Part shown: positions 1 to 64,000 of the stretch, one piece after another | Layout: each line of letters starts with the position of its first letter | How positions within the stretch are numbered: the first letter of the stretch is position 1 | DNA from: a virus | DNA: 64,000 bases | Direction: 5' to 3' (one strand) | Virus record (IMG/VR): IMGVR_UViG_3300032116_000064 | Span: 1-64,000 of that record | Made by a program: the position numbers and the translations under genes | Notes under the pieces: model-generated | What the model was told of the DNA's origin: nothing | Database searches by the model: none | The model's input: only the letters and a program-made list of their open reading frames with translations

Positions 1-251
1 TCACGCGAACCGGGCTTTCCTACCTTGGTGATCATAAGATCACTACCCCCTAAAACGCGGGGATCAACCTTTTCGCTCTTGACCTTGCCAGATCGACGCA
101 AAGCCTTGCGATTGAACTTCAAAACTTTTTCACTGCGAATCGGACCATACACTCCATCGGCTAGACTAGGCTGGTGAGGGATAGCGATTCCGAGAAAGCA
201 CATGCGAGCCTGTCGCTTTGCATCTTCGATGATTTGAAACTTGGTAGCCAT
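1..251 (-). CDS. small early-region hypothetical protein (3' end runs off window)
   Basis: Hand-translated: ATG at 251, MATKFQIIEDAKRQARMCFLGIAIPHQPSLADGVYGPIRSEKVLKFNRKALRRSGKVK..., open to base 1; AAAGGAAAAGAAA leader and promoter 284-312 upstream. Confidence 0.7.
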   Translation of the reverse strand, partial: MATKFQIIEDAKRQARMCFLGIAIPHQPSLADGVYGPIRSEKVLKFNRKALRRSGKVKSEKVDPRVLGGSDLMITKVGKPGSR

Positions 252-283
252 TTTCTTTTCCTTTGGGTTACTTATGATGATGG

Positions 284-312
284 ATTGTACGAAACTTTTC
301 TTGCTCTGTCAA
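284..312 (-). promoter_or_regulatory. sigma70-type promoter TTGACA-17-TACAAT
   Basis: Minus strand TTGACA(312-307) N17 TACAAT(289-284); the -35 overlaps the TGA stop of the upstream gene. Confidence 0.8.
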
Positions 313-512
313 GAGAGACTGAAACCCAGTTCCATTTCCAGAGACATTTTGCAAACCTTGTCACGAAGAGCGTGAAGTCTAGCGGCTTCTGCCTTATAGG
401 CTTCGTGCTGTTCACCCTGCGTAATCGGCAGGATGGTATCCATAATCCGATTTTCACGGTGGATAATGGCAAGGTGGATGTCTTTCAGTTCAGCAGTAGT
501 CAGGTTTCTCAT
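309..512 (-). CDS. small early-region hypothetical protein (67 aa)
   Basis: ORF track; purine-rich leader and own promoter at 547-575. Confidence 0.75.
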   Translation of the reverse strand: MRNLTTAELKDIHLAIIHRENRIMDTILPITQGEQHEAYKAEAARLHALRDKVCKMSLEMELGFSLS

Positions 513-538
513 TTCGTTTCTCTCTTTCTCTTTCTTAC

Positions 539-575
539 TTATCGGTATTCTATACGAGATTCTTTAGGTTGTCAA
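539..575 (-). promoter_or_regulatory. sigma70-type promoter TTGACA-17-TAGAAT with overlapping sigma28-like TAAA-N16-ACCGATAA
   Basis: TTGACA 575-570, TAGAAT 552-547; TAAA 566-563 and CCGATAA 545-539. Confidence 0.7.
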
Positions 576-576
576 G

Positions 577-729
577 TCACCATTCGCCATCATCTTGACC
601 GGGAATGTAGTCCCTTTCATAGACTTCTGTGACGATTTCGCAATGCTCACCACAAGCAGAGCAGATACCATAATCGGGGTTACTCTCACAACCACAGCAA
701 TCGGAAACGAAAAAAACTAACTCATTCAT
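577..729 (-). CDS. small Cys-rich putative zinc-ribbon protein (50 aa)
   Basis: Hand-translated MNELVFFVSDCCGCESNPDYGICSACGEHCEIVTEVYERDYIPGQDDGEW; CCG...CxxCGEHC motif; own promoter 757-784; not in ORF track (<60 aa). Confidence 0.75.
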   Translation of the reverse strand: MNELVFFVSDCCGCESNPDYGICSACGEHCEIVTEVYERDYIPGQDDGEW

Positions 730-756
730 AACTAACTCTCTTTCTTTCTTTCTCTT

Positions 757-784
757 ATTATACCAAACTTTTCCGTCCCGTCAA
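757..784 (-). promoter_or_regulatory. sigma70-type promoter TTGACG-16-TATAAT (extended -10 TG)
   Basis: TTGACG 784-779, TGGTATAAT ending 757. Confidence 0.75.
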
Positions 785-793
785 CCCCCTCTT

Positions 794-1024
794 TCAGCGG
801 GGGATTGCAATAAATCCCTTGAAATGGGAAAACGTCAACTTGAGAACCCTATTCGGATACTTTTCGTTGATGTACACTTGAGCAGTGCTTTTCCGATTAT
901 CGGTAGCACCGACATACTGTACAACCGTACCGTTTTCATCGGTAACTTTCCAAACCTTCTTTTGGACCATCTTGGGAAGGCTTGCAATAAAACTGTTAAT
1001 ATGGGTAACTTTTTCCATTTTCAT
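794..1024 (-). CDS. small hypothetical protein, paralog of 2438-2659
   Basis: About 70% identical by hand alignment to the 73-aa ORF at 2438-2659; ATG at 1024 overlaps upstream stop (TGATG); track start 1027 is TTG. Confidence 0.85.
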   Translation of the reverse strand: MKMEKVTHINSFIASLPKMVQKKVWKVTDENGTVVQYVGATDNRKSTAQVYINEKYPNRVLKLTFSHFKGFIAIPR

Positions 1025-1170
1025 CAACCTTTCATGCTTTCAAAAAACTTACGAACCATTTCATCATTCTTTTTTATATCCTTATTCACAACCGGAAGAC
1101 TATAAGCAATCTTCCTATTGTTTTCATTCTTGATTCTCTTAATCGCATTTTTCATTGTCTTATTCATCAT
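1024..1170 (-). CDS. small basic hypothetical protein (48 aa)
   Basis: Hand-translated MMNKTMKNAIKRIKNENNRKIAYSLPVVNKDIKKNDEMVRKFFESMKG; directly downstream of sigma54 promoter; coupled to the next gene. Confidence 0.65.
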   Translation of the reverse strand: MMNKTMKNAIKRIKNENNRKIAYSLPVVNKDIKKNDEMVRKFFESMKG

Positions 1171-1203
1171 CTTTCAAACTCTCTTTCTTATACCTATATA
1201 TAG

Positions 1204-1219
1204 AGCAATCGGTGTGCCA
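1204..1219 (-). promoter_or_regulatory. sigma54 (RpoN) -24/-12 promoter
   Basis: Minus strand TGGCAC-ACCGA-TTGCT matches TGGCAC-N5-TTGCW; about 35 nt upstream of ATG 1170. Confidence 0.7.
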
Positions 1220-1290
1220 AACATAGATTATTTTTTTGTGCGTATTTCGCGGGAAAAACGCTATGCTATTTTCTGTGCCTAGAGATTAAG

Positions 1291-1371
1291 CGTAGCATTT
1301 TGCTACAGTGTGTTGCATTTTGCTATAGCACTTTTGGCCGAGAAACTATAGCAGTGTAGCATTTTGCAACA
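1291..1371. promoter_or_regulatory. three 17-bp palindromes (TGTWGCA-TTT-TGCWACA), candidate enhancer-binding-protein sites
   Basis: CGTAGCATTTTGCTACA 1291-1307, TGTTGCATTTTGCTATA 1311-1327, TGTAGCATTTTGCAACA 1355-1371; 70-150 bp upstream of the sigma54 promoter. Confidence 0.6.
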
Positions 1372-1454
1372 GATACCCTATCTTACCACGCCTATTCCTT
1401 GAGCATGGGATATTTTATTCCTAAACACCTCATCGATACGATGTCCTCATTAGT

Positions 1455-1483
1455 CGTAAGTCTATATATAGCAAGGGTTTACG
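1455..1483. repeat. 29-bp 11-7-11 inverted-repeat site, copy 1
   Basis: CGTAAGTCTAT-ATATAGC-AAGGGTTTACG. Confidence 0.75.
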
Positions 1484-1507
1484 TCAAATCCGGCCCGCCG
1501 CCCTCGC

Positions 1508-1536
1508 CATAAGTCCTTATGTGGTAAGGCTTTACG
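1508..1536. repeat. 29-bp 11-7-11 inverted-repeat site, copy 2
   Basis: CATAAGTCCTT-ATGTGGT-AAGGCTTTACG. Confidence 0.7.
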
Positions 1537-1537
1537 T

Positions 1538-1603
1538 TCAATCCTTACACAGTGTACATACGAACAGCCCAATATACGATACCATGAATACTAGAGCGGT
1601 CAT
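1538..1603 (-). CDS. putative 21-aa hydrophobic peptide
   Basis: MTALVFMVSYIGLFVCTLCKD with GGGGA just upstream; stop abuts the 11-7-11 site. Confidence 0.4.
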   Translation of the reverse strand: MTALVFMVSYIGLFVCTLCKD

Positions 1604-1654
1604 TCTATCCCCTATTGTGGGTGGGTGCTTACCGGTGTGGGTAGGGTGATACGT

Positions 1655-1870
1655 TCATGTAGCATGAATGAACACCTGTTCACTCTTAGTCTGATTCGTG
1701 ATGGTCACGATCCAGTTACGACCACTACCATCCTCACGCATGATAGCATTGACAAGGCCAACGTGAGTATTACCCTTCGGGTCGATCACGGCGGTATACT
1801 TACCAGTTACCATAGATGCGAAGATGGTGTTGAGGTTATTCTTACGGATAGCGTATGCAGTGCCAAACAT
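1655..1870 (-). CDS. small early-region hypothetical protein (71 aa)
   Basis: ORF track; purine-rich leader; promoter 1904-1931. Confidence 0.8.
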   Translation of the reverse strand: MFGTAYAIRKNNLNTIFASMVTGKYTAVIDPKGNTHVGLVNAIMREDGSGRNWIVTITNQTKSEQVFIHAT

Positions 1871-1903
1871 TTCTTTTCTCTTTCTTTTGGTGATGATGAA
1901 TGT

Positions 1904-1931
1904 ATTGTACAGGAATCTTTTTATTTGTCAA
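1904..1931 (-). promoter_or_regulatory. sigma70-type promoter TTGACA-16-TACAAT
   Basis: TTGACA 1931-1926 overlaps the TGA of ORF 1928-2047; TACAAT 1909-1904. Confidence 0.75.
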
Positions 1932-2047
1932 ATCCCGTCAAGGTATCCGCGAATAGCCTGCCCAACAACGTGAGCAGAGTACGACGCGAACGCAGCGACC
2001 GAAATGTATCCAACGAGCAGCGTATAATCAGCAAAAGTCAAAACCAT
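1928..2047 (-). CDS. small membrane peptide (39 aa)
   Basis: Hand-translated MVLTFADYTLLVGYISVAAFASYSAHVVGQAIRGYLDGI; one hydrophobic segment; starts 1 nt after upstream stop. Confidence 0.6.
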   Translation of the reverse strand: MVLTFADYTLLVGYISVAAFASYSAHVVGQAIRGYLDGI

Positions 2048-2048
2048 T

Positions 2049-2174
2049 TCAGCACTCATACCTTTTCAGAAGGGTAAAGAAATCATTCAACGAGAGATTG
2101 TAGCCTACCTCAATACCGTGAACAAAGAGATTGTATCGGTGAGGGCTTTCGATTGTCCAAGTGATTCGTGTCAT
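2049..2174 (-). CDS. small hypothetical protein (41 aa), probably leaderless
   Basis: MTRITWTIESPHRYNLFVHGIEVGYNLSLNDFFTLLKRYEC; ATG lies 6 nt after TATAAT. Confidence 0.6.
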   Translation of the reverse strand: MTRITWTIESPHRYNLFVHGIEVGYNLSLNDFFTLLKRYEC

Positions 2175-2180
2175 GTTGCT

Positions 2181-2209
2181 ATTATACCTATCGGCTTTCC
2201 GCGTGTCAA
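2181..2209 (-). promoter_or_regulatory. perfect sigma70 promoter TTGACA-17-TATAAT with nested GCCGATA
   Basis: TTGACA 2209-2204, TATAAT 2186-2181, GCCGATA 2195-2189. Confidence 0.85.
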
Positions 2210-2227
2210 GTCCTTAAAGAATATTTT

Positions 2228-2377
2228 TTAGAGAATCGTACCATCACCACGGATACGGTACATGATCCCGCCAATGCTATAGAGGTAGATACCCTCGCCC
2301 ATGTTCTGAACGAACGTTGCGGAATATCCATGACGGGCGACAAGGCGACGAACAACGTTTTGAACTTGGATGGTCAT
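2228..2377 (-). CDS. small hypothetical protein (49 aa)
   Basis: MTIQVQNVVRRLVARHGYSATFVQNMGEGIYLYSIGGIMYRIRGDGTIL; AAAGGAAAAAAGAA leader; own promoter. Confidence 0.7.
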   Translation of the reverse strand: MTIQVQNVVRRLVARHGYSATFVQNMGEGIYLYSIGGIMYRIRGDGTIL

Positions 2378-2401
2378 TTCTTTTTTCCTTTGCTTTTCTC
2401 T

Positions 2402-2429
2402 ATTATAGCGTATGGTTTTTAGTTGTCAA
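2402..2429 (-). promoter_or_regulatory. sigma70 promoter TTGACA-16-TATAAT
   Basis: TTGACA 2429-2424, TATAAT 2407-2402. Confidence 0.8.
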
Positions 2430-2437
2430 GCCCCTTT

Positions 2438-2659
2438 TCAGCGAATCGTAATCAATCCGCCAAAGTGTGAGAAGGTAAGGGTAAGAGCCTGAGAAGGATA
2501 CTTCTCATCGATATACTTCTGAGCGGTATCCTTGCGGTTATCGGTAGCACTCACACACTGGATAACCTTTCCATTCTTATCGGTAACCTTCCAGATTTTC
2601 TTTTCCACAATCCTAGGAAGGCTAGCGATGAAGTCGTTGATATGAGTTGTCTTTTCCAT
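2438..2659 (-). CDS. small hypothetical protein, paralog of 794-1024
   Basis: Shared THINxFIASLP...WKVTDxNG...ATDNRKxTAQxYIxEKYP...LTFSHF. Confidence 0.85.
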   Translation of the reverse strand: MEKTTHINDFIASLPRIVEKKIWKVTDKNGKVIQCVSATDNRKDTAQKYIDEKYPSQALTLTFSHFGGLITIR

Positions 2660-2689
2660 TTTCTTTCTCTCTTTCTTTCTTATGCTCTT

Positions 2690-2717
2690 ATTATACCATA
2701 CTTATCGGCCATGTCAA
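2690..2717 (-). promoter_or_regulatory. sigma70 promoter TTGACA-16-TATAAT with nested GCCGATAA
   Basis: TTGACA 2717-2712, TGGTATAAT ending 2690, GCCGATAA 2709-2702. Confidence 0.8.
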
Positions 2718-2776
2718 GGGGCAATCTCAAATATTTTTAAATATAATCTTGTGCCAAAGCAATAAATATTCTCTAT

Positions 2777-2792
2777 AGCAAACGCTGTGCCA
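2777..2792 (-). promoter_or_regulatory. sigma54 -24/-12 promoter
   Basis: Minus strand TGGCAC-AGCGT-TTGCT; a third TGGCAC with degenerate -12 lies at 2741-2756. Confidence 0.65.
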
Positions 2793-2840
2793 AATACATT
2801 ATTCTCTTAAACAGAAGATCGTGATGATCATGTGATTAGT

Positions 2841-2869
2841 CGTAAGTCTATGTGCTATAAGGGTTTACG
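2841..2869. repeat. 29-bp 11-7-11 inverted-repeat site, copy 3
   Basis: CGTAAGTCTAT-GTGCTAT-AAGGGTTTACG; arms identical to copy 1; flanks also conserved (TAAACA-N4-ATCG-N4-GAT-N6-ATTAGT before, CAAA-N2-CGGCCC after). Confidence 0.8.
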
Positions 2870-3027
2870 GCAAACGCGGCCCACCCTAGACTCTCTGATG
2901 TTAAGATAGGGGATATAGGGGGGTTTTACTTTATAGAAGGTTTTTTCTACGACATGCCGGAAAGTCGAGGGTAGTTGGAACGCAATAATCATTAAATCTT
3001 TGATAAGTATTACCCCATCTTCTTGGA

Positions 3028-3843
3028 TCACCCTTGAGTCTGCCTATCTCTTGCATTTTCTCGGTACGATCCACCCTCAAGATGTTTTGGATTCACACAT
3101 CGTCGGTTGTTACACTTGTGTCTGACTAGTTCTGGATATTCACCAGTATATTTGAACAGTGAAACGCGATGAGGTTTGAAATATCTTGTTGCTACCTGTA
3201 TACTTCTACCATATCCATGATAATCAACACTTCTCCACTCCCAACAACCGCTGTCGGTAACAGTATAGTTATCCTCATTTAATTTCTGAGCCGCCATCAA
3301 TAGCTCTTCCTTTACCTCTTCTATATCGATATTGCGCCAAGCGTTATATAGGCCACAATATGAAGCTATCATCTTACTCTCTTTAAACAGTAAATCATTT
3401 TCATCTTCTAGCGACCAAATATAACAATTGATTGATAATCGATCATTGTAGTGAAACTGCATAAAAGCGTTGTAGTGACTATTAGAGTTTAGAGATGCTA
3501 GATGGTTTTTGTATCTCTCCCCAATATTAGTAGAACTACCAACATAATATCCTACATATCCATTCTTCTTCCTCATTTCGATAACGTATATGCCGCATTG
3601 TTCTAGATTGAAATCAACTGTAGATTTCTGAGATAATTCTATCGAAGAAATAGTTTTAATATCAAAGTCTTTACAAATCTTTTTGATTTGTGCGTAACTT
3701 AATCCTGTAATAGTTTCTATTTCTAAAAACGTAAGATGTTTATTTCTTAGAGAACGAATCTGATTTGCTTCAGCCAACCCAAATCCAAATTGATTTCTTT
3801 TACGTCGTTTGATCACATCCATTGAACCTTTTGGTCTACTCAT
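3028..3843 (-). CDS. free-standing homing endonuclease-like protein with GIY-YIG and HNH domains
   Basis: GIYVI...YYVGSS..IGERYKNH...E (GIY-YIG); C-terminal CWEW...GYG...HRVS...VRHKCNNRRCVNPKHL...EN (HNH_3-like); N-terminal HTH-like segment. Confidence 0.8.
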   Translation of the reverse strand: MSRPKGSMDVIKRRKRNQFGFGLAEANQIRSLRNKHLTFLEIETITGLSYAQIKKICKDFDIKTISSIELSQKSTVDFNLEQCGIYVIEMRKKNGYVGYYVGSSTNIGERYKNHLASLNSNSHYNAFMQFHYNDRLSINCYIWSLEDENDLLFKESKMIASYCGLYNAWRNIDIEEVKEELLMAAQKLNEDNYTVTDSGCWEWRSVDYHGYGRSIQVATRYFKPHRVSLFKYTGEYPELVRHKCNNRRCVNPKHLEGGSYRENARDRQTQG

Positions 3844-3992
3844 TTTAACGTCCCTTAATTATAAGATAAAACCACCCCTATATCATACACGTTTTTCAAA
3901 AGAAATACTACCAGTATCGTATATTAGTACTACCCAATCCACCCCCATTGCCCCTGCTAGATTCATTGAATCTGTTAATTTATCTATATGGC

Positions 3993-4000
3993 GTGTATAA
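3993..4000 (+). promoter_or_regulatory. putative late promoter GTGTATAA
   Basis: Motif recurs in intergenic DNA before late genes; divergent copy GTGTATGA on minus strand at 3883-3890. Confidence 0.6.
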
Positions 4001-4020
4001 TGTTGTATAGGAGACATTTT

Positions 4021-4188
4021 ATGAAAAAGAAACAAACAATTGAAACACAATTGGATTGTCGCGCTACAGCTTCTTTACAAGAACAAATAGACTCTGACTT
4101 GCGTCATGAGGATCGTTCTATTGCATCTTTATTAAACGAAGATAAGCACAAGGATAACGACGATAATGACGCCAAAGATAGCGATTGA
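4021..4188 (+). CDS. small acidic hypothetical protein
   Basis: In frame with track ORF 3988-4188; AGGAG at 4009-4013 favours ATG 4021. Confidence 0.6.
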   Translation: MKKKQTIETQLDCRATASLQEQIDSDLRHEDRSIASLLNEDKHKDNDDNDAKDSD

Positions 4189-4942
4189 AACTTGTAAGCA
4201 GGGCGACCTAGATAATAATGATATTATTCTATGTGGACTACTTGATATAGAAAAGGGAAGCATAGTACTATCAGAGGCTAAATATTACAATTATATATCT
4301 GATGAAAACTCTATAGCTAATACTATTGGATTCGGCCCCGACAATAAGTTCTTCTACAAAATTTCTTCTTATAAAGATAATGCTGTTGTTGGATATGAGA
4401 AGGGTATTGGATATGCCTATGAACATAATAATCAAATCTACTTTAAGCGTGAAGTCCCCCTAATTTACGGTAAAAACGAAAATCACGTTCAATTTATTAA
4501 AAGCTCGTCTAGATTTTATTTTCCAGAAGATTCCATTAGCGTAATAGTCTCTGAGATTCCACCGAGTTTAGCATTACTATATCATGCTCAAAATTCTTTA
4601 GTGGTGGCTAGAGATCCATTTTTTCCAGTTACTCTATCATTACCAAATGATTCTTTACTAGCTACTATTAACGACAATATATGCGCACTATCTTTTGATA
4701 GTAAAGAGTTTAGCGATTACGTGTCGGAAGCTTTATCTAAATACTCAAAACAGCTATCTTTGCGAACTAGTAAGCTTAACGTCAACAAGTTGGCAGCAAA
4801 GCAGTTACAATTAGAACCGTCATCTGGCACTAATGCTAAAAAGGGGACTTTTATTTACGATGAAGAAACTGATACCGTGCAGTTTTATAACGGTGAGAAA
4901 TGGAGAACTCTACAGTGGGTAGACGAAGAAAAAGCGGAATGA
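4166..4942 (+). CDS. hypothetical protein, possibly virion-associated
   Basis: N-terminus resembles that of 39986-42085 (IIL.G...FY.I...YE.G.G); C-terminal KGTFIYDEETDTVQFYNGEKW fibre-type motif. Confidence 0.55.
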   Translation: MTPKIAIETCKQGDLDNNDIILCGLLDIEKGSIVLSEAKYYNYISDENSIANTIGFGPDNKFFYKISSYKDNAVVGYEKGIGYAYEHNNQIYFKREVPLIYGKNENHVQFIKSSSRFYFPEDSISVIVSEIPPSLALLYHAQNSLVVARDPFFPVTLSLPNDSLLATINDNICALSFDSKEFSDYVSEALSKYSKQLSLRTSKLNVNKLAAKQLQLEPSSGTNAKKGTFIYDEETDTVQFYNGEKWRTLQWVDEEKAE

Positions 4943-5427
4943 AAATCCCTAAAAATATGACAGAGGCCCAAGTTATAGATCAGATTAACATTGTTGTTAA
5001 TAGAATGTCGGCCCGCTATACATTCCACGGTTATGAGGTTGATGATATAAAACAAGAAGCTTTCATGATTTGTATGGACGCACTGGAGCGATATGATAGC
5101 AACCGCCCCCTTGAGAATTTCCTAGCAGTTCACTTATCTAACAGGCTTAAAAACTTTGTTCGTGATAACTTTTACACTAAGGGCGAAGAAGAAAAGAAGC
5201 GAGTTCTAAAACCAAGCAGTTTGTCTTATGAAGATTTTACCCCTAGTACAGAATACAACAATGACAATAAAATAGATGCCAGAAGTTTACAAGACACCGT
5301 TGACCGCAAGTTACCTTCAGAATATCGCGCAGATTACTTAAAGTTAATCAATGATGTATACGTGCCAAAGAAACGAAGAGAAGAAATCATAGCGATAATT
5401 AAGGAGTTGTTAGATGAAGAAGGGTAG
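4939..5427 (+). CDS. phage RNA polymerase sigma factor (sigma70 region-2 family)
   Basis: DDIKQEAFMICMDALERYDSNRPLENFLAVHLSNRLKNFVRD matches sigma region 2; ATG 4939 overlaps upstream stop (ATGA). Confidence 0.75.
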   Translation: MKIPKNMTEAQVIDQINIVVNRMSARYTFHGYEVDDIKQEAFMICMDALERYDSNRPLENFLAVHLSNRLKNFVRDNFYTKGEEEKKRVLKPSSLSYEDFTPSTEYNNDNKIDARSLQDTVDRKLPSEYRADYLKLINDVYVPKKRREEIIAIIKELLDEEG

Positions 5428-6199
5428 GATTTCTAAAGACGAGGAACGTATTATCGGGCGACTGATTGATCACGTTACCGTAGAGGATATTGCCAAGCAA
5501 CTCGACCGCGATGTTGAATCGGTTGACAACTTCGTTAAGCGTAAGTTCAAGGTTGGACTATCAAACGAAGAAGCCGCCGCATATTCACTAGAAGACCGCC
5601 CCTACTGGATTGAACTAGAAAACCAGTTTACTCCTTCTGAGTTAGAGCTTTTTAAGTATCACTGGTCGCGCATAATTTCGCAGTTCAAAGATGACGTTTT
5701 TCCAACAGAAGAACTACAGGTAGTAGATGTTATTAAGCTAGAAATACTCATGAACCGCTGCTTGAAGAGTAATAAGGATAATCTCAATGAGATGACCGTT
5801 TTAGAAAAAATGTTAGCAGACGAACGCGCCGTCGATAAGGATCAACGTGACCACGACTACGTTTTAAATCTAGAGCGTCAGCTTGCTTCATTACGGGCTT
5901 CGCAAGAAGCCCTCAATAGGGATTACCGCGAACTCCAAAGCAAAAAGGCTAGTATGTTACGCGAAATGAAGGGAACCCGTGAACAGCGTATTAAACGACT
6001 AGAAGATAGTAAGCAAAGTTTCACCTCTTGGGTTGCTAATTTAATGCAAGATCCAGAAACTCTAAAGCGATACGGGATCGAAATGGAAAAGATGAGGCTT
6101 GCTATGAATAAGGAGCGTGAGCGACTAAGTGCTTTTCATCAATATGAGGATGGGCAGATTGATCAACCATTCTTAACTCCAGATACAGTAATAGATTAA
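5414..6199 (+). CDS. coiled-coil protein with N-terminal HTH-like segment (possible terminase small subunit)
   Basis: TVEDIAKQLDRDVESV helix-turn-helix-like motif; long heptad region; lies upstream of the packaging genes; function inferred from position only. Confidence 0.4.
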   Translation: MKKGRISKDEERIIGRLIDHVTVEDIAKQLDRDVESVDNFVKRKFKVGLSNEEAAAYSLEDRPYWIELENQFTPSELELFKYHWSRIISQFKDDVFPTEELQVVDVIKLEILMNRCLKSNKDNLNEMTVLEKMLADERAVDKDQRDHDYVLNLERQLASLRASQEALNRDYRELQSKKASMLREMKGTREQRIKRLEDSKQSFTSWVANLMQDPETLKRYGIEMEKMRLAMNKERERLSAFHQYEDGQIDQPFLTPDTVID

Positions 6200-6200
6200 A

Positions 6201-7457
6201 ATGCACGACAATATTTTATACATCGGAAGTGGCCGATCAGCAAAACTCATTGAGAAAATAGATTTATCTAAATATACTATTGTTTGTGTAAATAATGCAT
6301 GGAGACTTTTCGAGAATTCTAGATTTGACGTTTGGATTCATAGCGGAGATTTTCCTAATGAACACAGACCAAAGAATAAAAACTTTGATTTAGAAGTTAG
6401 TTATAAACAATATAGCAAATCTATTGAAAATATAGTTAATAAATTAAATTTACAATGTAAATCACCGCAGCATTACTTAGGATATACTATTTTTTTTAAT
6501 GGTTTATATTGGATTTGTGATACATTCAATCCAAAAACTATTTCATTACTAGGATTTGACCATGATTATAACCCAGAAAAAATTCAAAAATGGAACGATA
6601 ACAAAAAACCAACTCCACAAAATTCATTTTTAAAACCAAAAAATCAATCTATTAAAGATTGGTCAGAAGAATTCTTTTCTGGTATGGAATCTGATTTTTT
6701 TTATGGACATGGAACACCAGATCCACTGCGACTTGGTATGGATCACTTAAAGCAAAAAATGTCTCAAGCCTTAAATCTATTAGAAAGACTTGGAATAGAA
6801 ATTATAAACTTATCCCCAGTTAAATCTGAATTTAATGAAGTTATTCCTACAAAATTAGAAAAAAATAATATGATAATAAATGAAGTAAATAGAATAAAAA
6901 CAGAAAGCAAAATTTATAAAACTCGCGGTGGCGTTATGTCAGATACATTAAAGTCTGTAGGAACAGGCGATATTTTTGAATTTGGTGTTTTTACTGGCAA
7001 TTCCCTAAGATTTATTTCTAAGTATATGCCAAATAATAAAATATATGCATTTGATTCTTTCGAAGGACTTCCAGAGGCATGGCCAGGATCTAGAGGAGTG
7101 ACGCATAAAAAGGGACATTTCAATGTTAATGGTAATCTTCCAAAAATCGATAATTCAAATATTTCTTATGTTAAAGGTTTCTTTGAAGACACTCTTCCAT
7201 CATTTTTGCAAAACTATAATAATACCGTTTCTTTAATTCATATAGATTGCGATATATATTCATCAACTAAAACTATATTACATTATATGAAACCGTATAT
7301 AAAAAAAGATACTGTTATAATATTTGATGAACTTATTGGATATCCAGACTTTGAAATAAATGAAATAAAAGCGTGGATGGAATTCATAGATGAAACACAA
7401 TTACAATATAAATATTTGTATTCAGCTAAAGAGCAAGTATCTTTAAAAATAATATGA
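6201..7457 (+). CDS. fusion: DUF115/sialyltransferase-like glycosyltransferase domain + TylF/MycF-like SAM O-methyltransferase
   Basis: N: IGSGRS...VCVNNAW...LLGFDHDY; C: EFGVFTGNS, AFDSFEGLPEAW, VKGFFEDTL, IHIDCDIYSST, IIFDE. Confidence 0.7.
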   Translation: MHDNILYIGSGRSAKLIEKIDLSKYTIVCVNNAWRLFENSRFDVWIHSGDFPNEHRPKNKNFDLEVSYKQYSKSIENIVNKLNLQCKSPQHYLGYTIFFNGLYWICDTFNPKTISLLGFDHDYNPEKIQKWNDNKKPTPQNSFLKPKNQSIKDWSEEFFSGMESDFFYGHGTPDPLRLGMDHLKQKMSQALNLLERLGIEIINLSPVKSEFNEVIPTKLEKNNMIINEVNRIKTESKIYKTRGGVMSDTLKSVGTGDIFEFGVFTGNSLRFISKYMPNNKIYAFDSFEGLPEAWPGSRGVTHKKGHFNVNGNLPKIDNSNISYVKGFFEDTLPSFLQNYNNTVSLIHIDCDIYSSTKTILHYMKPYIKKDTVIIFDELIGYPDFEINEIKAWMEFIDETQLQYKYLYSAKEQVSLKII

Positions 7458-7816
7458 ATAAACAAGGTAAAGTTTGGGGAAATACGGTAGAGTTATTCAC
7501 CAAAAATAATGTATCTATACATAGAATAGAAATTAATAAAGGCTCTTGTTGCTCCAAACATTATCATAATTATAAATACAATACGTTTTATGTTGAAACA
7601 GGAAAGATAAAAATACAAGAGTGGAAAAATGACTATAATCTTCTAGATGAAACTATCTTATCAAAAGGAGAAATGTGTCAAGTTCCTCCAAAAAACAATC
7701 ATAGATTTATTGGGCTTGAAGACAGTATAGTATATGAAATATACCATGTGGAATTATGTGAAAAAGATATCATCAGAGAAGATGTTGGAAAGGAACAATA
7801 TGAAAACTTACAATGA
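7454..7816 (+). CDS. cupin protein (mannose-6-phosphate isomerase/sugar isomerase-like)
   Basis: KVWG...CSKHYH..K..TFYVETG...VPP...HRF.GLEDS..YE cupin motifs. Confidence 0.75.
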   Translation: MNKQGKVWGNTVELFTKNNVSIHRIEINKGSCCSKHYHNYKYNTFYVETGKIKIQEWKNDYNLLDETILSKGEMCQVPPKNNHRFIGLEDSIVYEIYHVELCEKDIIREDVGKEQYENLQ

Positions 7817-8336
7817 AATACAGGGCTGGTTTGATTATCCAAACACATTTGATTTTTTACTATCAACTATACCAGATAATGGTATCTTTGTTGAATGTGG
7901 AGCTTGGCTAGGTTCTAGTTCAGCATATCTATGCGATAAGGCTGGAGATAGGATAAAAATTTATATCGTGGATACATGGCAAGGTTCTCCAGATGAACTG
8001 GAAACTACTCATAAGCTAGCCACAGAAACAGATATCTACACAATCTTCTTAGATAATATGGGTAGTCGTAACTTTACTCCATTACGTATGGACTCTTCTC
8101 TTGCTTCTAAACAATTTGAAGATAATTCATGTGATGTTGTTTATATAGATATGACTCATTCATACGAGGCTGTTAAAAAAGATATTGAATGCTGGCTACC
8201 AAAGGTAAAAGTTGGTGGATACATTTCTGGACATGACTATGGAAATACTCACGGTGTAGTCATGGCAGTAAATGAATTTTTCAGCGGTAAGTTTAAAATA
8301 ATGGATAGCAGTTCTTGGGTAGTAAAAAAGGAATAA
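7800..8336 (+). CDS. class I SAM-dependent methyltransferase (Methyltransf_24-like)
   Basis: VECGAWLGSS, VDTWQGS, VYIDMTHSYEAVKKDI..WLPKVKVGGYISGHDY; AAGGA before ATG 7800 (track start 7734). Confidence 0.8.
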   Translation: MKTYNEIQGWFDYPNTFDFLLSTIPDNGIFVECGAWLGSSSAYLCDKAGDRIKIYIVDTWQGSPDELETTHKLATETDIYTIFLDNMGSRNFTPLRMDSSLASKQFEDNSCDVVYIDMTHSYEAVKKDIECWLPKVKVGGYISGHDYGNTHGVVMAVNEFFSGKFKIMDSSSWVVKKE

Positions 8337-8339
8337 ATT

Positions 8340-9425
8340 ATGAAGGCAATTATATTTGGAGTTACTGGGCAGGATGGAAGCCATCTAGCAGACCTACTAC
8401 TAGAGAAGAACTATCAAGTAGTTGGTGTATCACGAAGGAGCAGTACAGACAATACACAAAGAATAAAGCATATATTGAATCATTCTAGATTCCAGTTAGT
8501 CGAGGGAGACATAACAGATTCTGGTAGTGTTGCTAATGTCCTTAATAATTACGAACATGTAGATGAAGTCTACAACCTCGCTGCCCAATCTCATGTAGGA
8601 ACCTCATTTTCTCAGCCGCTGCTTACTTGGGATATTACCGGAAAAGGTTGCCTAAATATCTTACAGCATATTAAGGATTATATGCCATCGACCCGATTTT
8701 ATCAAGCCTCTTCTAGTGAAATGTTTGGGGCTTGTTATGATAGGGACCGAGAAGGAAATAAATACCAAGATGAAAATACTAAATTTTTACCACAGTCTCC
8801 ATACGCTATTGCTAAGTGTGCCGCTCATCACTCTGTTAGATTATATCGTGAAGCCTACGATTTACACGCAAGTTGTGGTATTTTATTTAATCACGAAGGC
8901 CCGAGGCGTGGCGATAACTTTGTAACCAAGAAAGTCATCAACTGGCTTGCCGATTTTGTACACTGGATGTGTGATAATAATGTAACAAATACATCGTATT
9001 TAGAATCCGACGAAAATTACATTATGTATAATGATGTGACATTTCCTAAATTAATGCTGGGCAATCTAGATTCTTATAGAGATTGGGGCTATGCTGGAGA
9101 TTATGTCGAGGCTATGTGGCTAATGCTTCAGCAAGACGATCCAGACGATTATGTGATATGCACAGAAAAAACCCACTCAATACGCGATCTACTAGATGCC
9201 AGCTTTGGTTATTTTAATATCACAAATTGGAATAAATATGTTGGTCAGGACGAAAGATACTATAGGCCAGCCGAAGTAAATTACCTTAAAGGAAAAGCAG
9301 AAAAAGCAAGAGTTAAGTTGGGATGGACTCCAAAACATGACTTTAATAGTCTTGTAAAACTTATGATAGAAGAGAAATTAAATGAAAAGTTATCGCATAA
9401 TGATAGACATATCAAATGTGTTTAG
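8340..9425 (+). CDS. gmd: GDP-mannose 4,6-dehydratase
   Basis: GVTGQDGSHLA, YNLAAQSHVGTSF, FYQASSSEMFG, PQSPYAIAK, GILFNHEGPRRG.NFVT.K, LGNLDSYRDWGYAGDYV, YRPAEV. Confidence 0.95.
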   Translation: MKAIIFGVTGQDGSHLADLLLEKNYQVVGVSRRSSTDNTQRIKHILNHSRFQLVEGDITDSGSVANVLNNYEHVDEVYNLAAQSHVGTSFSQPLLTWDITGKGCLNILQHIKDYMPSTRFYQASSSEMFGACYDRDREGNKYQDENTKFLPQSPYAIAKCAAHHSVRLYREAYDLHASCGILFNHEGPRRGDNFVTKKVINWLADFVHWMCDNNVTNTSYLESDENYIMYNDVTFPKLMLGNLDSYRDWGYAGDYVEAMWLMLQQDDPDDYVICTEKTHSIRDLLDASFGYFNITNWNKYVGQDERYYRPAEVNYLKGKAEKARVKLGWTPKHDFNSLVKLMIEEKLNEKLSHNDRHIKCV

Positions 9426-9630
9426 CAGAATAAAACACCTATTCCTTAAATCATACAATAGCCCATTTCCAACTATATTTTTGAGTGCAGATGATCCAGA
9501 TGATGCATGTTTTACAGTTCTGAATGATCTTATAAAGATTATCATGAAACAAAATTCGTCAATAGAAATGAGAATAGTTTGTATAGAAATTAGAAAAAAA
9601 TCTAGAATAGACAAAATATATCAATTATGA
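9382..9630 (+). CDS. hypothetical protein
   Basis: ORF in operon, overlapping both neighbours. Confidence 0.55.
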   Translation: MKSYRIMIDISNVFSRIKHLFLKSYNSPFPTIFLSADDPDDACFTVLNDLIKIIMKQNSSIEMRIVCIEIRKKSRIDKIYQL

Positions 9631-9887
9631 AAAGAAATTACGATAATCCCGCATACTCTGATTTTAGAAAATCCGTCTTAAAAAGAGATAAGAGAAAGTG
9701 TATGATGCCGGGATGTGGTAGAAAAACATGCTTAAATGTTCATCATATTAAGAAATGGGCTTCTGCCTCTTCTCTGAGATATGATCCAGATAATGGTATA
9801 ACACTATGTAAACAATGTCATGATTCTATAAAGGGCAAGGAAATCCATTATGAAGCTCTATTTAAGGAAATAATTAATGCAATATAA
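9627..9887 (+). CDS. HNH endonuclease (packaging-associated type)
   Basis: RD...CMMPGC...HHIK...NGITLCKQCH. Confidence 0.85.
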   Translation: MKRNYDNPAYSDFRKSVLKRDKRKCMMPGCGRKTCLNVHHIKKWASASSLRYDPDNGITLCKQCHDSIKGKEIHYEALFKEIINAI

Positions 9888-10377
9888 AGAAGCCCCTAAA
9901 TTCACTGTGATCAAAGACACAAGAGAGCAAGATGGATATTTTTTTCGTGAGTTCAATACTTGCGCTGGCATGGTCGAAGAAAAACTCGACACCGGAGACT
10001 ATTCCATAAAAGGTATGGAAGATAAGATATGCATAGAAAGAAAAGGATGTGTTGAGGAATTGGCAGTTAATCTTGGTCAAAAGAAACATGCTTTTTTAGC
10101 AGAAATAGAAAGAATGATGCCATTCCCTCATAAATTTATTGTTTTAGAATTTTCTTTGGATGATCTAATAAAGTTCCCAGATGAAACAAGAATACCAGTT
10201 AAGAACAAAGGCTCCTTAAAGATAACTGGTAAATATATGCTTAAGTGTTTGTTTGAATTTCAGTTGTACAATAATGTTCAAATACTATTTTGTGGAAATA
10301 AAACTAATGCATTTATTGCTGTTAGTAGCATACTAAAACGTGTCAATGAAATGTATACAATAGGGAGGAAAAAATGA
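9877..10377 (+). CDS. ERCC4-domain nuclease
   Basis: IKDTREQ, LDTGDYS, IERKG motifs. Confidence 0.8.
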   Translation: MQYKEAPKFTVIKDTREQDGYFFREFNTCAGMVEEKLDTGDYSIKGMEDKICIERKGCVEELAVNLGQKKHAFLAEIERMMPFPHKFIVLEFSLDDLIKFPDETRIPVKNKGSLKITGKYMLKCLFEFQLYNNVQILFCGNKTNAFIAVSSILKRVNEMYTIGRKK

Positions 10378-11018
10378 TGTCTGAACCAGAACTATTGAAA
10401 GATTTTCATGATTACGGGGCTAATATTGCCACTAGGGAAATATTTCTTCACAATCATTACCACGCCGAAGATAACCAAAACCCCGGTGTTGAATATAGAA
10501 TGTCTAATACCTTCATTAAGAACTTGAGGGCATTAGATATGAGGAGCAATGCTAATATAACTATTCATTGCCACAGTATTGGCGGTGAATGGGCTGACGG
10601 AATGGCTATTTATGATGCTATACAGATGTGTAGATCATATGTGACAATTATCATCTATGGTCAGGCTGAATCTATGAGTAGTATTTTTATGCAAGCGGCA
10701 GATTATCGTTATATGACTCCAAATTCCCATTTTATGTCTCATTATGGATCTATTGATATTAATACCGACTATCTTAGTGCTTTGAGTGAATCTGATTATC
10801 ATAGAAAAACAGCTGATACTATGTTTAATATCTATGCCGGAAGGTGTGTAGAGGGCAAGTTCTTCTATGAAAAATTTGGAAAGAAGCCAAGCGTCAAACA
10901 GGTTCGCCAATATTTAATCAGAAAACTGAAATCTGGAGATTGGTATCTCAATGCGGAAGAAACTGTATATTACGGTTTTGCTGATTCTATATTACGAAAC
11001 TGGCATTTCACAGAATGA
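10374..11018 (+). CDS. ClpP-like serine protease
   Basis: HSIGG...GMAIYDAI...GQAESMSS (Ser), FMSHYG (His), DWYLNAEE..YGFAD (Asp). Confidence 0.8.
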   Translation: MMSEPELLKDFHDYGANIATREIFLHNHYHAEDNQNPGVEYRMSNTFIKNLRALDMRSNANITIHCHSIGGEWADGMAIYDAIQMCRSYVTIIIYGQAESMSSIFMQAADYRYMTPNSHFMSHYGSIDINTDYLSALSESDYHRKTADTMFNIYAGRCVEGKFFYEKFGKKPSVKQVRQYLIRKLKSGDWYLNAEETVYYGFADSILRNWHFTE

Positions 11019-13003
11019 AAAAAGATAAGTTAAAAATTATAGATGAGGCTTGGCTTGGATTAGATGTCATAGATACAGACATTTTTAATCCAATGTCTAT
11101 CTTAAATCCTTCTGAAGACGATTTTCATCTCAAACTATCTTGGCTTATGAGTAGGCCAGAGTATTTGCCATTCTTATGTCATCAAGTATTGAATATTCAA
11201 CTACTTCCATCTCAGTCTCTCATCATCAATGAACTTTGGAATAGAAAATTCCCTATGCTTGTTGGTAGTCGAGGTCTTGGAAAATCATTTAAATTAGCTC
11301 TTTATTCTATACTTCGTGGAATGTTATTACCCAAAAGAAAAATTGTTATAGTCGGTGCAGCATTTAGACAATCAAAAGTTCTTTTTGAATATATGGAAAC
11401 TATATGGCGTAATGCCCCGTTATTAAGGGATATGTGTGATAGTAATAGTGGTCCCACTAGAGATGTTGATAGATGCACCATGAGAATTAATGAGAGTGTT
11501 ATAACATGCTTACCATTAGGTGATGGTCAAAAGATTAGAGGTCAACGTGCTAACGATATTATTGCAGACGAGTTTGCTTCTATTCCTAGGGATATATTTG
11601 AAAATGTGGTCGCAGGCTTTGCTGCTGTTAGTGCTGATCCTGTACAAAATGTTAAGAGAATGTCTGCAAAAAAGAAGGCAGCTGAATTAGGTATAGAAAT
11701 AGAAACAGAAGAAGAGAATCCAGAAATAAAAGACAATCAAATTATATTGTCTGGTACAGCATACTATGACTTTAATCACTTTGCCACATATTGGAAGAAA
11801 TGGAAATCAATAATAAAAAGTCGTGGTAATATAGCAAAACTAACTGAGGTATTTGGTGGAGAACAGCCGCCAGACACATTTGATTGGCGTCAATACTCTA
11901 TAATACGAATGCCTTATGAACTCTTACCAGTTGGGTTTATGGATGCTGACCAAGTGGCACGATCAAAAGCTACCGTTCATGCTGGTATTTATCAAATGGA
12001 ATATGGGGCTTGTTTTACTAGAGACAGTCAAGGATTCTTTAAGAGATCTCTTATAGAGTCTTGTGTTGTTGGGAATAATGAAACACCTATATTTGATTCT
12101 AAGAAGGACATAATAAAATTTGAAGCTTCTCTTATTGGCGATGTCAATAAAAGATATGTTTTTGGTGTTGACCCAGCATCTGAAGTTGATAACTTTAGTA
12201 TTACTATAATAGAGATTCATGGAGATCACAGAAGAATAGTTCATTGCTGGACTACAACTAGACAAGAACATAAAGAGAAAGTAAAAAAGGGTTATGCTCA
12301 AGAATCAGATTTCTATGCATACTGCGCCAGAAAAATTAGGGATTTAATGAGACTATTTCCATGCGTTCATATTGCTATGGATGCGCAAGGTGGTGGTGTT
12401 GCAGTTATGGAATCGTTACATGACAAAGATAAAATCAAAGATGGCGAGATGGCAATTTGGCCCACTATTGATGACGATAAGCCTAAAGATACAGATGGAG
12501 AAAGAGGATTGCATATATTAGAAATGTGTCAATTCGCTAAGTATGATTGGCTGGCAGAAGCTAATCACGGTATGAGAAAAGATTTTGAAGATAAAGTTTT
12601 GTTATTTCCATTCTTTGACTCTATAACACTTGGATTGTCAAACTCTGAGGATGGTTTAAAAAACAGAATGTTTGATACCTTAGAGGAATGTGTCATGGAT
12701 ATAGAAGAACTAAAAGATGAATTATCTATGATTCAGATGACTCAAACATCTAATGGCAGAGATAGATGGGATACTCCAGAGGTTATAGTTGGTACTGGTA
12801 AAAAGAGTAAAATGCGAAAAGATAGATATTCTGCACTTTTAATGGCAAATATGGCAGCAAGAACATTGCAGCGTACTCCAACTCCAGAAGCATATGAGTT
12901 TTATGGTGGTTTTGCTACCGGTGGCCACGTTCCAGTTAAAGAAGACGAGAAGCTTTATACTGGCCCAAGTTGGTTCTCTGATAACATGAAAGATGTGTAT
13001 TAA
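11015..13003 (+). CDS. terminase large subunit
   Basis: Walker A GSRGLGKS, RGQRANDIIADE Walker B, LSGT motif III, RNase H-like GVDPAS and MDAQGGG, KDRYSAL. Confidence 0.9.
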   Translation: MKKDKLKIIDEAWLGLDVIDTDIFNPMSILNPSEDDFHLKLSWLMSRPEYLPFLCHQVLNIQLLPSQSLIINELWNRKFPMLVGSRGLGKSFKLALYSILRGMLLPKRKIVIVGAAFRQSKVLFEYMETIWRNAPLLRDMCDSNSGPTRDVDRCTMRINESVITCLPLGDGQKIRGQRANDIIADEFASIPRDIFENVVAGFAAVSADPVQNVKRMSAKKKAAELGIEIETEEENPEIKDNQIILSGTAYYDFNHFATYWKKWKSIIKSRGNIAKLTEVFGGEQPPDTFDWRQYSIIRMPYELLPVGFMDADQVARSKATVHAGIYQMEYGACFTRDSQGFFKRSLIESCVVGNNETPIFDSKKDIIKFEASLIGDVNKRYVFGVDPASEVDNFSITIIEIHGDHRRIVHCWTTTRQEHKEKVKKGYAQESDFYAYCARKIRDLMRLFPCVHIAMDAQGGGVAVMESLHDKDKIKDGEMAIWPTIDDDKPKDTDGERGLHILEMCQFAKYDWLAEANHGMRKDFEDKVLLFPFFDSITLGLSNSEDGLKNRMFDTLEECVMDIEELKDELSMIQMTQTSNGRDRWDTPEVIVGTGKKSKMRKDRYSALLMANMAARTLQRTPTPEAYEFYGGFATGGHVPVKEDEKLYTGPSWFSDNMKDVY

Positions 13004-13042
13004 AAAGTAGCATTCCAATTACATTCCAATTAAGGAAAAACT

Positions 13043-15133
13043 ATGAGCGATGACATGATAACTTGGTCAGATGATAACTTTTCTAGCAAATCTAATGCTA
13101 TGGAAAGATTGTCTGACAATATCGATGCCTATTCTGGCTTAAATAAGTCTTCCGCCAGTAGCGCGTACAGAACTTTCATAGATATTGAACCAAATAGATC
13201 AGTTAGACCCGGTTTTAATAAGACCGATTATTATGCGTTTAGACAGACAGAATCTGTTCCAAATCAACAAAGACGCATTATAAAAATGTGCATGGATGCT
13301 TATGATAAAGTCGGTATCATTAGAAATATTATTGATCTTATGGGCGATTTTGGTAGCCAAGGCATAAGCATCGTTCATCCTAACAAAACTGTTGAAAAAT
13401 TTTATCAGCAATGGTTTAAGAGTGTAAATGGAAAAGAGAGATCAGAAAGATTCCTAAATAATCTATACAAAACTGGTAATGTCATTATGTATAGAAGCTA
13501 TGCTAATATAACATCAGATCTTGAAAAATACATGAAGTCATTAGCAAAAGATATTAGGGTAGAAGTTCCTAATATGAAGCAAAATCAAATACCGTGGAGA
13601 TATAATTTTTTTAGCCCATTGACGGTGGAACTCAAGGATGGAAAGTTATCATTGTTCATGGGTATTTCCAATTATACTTTGAATGCTGGAACATTTTTAG
13701 ATACCTTTGCTGGTGGCACAATACCAAACGATGTTCTTGATAGTTTGCCCGTTGATATTAAAAAAGCACTTCTAAATAAGGAAAAAAGAATTCCCTTAGA
13801 TTCTGAAAGATTATGCGTATTCCATTACAAAAAAGACGATTGGCAAATGTGGGCCAATCCAATGATCTACGCTATTCTAGATGATATTATTATGCTAGAA
13901 AAGATGAGATTAGCAGATATGTCAGCCTTAGATGGTGCTATATCTAACATACGTTTATGGACACTTGGAAATCTTGAGCATAAGATTTTGCCAAATAAAA
14001 CTGCAATTAACAAATTAAGAGATATTCTAGCCAGTAATGTTGGTGGTGGCACAATGGAACTTGTTTGGGGGCCAGAATTAAGTTTCAAAGAATCCAGTAG
14101 CGAAGTATACAAATTTCTAGGCTCTGAAAAGTATACCGCTGTACTAAATAGTATTTATGCTGGATTAGGTGTTCCACCAACGTTAACTGGTATGGCAAGC
14201 AATGGAGGTGGATTTACTAATAACTTCATATCCCTAAAGACATTAGTAGAAAGACTTCAATACGGTAGAGATCAGTTAATTCGATTTTGGGAAAAAGAAA
14301 TAGAGATGGTCAGACAAGCGATGGGATTTAGATATAAAGCATATATTCAATTTGATCAGATGACATTATCTGATGAAGCGGCAGAAAAAGCATTACTATT
14401 ACAGCTTGTTGATAGAGATATTATTAGTCAAGAAACTGTTCTTGAAAGATTTAAGGAGATTCCTCAAATCGAAAAGATCAGATTACAAAGAGAATTTGAA
14501 GATAGACAAGGCGAAGATACGCCCGATAAGGCTGGCCCATTTCATAACGCTAATCATAAAATGGATTTGGAAAAGATTGCTTTACAAGCAGGAAAAGTCA
14601 ATCCACAAGATGTTGGTTTAAAAACCAGTGTTCCAAAAGATATCTTAATGCCAAAGCCACCAACTCCCGGCGGCGGTTTACCCAACTCTCCAAAGCCTAG
14701 CAATCCAAATGGAAGGCCAGTTTTGAAAAAAGATAGCGGCCCAAGAAAACAAAGAACAGAAACTCCACGAAGTAAACCGGGAGTTGCAGAATTCATTTAT
14801 TGGGCTGAAGAAAGTTGGAATGAAATTTCGGATGTTCTGACTGATGCGTACCTAAATTCTAAATCTAAAAAGAATTTGAGACAACTCACAAAGTCGGAAG
14901 TAAAAGAGCTTGAAAAATTAAAAGTCGATGTTCTTACCAATTTGGATATCATGTCTGATGTAAGTGCCACTACAATAAGAGATATTTTATCAGACAATAG
15001 AAGAACCCCGTTAGCCTTTGCTAGCATTCTTAATGAAGAGAATATTAATCCAGAGTCTATGAACATAGATAAGTATAGAATGCGCGTCATAAGTTTATAT
15101 ATCCAAACACAATTAGCAGAAATGGAAGAATAA
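13043..15133 (+). CDS. portal protein (with C-terminal extension)
   Basis: Directly follows TerL; about 500-aa helical core with IYAGLGVPP.L motif, then Pro-rich linker and extra domain. Confidence 0.75.
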   Translation: MSDDMITWSDDNFSSKSNAMERLSDNIDAYSGLNKSSASSAYRTFIDIEPNRSVRPGFNKTDYYAFRQTESVPNQQRRIIKMCMDAYDKVGIIRNIIDLMGDFGSQGISIVHPNKTVEKFYQQWFKSVNGKERSERFLNNLYKTGNVIMYRSYANITSDLEKYMKSLAKDIRVEVPNMKQNQIPWRYNFFSPLTVELKDGKLSLFMGISNYTLNAGTFLDTFAGGTIPNDVLDSLPVDIKKALLNKEKRIPLDSERLCVFHYKKDDWQMWANPMIYAILDDIIMLEKMRLADMSALDGAISNIRLWTLGNLEHKILPNKTAINKLRDILASNVGGGTMELVWGPELSFKESSSEVYKFLGSEKYTAVLNSIYAGLGVPPTLTGMASNGGGFTNNFISLKTLVERLQYGRDQLIRFWEKEIEMVRQAMGFRYKAYIQFDQMTLSDEAAEKALLLQLVDRDIISQETVLERFKEIPQIEKIRLQREFEDRQGEDTPDKAGPFHNANHKMDLEKIALQAGKVNPQDVGLKTSVPKDILMPKPPTPGGGLPNSPKPSNPNGRPVLKKDSGPRKQRTETPRSKPGVAEFIYWAEESWNEISDVLTDAYLNSKSKKNLRQLTKSEVKELEKLKVDVLTNLDIMSDVSATTIRDILSDNRRTPLAFASILNEENINPESMNIDKYRMRVISLYIQTQLAEMEE

Positions 15134-15134
15134 A

Positions 15135-15530
15135 ATGGCAGCAGCTAAGTATGATTTTAATATTGAGCAGGGGTCTTCATACACACTAACTTTTATCTAC
15201 AAGAATAGTGAAGGCACTCCAATTAATATAACCAACTGGTGTGCTAGAATGCTATTGACTACTAGCGATAATCAAACAATAACTTATTCAACTGGTAATG
15301 CTAACTCTGATTATAAGATGACATTAGATGGAGTAAATGGAAAAATTGTATTGATGATTCCAGCAACTGCTACTAATAATTTCACATTTAAAAGTGCCAA
15401 GTATGATCTTGAATTAGAATCTAATGATGTTTTTTATACTCAAGGTGGAACATATGTTACCAGAGTACTTTTTGGTACTATAGCTGTAATAAAGAGAAAT
15501 AGCAAAAATTCTACCAACATGGAGTGCTAA
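15135..15530 (+). CDS. virion structural protein (BppU N-terminal-like Ig fold)
   Basis: YDFNIEQGSS...PINIT...YDLEL...VTRVLFG pattern typical of this phage family. Confidence 0.6.
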   Translation: MAAAKYDFNIEQGSSYTLTFIYKNSEGTPINITNWCARMLLTTSDNQTITYSTGNANSDYKMTLDGVNGKIVLMIPATATNNFTFKSAKYDLELESNDVFYTQGGTYVTRVLFGTIAVIKRNSKNSTNMEC

Positions 15531-18500
15531 ATGAGCAACTATACCATAGAAGTTACTGAAAATATTGTTAATCTTGATGTTCTTCAAGATCACGATGTCA
15601 TTATAGAGATAACATCTTCAGATAACTTTATTACATTTGATACGCCTAGTGGCTATCCCATATTAGCAACAAGCGGCATATTACCTGTAGATAGAGTGGC
15701 AAGTGGATATCCAATAAGTAATCTCTTGGATGGTAGCGCTATAGTTAGAACCAGTGGTAATCAAGATGTCAGTGGAATAAAAACTTTTTACGGCGATTCT
15801 ATTTTTGTTGGCAATGTAACATCGTCAGGATCTTATTCAATCAAATCTCAACCGGGAAGTACCTCTGCTACACAGTTTCCAGTATTTCTTTCTGACCCAT
15901 CTTCTTCATCAAAAGTTATTTATACTAGAACACCATCTCAAATTAGATCAGATTTAGGTATAAGTGATGTTCAAAACATTGCGTTATCTGGAATTACATT
16001 TACTGCTGGTAGCGGCTTAGTTGGTGGAGGAGCTTTATCTTCTAGTAGAAGTTTTGATATTGGCCAAGGGGACGGATTAACTGTTAGTGCTGATAGTATT
16101 TCTATAGATTCTACGGTTGTTCGATCTAGTAATGTAGATCAAGTTGTAAGCGGTATTAAGACATTTAGCGGAAGTGGACTAGTAATAACTTCTCCATCTG
16201 GAACTTACAAAAAAAATATTGCTTTAAGAGGTTCATCTGGACTTATTTCAAATAATGTCATTACTATCGCTCCCGTAAGTACTATCTATACAAATAGAAC
16301 ATACTATTTGCCAGAGGCTGGTGCTGATGCAGATTTTGTTATGACTGCTGGAGGGCAAGTTATAACTGGCCCCAAAACATTTACAAATACATTAGTATTT
16401 AACAGTGGATCGTTTCAATCATTAAAAGTAGGATCTACTGATGTTGCATTGAATGGTCATACTCACACATCGTCTAACATAACTGACTTTAATACTTCTG
16501 TTGATTCTAGAATAACTAATGCGAACCTACAACCAAGTGGTAATTATAGCGTTGTTGGCCATACCCACACATCAAGCAATATAACAGACTTCAATAGCAG
16601 TGTGAGCGGTCTACTTCCAGTTAAGAATATTGTTGGTACTAACTACGTAACTATTTCTTCAACAACTGGAAATTATACAATATCAGTAACTGGTCTTCAG
16701 CCATCCGGTAGTTATGCGTCTAGTTCACATACTCATACTAGTTCTGATATTACAAATTTTAATGCTAGTGTTAGTGGACTAGTAAGTGGTATATATGCTC
16801 CACTGTTTAGTCCATCATTTTCTGGAGTTCCACTAGTTCCTACAGCTAGTGCTGGAACAAATACTCAACAAATTGCTAACACATCATTCGTCAGAACTGA
16901 AATAAGTAATCTAGTTGCATCTGCCCCAAGTACATTAGATACTCTTAATGAATTAGCAACTGCTCTTGGTAACGACGCCAATTTTTCTACCACTGTAACT
17001 AACAATCTTGCTAGTAAAGCTAGTCTTAGTGGAGCAATTTTTACAGGTAGTATTAGCGGTCCCAGTGGAAACTTTACTTCGTTAAAAGTCAATGGTGTGG
17101 ATGTTAGTGCTAGTGGTCATACTCATACAGCATCAAACATAACGGATTTCAACAGTGCTGTAAGTGGTTTAATTCCTACTTTTAGTACAGAGTTAGACGT
17201 TTATGTTAAGAATACTACTGGTGGAAATCTATATAAAGGACAAGTTGTATATATAAATGGAGCGCAAGGCGATCATCCAACTATTACATTAGCTATGGCA
17301 TCTAGTGAGATGACATCTAGCAAGACTCTTGGATTATTGAAACAAGATCTTCTTGTTAATGAGTTTGGATATGTTGTTAGCGAAGGAGCGTTAGATGGAA
17401 TTGATACTAGTAGTGCCAATGCTGCTGGAGATACTATGTGGCTATCTCCCACAGTCTCTGGTGGAATTGTTTATGGTTTGAGCAACAAGCCATCTGCCCC
17501 TAATCATATGGTATTCCTTGGCTATGTTTTGCGAAAGCAACTCAATAACGGTAAGGTATACGTCAAAGTTCAGAACGGGTATGAGCTAGAAGAACTTCAT
17601 AATGTTGCTATTAGCGGTGTTACTAATGGTCAATTTTTACAATATAATAGTTCTAGTGGTCTTTGGATGCCATCTAGCAGTGGTAATTTCTCATCACTAA
17701 GCGTAAATAGTACCGGCGTTAGCGTCAACGGTCACACTCATACATCAAGTAACATTACGGATTTTAATAGTAGTGTTAGTGGGTTGCTAACACCTTATCA
17801 GCTAACTTTAACGAATCCCGTTACTGGTACTGGTACTACAAACTATCATACAAAATGGGTAAGTAGTAGTGGTATAGGAAATAGTTTAATTTTTGATAAT
17901 GGAACTAATGTTGGTATTGGAACTGTTACCCCTTCATCGCTCTTGCATATTGAGGGTTCGGTTAGATTCAAAGAAAATACTTATCATACTTTAGCAACAA
18001 AACCACTTTTTGGCGGTAATGGAAGTACACTTAATTATTTGTACTCAGCAAACACAGCTTTAATAATTAGGAATTCTTCAGATAGTACTGACTTAGTTAG
18101 AATAAATGACGATGGTAGAGTTGGCATAGGAATAAGTCCAACATCTCAACTTCATGTTATAGGTACTGGATTATTTACTAGTGGTATTATTGTAGGTAAT
18201 AATAGTAATAATAGCTACATTTATGGTGCTATAAATCCTATTACTAATAATATACGATTTAATAATGGTGGTGGAGACAGAATAGACTTTAATTCTTCTC
18301 AATTATTTTATGTTGGAACATCTTATTTTCAAGGTAATAATTATGTAACAAGAGTTGGAGAAACTACCTCCACAGCCACTCAAAAAGATTCTTATCAGTT
18401 AGTGTTTCAAAATGCTTTGTGGGACGGTGCTGCTAGTCAATATTCAGTTAGTACTATAACTTCTATTGCTTCCACAAGTCAAAATTTGATGTCACGATTA

Positions 18501-19766
18501 GCGTTTAGGACTCACAATAGTAGTAATAACACTCAAGTTGAGAGAATGTGCATCACTAGTAGTGGTGGATATGTCGGAATAGGAACCTCTTCACCTTCTT
18601 ACCAAATAGACGTTTCTGGATCTGGCAACTTTACCTTTGCTGGAAATTCTATAATTATTGATCCTTCTGGTAAAAGTATAAATTCATCTGCAACTGACAT
18701 ATTCATCAAAGCTAATAATAAAACAGTCTTTAGGGGATTAGATGCCGCAGCATGGACAGACAATGTAAATACAACTTACTTTCAAGTTGGAACATTTAAT
18801 GCTAATTGCGCTTTTGCTTCCCAAAGTGCTAATCCATTCACAAGATTAGGATTTTCTGCTGCTAATTTTCATTTTACTCCTAATTACATCAATACTGTAG
18901 CTGCTCCAACGGCTATGTTCCAAGTTGATGGAGCATCTACAATTGGAAATTTAGTTGTCACTTCTGCTGGTAGCGTTGGAGTTGGAACAACAAGTCCAAG
19001 TACTCAATTACATGTTGTTGGTACTGGAATATTTGATAACCTAGCTATAGGAACTACGGGAACATCTGTAGGAGCAACGTCCTATAAATTATTAGTAGAT
19101 GGAGATGTGAGTATTGGAAGTGGAAATGCTAATAGATCATTAACAATCTATGGAAATCATGTTTCCGCAAAACGAACAGTAATAAAAAATGTTAATGGTG
19201 ATTCATTTTTAAGTTTTGCTGTAGGCAGTCAAAATCTTAGCCTCGGAGAAACTGGAGGATTAAGATTCAATAACATTAATTATTATGCTGGATCATCGAC
19301 TGCTGGATTACATAGATTTTTTGTTTCTAATGATACCACTCCAGAAGTTGTTATTGGTAGTGGCTCATTAGGAATTGGAACCACCACTCCAAGTGGACAA
19401 TTACATGTTGTTGGAACTGGTTTATTTACTAATATTGACATCAACGGATCAGTACTTGCTGGGTCTGCATCATTAACAGTAAATGGTGGGATTTTGACTC
19501 AAGGAGCATTTGTACGAACATCTATATTTAGTCTTTATGGTGACAACAATACAAAAATATATAAGCCAGATGGTTCTACCTTGGGTTATAGTGTAAGTAG
19601 CTCTACCTATAAACACTCTTTTGGGTATGATCTTACTGGAAATCATAATTCATGGGCTACTATTAGCTCTAGCGGCTTGACTATTGGGAGTAGTACACTG
19701 TCAAGCTCCAATCTACCCAGTATAATAAATAACACAAATCTATATTTATGGTCAAATTTTAACTAA
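15531..19766 (+). CDS. long fibre protein
   Basis: Five HTHT(S/A)SxIT.FNxxV repeats, APSTLDTLNELATALGNDANF tail-fibre motif, repeated VGIGT..P...LHV modules. Confidence 0.8.
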   Translation: MSNYTIEVTENIVNLDVLQDHDVIIEITSSDNFITFDTPSGYPILATSGILPVDRVASGYPISNLLDGSAIVRTSGNQDVSGIKTFYGDSIFVGNVTSSGSYSIKSQPGSTSATQFPVFLSDPSSSSKVIYTRTPSQIRSDLGISDVQNIALSGITFTAGSGLVGGGALSSSRSFDIGQGDGLTVSADSISIDSTVVRSSNVDQVVSGIKTFSGSGLVITSPSGTYKKNIALRGSSGLISNNVITIAPVSTIYTNRTYYLPEAGADADFVMTAGGQVITGPKTFTNTLVFNSGSFQSLKVGSTDVALNGHTHTSSNITDFNTSVDSRITNANLQPSGNYSVVGHTHTSSNITDFNSSVSGLLPVKNIVGTNYVTISSTTGNYTISVTGLQPSGSYASSSHTHTSSDITNFNASVSGLVSGIYAPLFSPSFSGVPLVPTASAGTNTQQIANTSFVRTEISNLVASAPSTLDTLNELATALGNDANFSTTVTNNLASKASLSGAIFTGSISGPSGNFTSLKVNGVDVSASGHTHTASNITDFNSAVSGLIPTFSTELDVYVKNTTGGNLYKGQVVYINGAQGDHPTITLAMASSEMTSSKTLGLLKQDLLVNEFGYVVSEGALDGIDTSSANAAGDTMWLSPTVSGGIVYGLSNKPSAPNHMVFLGYVLRKQLNNGKVYVKVQNGYELEELHNVAISGVTNGQFLQYNSSSGLWMPSSSGNFSSLSVNSTGVSVNGHTHTSSNITDFNSSVSGLLTPYQLTLTNPVTGTGTTNYHTKWVSSSGIGNSLIFDNGTNVGIGTVTPSSLLHIEGSVRFKENTYHTLATKPLFGGNGSTLNYLYSANTALIIRNSSDSTDLVRINDDGRVGIGISPTSQLHVIGTGLFTSGIIVGNNSNNSYIYGAINPITNNIRFNNGGGDRIDFNSSQLFYVGTSYFQGNNYVTRVGETTSTATQKDSYQLVFQNALWDGAASQYSVSTITSIASTSQNLMSRLAFRTHNSSNNTQVERMCITSSGGYVGIGTSSPSYQIDVSGSGNFTFAGNSIIIDPSGKSINSSATDIFIKANNKTVFRGLDAAAWTDNVNTTYFQVGTFNANCAFASQSANPFTRLGFSAANFHFTPNYINTVAAPTAMFQVDGASTIGNLVVTSAGSVGVGTTSPSTQLHVVGTGIFDNLAIGTTGTSVGATSYKLLVDGDVSIGSGNANRSLTIYGNHVSAKRTVIKNVNGDSFLSFAVGSQNLSLGETGGLRFNNINYYAGSSTAGLHRFFVSNDTTPEVVIGSGSLGIGTTTPSGQLHVVGTGLFTNIDINGSVLAGSASLTVNGGILTQGAFVRTSIFSLYGDNNTKIYKPDGSTLGYSVSSSTYKHSFGYDLTGNHNSWATISSSGLTIGSSTLSSSNLPSIINNTNLYLWSNFN

Positions 19767-19776
19767 GAGGTGAAAT

Positions 19777-20157
19777 ATGGCAGTATCCCCACAATTTGCA
19801 GTTACTCCAAGATTATCTATCGTTCAAGCCTCTGGTGCTAATACCGCTACGGATGGTACAGGAACTTTAGCCACATTAATTACAGCTGGTTCTAGTGGAA
19901 CCAAAATATATGAAGTTGTAGTAGATGCGGTATCAACCACAACCGCCGGAATGGTAAGGCTATTTGTTAATGATGGTACTAATAATAGACTATTTGATGA
20001 GTTTAACGTTTCTGCAACAATAGCATCTTCAACAGTGCCAACATTCAGAACATCTAAGAGTTATTCTAACTTAGTACTACCAAGCGGATATGGATTAAGA
20101 GCATCAACACACAACGCTGAAACATTCAACGTATATGCATTTGGAGCAGACTTATGA
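19777..20157 (+). CDS. fibre-associated structural protein
   Basis: GAGGTG RBS; beta-rich; within fibre cluster. Confidence 0.6.
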   Translation: MAVSPQFAVTPRLSIVQASGANTATDGTGTLATLITAGSSGTKIYEVVVDAVSTTTAGMVRLFVNDGTNNRLFDEFNVSATIASSTVPTFRTSKSYSNLVLPSGYGLRASTHNAETFNVYAFGADL

Positions 20158-21395
20158 ATGATGGTATCCTAGGACAGAAGAAACAAAACCTCTTCAATTT
20201 TACTAGTTATCCGACTCTTACTAAAGATGAAAATAACTTTTCATTATCTAATGACGCTAATGTTATACGATTAAGTTCTGATGCTACAAGAAGCATAACG
20301 GGCTTTGTTGCATTACCTAATACTTCTATAACTATCTATAACGTTGGCTCTTATGATATTAGAATAGTGCATCAGTCTGCAAATAGTATTGCACCAAATA
20401 GAGTTATTAGTGCTACTAGCAATGATCTGGTTATCGGACCTAATGACAGTTTAACGTTAGTATATGATAACGTGTCGTTAAGATGGAGAAGCGGTGGTGC
20501 TGTAAAGGTAGACTCTATATCTGGTCAGGCTGGTGTTTATAGTTTTTACAGAAATTCTGGTCCTAGTGATGCTACTTTTGTTAGTGCCGGAAGCTGGACT
20601 TGGAATATTCCTTCTGGCGCAAAATTGATTACTATTGACGCTATTGGTGCTGGTCAAGGTGGAGGTAGTGGTAGAAGAGGTGCTGCTGGAACTGCTAGAG
20701 GTGGTGGCGGTGGTGGTGCTGGTGGTGGCCGAAGTATGTTTACTATTCCAGTTGTTGAACTTGGTGGAAATACTAATCTAACTATCGTAGTAGGTGCTGG
20801 TGGTGCTGGTGCTGCTGCCGTTACTGTTAATGATACTAATGGTAATACTCCTGCTGCTACTTTTGCTACTATTGTTAGAATCACAGCAACATCCAAAGCT
20901 TTAATTTATATCTGGAGAACTAACGGTGCTGGTGGTGGAACAACCACTGGTGGAGCGGCTGGCTATTCAGATTGGACTAATATGTGGGTCGGTAGTCAGG
21001 GCGGTGCTGGAAGTAATAGTTCTACTGCTGCTGGAGGTTCTTTTTCAATTGCTGCGGCGTGTGGTGGTGGTGGTGGTGGCGGTATTGGAGCAAATGATGT
21101 TGCTGGTGCTGGAGGCGGAACAGTAAGCGAAGAAATTGCTAGAGGAGCCGTATCTGTAGCTTTCGGAACTGCTGGCGGCGGTGCTGGTGTTTCTGCCCCA
21201 ACATATATTCCCGGCGGTGCTGGTGGTGGAGGTTCTGGCGGTGGTGGTAATGCTAGCGGTGCTGGTGGAAATGGTGGTAATGGGGCTTTTCCCGGTGGTG
21301 GTGGTGGCGGCGGCGGTGCTAGTTTAAATGGTTTTGCTAGCGGTGCTGGAGGCAACGGTGCTGACGGCTTTGTTAAAATTTATGTATGGTACTAA
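20154..21395 (+). CDS. glycine-rich fibre/tail protein
   Basis: GAGQGGGSG...GGGGGG...GGNGADGFVKI glycine-rich domain. Confidence 0.7.
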   Translation: MNDGILGQKKQNLFNFTSYPTLTKDENNFSLSNDANVIRLSSDATRSITGFVALPNTSITIYNVGSYDIRIVHQSANSIAPNRVISATSNDLVIGPNDSLTLVYDNVSLRWRSGGAVKVDSISGQAGVYSFYRNSGPSDATFVSAGSWTWNIPSGAKLITIDAIGAGQGGGSGRRGAAGTARGGGGGGAGGGRSMFTIPVVELGGNTNLTIVVGAGGAGAAAVTVNDTNGNTPAATFATIVRITATSKALIYIWRTNGAGGGTTTGGAAGYSDWTNMWVGSQGGAGSNSSTAAGGSFSIAAACGGGGGGGIGANDVAGAGGGTVSEEIARGAVSVAFGTAGGGAGVSAPTYIPGGAGGGGSGGGGNASGAGGNGGNGAFPGGGGGGGGASLNGFASGAGGNGADGFVKIYVWY

Positions 21396-21397
21396 TT

Positions 21398-21823
21398 ATG
21401 ATACAAATAACAAAAAATACAACATCGATTGCTATTGTTAGACAAGAAGACAATAAAGTATTAACCTTCATAAGAATGGATTATCCAGAAGGATGGGAAC
21501 CAGAAGAAGGTTATTATGCTATTGGAGATGATTTACTTCCAGAAGGTTGGGAGCGAATTCCTCCAGAACCAGAAAAAGTTCCAGATAGCGTGACCGCTAC
21601 ACAAATAAGATTATGGTTAGTAACTCATGGAATAAGTTTACAATCTATTGAATCAGCAATAGACAGTATAGAAGATCAACAAACTAAAGATATCGTTAGA
21701 GTTCAATGGGAATATGCTCCCTATGTTGAACGAAAGCATTTTATGATGGACACCCTTGGCATTGCTCTCGGTTTTTCAACAGAGCAGATAGATAATGCGT
21801 TCATAGAAGCTAGTAAATTATAG
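21398..21823 (+). CDS. fibre assembly/associated protein
   Basis: VPDSVTATQIRLWL...WEYA..VER.H...LG...QID..FI.A..L; follows Gly-rich fibre gene; track start 21386. Confidence 0.6.
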   Translation: MIQITKNTTSIAIVRQEDNKVLTFIRMDYPEGWEPEEGYYAIGDDLLPEGWERIPPEPEKVPDSVTATQIRLWLVTHGISLQSIESAIDSIEDQQTKDIVRVQWEYAPYVERKHFMMDTLGIALGFSTEQIDNAFIEASKL

Positions 21824-21830
21824 AGGACTT

Positions 21831-24800
21831 ATGGCCGGAATAATAACTTCATCGTCGGTTGGATTTAATCCTTTAACAGCTTTTACAACTAATTGCTCAT
21901 TTTGGTTAGACGCTGATGATCTAACCACAATGACGCTTAGTGGATCTAGTGTTACTGAATGGAGAGATAAAGCTAGAAATCTAAGCTTTACTATTGGAAC
22001 TGGATCTGTTGATGGCAATCGTTCTCCTCCAATTTTAAGTATTAGAAATGGAAGGGGTGCTGTTCAGTTTAATGGTACTAATACTATTTTACGAAATGCA
22101 ACCGGTGATCTTACTCCTTTGAACAGGACAATCTTTGTTGTTATTGAAAAGGGGAGCGGATCTGATACTAACGGAGAAGCGGCAGTTAGTTTCTGCCCAA
22201 AGGACAATACTGGATTTGGATATTTTACAACATTTGGTTTTGTTACTGGATATCCCTACAATAGCAAAAGAGTAGATTTGGCTGGTGCTACCGCTAGATG
22301 GTATGAATATACTTTTAATACTGGTGATTTAATTTTGATGAGAAGTCAAAATAAAGATGATACCTATTTAAATGGAACATTTACTGACTCTCAATTATAT
22401 GTTAATAAGACTATAGTCACCAGAACCACTAATATAATAGGTGGTTTTATGACATCATTTACTAAGGGTATAATTCTTGGTGGAACTGATGGTAGATCAG
22501 CAAGTGGATATTATGGAAATTATTTTTCTGGAAAAATTTGTGAAATAATCTGTTTTGATAATATTCTTTCATCACAAGAATCTGAGATTGTAGAAAATTA
22601 CTTGAGTAGAAAGTGGGGGTTGGGATTGTCTGGTAGCGATGATCCAGCACAAGATATAGCCTCTATTTCTATTCCACGATACTCTATTGATACTTATCCA
22701 GTAAATATTGATCAATTTATTCAAGATATAGCGTCACCGAATAATATTTCTGGTTGTCAACTATGGTTAGACGGAAGTGATCTCTCTAGCATTTCTTTAT
22801 CTGGTGTTTATGCAACTCAATGGAATGATAAGAGCGGATATAATAGACATATGGTTGAACAATCTACTAGTGCGCCCACATTGCAAGCTAGTGGCCTCAG
22901 TAATAAAAATGTTATTAATTTTTCTGCTACAGCTAAAATGTCTATTCCAAATAGTAGTGGATCATTTAACTTTCTACACAATACAACTGGTGGCACAATT
23001 ATATATGTGGTAAAGCCATTTGCTATTGATAACAATGCACAGTATGGCAGGTTTTTGCATAATGATGATAATGCAAGTAATAATATTGGTTTTAATATCT
23101 TTTTTGATGATAGACCGGCTACTTTAGGCACTAGCAATAGTTTAAGAGGCGGTATAACTAGAGGAGTTGGTGGTACTAGTACGGCAGATTATTTGGTAAA
23201 TAATGTAATACCAGAAATGAATAAATTTGTCTTACAGTCTGTCATGTTTAATAGCAATGAAGCAGTTGCTAGAAATCGAATAAAGACATTTACTAATAGC
23301 AAACAAAATGCTGGTTCAAATTCATCTACCAACGCTCCATCGTCTTCCCTAACCTCAACTATTAACCTTACTTTAGGATCGGCAAATTCTGATAGTTTTA
23401 CAGGACAACTTGCAGAGTTAATAATATATTCTGGTTCTTTATCTACTTATGACTTGTTAAGAGTAGAAAGATACTTAGCAAAAAAGTGGGCAACTCAAAC
23501 AAACTCTTCTTGTAAGTTGTGGGCTGATTGTAGTGATCTATCTACTTTAAAACAAAATAGTGATGGCACAGGAGCAGTAATATCATCTGGAGATCCGGTT
23601 GGTTATATTTTAGACAAGAGTGGTAATGGAAATCATCTTATTCAGCCAACAGCTTCCTCAAAACCATTTCTTGATACTACTACATTTAATGGCTTACCTT
23701 CTGCTAATTTTGAAGCCCCTCAATTTATGTATAGTGACTCACTGACTATTTTAAATGGCAGCGATAAGCCCGCTACTGTTATCATGGTTTGCAAGCCCAA
23801 ACGATTTGTTGTGAATGGGAGTATATTTGCTTTTACTAGATATGATAGTAATATTCCTTATCTTGCTCTTTGGGGGCAAGGTGGAGGTAGGGGAGAAACT
23901 GGATACGTGGACATAAGAACAAGAGCAGATGATTTAACTAATAAGTCAGCAGCTTCAGCTTATACTTCTCAGCTTACTACAGAGCCGGTTATCTTTACTA
24001 TAAAAACAGATGGTTTAAAAGTTCATGCCAGACAAAATGGTTTAATTGTTCTTAATAATTCTGACATAGATGTTACTAACAAAACTCAAAATAGATTTAG
24101 TATTAATGTTAATGCTAACTCTGCGATAGGTTTTCATCAAAATATTACTCTTGGAGAAGTATTAGTATTTGACAGCGCACTAACAGATACTCAAATTTCT
24201 TCGTTAGAAAAATATCTTAGTAAAAAATGGGGCATTGGAATAGAAAGACCAACATCAAGTCATAAAGAAGTAAAAGACTACATTAATAGAGTGTATGCTA
24301 ACGGCGGATTGATTAGTCAAGAAACTATAAATAAAGTTACTGATTTTTGTTACGATATAGATAATGCTGGACTGCGCAACAAAATGTGGAGAACAAACTT
24401 ATTTTGTGGAAACAATCTTAATGCCGCACTTGTTCCACTATACAGAGGTCCAACTCCCGTTGATCAATTCTATGGTAATCCCGTTGATGTTAATTCTGGA
24501 CCATTTACTGGACCAGACTATAACGAAAGGGGCCAGCAAGGCGGATTAAGAAGTGACAGACGAAGTAAATATTTAAATACCGGATTTAGATGTGATACTA
24601 TTCCATATACTGATACCCACTTGTCATTTCATGCTAGACCGCCAAATACCACAGCGATGATAGCTTCTCCAACTGGTATTACTGGATGCTCATTATGGTT
24701 AGATGCTAGTGACGCAACATCAGTTTTACTTAATGGTAGTGCAGTTTCTGGATGGAATGATAAAAGCGGTAACTCCAGACACTTCATTCAAAATTCTGGA

Positions 24801-26264
24801 GTTTGCCAACCCACTTATGTTACATCTAGTATTAACTCTAAAAATATAGTTAGGTTTGATGGCACTAATGATTTTATGATTGGTAGTTCTGGCTGTAATA
24901 GCTTGCTACAAAATTTAGGAAACTATACTATATTAACAGTATATAAACCAACTAATTTGACTAGTCAGAATCGCACAATAATAGCGGACACATATGGACT
25001 AGGCAGTGAACTATGGAGTGTTGTAACCCCCACTATACAAAACACAGCTGGATCTAATGGTGTCTGGAATAATAGCACTTTGACAATGAGTAATACTGCT
25101 ATTGGAACTAATGCTGGATATCCAAGATTCGACTTTGGCTTTCCAAGTATGGTTGCTGGAAGAATCTATACAGTGTCTGGCACATTAACTGGTGATATTA
25201 CTGGATTACAGGCCGGATCACCAATTAGATTATCAACAGCTGGGGCTAATAACTATATAACATATGAACCATCTACTGGAAAGTTTTTTGGCACAGTAGC
25301 AGCAGCAGCAACCGTTGGCATAGAAATTGTATTGGATGGTACAAAATTATCTAGTGTTAGTATATCTGGAGTTTCTATCAAAGAAACATCATTACGAAGT
25401 AGATTATATACCAATACTAGCAGTTCTTTTTCACAAGGAGTTAAGCGTACCACATCAGACACACTATCTGTTCTTTCTAGTAATAATACCATGAGTGCCG
25501 GTACTACTTACTTATTTAGTTCTTGGTTTTCTCCAAATAGCCAAAAATTATCTATTTATTTTGCTGGCGAGTTAGATAATATTGGTACAGGATATCAAGG
25601 TCTTGGAAATACTGATAATACAGCTTCTTATGAAGTTGTTATAGGATCTATAGGTTCACTATATAATAGCCCCGGTTGTGAAATGCTTCAAGGCGATCTT
25701 GCAGAATTAGTGATATATAATAAAAAACTTAGTGATGATGAAATGACTAGCCTTACCAAATATTTTGCTAATAAGTGGGGGCTTACTGGTATGGGAGTTA
25801 TGTGTGGACCAACTATGGGAAGTTTTATGGGTGGCACTCCAGACGCTTCAGTATGGTATACTAACCAATATAGACTTAGTTTAGATTATAATAGTGTAAC
25901 AACTAATACTTTAGTCGGGGGAATTTTAGCTGGTAATTCTCAAGCTTCTCAATCTTCACGATCAGTAGACAATGGTGGACACTTTGTTGTTAGTAGAAGT
26001 GGCACTTCAGATATTAGATCGTATGACGATGGTACTCAAATAGGATTTAGCTCCACCGTTCCAACTTCTGGATATTTTCAAACCAGCGTTCCCATTTTCG
26101 TATTTGCATTTTCTAATTTTTCATCAGTACTACAAGGTGGTTCACCAAACACATTCATTGGATATGGTGGAGGATATAGTATAGGAAATTATTTATCACC
26201 AACAGAAGTTAGTACATTTAGTAGAATTATGAATAAGTTTCAAAATGCTCTAGGAAGAATATAA
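21831..26264 (+). CDS. multi-LamG/concanavalin-A-like lectin virion protein
   Basis: Four W(L/A)D.SD...DKSG...E(L/I)(I/V).(Y/F)...L...YL..KW modules. Confidence 0.75.
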   Translation: MAGIITSSSVGFNPLTAFTTNCSFWLDADDLTTMTLSGSSVTEWRDKARNLSFTIGTGSVDGNRSPPILSIRNGRGAVQFNGTNTILRNATGDLTPLNRTIFVVIEKGSGSDTNGEAAVSFCPKDNTGFGYFTTFGFVTGYPYNSKRVDLAGATARWYEYTFNTGDLILMRSQNKDDTYLNGTFTDSQLYVNKTIVTRTTNIIGGFMTSFTKGIILGGTDGRSASGYYGNYFSGKICEIICFDNILSSQESEIVENYLSRKWGLGLSGSDDPAQDIASISIPRYSIDTYPVNIDQFIQDIASPNNISGCQLWLDGSDLSSISLSGVYATQWNDKSGYNRHMVEQSTSAPTLQASGLSNKNVINFSATAKMSIPNSSGSFNFLHNTTGGTIIYVVKPFAIDNNAQYGRFLHNDDNASNNIGFNIFFDDRPATLGTSNSLRGGITRGVGGTSTADYLVNNVIPEMNKFVLQSVMFNSNEAVARNRIKTFTNSKQNAGSNSSTNAPSSSLTSTINLTLGSANSDSFTGQLAELIIYSGSLSTYDLLRVERYLAKKWATQTNSSCKLWADCSDLSTLKQNSDGTGAVISSGDPVGYILDKSGNGNHLIQPTASSKPFLDTTTFNGLPSANFEAPQFMYSDSLTILNGSDKPATVIMVCKPKRFVVNGSIFAFTRYDSNIPYLALWGQGGGRGETGYVDIRTRADDLTNKSAASAYTSQLTTEPVIFTIKTDGLKVHARQNGLIVLNNSDIDVTNKTQNRFSINVNANSAIGFHQNITLGEVLVFDSALTDTQISSLEKYLSKKWGIGIERPTSSHKEVKDYINRVYANGGLISQETINKVTDFCYDIDNAGLRNKMWRTNLFCGNNLNAALVPLYRGPTPVDQFYGNPVDVNSGPFTGPDYNERGQQGGLRSDRRSKYLNTGFRCDTIPYTDTHLSFHARPPNTTAMIASPTGITGCSLWLDASDATSVLLNGSAVSGWNDKSGNSRHFIQNSGVCQPTYVTSSINSKNIVRFDGTNDFMIGSSGCNSLLQNLGNYTILTVYKPTNLTSQNRTIIADTYGLGSELWSVVTPTIQNTAGSNGVWNNSTLTMSNTAIGTNAGYPRFDFGFPSMVAGRIYTVSGTLTGDITGLQAGSPIRLSTAGANNYITYEPSTGKFFGTVAAAATVGIEIVLDGTKLSSVSISGVSIKETSLRSRLYTNTSSSFSQGVKRTTSDTLSVLSSNNTMSAGTTYLFSSWFSPNSQKLSIYFAGELDNIGTGYQGLGNTDNTASYEVVIGSIGSLYNSPGCEMLQGDLAELVIYNKKLSDDEMTSLTKYFANKWGLTGMGVMCGPTMGSFMGGTPDASVWYTNQYRLSLDYNSVTTNTLVGGILAGNSQASQSSRSVDNGGHFVVSRSGTSDIRSYDDGTQIGFSSTVPTSGYFQTSVPIFVFAFSNFSSVLQGGSPNTFIGYGGGYSIGNYLSPTEVSTFSRIMNKFQNALGRI

Positions 26265-26374
26265 CCTCCCGACCGCTACTAATATGCTTATATATTTAAT
26301 TACTAGAATGATCTCATTTAATACGTTTATGTCTTTTTTGTGTATATTATCTTGAGAGACACCAAGGAAAAAAT

Positions 26375-27778
26375 ATGAAGATATATGCACAAGAAATAGC
26401 TGACGGACTATCAGAACGTATCAAAAGTGATACGACTGTAGCTTATTGTTCGCAAGCAGTATTAACAACCGAAACAAATTCAATTAAGCGATTGATTGAT
26501 AAAGTAAAGGCTTCTAGTAATCCTAATCAAATTGATCTTTACTATATCAAATCAATTCTTGTTTCCACTGGATGGAATAAAAACGATGACGTTTTCGATC
26601 CGCAACAAACTTGGGCGGCTCGTAGTACTCCAGAGGATAAACAATTCAATTTAATGCACAATGAAAATGATATTATAGGACATATCACTGGAAGTTACGT
26701 TGTTGATCAAGATGGTAATAAAATCGGCGCAACTGAAAACGATGCCGCCCCATCTCAGTTCGATATTGTAACCGAAGCTGTAATTTATAACAGTTGGACT
26801 AATCCAGAGAACAGAGAGAGGATGAGTAAGATTATATCAGAGATAGAGCAAGGCAAGTGGTTCGTTTCGATGGAATGTTTATTCGCCGGTTTTGACTATT
26901 CTGTTAAAGATAACTCTGGACAAACCAAGGTTATAGCGCGTAGTGAAGATTCGGCATTTTTGACAAAACATCTTAGAGCATACGGTGGAACCGGAGAATA
27001 CGAAGGCTATCAAATTGGTAGATTACTAAGAGATATTTCTTTTTCTGGTAAGGGTTTAGTATCCAGACCAGCAAATCCAAGAAGTATAATTCTTGATTCT
27101 AGCAAGGCTTTCTCTGTTAATGAAGAACAAACTATTTCCAATGTTTCAGAAGGAGAAGTTAATATGTCAGAAAACAACGAAGAGAAGCAGCTAGAAACTG
27201 CCCCAGTGGCAGAAGAGGCTGTACAGGTTGTGGCTGAAGAAGTCAAAGTGGAAAACAACGCTTCAGAATTAGAGGCCGCTTTAGCAGCTAAAGATACTGA
27301 AATTCAAGCTTATGCTTCAAAGGTCGCAACATTAGAAGAGACTCTTGCTAGTTTACAAAAAGAACTAGCAGCAGTCAACGAAGAAATGAAAGATATGAAG
27401 AAGAAAGAAAAAGATCGCAGCCGCAAGGAAAAGCTAGTTATGGCTGGCTTTGAAGAAGCCGAAGCTGATGAATCAATTTCTTTATATGATGCTCTTAGTG
27501 ACGAAGCCTTCGAAGCAGTGGTTGCTGCTATGAAGAAAAAGTGGGGAGCTATGAAAGACAAGATGATGAAAGAAGAAAAGAAAGAGATGGCTTCCGAAGC
27601 AGAAGTTGTCACAGAGGAGAAAACAGAAGTAGCAGAAGAATCAACTGAAGCTATTTTTGAAGAAGTCAAAACAACAGAAGCCACTCTTGTAGCTGCTTCT
27701 GATGAAGACGAAGAAATAGAGTCCACAAGAGCTAGTGTGGCAGAGTGGCTAACAAACAACGTTTTACGTAATAAGTGA
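26375..27778 (+). CDS. prohead protease-scaffold protein
   Basis: N.ND.F...H...VSMEC...F.G.GLV..PANPRS protease-like N-half; acidic coiled-coil C-half; precedes capsid genes. Confidence 0.7.
   Translation: MKIYAQEIADGLSERIKSDTTVAYCSQAVLTTETNSIKRLIDKVKASSNPNQIDLYYIKSILVSTGWNKNDDVFDPQQTWAARSTPEDKQFNLMHNENDIIGHITGSYVVDQDGNKIGATENDAAPSQFDIVTEAVIYNSWTNPENRERMSKIISEIEQGKWFVSMECLFAGFDYSVKDNSGQTKVIARSEDSAFLTKHLRAYGGTGEYEGYQIGRLLRDISFSGKGLVSRPANPRSIILDSSKAFSVNEEQTISNVSEGEVNMSENNEEKQLETAPVAEEAVQVVAEEVKVENNASELEAALAAKDTEIQAYASKVATLEETLASLQKELAAVNEEMKDMKKKEKDRSRKEKLVMAGFEEAEADESISLYDALSDEAFEAVVAAMKKKWGAMKDKMMKEEKKEMASEAEVVTEEKTEVAEESTEAIFEEVKTTEATLVAASDEDEEIESTRASVAEWLTNNVLRNK
27164..27778 (+). CDS. nested in-frame scaffold protein (internal start)
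   Basis: AGGAG at 27151-27155, 8 nt before in-frame ATG 27164 (MSENNEEKQ) at the protease/coiled-coil boundary. Confidence 0.55.
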   Translation: MSENNEEKQLETAPVAEEAVQVVAEEVKVENNASELEAALAAKDTEIQAYASKVATLEETLASLQKELAAVNEEMKDMKKKEKDRSRKEKLVMAGFEEAEADESISLYDALSDEAFEAVVAAMKKKWGAMKDKMMKEEKKEMASEAEVVTEEKTEVAEESTEAIFEEVKTTEATLVAASDEDEEIESTRASVAEWLTNNVLRNK

Positions 27779-27793
27779 TAAAGGAGAAAAACT

Positions 27794-28261
27794 ATGGCCC
27801 TAAAAGCAGATAGATATGAGCTTCAAACTGATATCAGTTTCTTCTACAATGCCGGGGTAGCAACTCGCGGCGGTGTAGTATGTCATGATACAGCTGGTTC
27901 TGGCGCAGCTATGGACCAAGGTGTAAACCTTGTTAAGTATGCTGCTGCAACATCGGCAACTGTACCAGTTGGCGTGTTATTAAATGATGTAGTAAATAAG
28001 GATCTAACCCGTACTCACCTTAATCAATATAAGGATGAAGTTCAAAAGGGTGGTAAAGTTACAGTACTCCGCAAGGGTTATGTTGTAACAAATAACGTCA
28101 CAGGCACACCAACAGCCGGTTCACTTGCCTATGCTTGCCATGTTAATGCTGGCAATTTCAGAGGTGATAGCCCCGGTAGTTCTGGCGCACTAGTCGTTGG
28201 TCGTTTCCTTACTAGTAAGGACGCTGACGGTTATGCCAAAGTCGAAGTAAACCTCCCCTGA
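27794..28261 (+). CDS. capsid decoration/cement protein
   Basis: Position between scaffold and capsid; AAGGAG RBS; GVLLNDVV...GGKVTVL..G.V.T beta-tulip-like pattern. Confidence 0.65.
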   Translation: MALKADRYELQTDISFFYNAGVATRGGVVCHDTAGSGAAMDQGVNLVKYAAATSATVPVGVLLNDVVNKDLTRTHLNQYKDEVQKGGKVTVLRKGYVVTNNVTGTPTAGSLAYACHVNAGNFRGDSPGSSGALVVGRFLTSKDADGYAKVEVNLP

Positions 28262-28289
28262 GAATAATAAAATAAAAGGAGAATTAAAC

Positions 28290-29300
28290 ATGCCAATAAC
28301 AGAAAGACCCAGCGATGATTTTATCGCTCTCCTACGCAAGTCAGGGGATGCCGATATGAATGTAGCAATGGCCGCTCAACGTGAGTTTGCCAAAGCACTA
28401 GAACTCCCACTACGTAAGGGTGTTTTAGTTGGTAATATCCTCGGTAATATTTTCGAAACCATCAACGTGGAAGCCGGTTCAACAACTGAATTTCCTCTAG
28501 ATCTTATCTCCCCCGGCCTTGAAGGTGAGCATGTTGCTTACACCAATCCCGGTCACGGTAGAATTCCAGAGCGTTCAGTCGAAGGCGACTACGTTATGAT
28601 TCCAACCTACACAATCGCTTCATCGGTTGACTATCTACTTCGTTTTGCCCGCGAAGCCAGATGGGATATCGTTGGTCGTGCAATGCAGGTTATGGAAGCT
28701 GGTTTCACCAAGAAGATGAACGATGACGGCTGGCACACACTTCTCGCCGCTGGCGTTGATCGTAACATCCTAGTCTATGATGCTGATGCAACAGCTGGTC
28801 TATTCTCAAAGAGATTAGTATCACTTATGCAAACAGTTATGCGTAGAAACTCTGGTGGCAACTCGGCATCAGTTGGTCGTGGCCGTTTAACTGATATGTA
28901 CGTTTCACCAGAAGCGTTAGAAGATATCAGAAATTGGGGTCTAGATCAAGTTGATGATGTAACTCGTCGTGAAATCTACAACTCTGCTCCAGACGGTTCA
29001 GTTATAACAAGAGTATTTGGTGTTAATCTTCATGACCTAGATGAACTAGGCGAAGGTCAACAGTACCAAAACTTCGTTACATCTGATCTCGGTGGCTCAC
29101 TTGCTACTGGTGGCGATGTTGAACTCGTAGTTGGTCTTGACCAATCAATGAGTGATAGCTTCGTTATGCCCGTTAAGCAACAGCTACAGGTCTTCGAAGA
29201 TCCAGCACTACATCGTCAGCAACGCGCTGGCTACTACGGCTGGGCTGAACTCGGTTTTGGTGTTCTAGACAATCGTAGAGTCATCCTTGGCTCATTCTGA
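28290..29300 (+). CDS. major capsid protein
   Basis: 336 aa, strong RBS, biased codon use, followed by terminator; G.IPER...YGW.E.GF.V..R pattern compatible with HK97 fold. Confidence 0.8.
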   Translation: MPITERPSDDFIALLRKSGDADMNVAMAAQREFAKALELPLRKGVLVGNILGNIFETINVEAGSTTEFPLDLISPGLEGEHVAYTNPGHGRIPERSVEGDYVMIPTYTIASSVDYLLRFAREARWDIVGRAMQVMEAGFTKKMNDDGWHTLLAAGVDRNILVYDADATAGLFSKRLVSLMQTVMRRNSGGNSASVGRGRLTDMYVSPEALEDIRNWGLDQVDDVTRREIYNSAPDGSVITRVFGVNLHDLDELGEGQQYQNFVTSDLGGSLATGGDVELVVGLDQSMSDSFVMPVKQQLQVFEDPALHRQQRAGYYGWAELGFGVLDNRRVILGSF

Positions 29301-29326
29301 TATATTTTAATATATCTGTCGCACTT

Positions 29327-29359
29327 AAGCCACTCTCAAGAGATTGGGGGTGGCTTTTT
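29327..29359 (+). terminator. intrinsic terminator after capsid gene
   Basis: AAGCCACTCTCAA-GAGA-TTGGGGGTGGCTT stem with GNRA loop, then T-tract. Confidence 0.85.
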
Positions 29360-29411
29360 GTGTATAATACTTGTAGATAACGTTATTTTAGGATAAAAAT
29401 AGGAGAATATT

Positions 29412-30119
29412 ATGGCCGCACTATCGGATTATCTTGAGTCTGGTCTTTTAAGTCATATTTTTCGCAACGCTGCATTTCCAAGACCATCTTCAATAGCAAT
29501 TGCTTTAACTAGCGGAGTACCATTAGATTCTGACACTGGTCAGACTATCCCAGAGTTACCGTCTGGCGTTTTAAATGGTAACATATGGACTTCAACAAAC
29601 TATAAAAGAATACCGCTTGGACCTCCAGCCGCAAGTGGGGATAATACTTGGCAAAGTATTGGTATAAATGCTAATGGGTCATATAGTGTTTCTGGAAGAC
29701 GCCATGATAATACGCCGGGATATTTTTATCCACTATACTTAACAGCATCTGCTGCCAATGATGCTAGTGCTATAGCTGCAAATGTTGTTAATGGTAATAG
29801 TACTGTATTTTATTTTTCAGATTTTCCAAATATTCCTTTCTTTGCTCCAAGCGGAGGAAATTTATTTCAATCTGGTGTTCCTACCAAATCTTCTTATCCA
29901 GACTATGAAGGCAATGGGTTTATTAGAAACAAAAATCAAATTGTGTTTAACACAGCTTTAACTGAATGGGGCTGGGTTTCTGGCATAGCAATTGTTGACC
30001 ACGATACTGTTGGTTCTGGTAATTTATTAATGTATTCTAAACTAACTAATCCAAGATATGTATTTTTAGGAGATAATATTCGATTTGATATTAATTCATT
30101 AGAAATTAGCCTCAAATAA
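29412..30119 (+). CDS. virion structural protein
   Basis: MAALSDYLE..LL..IFR / F..A...WG.V...AI.D....GNLL motif common in phage tail/fibre proteins. Confidence 0.65.
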   Translation: MAALSDYLESGLLSHIFRNAAFPRPSSIAIALTSGVPLDSDTGQTIPELPSGVLNGNIWTSTNYKRIPLGPPAASGDNTWQSIGINANGSYSVSGRRHDNTPGYFYPLYLTASAANDASAIAANVVNGNSTVFYFSDFPNIPFFAPSGGNLFQSGVPTKSSYPDYEGNGFIRNKNQIVFNTALTEWGWVSGIAIVDHDTVGSGNLLMYSKLTNPRYVFLGDNIRFDINSLEISLK

Positions 30120-30131
30120 TTGGAATAAAAA

Positions 30132-33100
30132 ATGCAACTAAGCAAGTCCCAGCTTGTTAATAATATCAATGCTGAGATATCCGATCAATCCTATGGTCAA
30201 ATTAGTCCATACGATATTAGGCACAACTTGCTTGATATCATTGATTCTATATCTAATTTAACGCTTGATAAAAATTTAGAATCATTGAATTTTGCTACAT
30301 TTTCAGATGGAAATACTAGAGTTGGTATTTCTGCATTAGATAATGTTAAAATTGATAACTCAATTAGCAATCATAATACAGCTATTGGGTTTAACTCTCT
30401 AAGATCAAATTATCAGTCAGTCCAGAATACAGCTATAGGGTCGCATTCGCTATCTTGTAACGTTTATGGTGAGGGTAACGTAGCTGTAGGTTATAATGCT
30501 TTGGCTGGCAATACCGTAGGTCATTTGAATATAGGGATTGGCAATTATACTTTAAATAATAACAAGTCTGGCAATGGAAATATAGCTATTGGTCATGGTG
30601 CTGGATATTATGCAACCAAGAACACCAGCAATCATTTATTTATTGGCTATCATCCGGTTGACGATCAACATATATGTGACAATCCTAATGGAAGTGGATG
30701 GATGCCATTAATATATGGTGATTTGTCTAATATTAAATTAGGCATTGGCACTAAGTCGCTAAATAACTATGGTGTTCTTCATGTTGGCGGTAACATATTA
30801 CCATCCGGTTCCAATGTAAGTAGTTTAGGATATGATTCATACTTTTGGTCTAAGTTATATCTTTCTAGATCAATTGAATTTAGCAATTTATCTTCTATTT
30901 TTTCTAGTGGATCTTCCTTACTATGTACCAGCAATCACATTTATCCTAGTCAGACTAATAAGTATTCATTAGGATCTAATTCTTATGTTTGGGAATCTGG
31001 ATTCTTTAAAGATTTGACAGTAACTGGTAGAGCCATAATAAATCAATTATTCTATAGCAATGTATATACTTACAGTAATAAAACTTTCTATCTTGGAGTA
31101 AACTCTAACAATCAACCACTATATTCAGATTTACAACTATCTGATGGTGGCGTGGTATTAAAATCTTCTACAAATAATAAAGAATACAAAATATCATTTC
31201 GTCCTCCAGCCGAAGGTATGCCGGGATTCGTTGATGATTATAATGCTGTATGGTTTAGTAATATTAACTTACAAGTTCCTAGCAATAGATATGTCAAAAC
31301 CAATAGTTTAATTTCTTATGACCCTGACGCCTTTGATGATAATGACTCTTTTGGTTTATTCTTTAATAGCGGTATAACTTATATATCTCGTAAAAATGTT
31401 CTAGGTTCCAATCTAGGTCTTCCAAATGGTCATGTTGCCGGTATAAGTAACATTAATTTAATTTCTAATTCTGGTAGCATTCAAGACTATTCTATATCTT
31501 TAATGTCTTTGGAATCCGGTGTTTCAGTAAGTCAAAAATTCTTGACAGGCACAAAGCAACGTATAAAAGACTCAGCTAACCAAAATAAAGATAAACTTAA
31601 AGGTTTTGAACTTAAGTATGTCGATGAATCATTCTCTAATATAGTTGGTCCATTATTAGATAGATTTGTTATTGCTTCATATAATAATACTTCTAAGCCA
31701 ATAAATGCTCTTACTCTAATGAAGCAAAATGCCGATGGCGGTGTAGTCGGTATAACAAACATGTCATCCATAGCAGACAATGTTACTCCAAAAACTATAT
31801 TTAATATTCGTTCCATTAATGATTGTGTAGCTAGATTTACAGCTGAAAGTAATGGATACCACAAAGCAGCTATCCAATTATTAGGATCATCCAATTGCGA
31901 AAGTAGTGGGATAGAGTTAACTTATTTAAACAATAGTGGTATAGCCGATATAAACTTATTCAAAAACTATGGTACAACATGTTTTGTAAGATTTAAAGAT
32001 GACCAACAAATAGGTATTTTATCTAGTGGTATTACAAATGCTACTATTACCATTGGTCATAGTGGCGCACCAAAGCTACCAACTATTAGTTTAAAAGACG
32101 ATACTTTTGTCGCTAATACGACAGTAGTTGCTAATAGTGGATATGGTAAACTATACAATCTTAGAGATGTTCGTCAGTATGCCAACCAGTATAATTCTTT
32201 AATTTATCTTGATTCGTCTGGCAACAAGTTTGATGTTGTTGTTAACAAATTAGATAATATTGATGGAAGGGCTGTTTACACAGATACCAGTGGCAATACA
32301 TTTGCTGGATATGCTTCTCCATCAAATAGAAAAATTACTAGTTCAATTAAAGAAAATACTACCCATGGCTACCAAGCATTATATGATATTAGATCTGGAT
32401 CTGGTAATCTAGCCATAGGGCATAATGCTTTATATAATTTGTTTTCTGGTAATGATAATATAGCTATCGGTAGGTTCGCTGGTTCTGGCTTGCTATCTTC
32501 TGTAGATAACATTATAATTGGTAACCAAGCGTTCAATAAAACAAGTCCACTAAATCACACCAGCGGCAACATAATAATTGGTCATAATATTGGTGCTAGT
32601 CAAAGTGGATCTTATCAGTTTATACTTGGAAATAGGTCCAATATCATCTTATTACAAGGTAAGCTTGGACCAAATAATACTGACAAATTTTTGAGCTTAC
32701 CAAGCAGTGGCAGATTATATGTTCACAATCACGATAATACTGAAGGGTTATGTTTAAAATCTAATCTTATAGAAATTATTGATAGCGGTGGAAGCAACTA
32801 CCCAGAAAATGATTTAAGATTTAGATTCATTGGCAATAATTCAGCCGATCTTTTAGTTCTAAATCATAATTCTAATCCAAATAATTATAATTCATTATGG
32901 GGTAGTCCAGCTCTTAATGTTGGTAGTCCTGCTGTATCATATGTAGATGAATATTGGTTCCCGTCTAGTGGAGTTGCTTCTGACTCAAATGTGACGGTAT
33001 CCAAACCGTATGCTCAACTCAATGGAAATCTAAGACTAAAAGGTAATATACAATTTTCAGATGGAACATATCTTGGTAGTACAAAGCCTATTCACACCAA

Positions 33101-33428
33101 CACAAGACTTGCTAATAGCGGCATAGCACTAGGCAACAGCGGGATAGCAATTGCGCACAGTGGAATAAATCTCACTAATTCCATGTTTATTGAAGGATAT
33201 ATGCCTACTGGTATGAATGCTGCTCCTAATTCTTCTGCTAAGACAAGCGGTATATTGATTACTAAAGATGTGAATTGGTCAAATTCTGGAGTAGTGTTTT
33301 TAACAAATAGAGATACAACATCTGTTGTTCATGCTGGCGCATACGTTATTGCAGCTAAAATAAATAATGAATATAGACCAATATGGGTAAGTTCTAGCGA
33401 TACAACTTGCGTATGTTGCAATAGTTGA
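30132..33428 (+). CDS. fibre-like structural protein with N(T/V/I)A(I/V)G beta-roll repeats
   Basis: Two blocks of NTAIG..SL/NVAVGYNAL/NIAIG repeats (YadA-head-like); N-terminus shared with 39013-39978. Confidence 0.65.
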   Translation: MQLSKSQLVNNINAEISDQSYGQISPYDIRHNLLDIIDSISNLTLDKNLESLNFATFSDGNTRVGISALDNVKIDNSISNHNTAIGFNSLRSNYQSVQNTAIGSHSLSCNVYGEGNVAVGYNALAGNTVGHLNIGIGNYTLNNNKSGNGNIAIGHGAGYYATKNTSNHLFIGYHPVDDQHICDNPNGSGWMPLIYGDLSNIKLGIGTKSLNNYGVLHVGGNILPSGSNVSSLGYDSYFWSKLYLSRSIEFSNLSSIFSSGSSLLCTSNHIYPSQTNKYSLGSNSYVWESGFFKDLTVTGRAIINQLFYSNVYTYSNKTFYLGVNSNNQPLYSDLQLSDGGVVLKSSTNNKEYKISFRPPAEGMPGFVDDYNAVWFSNINLQVPSNRYVKTNSLISYDPDAFDDNDSFGLFFNSGITYISRKNVLGSNLGLPNGHVAGISNINLISNSGSIQDYSISLMSLESGVSVSQKFLTGTKQRIKDSANQNKDKLKGFELKYVDESFSNIVGPLLDRFVIASYNNTSKPINALTLMKQNADGGVVGITNMSSIADNVTPKTIFNIRSINDCVARFTAESNGYHKAAIQLLGSSNCESSGIELTYLNNSGIADINLFKNYGTTCFVRFKDDQQIGILSSGITNATITIGHSGAPKLPTISLKDDTFVANTTVVANSGYGKLYNLRDVRQYANQYNSLIYLDSSGNKFDVVVNKLDNIDGRAVYTDTSGNTFAGYASPSNRKITSSIKENTTHGYQALYDIRSGSGNLAIGHNALYNLFSGNDNIAIGRFAGSGLLSSVDNIIIGNQAFNKTSPLNHTSGNIIIGHNIGASQSGSYQFILGNRSNIILLQGKLGPNNTDKFLSLPSSGRLYVHNHDNTEGLCLKSNLIEIIDSGGSNYPENDLRFRFIGNNSADLLVLNHNSNPNNYNSLWGSPALNVGSPAVSYVDEYWFPSSGVASDSNVTVSKPYAQLNGNLRLKGNIQFSDGTYLGSTKPIHTNTRLANSGIALGNSGIAIAHSGINLTNSMFIEGYMPTGMNAAPNSSAKTSGILITKDVNWSNSGVVFLTNRDTTSVVHAGAYVIAAKINNEYRPIWVSSSDTTCVCCNS

Positions 33429-33437
33429 GGACTAATA

Positions 33438-34733
33438 ATGGGAAGACCATCGGACCCATGTTTTAAACCGCCAAGGCCATATGTAACATATGCGGAACCT
33501 ACAGCGGTTACAACTCTAGCCCCATATGATATTGATTTTTTTATTGTACCATCTAGCGAGATAGGATGTTCTAAAGATATTGATGCTTCATATTTATTTA
33601 ATATTTTTGCTGATTTGTCTCTTGATAGTTCTTATATTAAAGTAGCAGATATCATTATTCCAGAATCTTGTAAAGGATATAAGTTTGAATTAGCTGGCTC
33701 TGATAGATTCATAATAAGTGGCACAAGTCTTTATTTTAATACATATCTTATTAAATATAGTCAACTTTTTATAGCTAAACTATATATTATCGATGTTAAT
33801 GGACTGCTTGGACGCAAAATTAAAAATTTCTATTTGTCATATGAATGTGCTTACAATTTTTGCCCAACTACTACAACAACGTCTACTAGCACTTCTACCA
33901 GCACTAGCACTTCTACCAGCACTAGCACTTCTACCAGCACTAGCACTTCTACCAGCACTAGCACTTCTACCAGCACTAGCACTTCTACCACAACGACTAG
34001 TAGTCCAACTACTACAGAAAGTCCAACTACTACAGAAAGTCCAACTACTACAGAAAGTCCAACTACTAGCACAAGTACAACCTCACAAGGAGATTGTTGT
34101 AATTGGGACGGAAATACAACTTTAGATTTTGGATCGCTTTGCGGCAAACGTAAACATTCATTTTCATGTACCAAGACAGGAGATAATACTTGGACTTGCA
34201 ATGGAACACTATCGTGTGGCGATGTGATATCAGCTGTTATTTCTTGTAATCCTTCAGCAGATATATCTCCATGTTCATCCAAATGGTCTGCTAGCGTAAA
34301 TGTACCGTGCGTATTGGGGTTTGTTCTTAACCCACCAGATGAATCGTGCGGATGTGACGATCCTCCATATTGGATGTTTAGTGGTGACCCGTCAGGTTGT
34401 AATTGTTGTGAACACTGTGGACCATGCGAAGTATACAATGAAGAAACAGAGACTTGTGAAAGTGTTTGTGTTGATGGAGAAATATGTTGTAGCAATCAAT
34501 GTGTTATACCGGGTACTATATCTGCACCAACATTTTTAGAATATGGAACTGGATTGGTTTGTTCTGGAGGCGCAGGAGTAGATTGCAGAATGCAGTGTCC
34601 CAATGAAGGTTGCGATGTAATATACTCACAATGTTATAATATTAATGGAGAACTACAGTGTTTTTGTTGTGACGGTTTTTGTGGTAGCGGTGGAGATCCT
34701 TGTGACTGTATATCTCAAGTAGGTGGTATATGA
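33438..34733 (+). CDS. Thr/Ser-repeat, Cys-rich virion protein
   Basis: (TS)n and SPTTTE repeats followed by a very Cys-rich C-terminus. Confidence 0.7.
   Translation: MGRPSDPCFKPPRPYVTYAEPTAVTTLAPYDIDFFIVPSSEIGCSKDIDASYLFNIFADLSLDSSYIKVADIIIPESCKGYKFELAGSDRFIISGTSLYFNTYLIKYSQLFIAKLYIIDVNGLLGRKIKNFYLSYECAYNFCPTTTTTSTSTSTSTSTSTSTSTSTSTSTSTSTSTSTSTSTSTTTTSSPTTTESPTTTESPTTTESPTTSTSTTSQGDCCNWDGNTTLDFGSLCGKRKHSFSCTKTGDNTWTCNGTLSCGDVISAVISCNPSADISPCSSKWSASVNVPCVLGFVLNPPDESCGCDDPPYWMFSGDPSGCNCCEHCGPCEVYNEETETCESVCVDGEICCSNQCVIPGTISAPTFLEYGTGLVCSGGAGVDCRMQCPNEGCDVIYSQCYNINGELQCFCCDGFCGSGGDPCDCISQVGGI
33885..34067 (+). repeat. coding tandem repeats: 18-bp ACTAGCACTTCTACCAGC x5.9 and 18-bp AGTCCAACTACTACAGAA x3.7
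   Basis: Perfect copies at 33885-33990 and 34002-34067. Confidence 0.95.
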
Positions 34734-37700
34734 CTTGTTTATGTGGATCAATAAATTTACCTAAAGGAACCAAGTATTCAGAATATGGACTTGGATTGAA
34801 GATACTACATACTCAAGGTGAAATAGTTCTAAAGCTGGTACATGACCAAGATATCAATCTAAATTACGGACATACGTTTCTTACCACTACAGAAAAGTAT
34901 CTTTTAAATGAAAACCTAAATATAACTGGTTTTGATTTACTTTGTGAAGGTAAAACAAAGTTATATAACTCTATTATAATCTCAATTTATGATTATTCTA
35001 CTGATAAATTATTATGTCATAGAACATTCAATAGTAACGGAACTGAAGACATTACAAATTTCTATTTACCTTTAGAGTGTGACTCTACAGTATTAAATGT
35101 AGAAAATAAAAAATTTAAAATTCAAATAGATAGCATATGTCAAAACACAAACATAAAATGTTGCGATAAATTGCCAGACTTGTCATTATCTCCAAGCATA
35201 ATGACTGTCCATGGTCCATGTTGTGAAATTGTTGACCCTCCCCCCACAACCTCCACAACAATAAATCCATCTCTTTTGGGTCCACCAAAAAATATTATCT
35301 ATACACTCAGTGGAAATTCAGTTAACATATCTTGGATACCACCAACTATAAGTCATAATCAGACTATTACTAATTATGTATTAGAGTACCAAACACAAAA
35401 TGGCGGAAATTGGACTAGCATAATAATTCCGCCAAGTCAATTAAGTTATGTTTTGTCATCTATTAGTGGAATATATAGCTTTAAGATGGCTACTCAAACT
35501 GCCGGTGGCGTGGGACCATTCTCAGACATATTTTATCCTTACCTTGTTGGTCCACCAACTAATATAGTAGCTAATCCAAATAATGGTTCAATAAATATAT
35601 TATGGACACGACCAGTAACAATTAGTGGACAAACTATAACAAATTATATTTTAGAATACCAAAATGAAAATAGTAATGATTGGACGAGAATAATCATACC
35701 AGCAAATTCATTAAGTTATGTATTATCATCTACTAACTTTACTGGTTATATCATTAGAATGGCTACTCAAACGTCTAGTGGGATTGGGCCATTTTCCGAT
35801 ATTATTGGACCTATTATATATAATACATCTGGACCAGTAAGAGATGTTGATTTAACTTATACAACACCAACCTCAGTAGTAATTACATGGCAACCCGGAT
35901 TAAATACCCCCGGTTTTGGAACTACATCTTATAAATTAGAAATTTCTAACGACGGTGGTAAAACATGGACCACGCTAGAACAAACTAACTCTACTAATTA
36001 TTCTCTTAGCGGCTTATCAAGCGGTATATATCTTATTAAGATAACACAGACATTTAATGGTATATCTGGCATACCAGTTATTATTTACATAATTATTCCC
36101 AACATATCGATAACTACTACTAGTACTTCTACCACCATTGAGCCATCAACCTCAACTAGCACTTCAACCTCAACTAGTACTTCTACCACCATTGAGCCAT
36201 CAACCTCGACTAGTACCTCTACCTCAACTAGTACTACTGTATTACCAACAGATCCACCGCCGTCAACTACTACATCTACTACGCAACAACCAACTACAAC
36301 AAGTAGTAGTTCATCTACTAGTACCAGCACCACGACTAGTCAACCAAGCACCAGCACTACAACTAGCACATCTTCTAGTACATCTTCTAGTACATCTTCT
36401 AGTACATCTTCTAGTACATCAACTACTACTAGCACTACTTTATCGCCACCTACTACGATTTCTCCTAGCACTACAACCAGCAGCACAAGCACATCGACTA
36501 GTAGTACTAGTAGTACTAGTAGTACTAGTAGCACTAGTAGTAGTACATCGACATCAACTACAGACAATCCACCGCCAGCTTACTTTATTTGCGTTATGAA
36601 TAAAGTTATTGTTCCAACTAGCACAACATATTTTCCACCTAACACATCTTACACTACTTCTACTTCTACTACTACTATAGATCCTAATAAATATTATTGT
36701 GTTACAGATAAGATAATTACAACCACTAGTCCGCCGTTTACAACTACTCAGCATCCAGATCCAATATTCTGTATTCCTTTATATGAATATAATCCAGCTA
36801 TTCACATAGCGGTTACTAGTCCTAGTTTAAGTTGTAGCGAATGTCCTCCCATATCGACTACAGCTATGCCTAGTACTACTATGACAACTAATACCACTGG
36901 TACTACTGGAACCACTGGTACCACCACGACATCAGAACCTCCAGAAGTGAAATGTATCACTGTAGGATCTTATGATCCTTTTATTCATAATTTAGTTAGT
37001 GGACCACACGATAATTGTATGTCTTGTGGAACTACCACAACTTCTACTTCTACTTCTACTTCTAGTACTAGTACTACTGCCACTTCCACAACTAATACTA
37101 CTTCACATCCATCAACTACAACTGGAACCACATCGTCACCAACTACTACCGGTACAGTTAATCCAACCGGAACGGATGATCCAAATTCAAGCACAACGAA
37201 TGATCCCGGTAATTCTACCACTTCTTCTCCTACTAATACTCCTAATCCTACCGATGATCCAAACATTGGAGATTGCGGCGGTATACCCGGATTATGTCCT
37301 ATGGGTTCGGTGTGCTGCCCATGCGATTGGAGTCTAGTGGGCGGTTTGTGTTGTCCACCTAATGGTCCTAGTTGTGTTCCACCAACAGATCCAGATAATC
37401 CATCAGCAGCATGTGATCCACCATGCGTTGCATTAGATTGTGACATATGCGTAGATGGTGTATGCAGAGATAAGTGCAATGCTAGCAAATGCTATGTATG
37501 CGATAATGCCGGAACTTGTGTAGAAAATTGCGAGTCTCTTTCCGATATGTCAATTTGCATACAAGGAACATGTTTTAACTGTGGTGCTTGCCAATGGATG
37601 GCAGTTGATGGAAACTGGGTCAAAGTTCATCCAGTATATTTTACACCAATACAAAATGGATGCTTTACAAGCACTTTGGAAAATTCATATATTAATATGC

Positions 37701-37780
37701 CCAATTGTAACTGTCTTCCACCAGCATTTCCAACAAATCAATCACAAGGATTTGAAATAACCCCCTGTTTTAGACTGTAA
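34730..37780 (+). CDS. FN3-domain, mucin-like Thr/Ser/Pro and Cys-rich virion protein
   Basis: Three FN3-like modules (GPP.NI...W..P...ITNY.LEY...W), long T/S/P tracts, Cys-rich C-terminus. Confidence 0.75.
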   Translation: MTCLCGSINLPKGTKYSEYGLGLKILHTQGEIVLKLVHDQDINLNYGHTFLTTTEKYLLNENLNITGFDLLCEGKTKLYNSIIISIYDYSTDKLLCHRTFNSNGTEDITNFYLPLECDSTVLNVENKKFKIQIDSICQNTNIKCCDKLPDLSLSPSIMTVHGPCCEIVDPPPTTSTTINPSLLGPPKNIIYTLSGNSVNISWIPPTISHNQTITNYVLEYQTQNGGNWTSIIIPPSQLSYVLSSISGIYSFKMATQTAGGVGPFSDIFYPYLVGPPTNIVANPNNGSINILWTRPVTISGQTITNYILEYQNENSNDWTRIIIPANSLSYVLSSTNFTGYIIRMATQTSSGIGPFSDIIGPIIYNTSGPVRDVDLTYTTPTSVVITWQPGLNTPGFGTTSYKLEISNDGGKTWTTLEQTNSTNYSLSGLSSGIYLIKITQTFNGISGIPVIIYIIIPNISITTTSTSTTIEPSTSTSTSTSTSTSTTIEPSTSTSTSTSTSTTVLPTDPPPSTTTSTTQQPTTTSSSSSTSTSTTTSQPSTSTTTSTSSSTSSSTSSSTSSSTSTTTSTTLSPPTTISPSTTTSSTSTSTSSTSSTSSTSSTSSSTSTSTTDNPPPAYFICVMNKVIVPTSTTYFPPNTSYTTSTSTTTIDPNKYYCVTDKIITTTSPPFTTTQHPDPIFCIPLYEYNPAIHIAVTSPSLSCSECPPISTTAMPSTTMTTNTTGTTGTTGTTTTSEPPEVKCITVGSYDPFIHNLVSGPHDNCMSCGTTTTSTSTSTSSTSTTATSTTNTTSHPSTTTGTTSSPTTTGTVNPTGTDDPNSSTTNDPGNSTTSSPTNTPNPTDDPNIGDCGGIPGLCPMGSVCCPCDWSLVGGLCCPPNGPSCVPPTDPDNPSAACDPPCVALDCDICVDGVCRDKCNASKCYVCDNAGTCVENCESLSDMSICIQGTCFNCGACQWMAVDGNWVKVHPVYFTPIQNGCFTSTLENSYINMPNCNCLPPAFPTNQSQGFEITPCFRL
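36119..36545 (+). repeat. coding repeats in mucin-like tract
   Basis: 35-bp direct repeat at 36119 and 36173; ACATCTTCTAGT x4 at 36368-36415; ACTAGTAGT run about 36498-36545. Confidence 0.85.
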
Positions 37781-37831
37781 AAATACCTATAATATAAGTA
37801 AAAGGATAAGTTATATCTGAAAGGAATAAAT

Positions 37832-38431
37832 ATGAAACTTAAAAATCAAGTAACAATTCAGCCACCACCATATTCTGATAACAGCGGAAGGATAATCAAT
37901 CCTAATGCTATTACTACTGATAGTATAGATCTAATATTTATAGATAACCCTAAAACCAAGACGTTAAACGTACAAATATTACCATTATCTGTTACTGCCA
38001 ATTTATGGAGTGGAGACAATTATACATTAATTGGTGATTGGACTAAATCTCAAGCGGAAAAAAAATTAGAGGAATTAATGAGTAATAATCCTGCTGTATA
38101 TTTGCGATCACTTTATCCAAAGACTCTAGAAGAAAACCCCAATCATCCCGGCACTGTTCTGTCTAAGATGATTAAAAGTGTTGGTATTCAAATGACAGAC
38201 AGTTGCTCTTGTAAGCGTCATGCTCTAGAAATGAATGAAAAGGGCAACGATTGGTGTGAGCAAAATATAGATACTATTGTTGGGTGGCTAAGAGATGAAG
38301 CCAAGCGTAGAAACTTACCATTTATGGACGCTCTTGGTAAATTACTAGTAGGCAGGGCTATTAAAAAGTCCCGTAAATTGCTAGCAAATGAACCAGTTCC
38401 AGAAAATGACGAAGAATTAGATAGTATTTAG
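37832..38431 (+). CDS. hypothetical protein with Cys-containing C-terminal domain
   Basis: PGT.L...I...GI.....CSC...A.EMN..G..WC..N...I..WL..EA..R motif. Confidence 0.7.
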   Translation: MKLKNQVTIQPPPYSDNSGRIINPNAITTDSIDLIFIDNPKTKTLNVQILPLSVTANLWSGDNYTLIGDWTKSQAEKKLEELMSNNPAVYLRSLYPKTLEENPNHPGTVLSKMIKSVGIQMTDSCSCKRHALEMNEKGNDWCEQNIDTIVGWLRDEAKRRNLPFMDALGKLLVGRAIKKSRKLLANEPVPENDEELDSI

Positions 38432-38481
38432 TTTTGGTGTATACTATACTAGATAAACTAACCTAATAACAGGGACACATT

Positions 38482-39000
38482 ATGTCTTGGCGTAGTCAAA
38501 TACCATTAATTGTTAGGCATCTAATAAATGACCTTGACCAAGAAAAATACAAGTATTCTGACGAAAGAATAGAAACATCTATTCTAGTTAGCGCACAATT
38601 GCTGTCAATTGAAACAGATTTTACTAATTCATACATTATAGATATTGCTAACGGTGGGTTATCTCCAGATCCAACTGAAGGTATGATAGATAACGCCTTC
38701 ATAAATCTTACTGCTCTTAAATCAGCATGTATTATAATTGGAAGTGAGTTAAAAACAGAAGCTTCAAATGCTATATCTATAAAAGATGGTCCTTCAGCAA
38801 TAGATCTACGTGGAGTAGCATCTACGTTATCTATTCTATATAAAGATCTATCTGATAAATATTCTAAACTGTTATTAGATTATCGCGCTGGCAATAGTAT
38901 TGCTGGACATGCAATTCTTGGCCCATATAGTCCCGCTAGTGATTATGTCGTAAGAACGCATGGCGATTACGATTCTCGGGGTGGTTATTTTAGATATTAA
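38482..39000 (+). CDS. putative head-tail adaptor protein
   Basis: VRHLIND......YSDERI N-terminus; size and position. Confidence 0.55.
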   Translation: MSWRSQIPLIVRHLINDLDQEKYKYSDERIETSILVSAQLLSIETDFTNSYIIDIANGGLSPDPTEGMIDNAFINLTALKSACIIIGSELKTEASNAISIKDGPSAIDLRGVASTLSILYKDLSDKYSKLLLDYRAGNSIAGHAILGPYSPASDYVVRTHGDYDSRGGYFRY

Positions 39001-39012
39001 TGGAGGCTCGAA

Positions 39013-39978
39013 ATGACGGCTAAAAATAAGGATGCTTTGATAGCATATGTAACTGGAGTTTTAGCAGATAATAATGCTGGACAAATATCAGCCGCTGATG
39101 TTCGTATCAGTATAATTGATACAATTGATTCTATAGTTCCTATTGTTAGCAGTGGGGACTTTTATAGTTATCCATTTATCAAAAATGTTAGAATTAAAAG
39201 AACTGACGGCGATGGAGATACTGGACATTTAATTGTGGATTCTGGTATAAAATTCTCAGATGATTCTATACAATATGTAGCTTACCCCGGAGCTATGGCA
39301 ATTTCTCATACAGGATTAGCTCAACTAAATATTGGCGATCCTCACCCACAATATGTTCCAGCCGATGGTGGCAGAGCATTTACACAGAATGTTGCTCTAG
39401 GAAATAAATGGGTCAACGCTAGTGGTAGTTCCATAGTACAATCTACAACCGGCAAAGGATTACAATTTATATACTCAACAGACCCACTTAGAGAAACTAT
39501 TAATGTTGGTAGCGGAACACAATTTACATTCTTAAAAGATAGATCTGTTCTAAATTCATCTAGAGGAGTTGCTAAAGCTTGGATCAGATTCCAAGGTAGT
39601 GGCATCGGTGGAGATGGAAGTCCAGCTGTTCTAGATGCCTATAATGTATCTGGTATTAAAAAAGAAGATAGGGGCAAATTTACTATTATATTTGCATCTG
39701 GTATTTTAAAAGATAACAACTATGTTGCTATTGGTCATAGTAATGGTAGAAGTACATCTGCTAGTAGAGAAGACTTTAGTGAAAACACTGTTGCTATGGT
39801 ATCTAGAGTTGGCGATGATGCTCAAAAGTTACGATCTGTGAGCTTTGTTGTTATGGGTGAAGACACTGGCACGTATTTAGATGGTATAGTTAATGATTTA
39901 GTTGTATTTGGTACAGAACCCGGAGGTAGTGGTAATCCACCTACCGTAGTTATAAATCCAAACTACACAGCTTACTAA
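39013..39978 (+). CDS. virion structural protein
   Basis: LADNNAGQISAADVR N-terminus; DPHPQY fibre motif; AKAWIRF.G...YNVSGI...G.F.I.F C-domain. Confidence 0.65.
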   Translation: MTAKNKDALIAYVTGVLADNNAGQISAADVRISIIDTIDSIVPIVSSGDFYSYPFIKNVRIKRTDGDGDTGHLIVDSGIKFSDDSIQYVAYPGAMAISHTGLAQLNIGDPHPQYVPADGGRAFTQNVALGNKWVNASGSSIVQSTTGKGLQFIYSTDPLRETINVGSGTQFTFLKDRSVLNSSRGVAKAWIRFQGSGIGGDGSPAVLDAYNVSGIKKEDRGKFTIIFASGILKDNNYVAIGHSNGRSTSASREDFSENTVAMVSRVGDDAQKLRSVSFVVMGEDTGTYLDGIVNDLVVFGTEPGGSGNPPTVVINPNYTAY

Positions 39979-39985
39979 ATAAAAT

Positions 39986-42085
39986 ATGATTAAGTTATAT
40001 GATCGTATAAAAGAATTAAGTTATGTGATTGGCACCGGTAACATTACGTTATCTGGTGCCACTCGCGGATTTTCTACATTCTCATCTTGTTATTCCAATG
40101 GTGATGCTTTATTTTATGGGATCACTGACGGCACTGTGTATGAACTTGGTTCTGGATTATACGTATCTTCATCTAATCAGATACAACGCTTTCCCGTAAA
40201 ATCTACTAATAACAATTCTCTTGTAAATTTTACAGAAGGAACCAAAGAGGTATATGTAAACTATCCAGCTACCAACTCTGTTTTTAATACTTCTGGTATA
40301 AATCCAGTTCCTCAAAGTAGTGGCTTGGCTTTTTGGACTTCTTCCAACTCATTATCATACAATGACAATCTTATTTTTAATTCTGGAAATAGTAGATTAG
40401 GACTTAATAAGTCTTCTCCATCTGTTGCTTTAGATATTGGTGGAAGTTTAGCTTATTCACAATTAAGAGTTTCTGGTATAAGCGTTAGTGAGTCTGGCAT
40501 ATATTTTCCTTCTGGTAATAATGGATTATCATCTTATTCCGGTGGAAGACAACTAGTACACTTTCAGCCAAATCAATTAAGTTCACAGTTGTCTCAAGTG
40601 TTGCAACTCAGTGGAATTGTAAATCAAAATATTGTACTCAAAAAACAAAATTCAAACATGGTCTTTGCTGGACCTTCCGGTTATTGTAATCCTCCATGCG
40701 GCCCAGACTATCCATCTTTTAGACTATTAAATAAGTATGATATACCACAAGAAATTCCAAATCTTGATGTTGGCAACGATGATAGCTCTGTTACATTTTT
40801 AAGGATCTTCTTACCAAATGGTTTACCAGATAATGTCTATAGAGATATAAATGCTATTGAAGTTAATAGTAATAGCAATGTTTTTGCAGTAAATGGGTTG
40901 GGTCATATTGAAATTGGCACAATAGGTTATTCGCAAGTTCTTGATTTAGACGATACTATGAATTCTGTTTCTGGTGTATCTGGAATCATATATTCTGTAT
41001 CGGGAGCGTTAAATTCTAGAATTACAGCAGTGTCTGGAGTAATAAACTCAGCATCTGGAGCATTAAATTCTAGGATTACATCAGTGTCTGGTTATTTAGA
41101 CAACAGAATATCAAATATTAATAACTTTATATCAAATCCAAATAATAATTTATGGAATGCTCGACTTTCTTTGAGTTCGACTGATTCTACATATAGTGGC
41201 AGTGGAACATCATTATACTTAACCCAACACCTTGGTAATGCTATTTCATTGTATAATGGCTCTTCTTGGCAGACCATGCAATTTAATTCTAAGTTAGTTT
41301 CTAATTTTTCTTCTTTAAGTCCAAACACTATCTATGATGTTTTTGGATATTTAAATAACAATGATATTAGTTTTGAATTGACTCCTTGGTCAATGTACAC
41401 ACCTTATGATCCAGAGACTCCAGAAATAGAACCGGTAAACTCATCAAGAACTATTAATTTATCAACAGTTGATGGAGTATATTGTAAATCTGGGAATAAT
41501 ACCAGAAGATATATTGGCACTATAAGAACATCTAGTTCTGGTTTTCTTGACAATGAATCTGATAGATTAATATGCAATTTTTACAATAAAATCAAAAAAA
41601 TAATTCGATCAGATGTAAATTCAATCAATAATGATCCATATTTTACCTTTTCGTGGATTTATCCAACCAACGTTATAAGGCAAATTCCATACATATCAGA
41701 AGTTTCTGTAGTTAATGGCTTAAATTCTAATATAGACTTAAAAGTAATACTAGAAATATTGATACCATATGTTAGATCAGAATACACTCTTGGTATTATA
41801 AGAAAGCCAGAAATAAATAATATCTTAGAAAGTATAGATAACGATGCAACTTTTGATTACTATGCTGCCATTGTGCTATCTGGAACCAATGGCTTAGTAA
41901 CCACAGAAAATATTGGTGGAGACTATCAAGATGGATTACAAAAAACTATTTCCGCCTCTATATACTGTCAGCCGGTTGGATATGAAAAGTATCATGCTAT
42001 AGAAAAATCTAGACTTGGTTCGCCCGTAGTATATGGTAACAGGGTAGTAGGCAGCTATGGAATTATGGGAACATACGAATGTTAA
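39986..42085 (+). CDS. tail/neck fibre protein
   Basis: DRIKE....GTGNITLSGA..GF N-terminus; VSG coiled repeats; RLSLSS...YDVF...RRYIGTIRT domain. Confidence 0.65.
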   Translation: MIKLYDRIKELSYVIGTGNITLSGATRGFSTFSSCYSNGDALFYGITDGTVYELGSGLYVSSSNQIQRFPVKSTNNNSLVNFTEGTKEVYVNYPATNSVFNTSGINPVPQSSGLAFWTSSNSLSYNDNLIFNSGNSRLGLNKSSPSVALDIGGSLAYSQLRVSGISVSESGIYFPSGNNGLSSYSGGRQLVHFQPNQLSSQLSQVLQLSGIVNQNIVLKKQNSNMVFAGPSGYCNPPCGPDYPSFRLLNKYDIPQEIPNLDVGNDDSSVTFLRIFLPNGLPDNVYRDINAIEVNSNSNVFAVNGLGHIEIGTIGYSQVLDLDDTMNSVSGVSGIIYSVSGALNSRITAVSGVINSASGALNSRITSVSGYLDNRISNINNFISNPNNNLWNARLSLSSTDSTYSGSGTSLYLTQHLGNAISLYNGSSWQTMQFNSKLVSNFSSLSPNTIYDVFGYLNNNDISFELTPWSMYTPYDPETPEIEPVNSSRTINLSTVDGVYCKSGNNTRRYIGTIRTSSSGFLDNESDRLICNFYNKIKKIIRSDVNSINNDPYFTFSWIYPTNVIRQIPYISEVSVVNGLNSNIDLKVILEILIPYVRSEYTLGIIRKPEINNILESIDNDATFDYYAAIVLSGTNGLVTTENIGGDYQDGLQKTISASIYCQPVGYEKYHAIEKSRLGSPVVYGNRVVGSYGIMGTYEC

Positions 42086-42591
42086 ACATTTTATTATCTA
42101 AATTACAAAATATTATACCTATTAAAGCTATAGTGGAAAGAAATTCTACTATTGATATAGAATATTTTATAGACAATATGCCATCTGAGTCTCAATTATT
42201 ACAAATTAGTAATATTATAGATCAGTGGCCTCTTGAAAAAATAAAATTAGAAAAAATTAAGTTATTAGATGAATCTTGGAAAGTAAGACTTAGAACTGGA
42301 TGGGAAACTCCAGATGGATATAATCTCGGTATAGATATATCTGACGTTACTCTTTTGAATGGAGCTTTCACATTGGCTAAGGAAGCGTCTTTAATGGGTA
42401 TGAATAATCCCACATCTATTGTAGATTTAGATGGGGCTTCACATTCACTATCTTTACAAGATCTAACTACGTTAATGTTGCAATACGGACAAGCAAGAGC
42501 ATCTTTAAGTAATTCATATGCATCCATAAAACAATCAATAAATATGGCAACTACAACAGAAGAATTAGAAGCTATAAACACTAATATATAG
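42079..42591 (+). CDS. DUF4376-like fibre-associated protein
   Basis: C-terminal ...IKQSINMATTTEELEAI signature; follows fibre gene. Confidence 0.55.
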   Translation: MLNILLSKLQNIIPIKAIVERNSTIDIEYFIDNMPSESQLLQISNIIDQWPLEKIKLEKIKLLDESWKVRLRTGWETPDGYNLGIDISDVTLLNGAFTLAKEASLMGMNNPTSIVDLDGASHSLSLQDLTTLMLQYGQARASLSNSYASIKQSINMATTTEELEAINTNI

Positions 42592-42599
42592 GTATTAAT

Positions 42600-43082
42600 A
42601 TGCCAGTAAACGTACCAGAAAGTGTATTCGACAAGTACTATGATGTTATAGATTCTACTTTTGACATATTTGGAGTAGTTTGTAAACTTGTTACTACCAA
42701 TAAAATAGAAGAAGTAATATATAATCCTAGCAATAATATACCAGAAAGAAATTCTATTAATGCTCATCGTATAAACAATCCAGATTATGAGCGATCCAAT
42801 AAAATCATAAGGGAAGTAGAAGTATATAATGAGATAAAATTAAAAGTATACTGGAATCCAAGAGATTGGATCAACGTTGCTGGAGATATACAAGTTCCCA
42901 ATAATGTGATACAAACAATCGGCTTTATGAAAGATTTGCCACTAATATTGAAATCTAAAGCTTTAATAGTCCATAAAGGAATAGAAGACTACAAAGAAAT
43001 GAGATTTGAAAGAATGGGTGAGCATATACCAGTTGGATTAAGACAAGATAGATATTTTTCTTGTTTATGGAGTAGAGCATGA
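42600..43082 (+). CDS. putative head-closure/neck protein
   Basis: Position; P.GL.QDRYF...W.R C-terminus. Confidence 0.5.
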   Translation: MPVNVPESVFDKYYDVIDSTFDIFGVVCKLVTTNKIEEVIYNPSNNIPERNSINAHRINNPDYERSNKIIREVEVYNEIKLKVYWNPRDWINVAGDIQVPNNVIQTIGFMKDLPLILKSKALIVHKGIEDYKEMRFERMGEHIPVGLRQDRYFSCLWSRA

Positions 43083-43714
43083 GTATCTCTCTAAAATTAT
43101 TAGATTCAGTAGATGAAGTAGAGAGCAAAATATTATCTGCTATTTCTTCGAATTTTAATTCCTTAATGAAATCAAACAAGACTAAAATATTTAATGAAAT
43201 CAAACTCTTAATTCCTTCATGGATATCTAATCAACCAGAAATTAGTTCTTTATCTTCTAGTGACCCCCAATCATTAGTTGGACAATTCGGTATAACTATT
43301 GACCCATCTTCGATTATAAATAGTATAATATCCGCTGTTGTTAACTCATGTTCCGTATCTATAGTTCCATATGACAGTAAACTAAAAAATGGCGGAATTG
43401 AGATCAATATACAACCAGATAATTTTGCTAATCTCATTGGACTTCCACAAGGGCATTCAACTTATTTAGGTGGCGACCTACATTGGTTAGATTGGTTATT
43501 AAATAGGGGTGATGAAATAATAGTAGTTGGTTATCAATACAACCCACAAACTGGTTTAGGCAGATCTAAACTAGGAAATATGAAATCTGGCGGATCTTTT
43601 AGAGTGCCTCCACAATTTTCTGGTACTCAAGACAATAACTTTATAACTCGCTCATTAGTAGGGGCCGAACAAGAAAAACAAATAGCCAAGATCTTTGAAA
43701 AAATACTAAACTAA
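43079..43714 (+). CDS. putative neck/tail-completion protein
   Basis: LHWLDWLL..G...GRS..G.M...FRVPP.FSGT..NNFITR; position. Confidence 0.5.
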   Translation: MSISLKLLDSVDEVESKILSAISSNFNSLMKSNKTKIFNEIKLLIPSWISNQPEISSLSSSDPQSLVGQFGITIDPSSIINSIISAVVNSCSVSIVPYDSKLKNGGIEINIQPDNFANLIGLPQGHSTYLGGDLHWLDWLLNRGDEIIVVGYQYNPQTGLGRSKLGNMKSGGSFRVPPQFSGTQDNNFITRSLVGAEQEKQIAKIFEKILN

Positions 43715-43715
43715 A

Positions 43716-44687
43716 ATGAATTATTTAAACTTAAAGGGTTTTGATAGCGTATTCGACACAACTCTTAACAATGAGTTGCAAGATAATATTGTTGAATTTT
43801 TAGAGTGGTCCCTTTTAGAAAAGGGTAACTATATGAATGTTTCACTTGGGGAATTATCTCCAGAAGGAATAGATTATAGTAAACTAAGAATATCTTCTAA
43901 TTCATCTTTTCCAAGCGGTAAGGCTTGGGAGGGATTTAGACAAAACTGGATTTGGCAAAGTGGCGTTTCTTACAATCCTCCTCCCATAGTAGGGAATAAT
44001 CATGCTATACCCGGTATTTCTGGAATATATGTAAATAATGTATTTTATCCATCAAATACTAGTGGAACATATGCTCACAAAGTAGATTATTTCAATGGTC
44101 GCGTTGTATTTAATAACATAATCCCAACAAATAGTGTAGTAAAAGCTGAATATAGTTATAGATATATAAATGTAGTATATGCTAATAGTTTACCTTGGTT
44201 AACAGAAGTTCAGTATTCATCCCTAAACTTAGGGGAAGACTTTGATGATCTTAATAAAGGTAAATATGATATTCCCGCAGAAGCTAGAATTCAATTGCCT
44301 GCTATAGCCATTGAGATTGTTCCAAGAAGAACATTGAAAGGTTATCAACTCGGCGGTGGTCAGTGGGTAGATACCGACATTTTGTTCCACTGTTTAGCTG
44401 AAGATGAATATACTCGTAATAAATTAGTAGATATTATATCCTTACAAAATGATAAAACTATATATATGTTTAATAGTAATGCTATAGCAAGGAGTGGGTC
44501 TTTTCCGTTGGATTATCATGGTTTTCCTGTTTCTGGAGCTTTAAGATACCCAGACTTGGTAGAAAATTACTATCGCGGAAATTTACGCCTTAAAAACTCT
44601 AGTGTTCAAAATATGAAAGTAGTAAATAGTAATTTTTACGCTGGTATTGTGAGAATGACATTAGAAACAATCGAAACATCAATATAA
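43716..44687 (+). CDS. putative tail terminator protein
   Basis: IQLPAIAIE......GYQLGGG...DILFH.LAE motif; immediately before tail tube. Confidence 0.55.
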   Translation: MNYLNLKGFDSVFDTTLNNELQDNIVEFLEWSLLEKGNYMNVSLGELSPEGIDYSKLRISSNSSFPSGKAWEGFRQNWIWQSGVSYNPPPIVGNNHAIPGISGIYVNNVFYPSNTSGTYAHKVDYFNGRVVFNNIIPTNSVVKAEYSYRYINVVYANSLPWLTEVQYSSLNLGEDFDDLNKGKYDIPAEARIQLPAIAIEIVPRRTLKGYQLGGGQWVDTDILFHCLAEDEYTRNKLVDIISLQNDKTIYMFNSNAIARSGSFPLDYHGFPVSGALRYPDLVENYYRGNLRLKNSSVQNMKVVNSNFYAGIVRMTLETIETSI

Positions 44688-44737
44688 TTTTAGTGTATAA
44701 CTAACTAGAGCTTACCATCTTAAAATAGGAGAGAATT

Positions 44738-45964
44738 ATGCCCGCTTCAAACAATAATAGAATTTTTTATGCTTGCCAAGCAGTGGCCCTTCACCCACAG
44801 CAAACTAATGCACAAACCGGTGCTTTATCAAATTACGGTGCTGCAACAGTTTTACACGGCGTACAAAGCGTAGGTATCAATACAACATTTAATTTAGAGC
44901 AAGTATTTGAACTAGGTCAAATTCATATTTATGAAAATATTGAAGGTGTGCCAGACGTTGAAGTAACTCTTGAAAAGGTACTTGATGGTTATCCATTAAT
45001 GTATCACGTTGCAACAGCCGCCGTGGCAACTGATAATTCTACAACCGGTGCCGCTAAAGCTTCTCTAGTCGCTAGAACAAAATACAGATGCAATGTTGGT
45101 CTAGGCATTTTCTCGGATACTGTTTCTCACGTTGGCGATGATTCAGCTACACCAATAGAAGTTTTAATGAGCGGAATGTATGTTAGTAGTATTGGTTATA
45201 CTATTCCTGTAGATGGCAATGCTACTGAGTCACTTACATTGGTTGGCAACCACAAGCAATGGAATACTAGTCCATCAGTAGCAACCAATGCTGTTGTTAG
45301 AACTCTTACATCTGGAACAAATTACTATGACGGTCCCGGCAATTTTAGCGGTGGTGCTGGAGGTCCAGCATTCAGAGGTGGAGTACAAAGAAGAGAAAAT
45401 GTTGCTTTAAATGGTTCTGTGCTTCCCGTATCAATCAAGGGAGTTGTAGGAACTACTACTGGCAATGCTTGGACGGGCGGAACAGCCGCTACTGGAGTAC
45501 CTAGAGTACACTTACAGAATATTAGCATAAGTTGTGACTTAAATCGTGAAAGTGTACAGGAACTTGGAAGAAAAGCTCCATATACAAGATATGCAAATTT
45601 CCCTGTAGAAGTTACATGTGAAATTGAAGCTCTTTGTGCTTCTGGGGACTTTGTACAGGCATTAGAAGAAGGCATTAAGGGCGGTACTGTGAATGGGGTA
45701 AGTTATGCTCTCGGTACAGAAAATTATGGAAATAATACTCCAAATGAAACCATCTTAATCAGATTACATGATGGTACATGTTTTGACCTTGGTAATAAAA
45801 ACAGATTATCATCTATTAACTATACGGGCGGTGACGCTGGTGGTGGTAATGTAACAACTACATATAGTTATAGCACCTTTAATGCTCTAAGCGTTTTCCA
45901 CCCCTTGGATCCAGCCGGAAGCACTGTTGCTCCAGTTGGTGGATTTAAGTTTAATGGTCAGTAA
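44738..45964 (+). CDS. major tail tube protein
   Basis: HGVQSVGI.T.FNLEQVFELGQ..IYEN.E..PDVEVT; strong RBS and late motif; precedes chaperones and tape measure. Confidence 0.7.
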   Translation: MPASNNNRIFYACQAVALHPQQTNAQTGALSNYGAATVLHGVQSVGINTTFNLEQVFELGQIHIYENIEGVPDVEVTLEKVLDGYPLMYHVATAAVATDNSTTGAAKASLVARTKYRCNVGLGIFSDTVSHVGDDSATPIEVLMSGMYVSSIGYTIPVDGNATESLTLVGNHKQWNTSPSVATNAVVRTLTSGTNYYDGPGNFSGGAGGPAFRGGVQRRENVALNGSVLPVSIKGVVGTTTGNAWTGGTAATGVPRVHLQNISISCDLNRESVQELGRKAPYTRYANFPVEVTCEIEALCASGDFVQALEEGIKGGTVNGVSYALGTENYGNNTPNETILIRLHDGTCFDLGNKNRLSSINYTGGDAGGGNVTTTYSYSTFNALSVFHPLDPAGSTVAPVGGFKFNGQ

Positions 45965-46008
45965 TATATCGTTTAGCTAAAACTTAATAGGATTTTTAAG
46001 GAAACAAA

Positions 46009-46062
46009 ATGAGACTCCCGCTTGTGAGAAAGCTGTATGAAGCATCATGAGCGGGAGTTTTT
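46009..46062 (+). promoter_or_regulatory. uORF plus hairpin sequestering the downstream start codon (attenuator/terminator-like)
   Basis: uORF 46009-46050 MRLPLVRKLYEAS with AAGGA RBS; stem ACTCCCGCTTGTGA / TCATGAGCGGGAGT encloses ATG 46037 and is followed by TTTTT. Confidence 0.55.
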
Positions 46063-47065
46063 CGTTTCTATGATACGATCTGGAAAAGTATTTATTAACC
46101 ATAATAATATAGAATTGGAAATACACCCTATCACAGTTGAGCAAAACTTCAAATCTTGCCAAATCTATAAATCTGCTTATGACAAAGCTTATTCAGAAGA
46201 AATAATGACAGAAGAGGATATGGATCAGTGGATGTTAGAAAATGAACTGTGGACTATTCATGATAATAAAAAGGAAGAATCACTGAAAAATGATCTTGAA
46301 CGTCTTAAAGTTGAAATCTATAATAATAGAGATAATACGATGATGGTTAATAGTATAAGAAAATACTTACGTGCTGGTGAGCTTCAGTTGTCTAGCCATC
46401 TCAATAAAAAATACATGTATCATCAAAATACATGCGAAGGAGTAGCCTCAACAGAAAGACTAGCTTGGATAATAAAAAACACTACATATTGTGATAATCA
46501 ACCATATGATTTTGATGAGATATCTTTACAATATGTTATAGATGAGTGGCAGTCTCATTTTTTGAGCGATACTAAATGTAGAGATTTAGCACGAAATGAT
46601 CCATGGAAATCGCTATGGATAGTTCGTGAGAAAAGTAACATTTCACTTTTTGCTAATCCACCAAATACAGAATTAACACATAATCAAAAAAGTTTATTAA
46701 TTTGGTCACAAATGTATGATAATATACAAGAATCAATGGACTGTCCCAATAAAGAAGTTATAGAAGATGATGATATGCTAGATGGATGGTTCATAGTTCA
46801 GCATAAGAAACGAGAAAAAGAACGCTATGAACGTGAATTTGAAAACCAAACAAACAATGAAAAAATAAAAAATGCTGGTGAAGTGTATGTAATGTCTAGC
46901 AATAAGCAAACTACAGATAAAATTAATAGTTTAAATAATACTCAAGCTAATATTATTAAAGCTCAAAGATTTGCTGCTCTTAGACAACTTGACAGCATTC
47001 AAGAACAACACTTGCCCGATCAGCGACAAAATATTCAAATGCAGGCTACTCGACAAGGAATATAG
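46037..47065 (+). CDS. putative tail assembly chaperone
   Basis: Between tube and TMP; YDNIQESMDCP..EVIEDDDMLDGW motif. Confidence 0.55.
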   Translation: MKHHEREFFVSMIRSGKVFINHNNIELEIHPITVEQNFKSCQIYKSAYDKAYSEEIMTEEDMDQWMLENELWTIHDNKKEESLKNDLERLKVEIYNNRDNTMMVNSIRKYLRAGELQLSSHLNKKYMYHQNTCEGVASTERLAWIIKNTTYCDNQPYDFDEISLQYVIDEWQSHFLSDTKCRDLARNDPWKSLWIVREKSNISLFANPPNTELTHNQKSLLIWSQMYDNIQESMDCPNKEVIEDDDMLDGWFIVQHKKREKERYEREFENQTNNEKIKNAGEVYVMSSNKQTTDKINSLNNTQANIIKAQRFAALRQLDSIQEQHLPDQRQNIQMQATRQGI

Positions 47066-47074
47066 AAGGAGGAT

Positions 47075-47407
47075 ATGATGGACGATTATAAAAAGATTAG
47101 AGACTCAAAATACAAATCTGACTCAAGAGATAGATTGTCTAAAATTCTAAAAAAGAAAATACAGACGACTATGATTGGTGCTTTAAGCACTATAGAAGAG
47201 AATTTTGGATTCTTGTGGAATAGTGAATCCAAAGAGCCACTTACTAAAGATCAAGAGATGATGAAGAATCTTTATAATAAGGTTAGATCAGAAATCTTAG
47301 ATCGTGGTAATAATCAAGCTAGAAATATTGATGCTGAGTTAGCTCAATATGAAGTAGAGTGGACAAGATATCAACTTAAAATTCCAGTAATAAATCCTAA
47401 CAAATAA
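47075..47407 (+). CDS. hypothetical protein (tail module)
   Basis: GGAGG RBS; ORF track. Confidence 0.65.
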   Translation: MMDDYKKIRDSKYKSDSRDRLSKILKKKIQTTMIGALSTIEENFGFLWNSESKEPLTKDQEMMKNLYNKVRSEILDRGNNQARNIDAELAQYEVEWTRYQLKIPVINPNK

Positions 47408-47419
47408 TTGGAGGAACCC

Positions 47420-48310
47420 ATGTCACAGGATAAGGAAAAGATAGTAGATGTAGTTTTAAATAAGAATGGCAAAGATGAAAACGTCAAGTTAGTAGTTAAA
47501 CGCCCCAGTAGCGCATTAATTTCTCAAGCTCAACGAGTCGGAGCAAAAGCTTGGACAGATTGTGTTCGTGAAGGAATTATGACCAAGAAGGAACTTGAAA
47601 AATTTATGAAAGAGCAGGGGATTTGGGACGAAGGTAAAGACGAAGAGCAAAGAAAGGTTGTTCAAGAAATCTCTGATTTAGAAAAAAGATTGTATGTTAG
47701 CGGGAATGGTGGTAAAAAGCTAAAAGCATCAGAAGGCAAGGATATTGCTATTCAGATGAGAATTAAGCGAAATGAGCTTAGAGACTTAATTGCAGAGAAA
47801 ATGAGCCTTGAGCAAAACACCGCAGAATCCATCTCAGATAATGTCAGATTTGACTATCTAGTAGCACATTCTGCCTTTTATGAAAATGGTCAGAAAGTGT
47901 ATAACAGTTTAGATGATTATAAAGAAAGGTCTGACGATCAGATAGCTTTTAGTGCTGCATCAGCACTTGCGGGTATGATGTACGCTGTAGATAAGGACTT
48001 TGAGGCAAAGCTGCCGGAAAATAAATTCCTTAAAATGTTCCACTTTGTCAACGAGGATTTAAGTCTAGTTAATGACAAGGGCGAAACTGTAGATACTCAA
48101 GGTCGCAGAATAGACAAGAACGGATACTGGCTCAACGAAGATGGTAAGCGAGTAGATAAAGATGGTAATGTTCTTGACGAAAATGGTAATTATATTCCGA
48201 GCGTTGTTTATGTAGATGACCAAGATAAGGAAATTAAGCCAGAAGAAACAGAAGAAGCCGAAAAACCAACATCCAAGAAAAAGAAGTCAACAGCAACGGA
48301 TAGTGAATGA
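47420..48310 (+). CDS. putative tail assembly chaperone
   Basis: GGAGG before ATG 47420 (track start is TTG 47408); coiled coil plus (V/I)D..G repeats; directly before TMP. Confidence 0.55.
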   Translation: MSQDKEKIVDVVLNKNGKDENVKLVVKRPSSALISQAQRVGAKAWTDCVREGIMTKKELEKFMKEQGIWDEGKDEEQRKVVQEISDLEKRLYVSGNGGKKLKASEGKDIAIQMRIKRNELRDLIAEKMSLEQNTAESISDNVRFDYLVAHSAFYENGQKVYNSLDDYKERSDDQIAFSAASALAGMMYAVDKDFEAKLPENKFLKMFHFVNEDLSLVNDKGETVDTQGRRIDKNGYWLNEDGKRVDKDGNVLDENGNYIPSVVYVDDQDKEIKPEETEEAEKPTSKKKKSTATDSE

Positions 48311-48343
48311 GATAGAGTTGTGTGGCATCAGTAAAGGAGAATT

Positions 48344-51300
48344 ATGTCAAGATTCGTACTGACCGCACAATTACAGTTACAAGCTCCAAATAACGTTAGG
48401 CAAGTTGTACAACAAATTCAGAGCCAGTTACAGGGTGTAAATGTTAATGTACAAATTCAGAATAGCCCACAAGCACAGCGTCAATTACAGCAAGTAACTC
48501 AACAGGTTAATCAAGCAACAACGGCAGCAGAACGCATGGGCAAGGCATTTGCTTTGTCCATTAGGCGTTTTGCTGCTTTTTCTGTAGCCACAAGAGCAGT
48601 TGGTTTATTTACTAGTACTCTCAATAGTGCTGTTAATAGTGCTATTGATTTTGAAAGACAGTTAATTAAAGTCTCTCAAGTTACTGGTAAAAGTGTTGGT
48701 CAGCTTCGCGGATTAACAAAGCAAATTACTAGTCTGTCTACTGGTTTTGGTGTAGCATCTTCTGATTTGTTAGAAGTTTCTACAGTCTTAGCACAGGCTG
48801 GTTTGACCGCTGAAGATACATCTATTGCACTAAAGACACTAGCAAAAGCGGCACTTGCCCCTAACTTTGATAGTATCACAGAAACTGCCGAAGGTGCCAT
48901 TGCTATCTTAGCACAATTCCAGCAGGGAGTTGGAGCTTTAGAACAGCAGCTTGGTTCTATTAATGCTGTTGCTGGTGCATTCGCTGTAGAAGCTAGTGAC
49001 TTAATTGACGTTGTTCGTAGAACTGGTGGTGTGTTTAAAGCTTCTGGTGGTAATCTAAATGAACTATTAGCATTATTTACAAGCGTAAGAGCCACAACGC
49101 GAGAAAGTGCCGAAAGTATTGGTACAGGTTTGCGTACTATCTTTACACGTATTCAACGACCCAAGACTATTGAGTTCTTAAAACAATTTGGTGTTGAACT
49201 TACTGACTTAGACGGTAAATTTGTTGGTCCATATGAGGCTATTAAACGACTAAGTGAAGCCCTAAGTGGACTTGGAGAAGGTGATCTTACTTTTATTAGT
49301 ATAGCTGAAGAGCTTGGTGGATTCAGACAAATTGGTAAAGTTCTTCCACTTTTACAGCAATTTTCTACCGCTCAGTCCGCGTTAAATGTTGCTATGAAAG
49401 CCGGTGATTCTTTGACTAATGATGCTGCATCAGCACAAGCGGCATTAGCTATTAGAATTATGAAAGTCAAAGAAGAGTTTTTGGCACTTATTCGTAGTGT
49501 TACTGAAACATCTACTTTTCAAGTAATGGCTAATACTGCTCTTAGTTTAGCATCTGCCCTCATAAAGATTGGTGACTCTATTAAGCCATTGCTTCCAATG
49601 TTAGCAGCTTTGGCGGCTTTTAAATTAGTGAAGGGTATGGGAGGTTTCTTGGGCGGAATGATGAGCGGTGCCACTTCTGGTAGAGCTTATAATAAAGGTG
49701 GTAAAGTTCTTGGTTTTGCTAGGGGTGGTCTAGTTCCCGGTTCTGGTAATGGAGATACTGTTCCAGCGATGCTAGCTCCGGGTGAATTTGTTATACGCAA
49801 GAGTAGCGTTAATAAGATGGGTGCTGGTACTCTTGCTGCGATGAATGAAAATCGTTATGAAAATGGTGGACCTATGACCACGGCTCAGAAGCTGGCTATG
49901 GCTAGAGGTCCACAAAAAACACAATCTCTTGGAAAAAAAGATAAAAAAGCAAAATATACATCTGGTCGAGATAAAGATGAATTAAGATTTTCTGTAGCTG
50001 ATGGAAGTATTGGCGCATTCTTTATGAATAAAGAAGGCACTCCAGATGGTTTAAAACCATTTAAAAGTAAAAGTTTTAATATAACAAATTCTGAATTGTT
50101 ATCATTAGCTGGAGTTAAGCCGTATAAAAACAAAGGCGACAAAATGGCTGGTAAATCAGATACATTTTTTGCCAAAGGAATTTTAGAAGCTGGAAACATA
50201 CAAACATTTTATCCATCTATTGGAGATATAAAGTCTGGCTCTTTAAGTCAAATTATTCAGAACAATGTAAAAACTAAACTATCTGAAGCGGTTGCATCCG
50301 TAGCTAATGAAGTTTCGTCTAAAAAGTTATTAGACATTCCACCAGTTGATAGTAATGATGCACTGTTATCGGCAGCAGCAAAAAGAATTCAATCTGATGC
50401 AGGTGCCATAAGAACTACTTCCGGGTATTTATATGAAGGTGTAATCGATGCTTTAACTGGTGCTAGACCAGCTTCTGGTAATGCTGTATTCGATTTTCCT
50501 GCGTCTTCTTTACAAGGAAATAGACAGAGATTGGCGGCATTATTTGGTAATGCTGGAGCTATAGGTAAATTAAGACAAGCTGATGCTAAAGCCTCATACT
50601 CCAGTAAGATTATCGATGGAGATATGGGAAGCGGTAGTATATCTAGTAAGATTGTAAACTCAATCAATAACGGTGTTTTAGCTGGTATCAATGTAAAGAA
50701 AAAGTTTTTTGGTGGTCCTATCTCTAAGTTTGCTGCTGGTGGTGGAGTTGGTACTGATACCGTTCCGGCCCTATTAACTCCCGGTGAATTTGTTGTTAAC
50801 AGATCATCTGCACAAAATATAGGATACGGTAATTTAAATCGTATGAATAAAGTTGGTAAATACGCCAAGGGTGGAGTTGTTCAGCGTTTTGCCGCTGGAA
50901 CTTCTGGAACTGGGGCAAAATCAATTGTTAGCGACTCAAATATTCCCGGCTTTGATATAAAAGCTCCTACAGTATTGAATAAAATAATCAGTAAATTAAC
51001 TGGTACTTTTTCCGTTATGGATGTTAGTGTTGAAGAGGGCCGTAAACAATTCCAAGTATTAAAAGCCGTTACTCCAGATTTAAGTAAATCATTAGTAGAT
51101 TATGCAAATGCTAATAATTTATCTTTTAAGCAAGCCGCTCAATTATCTTCGGCATATTCACAACTTGTAACACAAATGTTGAAGCAGGGAGCATCAAGTG
51201 CTGTAATTCAAATACGTATGCAAGATTATGTTGATGCTTTGACTTCGGGCGCAAAAGCAATTGGTACTACAGCAAGTGAAACAGCTTCATCTTCAGCAAC

Positions 51301-54300
51301 TTCTCCAGCATCTTCTGCGGCAGCAACTGCTGCAACAGCAACTACGACTAATAAAGCTGGTGGCGCAGTAACATCAAGTAATGTTAAATCTAAAATTTCT
51401 GGATTAGCTGATAATGGGGAAATTCAACGTGAAATTGCTGCTACAGCACAAGAAATCAAGAAAACTGGTAGTTATTCTAAAGTATTGTCTACTTCGCTAG
51501 AAAAACAAAAGCAAGTAACGGATGGTTTATATCAAGAATCTGCCGCTTTGGATGCAAGAATAAGTGCTTATGATCAAGCTCTGGCAAAATTAGCAACACA
51601 ACAAGGAAAAGCTGCTGCAACTGGAACAGCTGCCAATAGAATTGTTCAGATGAAAATGGATGCTGAGTCCAAGCGAATTGAAGTAGATCAAAGGGCTTTG
51701 GCTGAAGAACAAAAATTTGAGGGTATACAGAAAAAACATCAAGCAACTATAGAAAAACAAACTCAGTTGATGGATAAACAAAATGCCTTGATACAACAAG
51801 CTAAATCCAACAAACAAGCTGCTAGTCAACTCACAAAAGATACTTTACAAGGTGGAACACAATCCAATTTTAAAGATAGTGACACTCGCGCTAATAGTCG
51901 CGCTGATAGCTGGAATCAACTACAAAAACAAAAAGCAGATGCAATATCAGCTAGAGAAAATGAATTTGCTAGAGCAAGAACTGCAAATAAGGAAAGACAA
52001 TCTCAGAGATCTGGCGGATTAGGTAGCATGATGCCATCAGACGTTGGCGGTGCAGCTATAGCTATATCAATGGTTACTGCATCATTACAAGCTATGCTTC
52101 CGCCACTTGATGAAAACTCATCCGCTTTGACTACAATGTCTCATTCTTTATTGGGATTGGTTACTACAGTGGCTGGAGTAGCTTTTGCTTTACAAGCATT
52201 TGGCGTAGAGCTAAAAGCTCAGAGCGTAATGAAATTTTTAGGTGGTGGTGGCCTTGGTACTGGCGGCAAAAAAGCTGTCATCAGTGCTGCTCAAGGCTTA
52301 GGATTTGGTAGGGACGCAACTGTTGGCATTATGAAAACTGTTAATGCAATATCTAAAATAGCTGGACCATTATTAGCTGTTGCTGGAGGGGCATATCTTG
52401 CTCAACAAGCCTTTAATGTCATTGCAGAAAGTATTTATAATTTTGACGGAAGATTAAAACAATCTATAGAGTCGGGAGATGTAGAGGGGGCTAAAACAGC
52501 TGCCCGCGAAAAGGCAGATTTTCAACAAGGCTCTGGAGCGATTGGTGGAGTATTAGCAGCAACAGCAGCTGGTGCCGCTATTGGTAGTTTTATTCCAGTA
52601 ATAGGTACAGTGATTGGTGGACTTGTTGGTTTAGGAGTTGGAATTTTAGGAGTATCATCGTCATTTTTAACAACAACTGATAGTGCCGTGGCTTTAGCTG
52701 CGGCTCAAGCCGGTGCGGTTAAAACTCAAAAAGCTTTAGATGAAGCTCAAAAAGTTGCAGCTACCGCTATGGATGATTTTAAAAATGGCACCATTTCTGC
52801 TTCTGAAGCTCTTGCGAAAATTAGAGCTAAAACAGGAGAAGCAAATGCTCAAATGGGACGAGCAAATACTTTCGCTACTGAAAATTTAAAAAATAGATCC
52901 AATGCTTATAGTGACAGTGGTTTCCTAAGAAATGTTGGAGCTTTAGGTGGTTTAAATCCATTTATGGAGACTACTGGAGCGCGTAATGCGCGACTAGGAA
53001 AAGAAAGTGCAGATCAAATAAATAATGCCGCAAAACAACAACAAGAAGCATTCAATATTGAAAGTCCAGCCCGACAAGCTGCTATTAGATCTGGCGTAGC
53101 TAGAGGAAAAAATATAAATGCTGTTAGAGCAGAGGCAACTAATGGGTTACAGAAACAAATTAGTGAACAAAGATTATTAGGTAATCAACTACAGTCTTCT
53201 GGCGATGAGGCTGGAGCAAAAGCCGCATTTGCAGCAGCATCACAGATGGAAGCACAACTTAAACAAGTTAACAAAGAAATAGAAAATATTGAAAAGGAAG
53301 TCAAGCGTCAGAAAGAATTGTATGATGCTATGAATTTAGGATTACGTTCAGCAACGGCAACATCATCCGCACTATCAGCTACGATGGATAGATTTTCTGC
53401 TGGATTTGAGGTAGGCGGATCTACACTTGGCAGTGATATTGAATTTTTACAGCAGTCAATGAGTAGTGCCGCACAAGCTATGGATCCAAATGAAATTAAA
53501 GATGCAGTTAGTAATGTATCTTCTAACTTACGCGAATTTGGTGTTGGTGAAGAATATATTAAGAAATTTGAAGGTAATGTGGCAGCATTTACATCTGCTC
53601 AACAAAATTACAACAAAGCCTTTGATAATATTAAAAATTCAATGGCCGAAGCAGATTTCAAGGGTCTAAGTTCTGATGAAATAAAGAAAAAGTTTGCTGA
53701 TGAACTTACAAAAGGGATGGATGAAGAAGGCGCAAAGAGTCTTAAAGCGGCAATCGGAGGAATGGATTTAAGCGATACTGATGTTGACCAAATTATTGCT
53801 GGAGATTTAAGCGTTTTTGGCAATAAATTAACTGAAGTACAGAAAAAAATGTTTGAAGATCTTCAGAAAATTGAGCAAGATAGAGCTAGAGCCGAACAGG
53901 TACTTATAGATTTTACAAAAAAGAGAATTGATGCTGAACGTAATTTAGTTGCTGCTCAACAAGAAGCACTAGATTTAACTTTAGAAGGAAGAGAAGTACA
54001 AGCCAAGTATGGCGGTAAAGCTGTAAGTGCTGAAGAAAGACGGGCTAATATTCTTGGTAAGTCTAACGTAGAGGGCAATCGTCTTGGTTTGACGGCTATG
54101 AGAACTGGTAGTATTCAAGAATTAAGAGCTAGAAATGCAGAAATTAGAGGCGGATTTGCTAACGTCGAAGCCCGTAGGACTGAACGTGGTGGTATGGATA
54201 GAACTGCCGGTGTAGTCGCTGATGAGTCACAAAAAGACTTAGAGAAAGCATACAAGACACAAATAGAAACAATTAGAGGATTGATTAAATTAGAAGAAGA

Positions 54301-55381
54301 ACAATTAAAGATTACCCAAGAAAAGAATAAACTTGAGAAAGAATCTATGGAATCTTTAATTAAGGGAGATGTAGAAGAATTTTTCAAGAAGCAATCAGCT
54401 GTTGGTGCTACAGCCGCAATTGCTAGTGGAGATACTCGTCTACAAAATTATTATGGTGCTGACGCTTTAGGCATGGCATATCAAGATATTCAACGTCAGC
54501 AAGAAGCCGGTGTTCAAGAATTATATGGTCAACAACTTGGTGGTGCCGGTGGATTAGTAGAAAGTGCTGCCGGTGCTGCACTATCAGCCAGAGGTGTAAC
54601 TGATATGAGAGCAGCACAAGTTATGGCCGGTACTACAGCAGAAGAAGAAGCAAGTAAATCTAGATTAAGAGAACTTGGCGGTATGCTAGGAGAAACTGGG
54701 CAACTTGGAACAGAAATGGCAGAAATGCAAGTCACAACTGCTACAATGAATGTAACAGCAGCGCAAGTTAAGTTTGATGAAACTATGGCAAGAGGAAGAG
54801 CAAAAGCAGAAGAAGGGTTGGCTTCTGAAAATAAGAGTGCTGCCGAATTCAAGTCTCGCGGCGGATTAATTTATGCAAGTCGTGGTATCTTCGTTCCTCG
54901 CGGAACGGACACTGTGCCAGCAATGTTAACTCCGGGTGAATTTGTGGTTAATCGCGCCGCTGTTCAACGTGATAATAACTTGCAAATTTTACAAGCAATG
55001 AATGGTAACTCTTCTCCTCCACCAGCCGCTGGGCAAGCAGTTGGAATGGCAAAGGGCGGAATGGTTCAATACTTCAGAGATGGAGGTCAACCTCAAGGTG
55101 GTGGTTCTTTTGCTGGAATGTTTGCGGGTATAACTGATGGATTATCTAAATTTGCTACTTCTTTTGGATCACAAATATCTGAAGCCGTCGATAAACTTAA
55201 AGGTATTAATATCACATTAAGTTCTAATTCAAATGTCAATGTAAATATTAATGATAGTTCTGGATTGTTAAAAATGCTCAAAGAAGATACTAGAAAAGAC
55301 ATATTAGCAGCAATAGAAAGAGAGTTCAAGGATTCTCAAGGTGGATCACTTAAAAGAAATAGTTCAGTATTAGGATCATAA
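48344..55381 (+). CDS. tail tape measure protein (TP901-like core) with internal repeats and insert
   Basis: AIDFERQLIKVSQVTG...TTRESAESIGTGLRTIFTRI core; Ala/Gln-rich helices; three DTVPA(M/L)L(A/T)PGEFV motifs. Confidence 0.9.
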   Translation: MSRFVLTAQLQLQAPNNVRQVVQQIQSQLQGVNVNVQIQNSPQAQRQLQQVTQQVNQATTAAERMGKAFALSIRRFAAFSVATRAVGLFTSTLNSAVNSAIDFERQLIKVSQVTGKSVGQLRGLTKQITSLSTGFGVASSDLLEVSTVLAQAGLTAEDTSIALKTLAKAALAPNFDSITETAEGAIAILAQFQQGVGALEQQLGSINAVAGAFAVEASDLIDVVRRTGGVFKASGGNLNELLALFTSVRATTRESAESIGTGLRTIFTRIQRPKTIEFLKQFGVELTDLDGKFVGPYEAIKRLSEALSGLGEGDLTFISIAEELGGFRQIGKVLPLLQQFSTAQSALNVAMKAGDSLTNDAASAQAALAIRIMKVKEEFLALIRSVTETSTFQVMANTALSLASALIKIGDSIKPLLPMLAALAAFKLVKGMGGFLGGMMSGATSGRAYNKGGKVLGFARGGLVPGSGNGDTVPAMLAPGEFVIRKSSVNKMGAGTLAAMNENRYENGGPMTTAQKLAMARGPQKTQSLGKKDKKAKYTSGRDKDELRFSVADGSIGAFFMNKEGTPDGLKPFKSKSFNITNSELLSLAGVKPYKNKGDKMAGKSDTFFAKGILEAGNIQTFYPSIGDIKSGSLSQIIQNNVKTKLSEAVASVANEVSSKKLLDIPPVDSNDALLSAAAKRIQSDAGAIRTTSGYLYEGVIDALTGARPASGNAVFDFPASSLQGNRQRLAALFGNAGAIGKLRQADAKASYSSKIIDGDMGSGSISSKIVNSINNGVLAGINVKKKFFGGPISKFAAGGGVGTDTVPALLTPGEFVVNRSSAQNIGYGNLNRMNKVGKYAKGGVVQRFAAGTSGTGAKSIVSDSNIPGFDIKAPTVLNKIISKLTGTFSVMDVSVEEGRKQFQVLKAVTPDLSKSLVDYANANNLSFKQAAQLSSAYSQLVTQMLKQGASSAVIQIRMQDYVDALTSGAKAIGTTASETASSSATSPASSAAATAATATTTNKAGGAVTSSNVKSKISGLADNGEIQREIAATAQEIKKTGSYSKVLSTSLEKQKQVTDGLYQESAALDARISAYDQALAKLATQQGKAAATGTAANRIVQMKMDAESKRIEVDQRALAEEQKFEGIQKKHQATIEKQTQLMDKQNALIQQAKSNKQAASQLTKDTLQGGTQSNFKDSDTRANSRADSWNQLQKQKADAISARENEFARARTANKERQSQRSGGLGSMMPSDVGGAAIAISMVTASLQAMLPPLDENSSALTTMSHSLLGLVTTVAGVAFALQAFGVELKAQSVMKFLGGGGLGTGGKKAVISAAQGLGFGRDATVGIMKTVNAISKIAGPLLAVAGGAYLAQQAFNVIAESIYNFDGRLKQSIESGDVEGAKTAAREKADFQQGSGAIGGVLAATAAGAAIGSFIPVIGTVIGGLVGLGVGILGVSSSFLTTTDSAVALAAAQAGAVKTQKALDEAQKVAATAMDDFKNGTISASEALAKIRAKTGEANAQMGRANTFATENLKNRSNAYSDSGFLRNVGALGGLNPFMETTGARNARLGKESADQINNAAKQQQEAFNIESPARQAAIRSGVARGKNINAVRAEATNGLQKQISEQRLLGNQLQSSGDEAGAKAAFAAASQMEAQLKQVNKEIENIEKEVKRQKELYDAMNLGLRSATATSSALSATMDRFSAGFEVGGSTLGSDIEFLQQSMSSAAQAMDPNEIKDAVSNVSSNLREFGVGEEYIKKFEGNVAAFTSAQQNYNKAFDNIKNSMAEADFKGLSSDEIKKKFADELTKGMDEEGAKSLKAAIGGMDLSDTDVDQIIAGDLSVFGNKLTEVQKKMFEDLQKIEQDRARAEQVLIDFTKKRIDAERNLVAAQQEALDLTLEGREVQAKYGGKAVSAEERRANILGKSNVEGNRLGLTAMRTGSIQELRARNAEIRGGFANVEARRTERGGMDRTAGVVADESQKDLEKAYKTQIETIRGLIKLEEEQLKITQEKNKLEKESMESLIKGDVEEFFKKQSAVGATAAIASGDTRLQNYYGADALGMAYQDIQRQQEAGVQELYGQQLGGAGGLVESAAGAALSARGVTDMRAAQVMAGTTAEEEASKSRLRELGGMLGETGQLGTEMAEMQVTTATMNVTAAQVKFDETMARGRAKAEEGLASENKSAAEFKSRGGLIYASRGIFVPRGTDTVPAMLTPGEFVVNRAAVQRDNNLQILQAMNGNSSPPPAAGQAVGMAKGGMVQYFRDGGQPQGGGSFAGMFAGITDGLSKFATSFGSQISEAVDKLKGINITLSSNSNVNVNINDSSGLLKMLKEDTRKDILAAIEREFKDSQGGSLKRNSSVLGS

Positions 55382-58300
55382 ATGAGTTGCTCAGTTTGTA
55401 ATATAAATACTAATATTATCTTACAATCAGATAGTAAAATATCTGCTAATATATCTCCATTCAATCATGGCTTTTCTTGCCGTATATCTTCATCTGCTAA
55501 AGTTTCTTCTTCTGCTTCAATATTTAGAAATCTTACTCAAGCATTAACTAGTGTTGGAAAAGTAGTGGCTCATGAGAATGTTAATTTCTCTCCAAAGGAA
55601 GACTTATATGAATCCGCTGTTGGTAAAATTCTCGGGTCAACATCTGCCACACTTGGCGTAAATAATAGATTTTTGTCCTCTAGTAATTTTCAAACTACAA
55701 AAACTGATAAATTTAGTGGAAGTAAATTATCTTTTCAAGCATCATCTAAGCTATATCCTATTGGTGACATATCATTTAAAAATAAGTTTACTGATACCAA
55801 CGTCAATATAAGCAATTCACAAGCTCAATCTACCAATATATATACAAGTATTGATGAAGGAATTTTTGCGGGTAATTACACTGATAATAATTCCAATGGA
55901 TTTTTAACATCTGATGATGCTAGAAGTTTTGTATTTCTTAATCAAGCTCTTGCGTCTGGAGATTTAGAATACAAATTTAGAGTAACATATCCACTTGCTA
56001 ATCCCAAGTTTAGCTATTTCGCTTTAAGGGCATATGCACCATTTGACAATTATTTATTGAGAAGACCTCAGAGATACAAAATATATGATATTACTCTTAA
56101 TGATCCAAGCGGCAATTTGATCATTAAGTATGATGATATATTTGTAGAAGGTGATAATAACTTTACTACATATATATCACAAGCTAATATAAATAAAGTG
56201 AATCAAACGACATGGAGTTCTGGTTATCCATACATGGATTCTGGCAGTCCACTATTTTTAGAAAATAAACCATATACATGCAACTTTAGTGTATCTGTAG
56301 ATTGTCCACAGCGTCCATTTGATGATCGATTTAATTTGGGTTACGAGCAACTATGTATCAAAGATGCCCCTAGTCCAAATCCATACAATGCATTGCTTAT
56401 TTCTGCTATTGAGATTGGAAATAGTGGAGGTGTTGGAGTTCGAAAAGACAATGCATTGAACTGCTTTGTAAAAGTTCGGGACAAGTCTGAAAGAATTAAA
56501 AAAATAATATTACCAAATACATTGTTTACGAATGAGTTTAACAATGGTATATATCCAGAGGCTAGTAGCGTATGGAGAACGCCAGATTATGAACACAGTA
56601 ATCAAGATGTATTGTCATCTAATACGCTGTTGCAAAAAATTAGACATGTAAATACGGATTATGGAGATTATATCAGTCTCAGCGGGTCATTACCAAATGT
56701 TGACAGCGGTAGATTAATTCTTAAATTTGATACGGATCGCGATGAATTAAACGTATATGCTGGCGGTGCATTTAATTTTGGTGGAAATAAAGTCTTTGAC
56801 GATGCTACAAAACAACAGTATCAATATCAAGACTACTTTGAAGTAGACTATGCTGAGTTAAAAGTTATAGCCCGCAAGCACCCTAGTAATTCTGATTATC
56901 CAATCGACATAGTTGGATATAGTGACGATAAGTTATTATATGTCACTCCAGCCATTGGTGGATTCTTACAAAATAGTGGATCTTTACCCACAATCTCAAG
57001 TAGTATTCCAGATGTATCTGGTTTTAAAAAACCTAACTTGAGTATTTCTAGCAGTAGTATATCTGATGGCAGTGAGTTTTTCTTGAATGATATATCTTCG
57101 CTGGGTGATCACTACGTACTAAATACTTCAATCTTAGTAGACAGTACATCATTTAAAGAATATATAATACCATTAGATATATATTCTGACCCAAATAAAT
57201 TAGGATACAATAAATATTCTTTAAGTCCGTATTTTGAAAATCTATATATAGATATATGTCCGATACCTAGCGGGGCTTCTATAGCTCATGTTAGTTTGAT
57301 CTTATATTACAAACCAGCCAATGCTCTACATCTTCATACTTTAGGTAGTCCATCTAACCGAAATGCTGTACAAAAAATAATAACACTACTACCAGATGGA
57401 AGCGGCACAATATCAAGCAACGAACAGCCTAGCGGATTAGTAGTTGGATTCTCATCTCCTAGTTACTTATCTACCAATTTTGCCAGAAGGTGGAGAGGTC
57501 ATACTGGAGATATATTTGTTGGAGGAGATTTTGACCGTGAAAGATTTGATTTCTCTTTTAATCATCAGCAGTCTGACGCTTTATTTTTAAATTCTTACAT
57601 AGATTTTACAAACTGCGATGGTCAAAATATATATGATCATAATAAAGTAGCGGTAGGGGCATCTATAAACGATGATTTAGATATATTAAGTAATTTTGGA
57701 TGGAGATATTCTTCTCAGCAGCTAATTGATGGTATTACAACAGATTATTCATCATTATCTTGGAACAACAGTGTATATGATAATTTTGATAGAGCTTTGC
57801 GTATTGGAAACGATTATGTAAATACCAATTTTTTGACTAGCTCAAATAATGATTTTGTATTATTCTTTCGATATACTCCCGACAAAGTATCGAGCGGTGA
57901 GCTAAACAATCATTTAATAATGTGCTGCGAAGATGGAGATTGGTCTATTGCAATAGTTGTAGAGAATGAAAACTTAACACTAAAAGTAAAAAATACCAAC
58001 TCCACAATATCTACAATAGTTGATACAATCAAAATTTCACAATATTCTTTCCCGCTCCCAATATTGATAACTTATAACAGTGCCACTAAAAAATTCAAAT
58101 TATACACCGACAATCAATTGATAAAACCATTTGATCGATTTAGAGGTGAAGTAACTATTAATTCATATAGTAGCAGTACAAACAATTTCTTTGGATATTC
58201 TAATTATTTTACATCACTTGGATCTATACCAATGTTTTTGCATGAAATTGGTTATTCAAGTGGTTGTCATATAGTAGATTCTAATCCTAATAGATTTTTA

Positions 58301-59887
58301 AATCAAATTACTGCAAATGATTTCTTTGATTCTTATAGTGTATTAGCATCTAATATAGATGATGATATATCTAGATGGAAGCTTGGTGCGTTTAAGATAT
58401 GTAGTTTTTCATCAGATTTTGATTCCTACACAAAGCGAGAAGGAAAAGATTATATTACGTTTAGTCTAGACCATCCGGGTTCTGGATATTCTCAGTTAAC
58501 AAATAAAACCTTACCATCCAACATACATTTATCTGGTGTATCTTATCATACTCAGATAGAAAATGATTTTTTGAGATTCGACATATCTGATATTCCATCT
58601 GAAGATCAATCAAGATTTTACGGGTTAGCTCCGCGTATATCTAAAAATTTACCAAAGGGTTATGACTTTAGAGAAGACTCTCTTTGTGTTGATACTGTAT
58701 TAGAGCATCATACTAATAATGATATTATTTGGCCAAATGGAAAAGTTGGTCCTAAATTTATTGTAAGTATTTATGCGCCAACTCAAGAATCACAAGAACG
58801 TCCAAGTAAATCTCTTGGATTGGTAAACAGATCTATTCATTATCTTGAACCATCTGGGTGTATAAGAAAAATTACTAGTAAATTAACATTCAATGATATT
58901 TTAGATAAATCTGAACCTTGGGCTACATTTGATAGTGAATCATATTTTAATGAATTCAGAGATAAGTATCTCTTAAATGATGTCAATCAGATGTTCTTAC
59001 AATATGATCTTGTTTACCCATCTGGTTCGCCTTATAAATCTAAAGTCAAAATTCATAATACTAATATTAGAGCAAACAATGCAATTTATCTTGATGGCCA
59101 CACTAGTGGAACTTTGTTCTTATATACAAGTGGATATTATTATCAATTTAATACTTTAAATCTATTCACACCAGAAAATGGCCCACCTGTTAGTGGGTTT
59201 CCGCCACTCAATTTATTTGTTACTGGCCATGGACCAACCGGCATACATAATAGTGGTTTGAACTTATTCGTTGACAATAGTAGCAGTGGATATTTTACGC
59301 CGCCAGAGATATTGAGTCTATATACTATTGGCAATGGTTCTATTGACAGTAGTGAACAAGTTTTTACTGGCATGTTTGGATCTCTACCATTTAGGGGTCT
59401 AGGTCTTAATGTCAGTGGGCAACTTATGAATGAAACTGTTATGCCACTCTATGTGTCTGGCATGGCATTTAATTCAAATGACTATTTAAATCTTTGTAAT
59501 TTAGGACCGGAAGGTTATCAACCAGCTGATAATATACTAAATTTACGTGTACGCGGAATAAATAGATCAATTAATGCATACCCATCTTCGGTTATGTCAT
59601 TGCATATTTATAATGATCAACAATTTATTGGGAATACATCTAACTCATTTAATTTATTCTTATCTAGTTTCGATCCGGTTAAAACTAACATTTCTGGAAA
59701 TTTGCCGCTGGTGACATTAAATTATCCTATCTCCGACAATTTAGCCTCTAAAAGTGCTACAATAAAATGGGATAGTGATAACATTGGTCAGGGTATAACA
59801 TCTGTAGATAATGTCTATGCATATGTCGATGCTGATGATAATATAAGAGGAGTTAATTTAGCATGTTACGGAGACTGTAAAAAATGA
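55382..59887 (+). CDS. large tail/baseplate-region protein
   Basis: 1501 aa directly after TMP; LamG-like central segment; C-terminal L.L(F/Y)..G repeats. Confidence 0.65.
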   Translation: MSCSVCNINTNIILQSDSKISANISPFNHGFSCRISSSAKVSSSASIFRNLTQALTSVGKVVAHENVNFSPKEDLYESAVGKILGSTSATLGVNNRFLSSSNFQTTKTDKFSGSKLSFQASSKLYPIGDISFKNKFTDTNVNISNSQAQSTNIYTSIDEGIFAGNYTDNNSNGFLTSDDARSFVFLNQALASGDLEYKFRVTYPLANPKFSYFALRAYAPFDNYLLRRPQRYKIYDITLNDPSGNLIIKYDDIFVEGDNNFTTYISQANINKVNQTTWSSGYPYMDSGSPLFLENKPYTCNFSVSVDCPQRPFDDRFNLGYEQLCIKDAPSPNPYNALLISAIEIGNSGGVGVRKDNALNCFVKVRDKSERIKKIILPNTLFTNEFNNGIYPEASSVWRTPDYEHSNQDVLSSNTLLQKIRHVNTDYGDYISLSGSLPNVDSGRLILKFDTDRDELNVYAGGAFNFGGNKVFDDATKQQYQYQDYFEVDYAELKVIARKHPSNSDYPIDIVGYSDDKLLYVTPAIGGFLQNSGSLPTISSSIPDVSGFKKPNLSISSSSISDGSEFFLNDISSLGDHYVLNTSILVDSTSFKEYIIPLDIYSDPNKLGYNKYSLSPYFENLYIDICPIPSGASIAHVSLILYYKPANALHLHTLGSPSNRNAVQKIITLLPDGSGTISSNEQPSGLVVGFSSPSYLSTNFARRWRGHTGDIFVGGDFDRERFDFSFNHQQSDALFLNSYIDFTNCDGQNIYDHNKVAVGASINDDLDILSNFGWRYSSQQLIDGITTDYSSLSWNNSVYDNFDRALRIGNDYVNTNFLTSSNNDFVLFFRYTPDKVSSGELNNHLIMCCEDGDWSIAIVVENENLTLKVKNTNSTISTIVDTIKISQYSFPLPILITYNSATKKFKLYTDNQLIKPFDRFRGEVTINSYSSSTNNFFGYSNYFTSLGSIPMFLHEIGYSSGCHIVDSNPNRFLNQITANDFFDSYSVLASNIDDDISRWKLGAFKICSFSSDFDSYTKREGKDYITFSLDHPGSGYSQLTNKTLPSNIHLSGVSYHTQIENDFLRFDISDIPSEDQSRFYGLAPRISKNLPKGYDFREDSLCVDTVLEHHTNNDIIWPNGKVGPKFIVSIYAPTQESQERPSKSLGLVNRSIHYLEPSGCIRKITSKLTFNDILDKSEPWATFDSESYFNEFRDKYLLNDVNQMFLQYDLVYPSGSPYKSKVKIHNTNIRANNAIYLDGHTSGTLFLYTSGYYYQFNTLNLFTPENGPPVSGFPPLNLFVTGHGPTGIHNSGLNLFVDNSSSGYFTPPEILSLYTIGNGSIDSSEQVFTGMFGSLPFRGLGLNVSGQLMNETVMPLYVSGMAFNSNDYLNLCNLGPEGYQPADNILNLRVRGINRSINAYPSSVMSLHIYNDQQFIGNTSNSFNLFLSSFDPVKTNISGNLPLVTLNYPISDNLASKSATIKWDSDNIGQGITSVDNVYAYVDADDNIRGVNLACYGDCKK

Positions 59888-62800
59888 GTTATTGCACAGA
59901 AGCCATAGTAGATATTCATGGAATTAAGTGGTATTATCCAGAGATATGTGTAGACGGTGGCGTATTTAGAGCTAAAAATACTTATACCAATCTTACATTT
60001 CCTAGTGGATCATTTAAGCATACTATAGATAGTAACTCATTGCAGTACATAGCGGCGGAAAATCAAAATATAATTACTACGGAAAATAATATTTCTTTTG
60101 TAACTGAAAGCACATATGACTCAGTTGTTTTTGATCCTATGCCATATAGTGGTCATTTTTACGGTATAAGAAAATATACTGGCTTGGCTCCCAACTTGCC
60201 CTACGTCGTTAATATAACAGGTAAATCTGGATCTTCAAACGCTATAAAGATTCCAACAGAAATTCTAGAAGTAGAGTACAATAAAAACGAAACTGACGAA
60301 ATCAGCAATGATTATAGTGGATTTAGATTAGTTGATAACGTTTTTGCCGGTGGAGAATATGGTAAATCTGTCGCGTCTAAAAATGATTTGTTAGCTATTG
60401 GATGTCCAAAGATGCCAGTTACATCTGGATCTACCACATATGAAGAAGCTGGCAAAGTATTCTTGTATAGAAGAGATGCCAGACCATCTACTGTTGATTG
60501 GCCGCTTGATAATTATAAGTCAGAATGGAGTCTTGAGACAGAATTAACTTTACCATCTGGATTGCTAGGTGATTATGCGATAGAGTCAAATATTTTTATC
60601 AATGGGTTGCCGTCTGATTTCACTGGTGTACAAACATCATGGTTTGTGGGTCAGGACGGAAGACAGTTTGGACATTCTGTAGATCTCTCTGTAAATGAAA
60701 ATATAAAATCTTTAGGAGAAGATAAACAAGAAATATTGGTAGTTGGTGGAGTTGGTGCAAGATGGACAAGAACTTTTGAAGATGATCCACCATCTAAAGT
60801 ATCTATTGGTTTGATGATTTTTACTGACGAGTTTAGTTATATTTTACCGGACCCATCACCCGGTGCGCCTTGGAAAGTAAAAACATATGAAAATATTTTG
60901 TCTAGCATAGCTAATAAAGATTTGGTATTCAACTATTTTTCTGATCCTAGAGTAGAGTTTGATGTCAAAATTATTGTTTGCGTACCAACCGCTAACTCTG
61001 ACGAATCTGATCCCGTCTTTCCAGAAAAACCGGATTTTATTACATTAAAACGTATAAGTAAAAACTTTGGATACCCATTATCAGAGTCCTCTATTAATGG
61101 AACATTGAGTGGAATTACTTCTTCATTTTTGGAAGCTTTTCCTTACAACAATAGTATAAATAGTGGGATTCCACCGATGCTAGGTATTTGTATCGATGGA
61201 AGTTTTTCAATGGGTGGTAGAGAAGCCTTAGAGCCAGCATTAGATAGATTCATTGACTTTTATCAGAAATATAGTTTTGCTAGTGGGTTAAAAGACTTTT
61301 ATGGCGTTCAATCATCTGGAATAGTATATGAATATTTGACAGAAGGCGATACTGATTGGATAGACATGTCCAAATTGATTTTAGGTGAAGTTCTAGATAC
61401 TGGACGATTAGTTGAAAGTAATCAAGTAAGATTTTTCTCTAATAATGTCGGAACATTTAACAAGTATGACAAAAATTTTAACATCCCACCAGACAGTGGT
61501 GGAAAAGTATATATTTTTGAAAAAGAAAGTGGATCATGGAATTTAATTCAAGCAATTTCTTCTCCCAATGTAACAAGAGATTACAATGATAGATTTGGAC
61601 ACGCAGTTAGTATAAGTGATGACGGCGAACTTGTAGTAATTGGTTCTCCATATATCAATCAAGCAGTCATGATGTATGAAAGGAATTACGAAGCGCGTAA
61701 TTACTTTTACAACTATCAAATTGCTGATTGGGTTGCATCTAAAAGGTCAGACAAGTATTCTAAACAGCTTGCGGCATATTACAGTAAGCCTCAATTATTA
61801 GAAGACAAAAAAGCTCTATATCTATCATTAGATCCAGAAGACAAATTTCAAGCTAGATTAGATAATAATGTAGAAGAATATCAAAATATATATACATTTG
61901 ATTATAGCAATATGCAACCGGCTGGTGGCTGGTCATTTGTCGCACAAGAACACGCACCAACTTCTAGACTAGGTTATAGTGTAGACACCAATGAAAATGG
62001 CACAGTAGTAGTAGCTGGCGCACCAACGGATAGTCTTAATTTTCATAACAATGCAGATGTTTATTATAATACAGATGGACATGCACCAAATGGAAAGACT
62101 TTACAAGCTAGATATCTAGGATCCGAAGGAATTCCCGCTGGTAGAATTCATCCATCTTGGTCAGCAAGTTTGTATACAGGGTCAGTACACGTATTTGAAT
62201 CTAGAAAATATTATCCTCATAACAAAGCTATTGAGTATGGTAAGTTTGGAAATTTACATGAGAATATTAGTTCAAACACGGCAGATTCTGGACACTTTAA
62301 TTATTTAGCTCAAATTTTTTCTGACAAAAATTATGTAAAAACTCAATTCGATGATTCTGAAATTCCGCAGGATGCTGGATTGATCTTTATAATAACGCCA
62401 GCGGTTTCCGCTCTTAGTGAAGAAATCTTGGATAAGATTAAAAATTGGTTAGCACTTGGAGACAGAAATTTAGTATTGGTTGGAAATGATCCAAGGTGGG
62501 AAGCCAATGGAATATATTCTCAATCAAACAACATCTTAAATGATTTGTTATCTAAATTACAATCTAGAATGAGAATTGTTCCAGCTAGAAATGAATATGA
62601 ATCACTTCCAAGTGGATACTCTTCATTTAACAATATTGTTCCATCTTTTACTCCACAAGGATTAACAAGTACTTATGTAACAAGATCTCCAGTTAGAGGT
62701 AGTGGTGTTGCTGACATCAAAATATATTATCCATACTTTGAAGAAATGCCCTGCAAAGAAGTTGATGATTGTTCAATTGATCAAACAAAAATACAAATAC

Positions 62801-64000
62801 AAACCAAATGTCAGATGCCATTAAAAAATTACGGAGACTTAAGGGCAGAATGGAATGCTTCTTGTTGTACAAATGGTGGATTATTAATATATGGTTATAA
62901 TTGGCCTTTAATATTTGGATCATATACTCCAGCCTGTGGGGATGTAGCCTTTGAACCAAAACCAACTAAAAATTTTGAACCGATACCAATACTAGTAGCA
63001 GCTGAAAAAGTAAAACAAGAAATTATATATCCAGCCATACCTGCGGTTTCTGGAACACGTATTGTCTACGATACAATTACAGCAGGTTCTAATAACTATT
63101 ATGAATTTGGTTCTCCTATGAGTGAAGAGCTTAACTTCGCTTTTAGTTCTGGCAGCAGGGTTGGTCATGACTATAACAGCATTTTATACAATATTAATAA
63201 CAGAACCAATACTCCTTTATTTTATATTCCAACAGACGAACTTGGCGGTGTTTTACAAGCTAAAGGTTCTCCGAAAATTGATATTACACCATATTTGTCT
63301 AGAGAAGAAATTTCAGATAAATCATATTTTGCTTTAGAATACTCTTACAAAAATCAACCAACTTCTAAAATTGATATCATACCTAGTCTTGTTATAGAGT
63401 CTCAATTAAAACAGGGATCAAATGATGAAAACATCTTATTCTATCAAAATTTAATTTCTTTTTCTAAAACTGTATTTGGACGATCATATATAGCGCAGTT
63501 GAATTGGAATGGATGGGAGTCTTTTTATGATGCATATAGCAATTCTTTGTTAAAAGATGCTTTAGGTGCAGATAATAATATTACATATAATGTTAATGTT
63601 TTAGATAGCACTTATAACGTCGCATGGTTACCAAACTTAATTTCTCAACCTTCTAACTCGCAAATTGATAATCTATCTCTTTGGTTATTATTGGGAAATA
63701 GAAGATTGATAATTACTTGCGATAATACAATATCTAGTATTATTCAAACAAAGACATTCCTAGAGAAGTTAGGTATAAATTTGGAATTATTGCAAAAGTA
63801 TAATGGAGAATATCCACTATCTGGCTTTGGTTCTTTTTCAATAAATCAAAATCATCAAATAGGTGGTCAATACTTTAGTAATGTTAAAAACAAGAAAATA
63901 AATTATTTTTCTGGTAATGGATCATTTTATCCATTCAAATTAAATGATGGTGCTGTTCCGCTAGCATATATAGATTATCCTGTTTATGATGAAATTCCAA
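59884..64000 (+). CDS. giant tail protein with FG-GAP (integrin-like beta-propeller) repeats, 3' truncated by window
   Basis: Not in ORF track; ATG 59884 (ATGA overlap), frame still open at window end; YGKSVA..DLLAIGCP...AGKVFLY, QFGHSVD, RFGHAVSISDDG..VVIGSP, RLGYSVD..ENG.VVVAGAP. Confidence 0.75.
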   Translation, partial: MSYCTEAIVDIHGIKWYYPEICVDGGVFRAKNTYTNLTFPSGSFKHTIDSNSLQYIAAENQNIITTENNISFVTESTYDSVVFDPMPYSGHFYGIRKYTGLAPNLPYVVNITGKSGSSNAIKIPTEILEVEYNKNETDEISNDYSGFRLVDNVFAGGEYGKSVASKNDLLAIGCPKMPVTSGSTTYEEAGKVFLYRRDARPSTVDWPLDNYKSEWSLETELTLPSGLLGDYAIESNIFINGLPSDFTGVQTSWFVGQDGRQFGHSVDLSVNENIKSLGEDKQEILVVGGVGARWTRTFEDDPPSKVSIGLMIFTDEFSYILPDPSPGAPWKVKTYENILSSIANKDLVFNYFSDPRVEFDVKIIVCVPTANSDESDPVFPEKPDFITLKRISKNFGYPLSESSINGTLSGITSSFLEAFPYNNSINSGIPPMLGICIDGSFSMGGREALEPALDRFIDFYQKYSFASGLKDFYGVQSSGIVYEYLTEGDTDWIDMSKLILGEVLDTGRLVESNQVRFFSNNVGTFNKYDKNFNIPPDSGGKVYIFEKESGSWNLIQAISSPNVTRDYNDRFGHAVSISDDGELVVIGSPYINQAVMMYERNYEARNYFYNYQIADWVASKRSDKYSKQLAAYYSKPQLLEDKKALYLSLDPEDKFQARLDNNVEEYQNIYTFDYSNMQPAGGWSFVAQEHAPTSRLGYSVDTNENGTVVVAGAPTDSLNFHNNADVYYNTDGHAPNGKTLQARYLGSEGIPAGRIHPSWSASLYTGSVHVFESRKYYPHNKAIEYGKFGNLHENISSNTADSGHFNYLAQIFSDKNYVKTQFDDSEIPQDAGLIFIITPAVSALSEEILDKIKNWLALGDRNLVLVGNDPRWEANGIYSQSNNILNDLLSKLQSRMRIVPARNEYESLPSGYSSFNNIVPSFTPQGLTSTYVTRSPVRGSGVADIKIYYPYFEEMPCKEVDDCSIDQTKIQIQTKCQMPLKNYGDLRAEWNASCCTNGGLLIYGYNWPLIFGSYTPACGDVAFEPKPTKNFEPIPILVAAEKVKQEIIYPAIPAVSGTRIVYDTITAGSNNYYEFGSPMSEELNFAFSSGSRVGHDYNSILYNINNRTNTPLFYIPTDELGGVLQAKGSPKIDITPYLSREEISDKSYFALEYSYKNQPTSKIDIIPSLVIESQLKQGSNDENILFYQNLISFSKTVFGRSYIAQLNWNGWESFYDAYSNSLLKDALGADNNITYNVNVLDSTYNVAWLPNLISQPSNSQIDNLSLWLLLGNRRLIITCDNTISSIIQTKTFLEKLGINLELLQKYNGEYPLSGFGSFSINQNHQIGGQYFSNVKNKKINYFSGNGSFYPFKLNDGAVPLAYIDYPVYDEIP

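What the first reader, a model, noticed from the sequence alone, without database searches (positions are those of the whole stretch)
1422..2886. Recombinase-like 11-7-11 sites punctuate a modular early gene array (possible phage integron-like shuffling system)
Seen: three 29-bp sites at 1455, 1508 and 2841 with inverted 11-bp arms (CGTAAGTC.. / ..GGTTTACG) and a variable 7-bp spacer. Copies 1 and 3 have identical arms. They sit in an approximately 80-bp conserved frame (TAAACA-N4-ATCG-N4-GAT-N6-ATTAGT-site-N-CAAA-N2-CGGCCC) 1386 bp apart, each on the upstream side of a sigma54 promoter and a copy of the same paralogous gene. Known: tyrosine recombinase core sites (XerCD dif, loxP, att) are inverted 11-13-bp arms around 6-8-bp spacers. 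Inference: these sites delimit exchangeable blocks of host-takeover genes, acted on by a phage or host recombinase. A repressor-operator role is the main alternative. The differing spacers would disfavour direct recombination between copies, and no recombinase is encoded in this window.
Basis: partly seen in the sequence, partly recalled or inferred. Interest (0 to 1): 0.75.

Follow-up and report, generated by a model that had tools for sequence, protein, structure and literature searches.

The report
Phage double-palindrome protein docking sites
The three 29-base sites are real copies of a rigid double-palindrome DNA element that hundreds of uncultured phages place between their early genes; it most likely docks a still unknown DNA-binding protein that controls nearby promoters, and it is not a recombinase target.

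Summary
They belong to an element shared by more than 200 uncultured phage contigs. It consists of two imperfect palindromes (CGTAA-N4-TT-N7-AA-N4-TTACG) 53 bp apart around a GC-rich core, and it occurs only in the array of small early genes.

- **Pairing:** the arms show no compensatory change, and the inner arm bases often cannot pair. The conservation is of sequence, as expected for a protein site rather than a hairpin.
- **Polarity:** promoters lie on one side only. 79% of sigma54-type boxes lie within 150 bp of a dyad, many at a fixed 14-15 nt.
- **Recombinase reading:** the 7-bp centres differ among copies within a genome. No tyrosine, serine or HUH recombinase, no sigma54 and no sigma54 activator was found in this genome or in two complete relatives.
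- **Gene shuffling:** one clear mosaic junction with the closest relative lies inside a unit. However, 73% of synteny breaks are at junctions without a dyad.

The recombinase/integron reading is not supported. The binding protein and its effect remain unknown. Earlier follow-ups in this scan reported the same element on other phage genomes, and I found no paper describing it.

The parts
1455..1483 (+). Dyad site 1, the promoter-side ('A') site of the complete unit
1484..1507 (.). 24-bp GC-rich spacer between the two dyads (core CGGCCCGCCGCCC)
   Evidence: a GC-rich core is conserved at this position across relatives
1508..1536 (+). Dyad site 2 (distal 'B' site), 53 bp after site 1
   Evidence: 53 bp is the spacing in 135 of about 210 neighbouring pairs
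2841..2869 (+). Dyad site 3, the A site of the terminal unit at the junction between the early array and the + strand genes
2870..2886 (.). Half spacer of the truncated terminal unit. The B site is missing, and the closest relative is truncated at the same point
1412..1454 (.). Clade-specific conserved frame (TAAACA..ATCG..GAT..ATTAGT) on the promoter side of site 1. Just upstream of it lies a decayed sigma54-type box that is intact in G001
2798..2840 (.). Second copy of the same frame, on the promoter side of site 3
2778..2792 (-). Sigma54-type -24/-12 box pointing in the direction of the genes. The centre of site 3 is about 89 bp upstream of its predicted start
1205..1219 (-). Sigma54-type -24/-12 box in front of genes 1170-1024 and 1027-794. 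Sites 1 and 2 are about 276 and 329 bp upstream
2690..2717 (-). Consensus sigma70 early promoter (12 of 12), downstream of the sigma54-type box, in front of gene 2659-2438
2438..2659 (-). 73-aa early gene, paralogue 1, first gene of the group headed by site 3
794..1027 (-). 77-aa early gene, paralogue 2, second gene of the group headed by sites 1 and 2

Best explanation
The sites are docking sites on double-stranded DNA for a sequence-specific protein that has not been identified; it could be phage or host. A full unit is two dyads, each with two 11-15-bp half-sites (TTGACG-TAA-N4-TT). The dyads are 53 bp apart, about five helical turns, so both face the same side of the helix, with a GC-rich core between them. 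The unit has polarity. Its B side faces the end of the upstream gene. Its A side faces the promoters of the next gene group: sigma70 early promoters and, in a quarter of units, sigma54-type boxes at fixed distances. I infer that a dimer on each dyad, perhaps a tetramer across the unit, switches or insulates the adjacent promoters, above all the sigma54-type boxes. Because the unit is repeated, it also offers patches of homology where gene groups are occasionally exchanged. Shown here: the conservation pattern, the spacing, the lack of pairing selection, the polarity, the coupling to the boxes, and the absence of recombinase genes. Inferred: protein binding and its regulatory effect.
For: - About 1070 loose dyads lie in 1.95 Mb of fetched loci. 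They are confined to one 10-20-kb early array per genome.
- **Spacing.** Neighbouring dyads are 53 bp apart in 135 pairs and 52 bp in 34, of about 210.
- **Sequence, not pairing, is conserved.** Only CGTAA/TTACG and TT/AA are invariant, and the 7-bp centre carries almost no information. On 44 units, 79.4% of cells pair against 81.4% in shuffles, and the covariation score is 0.083 against 0.121. The inner arm positions of site A fail to pair in 30-43 of 76 cases.
- **Non-equivalent half-sites.** The four half-sites have position-specific variants: GTCG, GTGC, GTCC, ACCC.
- **Polarity.** In 64 units that could be oriented, all sigma70 and sigma54-type motifs within 150 bp lie on the A side.
- **Coupling to the boxes.** There are 238 sigma54-type boxes against 11 in shuffles, and 79% lie within 150 bp of a dyad against 14% for random positions. 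The site starts 28-29 nt after the GG of the box in 68 cases.
- **The window fits the pattern**.
Against: - No binding protein was identified. The conserved small proteins of the arrays have no DNA-binding family match.
- 75% of units have no sigma54-type box nearby, so control of such boxes cannot be the whole function.
- Seven consensus sigma70 promoters in the window work with only two units between them.
- In the commonest arrangement the box is aimed into the dyads and against the genes, which no textbook enhancer or operator scheme predicts.
- Site B prefers G-T/T-G combinations on one strand (30-34 of 57 cases). This would also suit an RNA read from that strand.
Confidence: 0.6

Rival explanations
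1. The sites are core sites of a site-specific recombinase (Xer-, Cre- or integron-like) that excises and inserts gene blocks.
For: The geometry is 11-7-11. The sites lie between gene groups. One mosaic junction with G001 falls inside a unit. Junctions that contain a dyad are non-collinear slightly more often, 84% against 73%.
Against: The centres differ among copies within a genome. No Phage_integrase, Resolvase or Y1_Tnp domain was found in G000, in the complete G001 and G005, or in G002. Sequence rather than structure is conserved, the opposite of attC. Cassettes carry their own promoters. 73% of breaks are at junctions without a dyad.
Confidence: 0.04
2. The units exist mainly as homology patches for general recombination that shuffle early gene modules, like the PeSL cassettes of T4-type phages. 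Any protein binding would be secondary.
For: The array is highly mosaic, and gene-sized modules recur in different orders in many contigs. The junction with G001 is inside a unit. PeSL repeats are documented to mediate such shuffling and to form mini-circles (PMC2839356; PMC4122927).
Against: Homology patches need no fixed 53-bp spacing, no invariant half-site blocks, no polarity and no fixed distance to sigma54-type boxes. The excess of breaks at dyads is modest, and most breaks lie elsewhere. The units are often the only conserved island between unrelated flanks, which points to selection on the unit itself.
Confidence: 0.12
3. The sites act as RNA or single-stranded DNA hairpins: a terminator, a 5' stabiliser of transcripts started at the sigma54-type box, or a processing site.
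For: Each site is an imperfect palindrome. In many relatives the site starts at the predicted +1 of a sigma54-type box. Site B keeps G-T/T-G combinations on that strand. A Pirellulales hairpin has the same stem sequence.
Against: Pairing is not above shuffles and there is no covariation. The inner stem of site A is non-complementary in 40-57% of copies. There is no T-run, and no terminator-like site lies in the array. 74% of strict pairs have no box aimed at them. In the direction of the genes the RNA would carry A-C mismatches. No Rfam family matches.
Confidence: 0.07
4. The dyads bind an abundant host architectural protein (IHF-like or another DNA-bending or origin protein). They would bend, insulate or compact the early region, or act as a sponge for that protein.
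For: The invariant TAA and TT blocks, four bases apart, coincide with the CAA-N4-TTR core of the IHF consensus read on either strand. This was a lead from earlier scan notes. IHF sites are classic companions of sigma54 promoters (established knowledge). No phage-encoded binder was found.
Against: The C of the IHF core is present in only about 41% of half-sites, and the WAT part is absent. The extra invariant CG and TTGACG flanks are not IHF features. The host is unknown. The Planctomycetes link is weak. In a complete Pirellulaceae genome the single copy lies about 1 Mb from both dnaA-type genes, and the GC-skew sampling was uninformative.
Confidence: 0.15

Closest known systems
PeSL (promoter-early stem-loop) cassettes of T4-type phages (Arbiol et al. 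2010, PMC2839356; Comeau et al. 2014, PMC4122927)
   Same: Both are short composite motifs repeated many times in a hyperplastic region of small early genes, next to strong host-type early promoters, and both are associated with gain, loss and exchange of gene modules between relatives.
   Different: A PeSL is a sigma70 promoter fused to a G/C-rich stem-loop that terminates transcription. Here the repeat is a rigid pair of sequence-conserved dyads with no pairing selection and no T-run. It is separate from the sigma70 promoters, has polarity, and is often welded to sigma54-type boxes.
Enhancer (UAS) sites of bacterial sigma54 promoters, for example the paired NtrC sites of glnAp2 (established knowledge)
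   Same: Paired dyad sites in helical phase sit near -24/-12 boxes. Site 3 (about -89) and a minority class in relatives (about -80 and -133) have textbook upstream geometry.
   Different: No AAA+ activator gene is present in the phage genomes. The commonest geometry puts the site at +1 of a box aimed into it and against the genes. 75% of units lack a box.
Tyrosine-recombinase core sites (dif, loxP, att cores) and integron attC sites
   Same: Roughly 11-7-11 inverted-arm geometry, and a position between gene blocks.
   Different: Centres are not shared between copies. No recombinase was found. Sequence rather than structure is conserved. Cassettes carry their own promoters.

Membership tests
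Tyrosine-recombinase core site (XerCD dif / loxP / att core) | Inverted 11-13-bp arms around a 6-8-bp central region | tested here: met
   The geometry is 11-7-11, but the arms are only 7-8 of 11 complementary.
Tyrosine-recombinase core site (XerCD dif / loxP / att core) | Partner sites share the central (overlap) sequence | tested here: not met
   There are three different centres in the window, 15 of 15 distinct in G001, and 597 distinct of 654 within loci.
Tyrosine-recombinase core site (XerCD dif / loxP / att core) | A cognate recombinase is available | tested here: not met
   No PF00589, PF00239 or PF01797 match in G000, G001 (complete), G005 (complete) or G002. A host enzyme cannot be excluded because the host is unknown.
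Tyrosine-recombinase core site (XerCD dif / loxP / att core) | Recombinant junctions or excised circles that cross over inside the centre | not testable with these tools
   No read data are available.
Integron (attC cassette array) | attC sites conserve a folded structure while their sequence varies | tested here: not met
   The opposite holds: invariant sequence blocks and no covariation (79.4% paired against 81.4% in shuffles).
Integron (attC cassette array) | Promoterless cassettes downstream of one common promoter, with an IntI gene at the array | tested here: not met
   Seven consensus sigma70 promoters lie in 2.9 kb, one per gene or gene pair. No integrase was found.
Enhancer (UAS) of a sigma54-dependent promoter | A -24/-12 box (TGGCAC-N5-TTGC) nearby | tested here: met
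   Two boxes in the contig, both next to the sites. In array loci there are 238 boxes against 11 in shuffles, 79% of them within 150 bp of a dyad.
Enhancer (UAS) of a sigma54-dependent promoter | Phased dyad sites about 80-150 bp upstream of the box | tested here: inconclusive
   Met for site 3 (about -89) and for a minority class. Sites 1 and 2 lie at about -276 and -329. The main class has the site at +1 of the box.
Enhancer (UAS) of a sigma54-dependent promoter | An AAA+ enhancer-binding protein that binds the sites | tested here: not met
   No convincing PF00158 match. There were none in G000-G004, and G005 gave one weak match (E 0.0017) in a 310-aa frame. Host activators cannot be tested.
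PeSL cassette (T4-type phages) | A repeated composite motif in a hyperplastic early-gene region | tested here: met
PeSL cassette (T4-type phages) | A stem-loop that terminates transcription, fused to a sigma70 promoter | tested here: not met
   No pairing selection and no terminator-like site in the array. Sigma70 promoters lie at variable distances of 40-120 bp, in 18 of 64 oriented units.
PeSL cassette (T4-type phages) | Indels and replacements between relatives are bounded by the motif | tested here: inconclusive
   One clear junction lies inside a unit. Overall, breaks occur at 84% of junctions with a dyad and 73% without, and most breaks are at junctions without a dyad.
IHF binding site (WATCAANNNNTTR) | A match to the 13-bp consensus | tested here: inconclusive
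   The TAA and TT blocks fit the CAA-N4-TTR core at the right spacing, but the C is present in about 41% of half-sites and WAT is not conserved.

The most novel reading that the evidence does not exclude
The double dyad is the docking platform of an undescribed control system for the host sigma54 RNA polymerase that works without a classical AAA+ activator. A phage or host protein bound at the dyads would hold, load or block the polymerase at boxes set 14-15 nt away. Hundreds of uncultured phages would use it to time their early genes, or to silence them through back-aimed antisense transcription.
Probability: 0.25. Interest if true: 0.8.

Novelty: new variant of a known kind. Interest (0 to 1): 0.55.

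Why it matters
Phage early regions are where the host is taken over, yet their control is known for only a handful of model phages. This is a rigid, polar, four-half-site DNA element with hundreds of copies across an uncultured phage lineage. It is frequently coupled to sigma54-type boxes although the phages encode no activator. That points to a regulator, and possibly a use of sigma54 polymerase, that has not been described. The element is also a practical marker for the early region of these phages, and a defined bait for finding the protein.

Tried and rejected
- **Known RNA families and tRNAs.** None in the window.
- **Cultured relatives.** No DNA match in 50,697 phage records. The terminase is at best 25-28% identical to isolates, so no host can be assigned.
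- **Looking for the binding protein.** PHROG and Pfam scans of the ten array genes gave nothing useful. I clustered ORFs from 127 array loci and listed the small proteins shared by the complete genomes G001 and G005. Their Pfam scans showed only a Sigma70_r2 protein, an ERCC4 nuclease and a Kyanoviridae Gp96-like protein.
- **The 73-aa paralogue.** It folds with confidence (pLDDT 90) but has no significant PDB match. The best Foldseek E-value is 0.33 and the best VIA-align Z is 4.1. The Atlas gave nothing above noise.
- **Sigma54 DNA-binding domain.** Absent from the phage genomes.
- **Host link through bacterial genomes.** Most single hits are ordinary terminator hairpins, which a palindromic pattern is expected to pick up. 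The multi-site hits are phage-like contigs binned into MAGs of many phyla, so they give no host.
- **The Pirellulales hairpin as a possible host dif or origin site.** Its flanking genes are not conserved. It lies about 1 Mb from dnaA-type genes in a complete genome. Its apical stem covaries, which suits an RNA rather than a dif. GC-skew sampling of 20 stretches was too noisy to place the origin or terminus.
- **Literature.** Searches for sigma54 promoters in phages found no description of this element.
Full report

The window is the first 64 kb of a 101.5-kb viral contig, 35% G+C, judged 64% complete. The three 29-bp sites are at 1455, 1508 and 2841 on the + strand. The core TAAGTC-N8-20-TTTACG gives three matches against 0.10 expected. 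There are no further copies in the contig.

Sites 1 and 3 have identical arms, and all three centres differ. The arms are only 7-8 of 11 complementary. The 88-nt frame repeated 1386 bp apart is real, at 70% identity. So are the two TGGCAC-N5-TTGC boxes on the - strand, the only ones in the contig, and the two paralogous genes, 71% identical.

The left 2.9 kb holds small - strand genes. Seven of them have consensus sigma70 promoters matching 11-12 of 12 positions, and there is no terminator-like site in the array.

**The sites belong to a widespread element**

A loose dyad pattern (TAA-N4-WT-N7-AW-N4-TTA) finds about 1070 distinct sites in 1.95 Mb of fetched loci.

Within a genome the sites are confined to one array of small genes:
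- G001 is the closest relative, a 161-kb assembly whose ends overlap by 127 bp. Its sites run from 155.9 kb through the end to 11.8 kb.
- G005 (230 kb) has them at 161-181 kb.
- G002 has them at 24-40 kb.

The window's contig is cut inside this array and holds only its last 2.9 kb.

**Anatomy of a unit**

Neighbouring dyads are 53 bp apart in 135 pairs and 52 bp in 34, of about 210. That is five helical turns. A GC-rich core lies between them. Conservation extends to TTGACG/CGTCAA on the outer flanks.

Only CGTAA, TT, AA and TTACG are invariant. The 7-bp centre has almost no information. The inner four bases of each half-site come in a few types (GTCG, GTCC, AGTG, ACCC, GTGC, CTCC), with different preferences at each of the four half-site positions. 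In an unbiased sample the two halves of a site are non-randomly different. GT/AC pairs occur 75 times against 37 expected, and GT/GT 4 times against 23.

**Hairpin or protein site?**

On 44 aligned units, 79.4% of cells pair against 81.4% in shuffles. All 500 shuffles do at least as well. The covariation score is 0.083 against 0.121. In site A, positions 5/19 and 6/18 fail to pair in 30 and 43 of 76 copies.

So sequence is conserved and pairing is not. This pattern fits a protein site on duplex DNA. It argues against RNA hairpins, cruciforms and attC-type folded substrates.

**Polarity and partners**

When units are oriented by the distal TAAACC half-site (64 units), every sigma70 or sigma54-type motif within 150 bp lies on the other, A side. 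Genes run from the B side towards the A side.

Sigma54-type boxes are about twenty times enriched in array loci, 238 against 11 in shuffles. 79% of them lie within 150 bp of a dyad, against 14% for random positions. Only 25% of units have a box.

The commonest geometry is a box aimed into the unit. The site starts 28-29 nt after the GG, at about the predicted +1. This box often has a second, back-to-back box 12 bp away that points with the genes, which places the dyads near -80 and -133 for it.

**How the window fits**

- Sites 2 and 1 form a full unit. B faces the end of gene 1870-1655. A faces the three palindromes at 1289-1372, the box at 1219-1205 and genes 1170-794.
- Site 3 is an A site with half a spacer, about 89 bp upstream of the start predicted for the box at 2792-2778. 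A 12-of-12 sigma70 promoter and the paralogue follow it.
- G001 has the same truncated terminal unit at the early/late junction.
- G001 also has an intact box aimed into its copy of the site 1-2 unit (the box at 9834, dyads at 9889/9942), where the window has a decayed one.

**The recombinase reading**

The centres differ among copies: 15 of 15 in G001, and 597 distinct of 654 within loci. Searches found no tyrosine recombinase, serine recombinase or HUH transposase domain in this contig, in the complete G001 and G005, or in G002.

The array is strongly mosaic, with gene-sized modules recurring in different orders in many contigs. One junction with G001 lies inside a unit. G001 10352-10765 matches window 2471-2886, and G001's next block (10714-11064) matches window 1449-1541 and 1608-1815.

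Across 183 non-redundant loci, junctions with a dyad are non-collinear in 84% of cases against 73% without. But 5096 of 6949 breaks lie where there is no dyad. These counts are not independent, so the difference is only indicative. The exchange is therefore best explained by ordinary homologous recombination among repeated regulatory DNA. That process is documented for PeSL cassettes of T4-type phages (PMC2839356; PMC4122927). It needs no dedicated site-specific system.

**Who binds?**

This is unknown. The phage genomes encode no sigma54 activator domain and no sigma54 DNA-binding domain. The conserved small array proteins have no informative family. The paralogue family comprises 149 clusters, all annotated as hypothetical. 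It folds confidently but matches nothing solved.

Earlier scan notes suggested IHF-like sites and a link to Planctomycetes replication origins. I tested both:
- **IHF.** The invariant blocks do match the CAA-N4-TTR core, but the rest of the IHF consensus is missing.
- **Planctomycetes.** About 25 Pirellulales genomes carry one conserved 110-nt hairpin whose stem reads like the dyad. It is about 1 Mb from dnaA-type genes in a complete genome. Its neighbours are not conserved, and its tip covaries like an RNA. GC-skew sampling was uninformative. I treat the resemblance as unexplained.

**Verdict**

The integron/recombinase mechanism is not supported. Module exchange is a by-product.

The same element family was reported by several earlier follow-ups of this scan on other phage genomes, with the same conclusions. 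I reproduced the key tests independently here. I found no publication describing it.

Noticed in passing
window 1167-1372: The region holding three 17-bp palindromes (GTAGCATTTTGCTAC type, 1289-1372) and the sigma54-type box is about 75-84% identical in many otherwise unrelated contigs. In most of them homology stops at the start codon of the downstream gene, so the control region looks like a conserved, portable module.
   Followed up: partly
window 3028-3843 (-): A 271-aa protein with GIY-YIG and HNH_3 domains, probably a homing endonuclease, sits between the terminal dyad unit and the + strand genes. The closest relative G001 has only about 64 bp here, so this is an insertion in the window's genome.
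   Followed up: partly
window 4900-5427 (+): A 175-aa protein with a Sigma70_r2 domain, so a phage sigma-like factor. Its family is the most frequent neighbour of the dyad arrays, found in 56 of 127 array loci.
   Followed up: partly
window 2438-2659 and 794-1027 (-): The paralogous 73/77-aa early protein belongs to a strongly conserved family (149 clusters, mostly 65-88% identical) with no name or Pfam domain. The model is confident (pLDDT 90, helix-strand-strand-helix-strand) and has no significant match among solved structures.
   Followed up: yes
L257:3760-3930; also L287, L249 and about 20 further Pirellulales loci: A conserved hairpin of about 110 nt, single copy in a complete Pirellulaceae genome, has a stem reading CGTAAGTCCTT-N7-AAGGCTTTACG like the phage dyad. 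Its apical stem covaries. It matches no Rfam family, and its flanking genes are not conserved.
   Followed up: partly
L094:3550-4035 and 34 other array loci (not in the window): An ERCC4-type structure-specific nuclease gene is a frequent resident of the dyad arrays of relatives.
   Followed up: no
window 1544-1566, and downstream of the B site in many relatives: A GTGTACA / TGTACA-type palindromic motif recurs 10-20 bp beyond the B site in many contigs. It may be a second operator.
   Followed up: no
related loci (nr set): A minor class of dyad pairs is spaced 41-42 bp apart (15 pairs) instead of 53 bp, about four helical turns instead of five.
   Followed up: no
window 1-2900 (- strand leaders): The early genes have purine-rich GAAAGAGA-type leaders without a clear GGAGG, while some + strand genes have ordinary Shine-Dalgarno sequences (read).
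   Followed up: no
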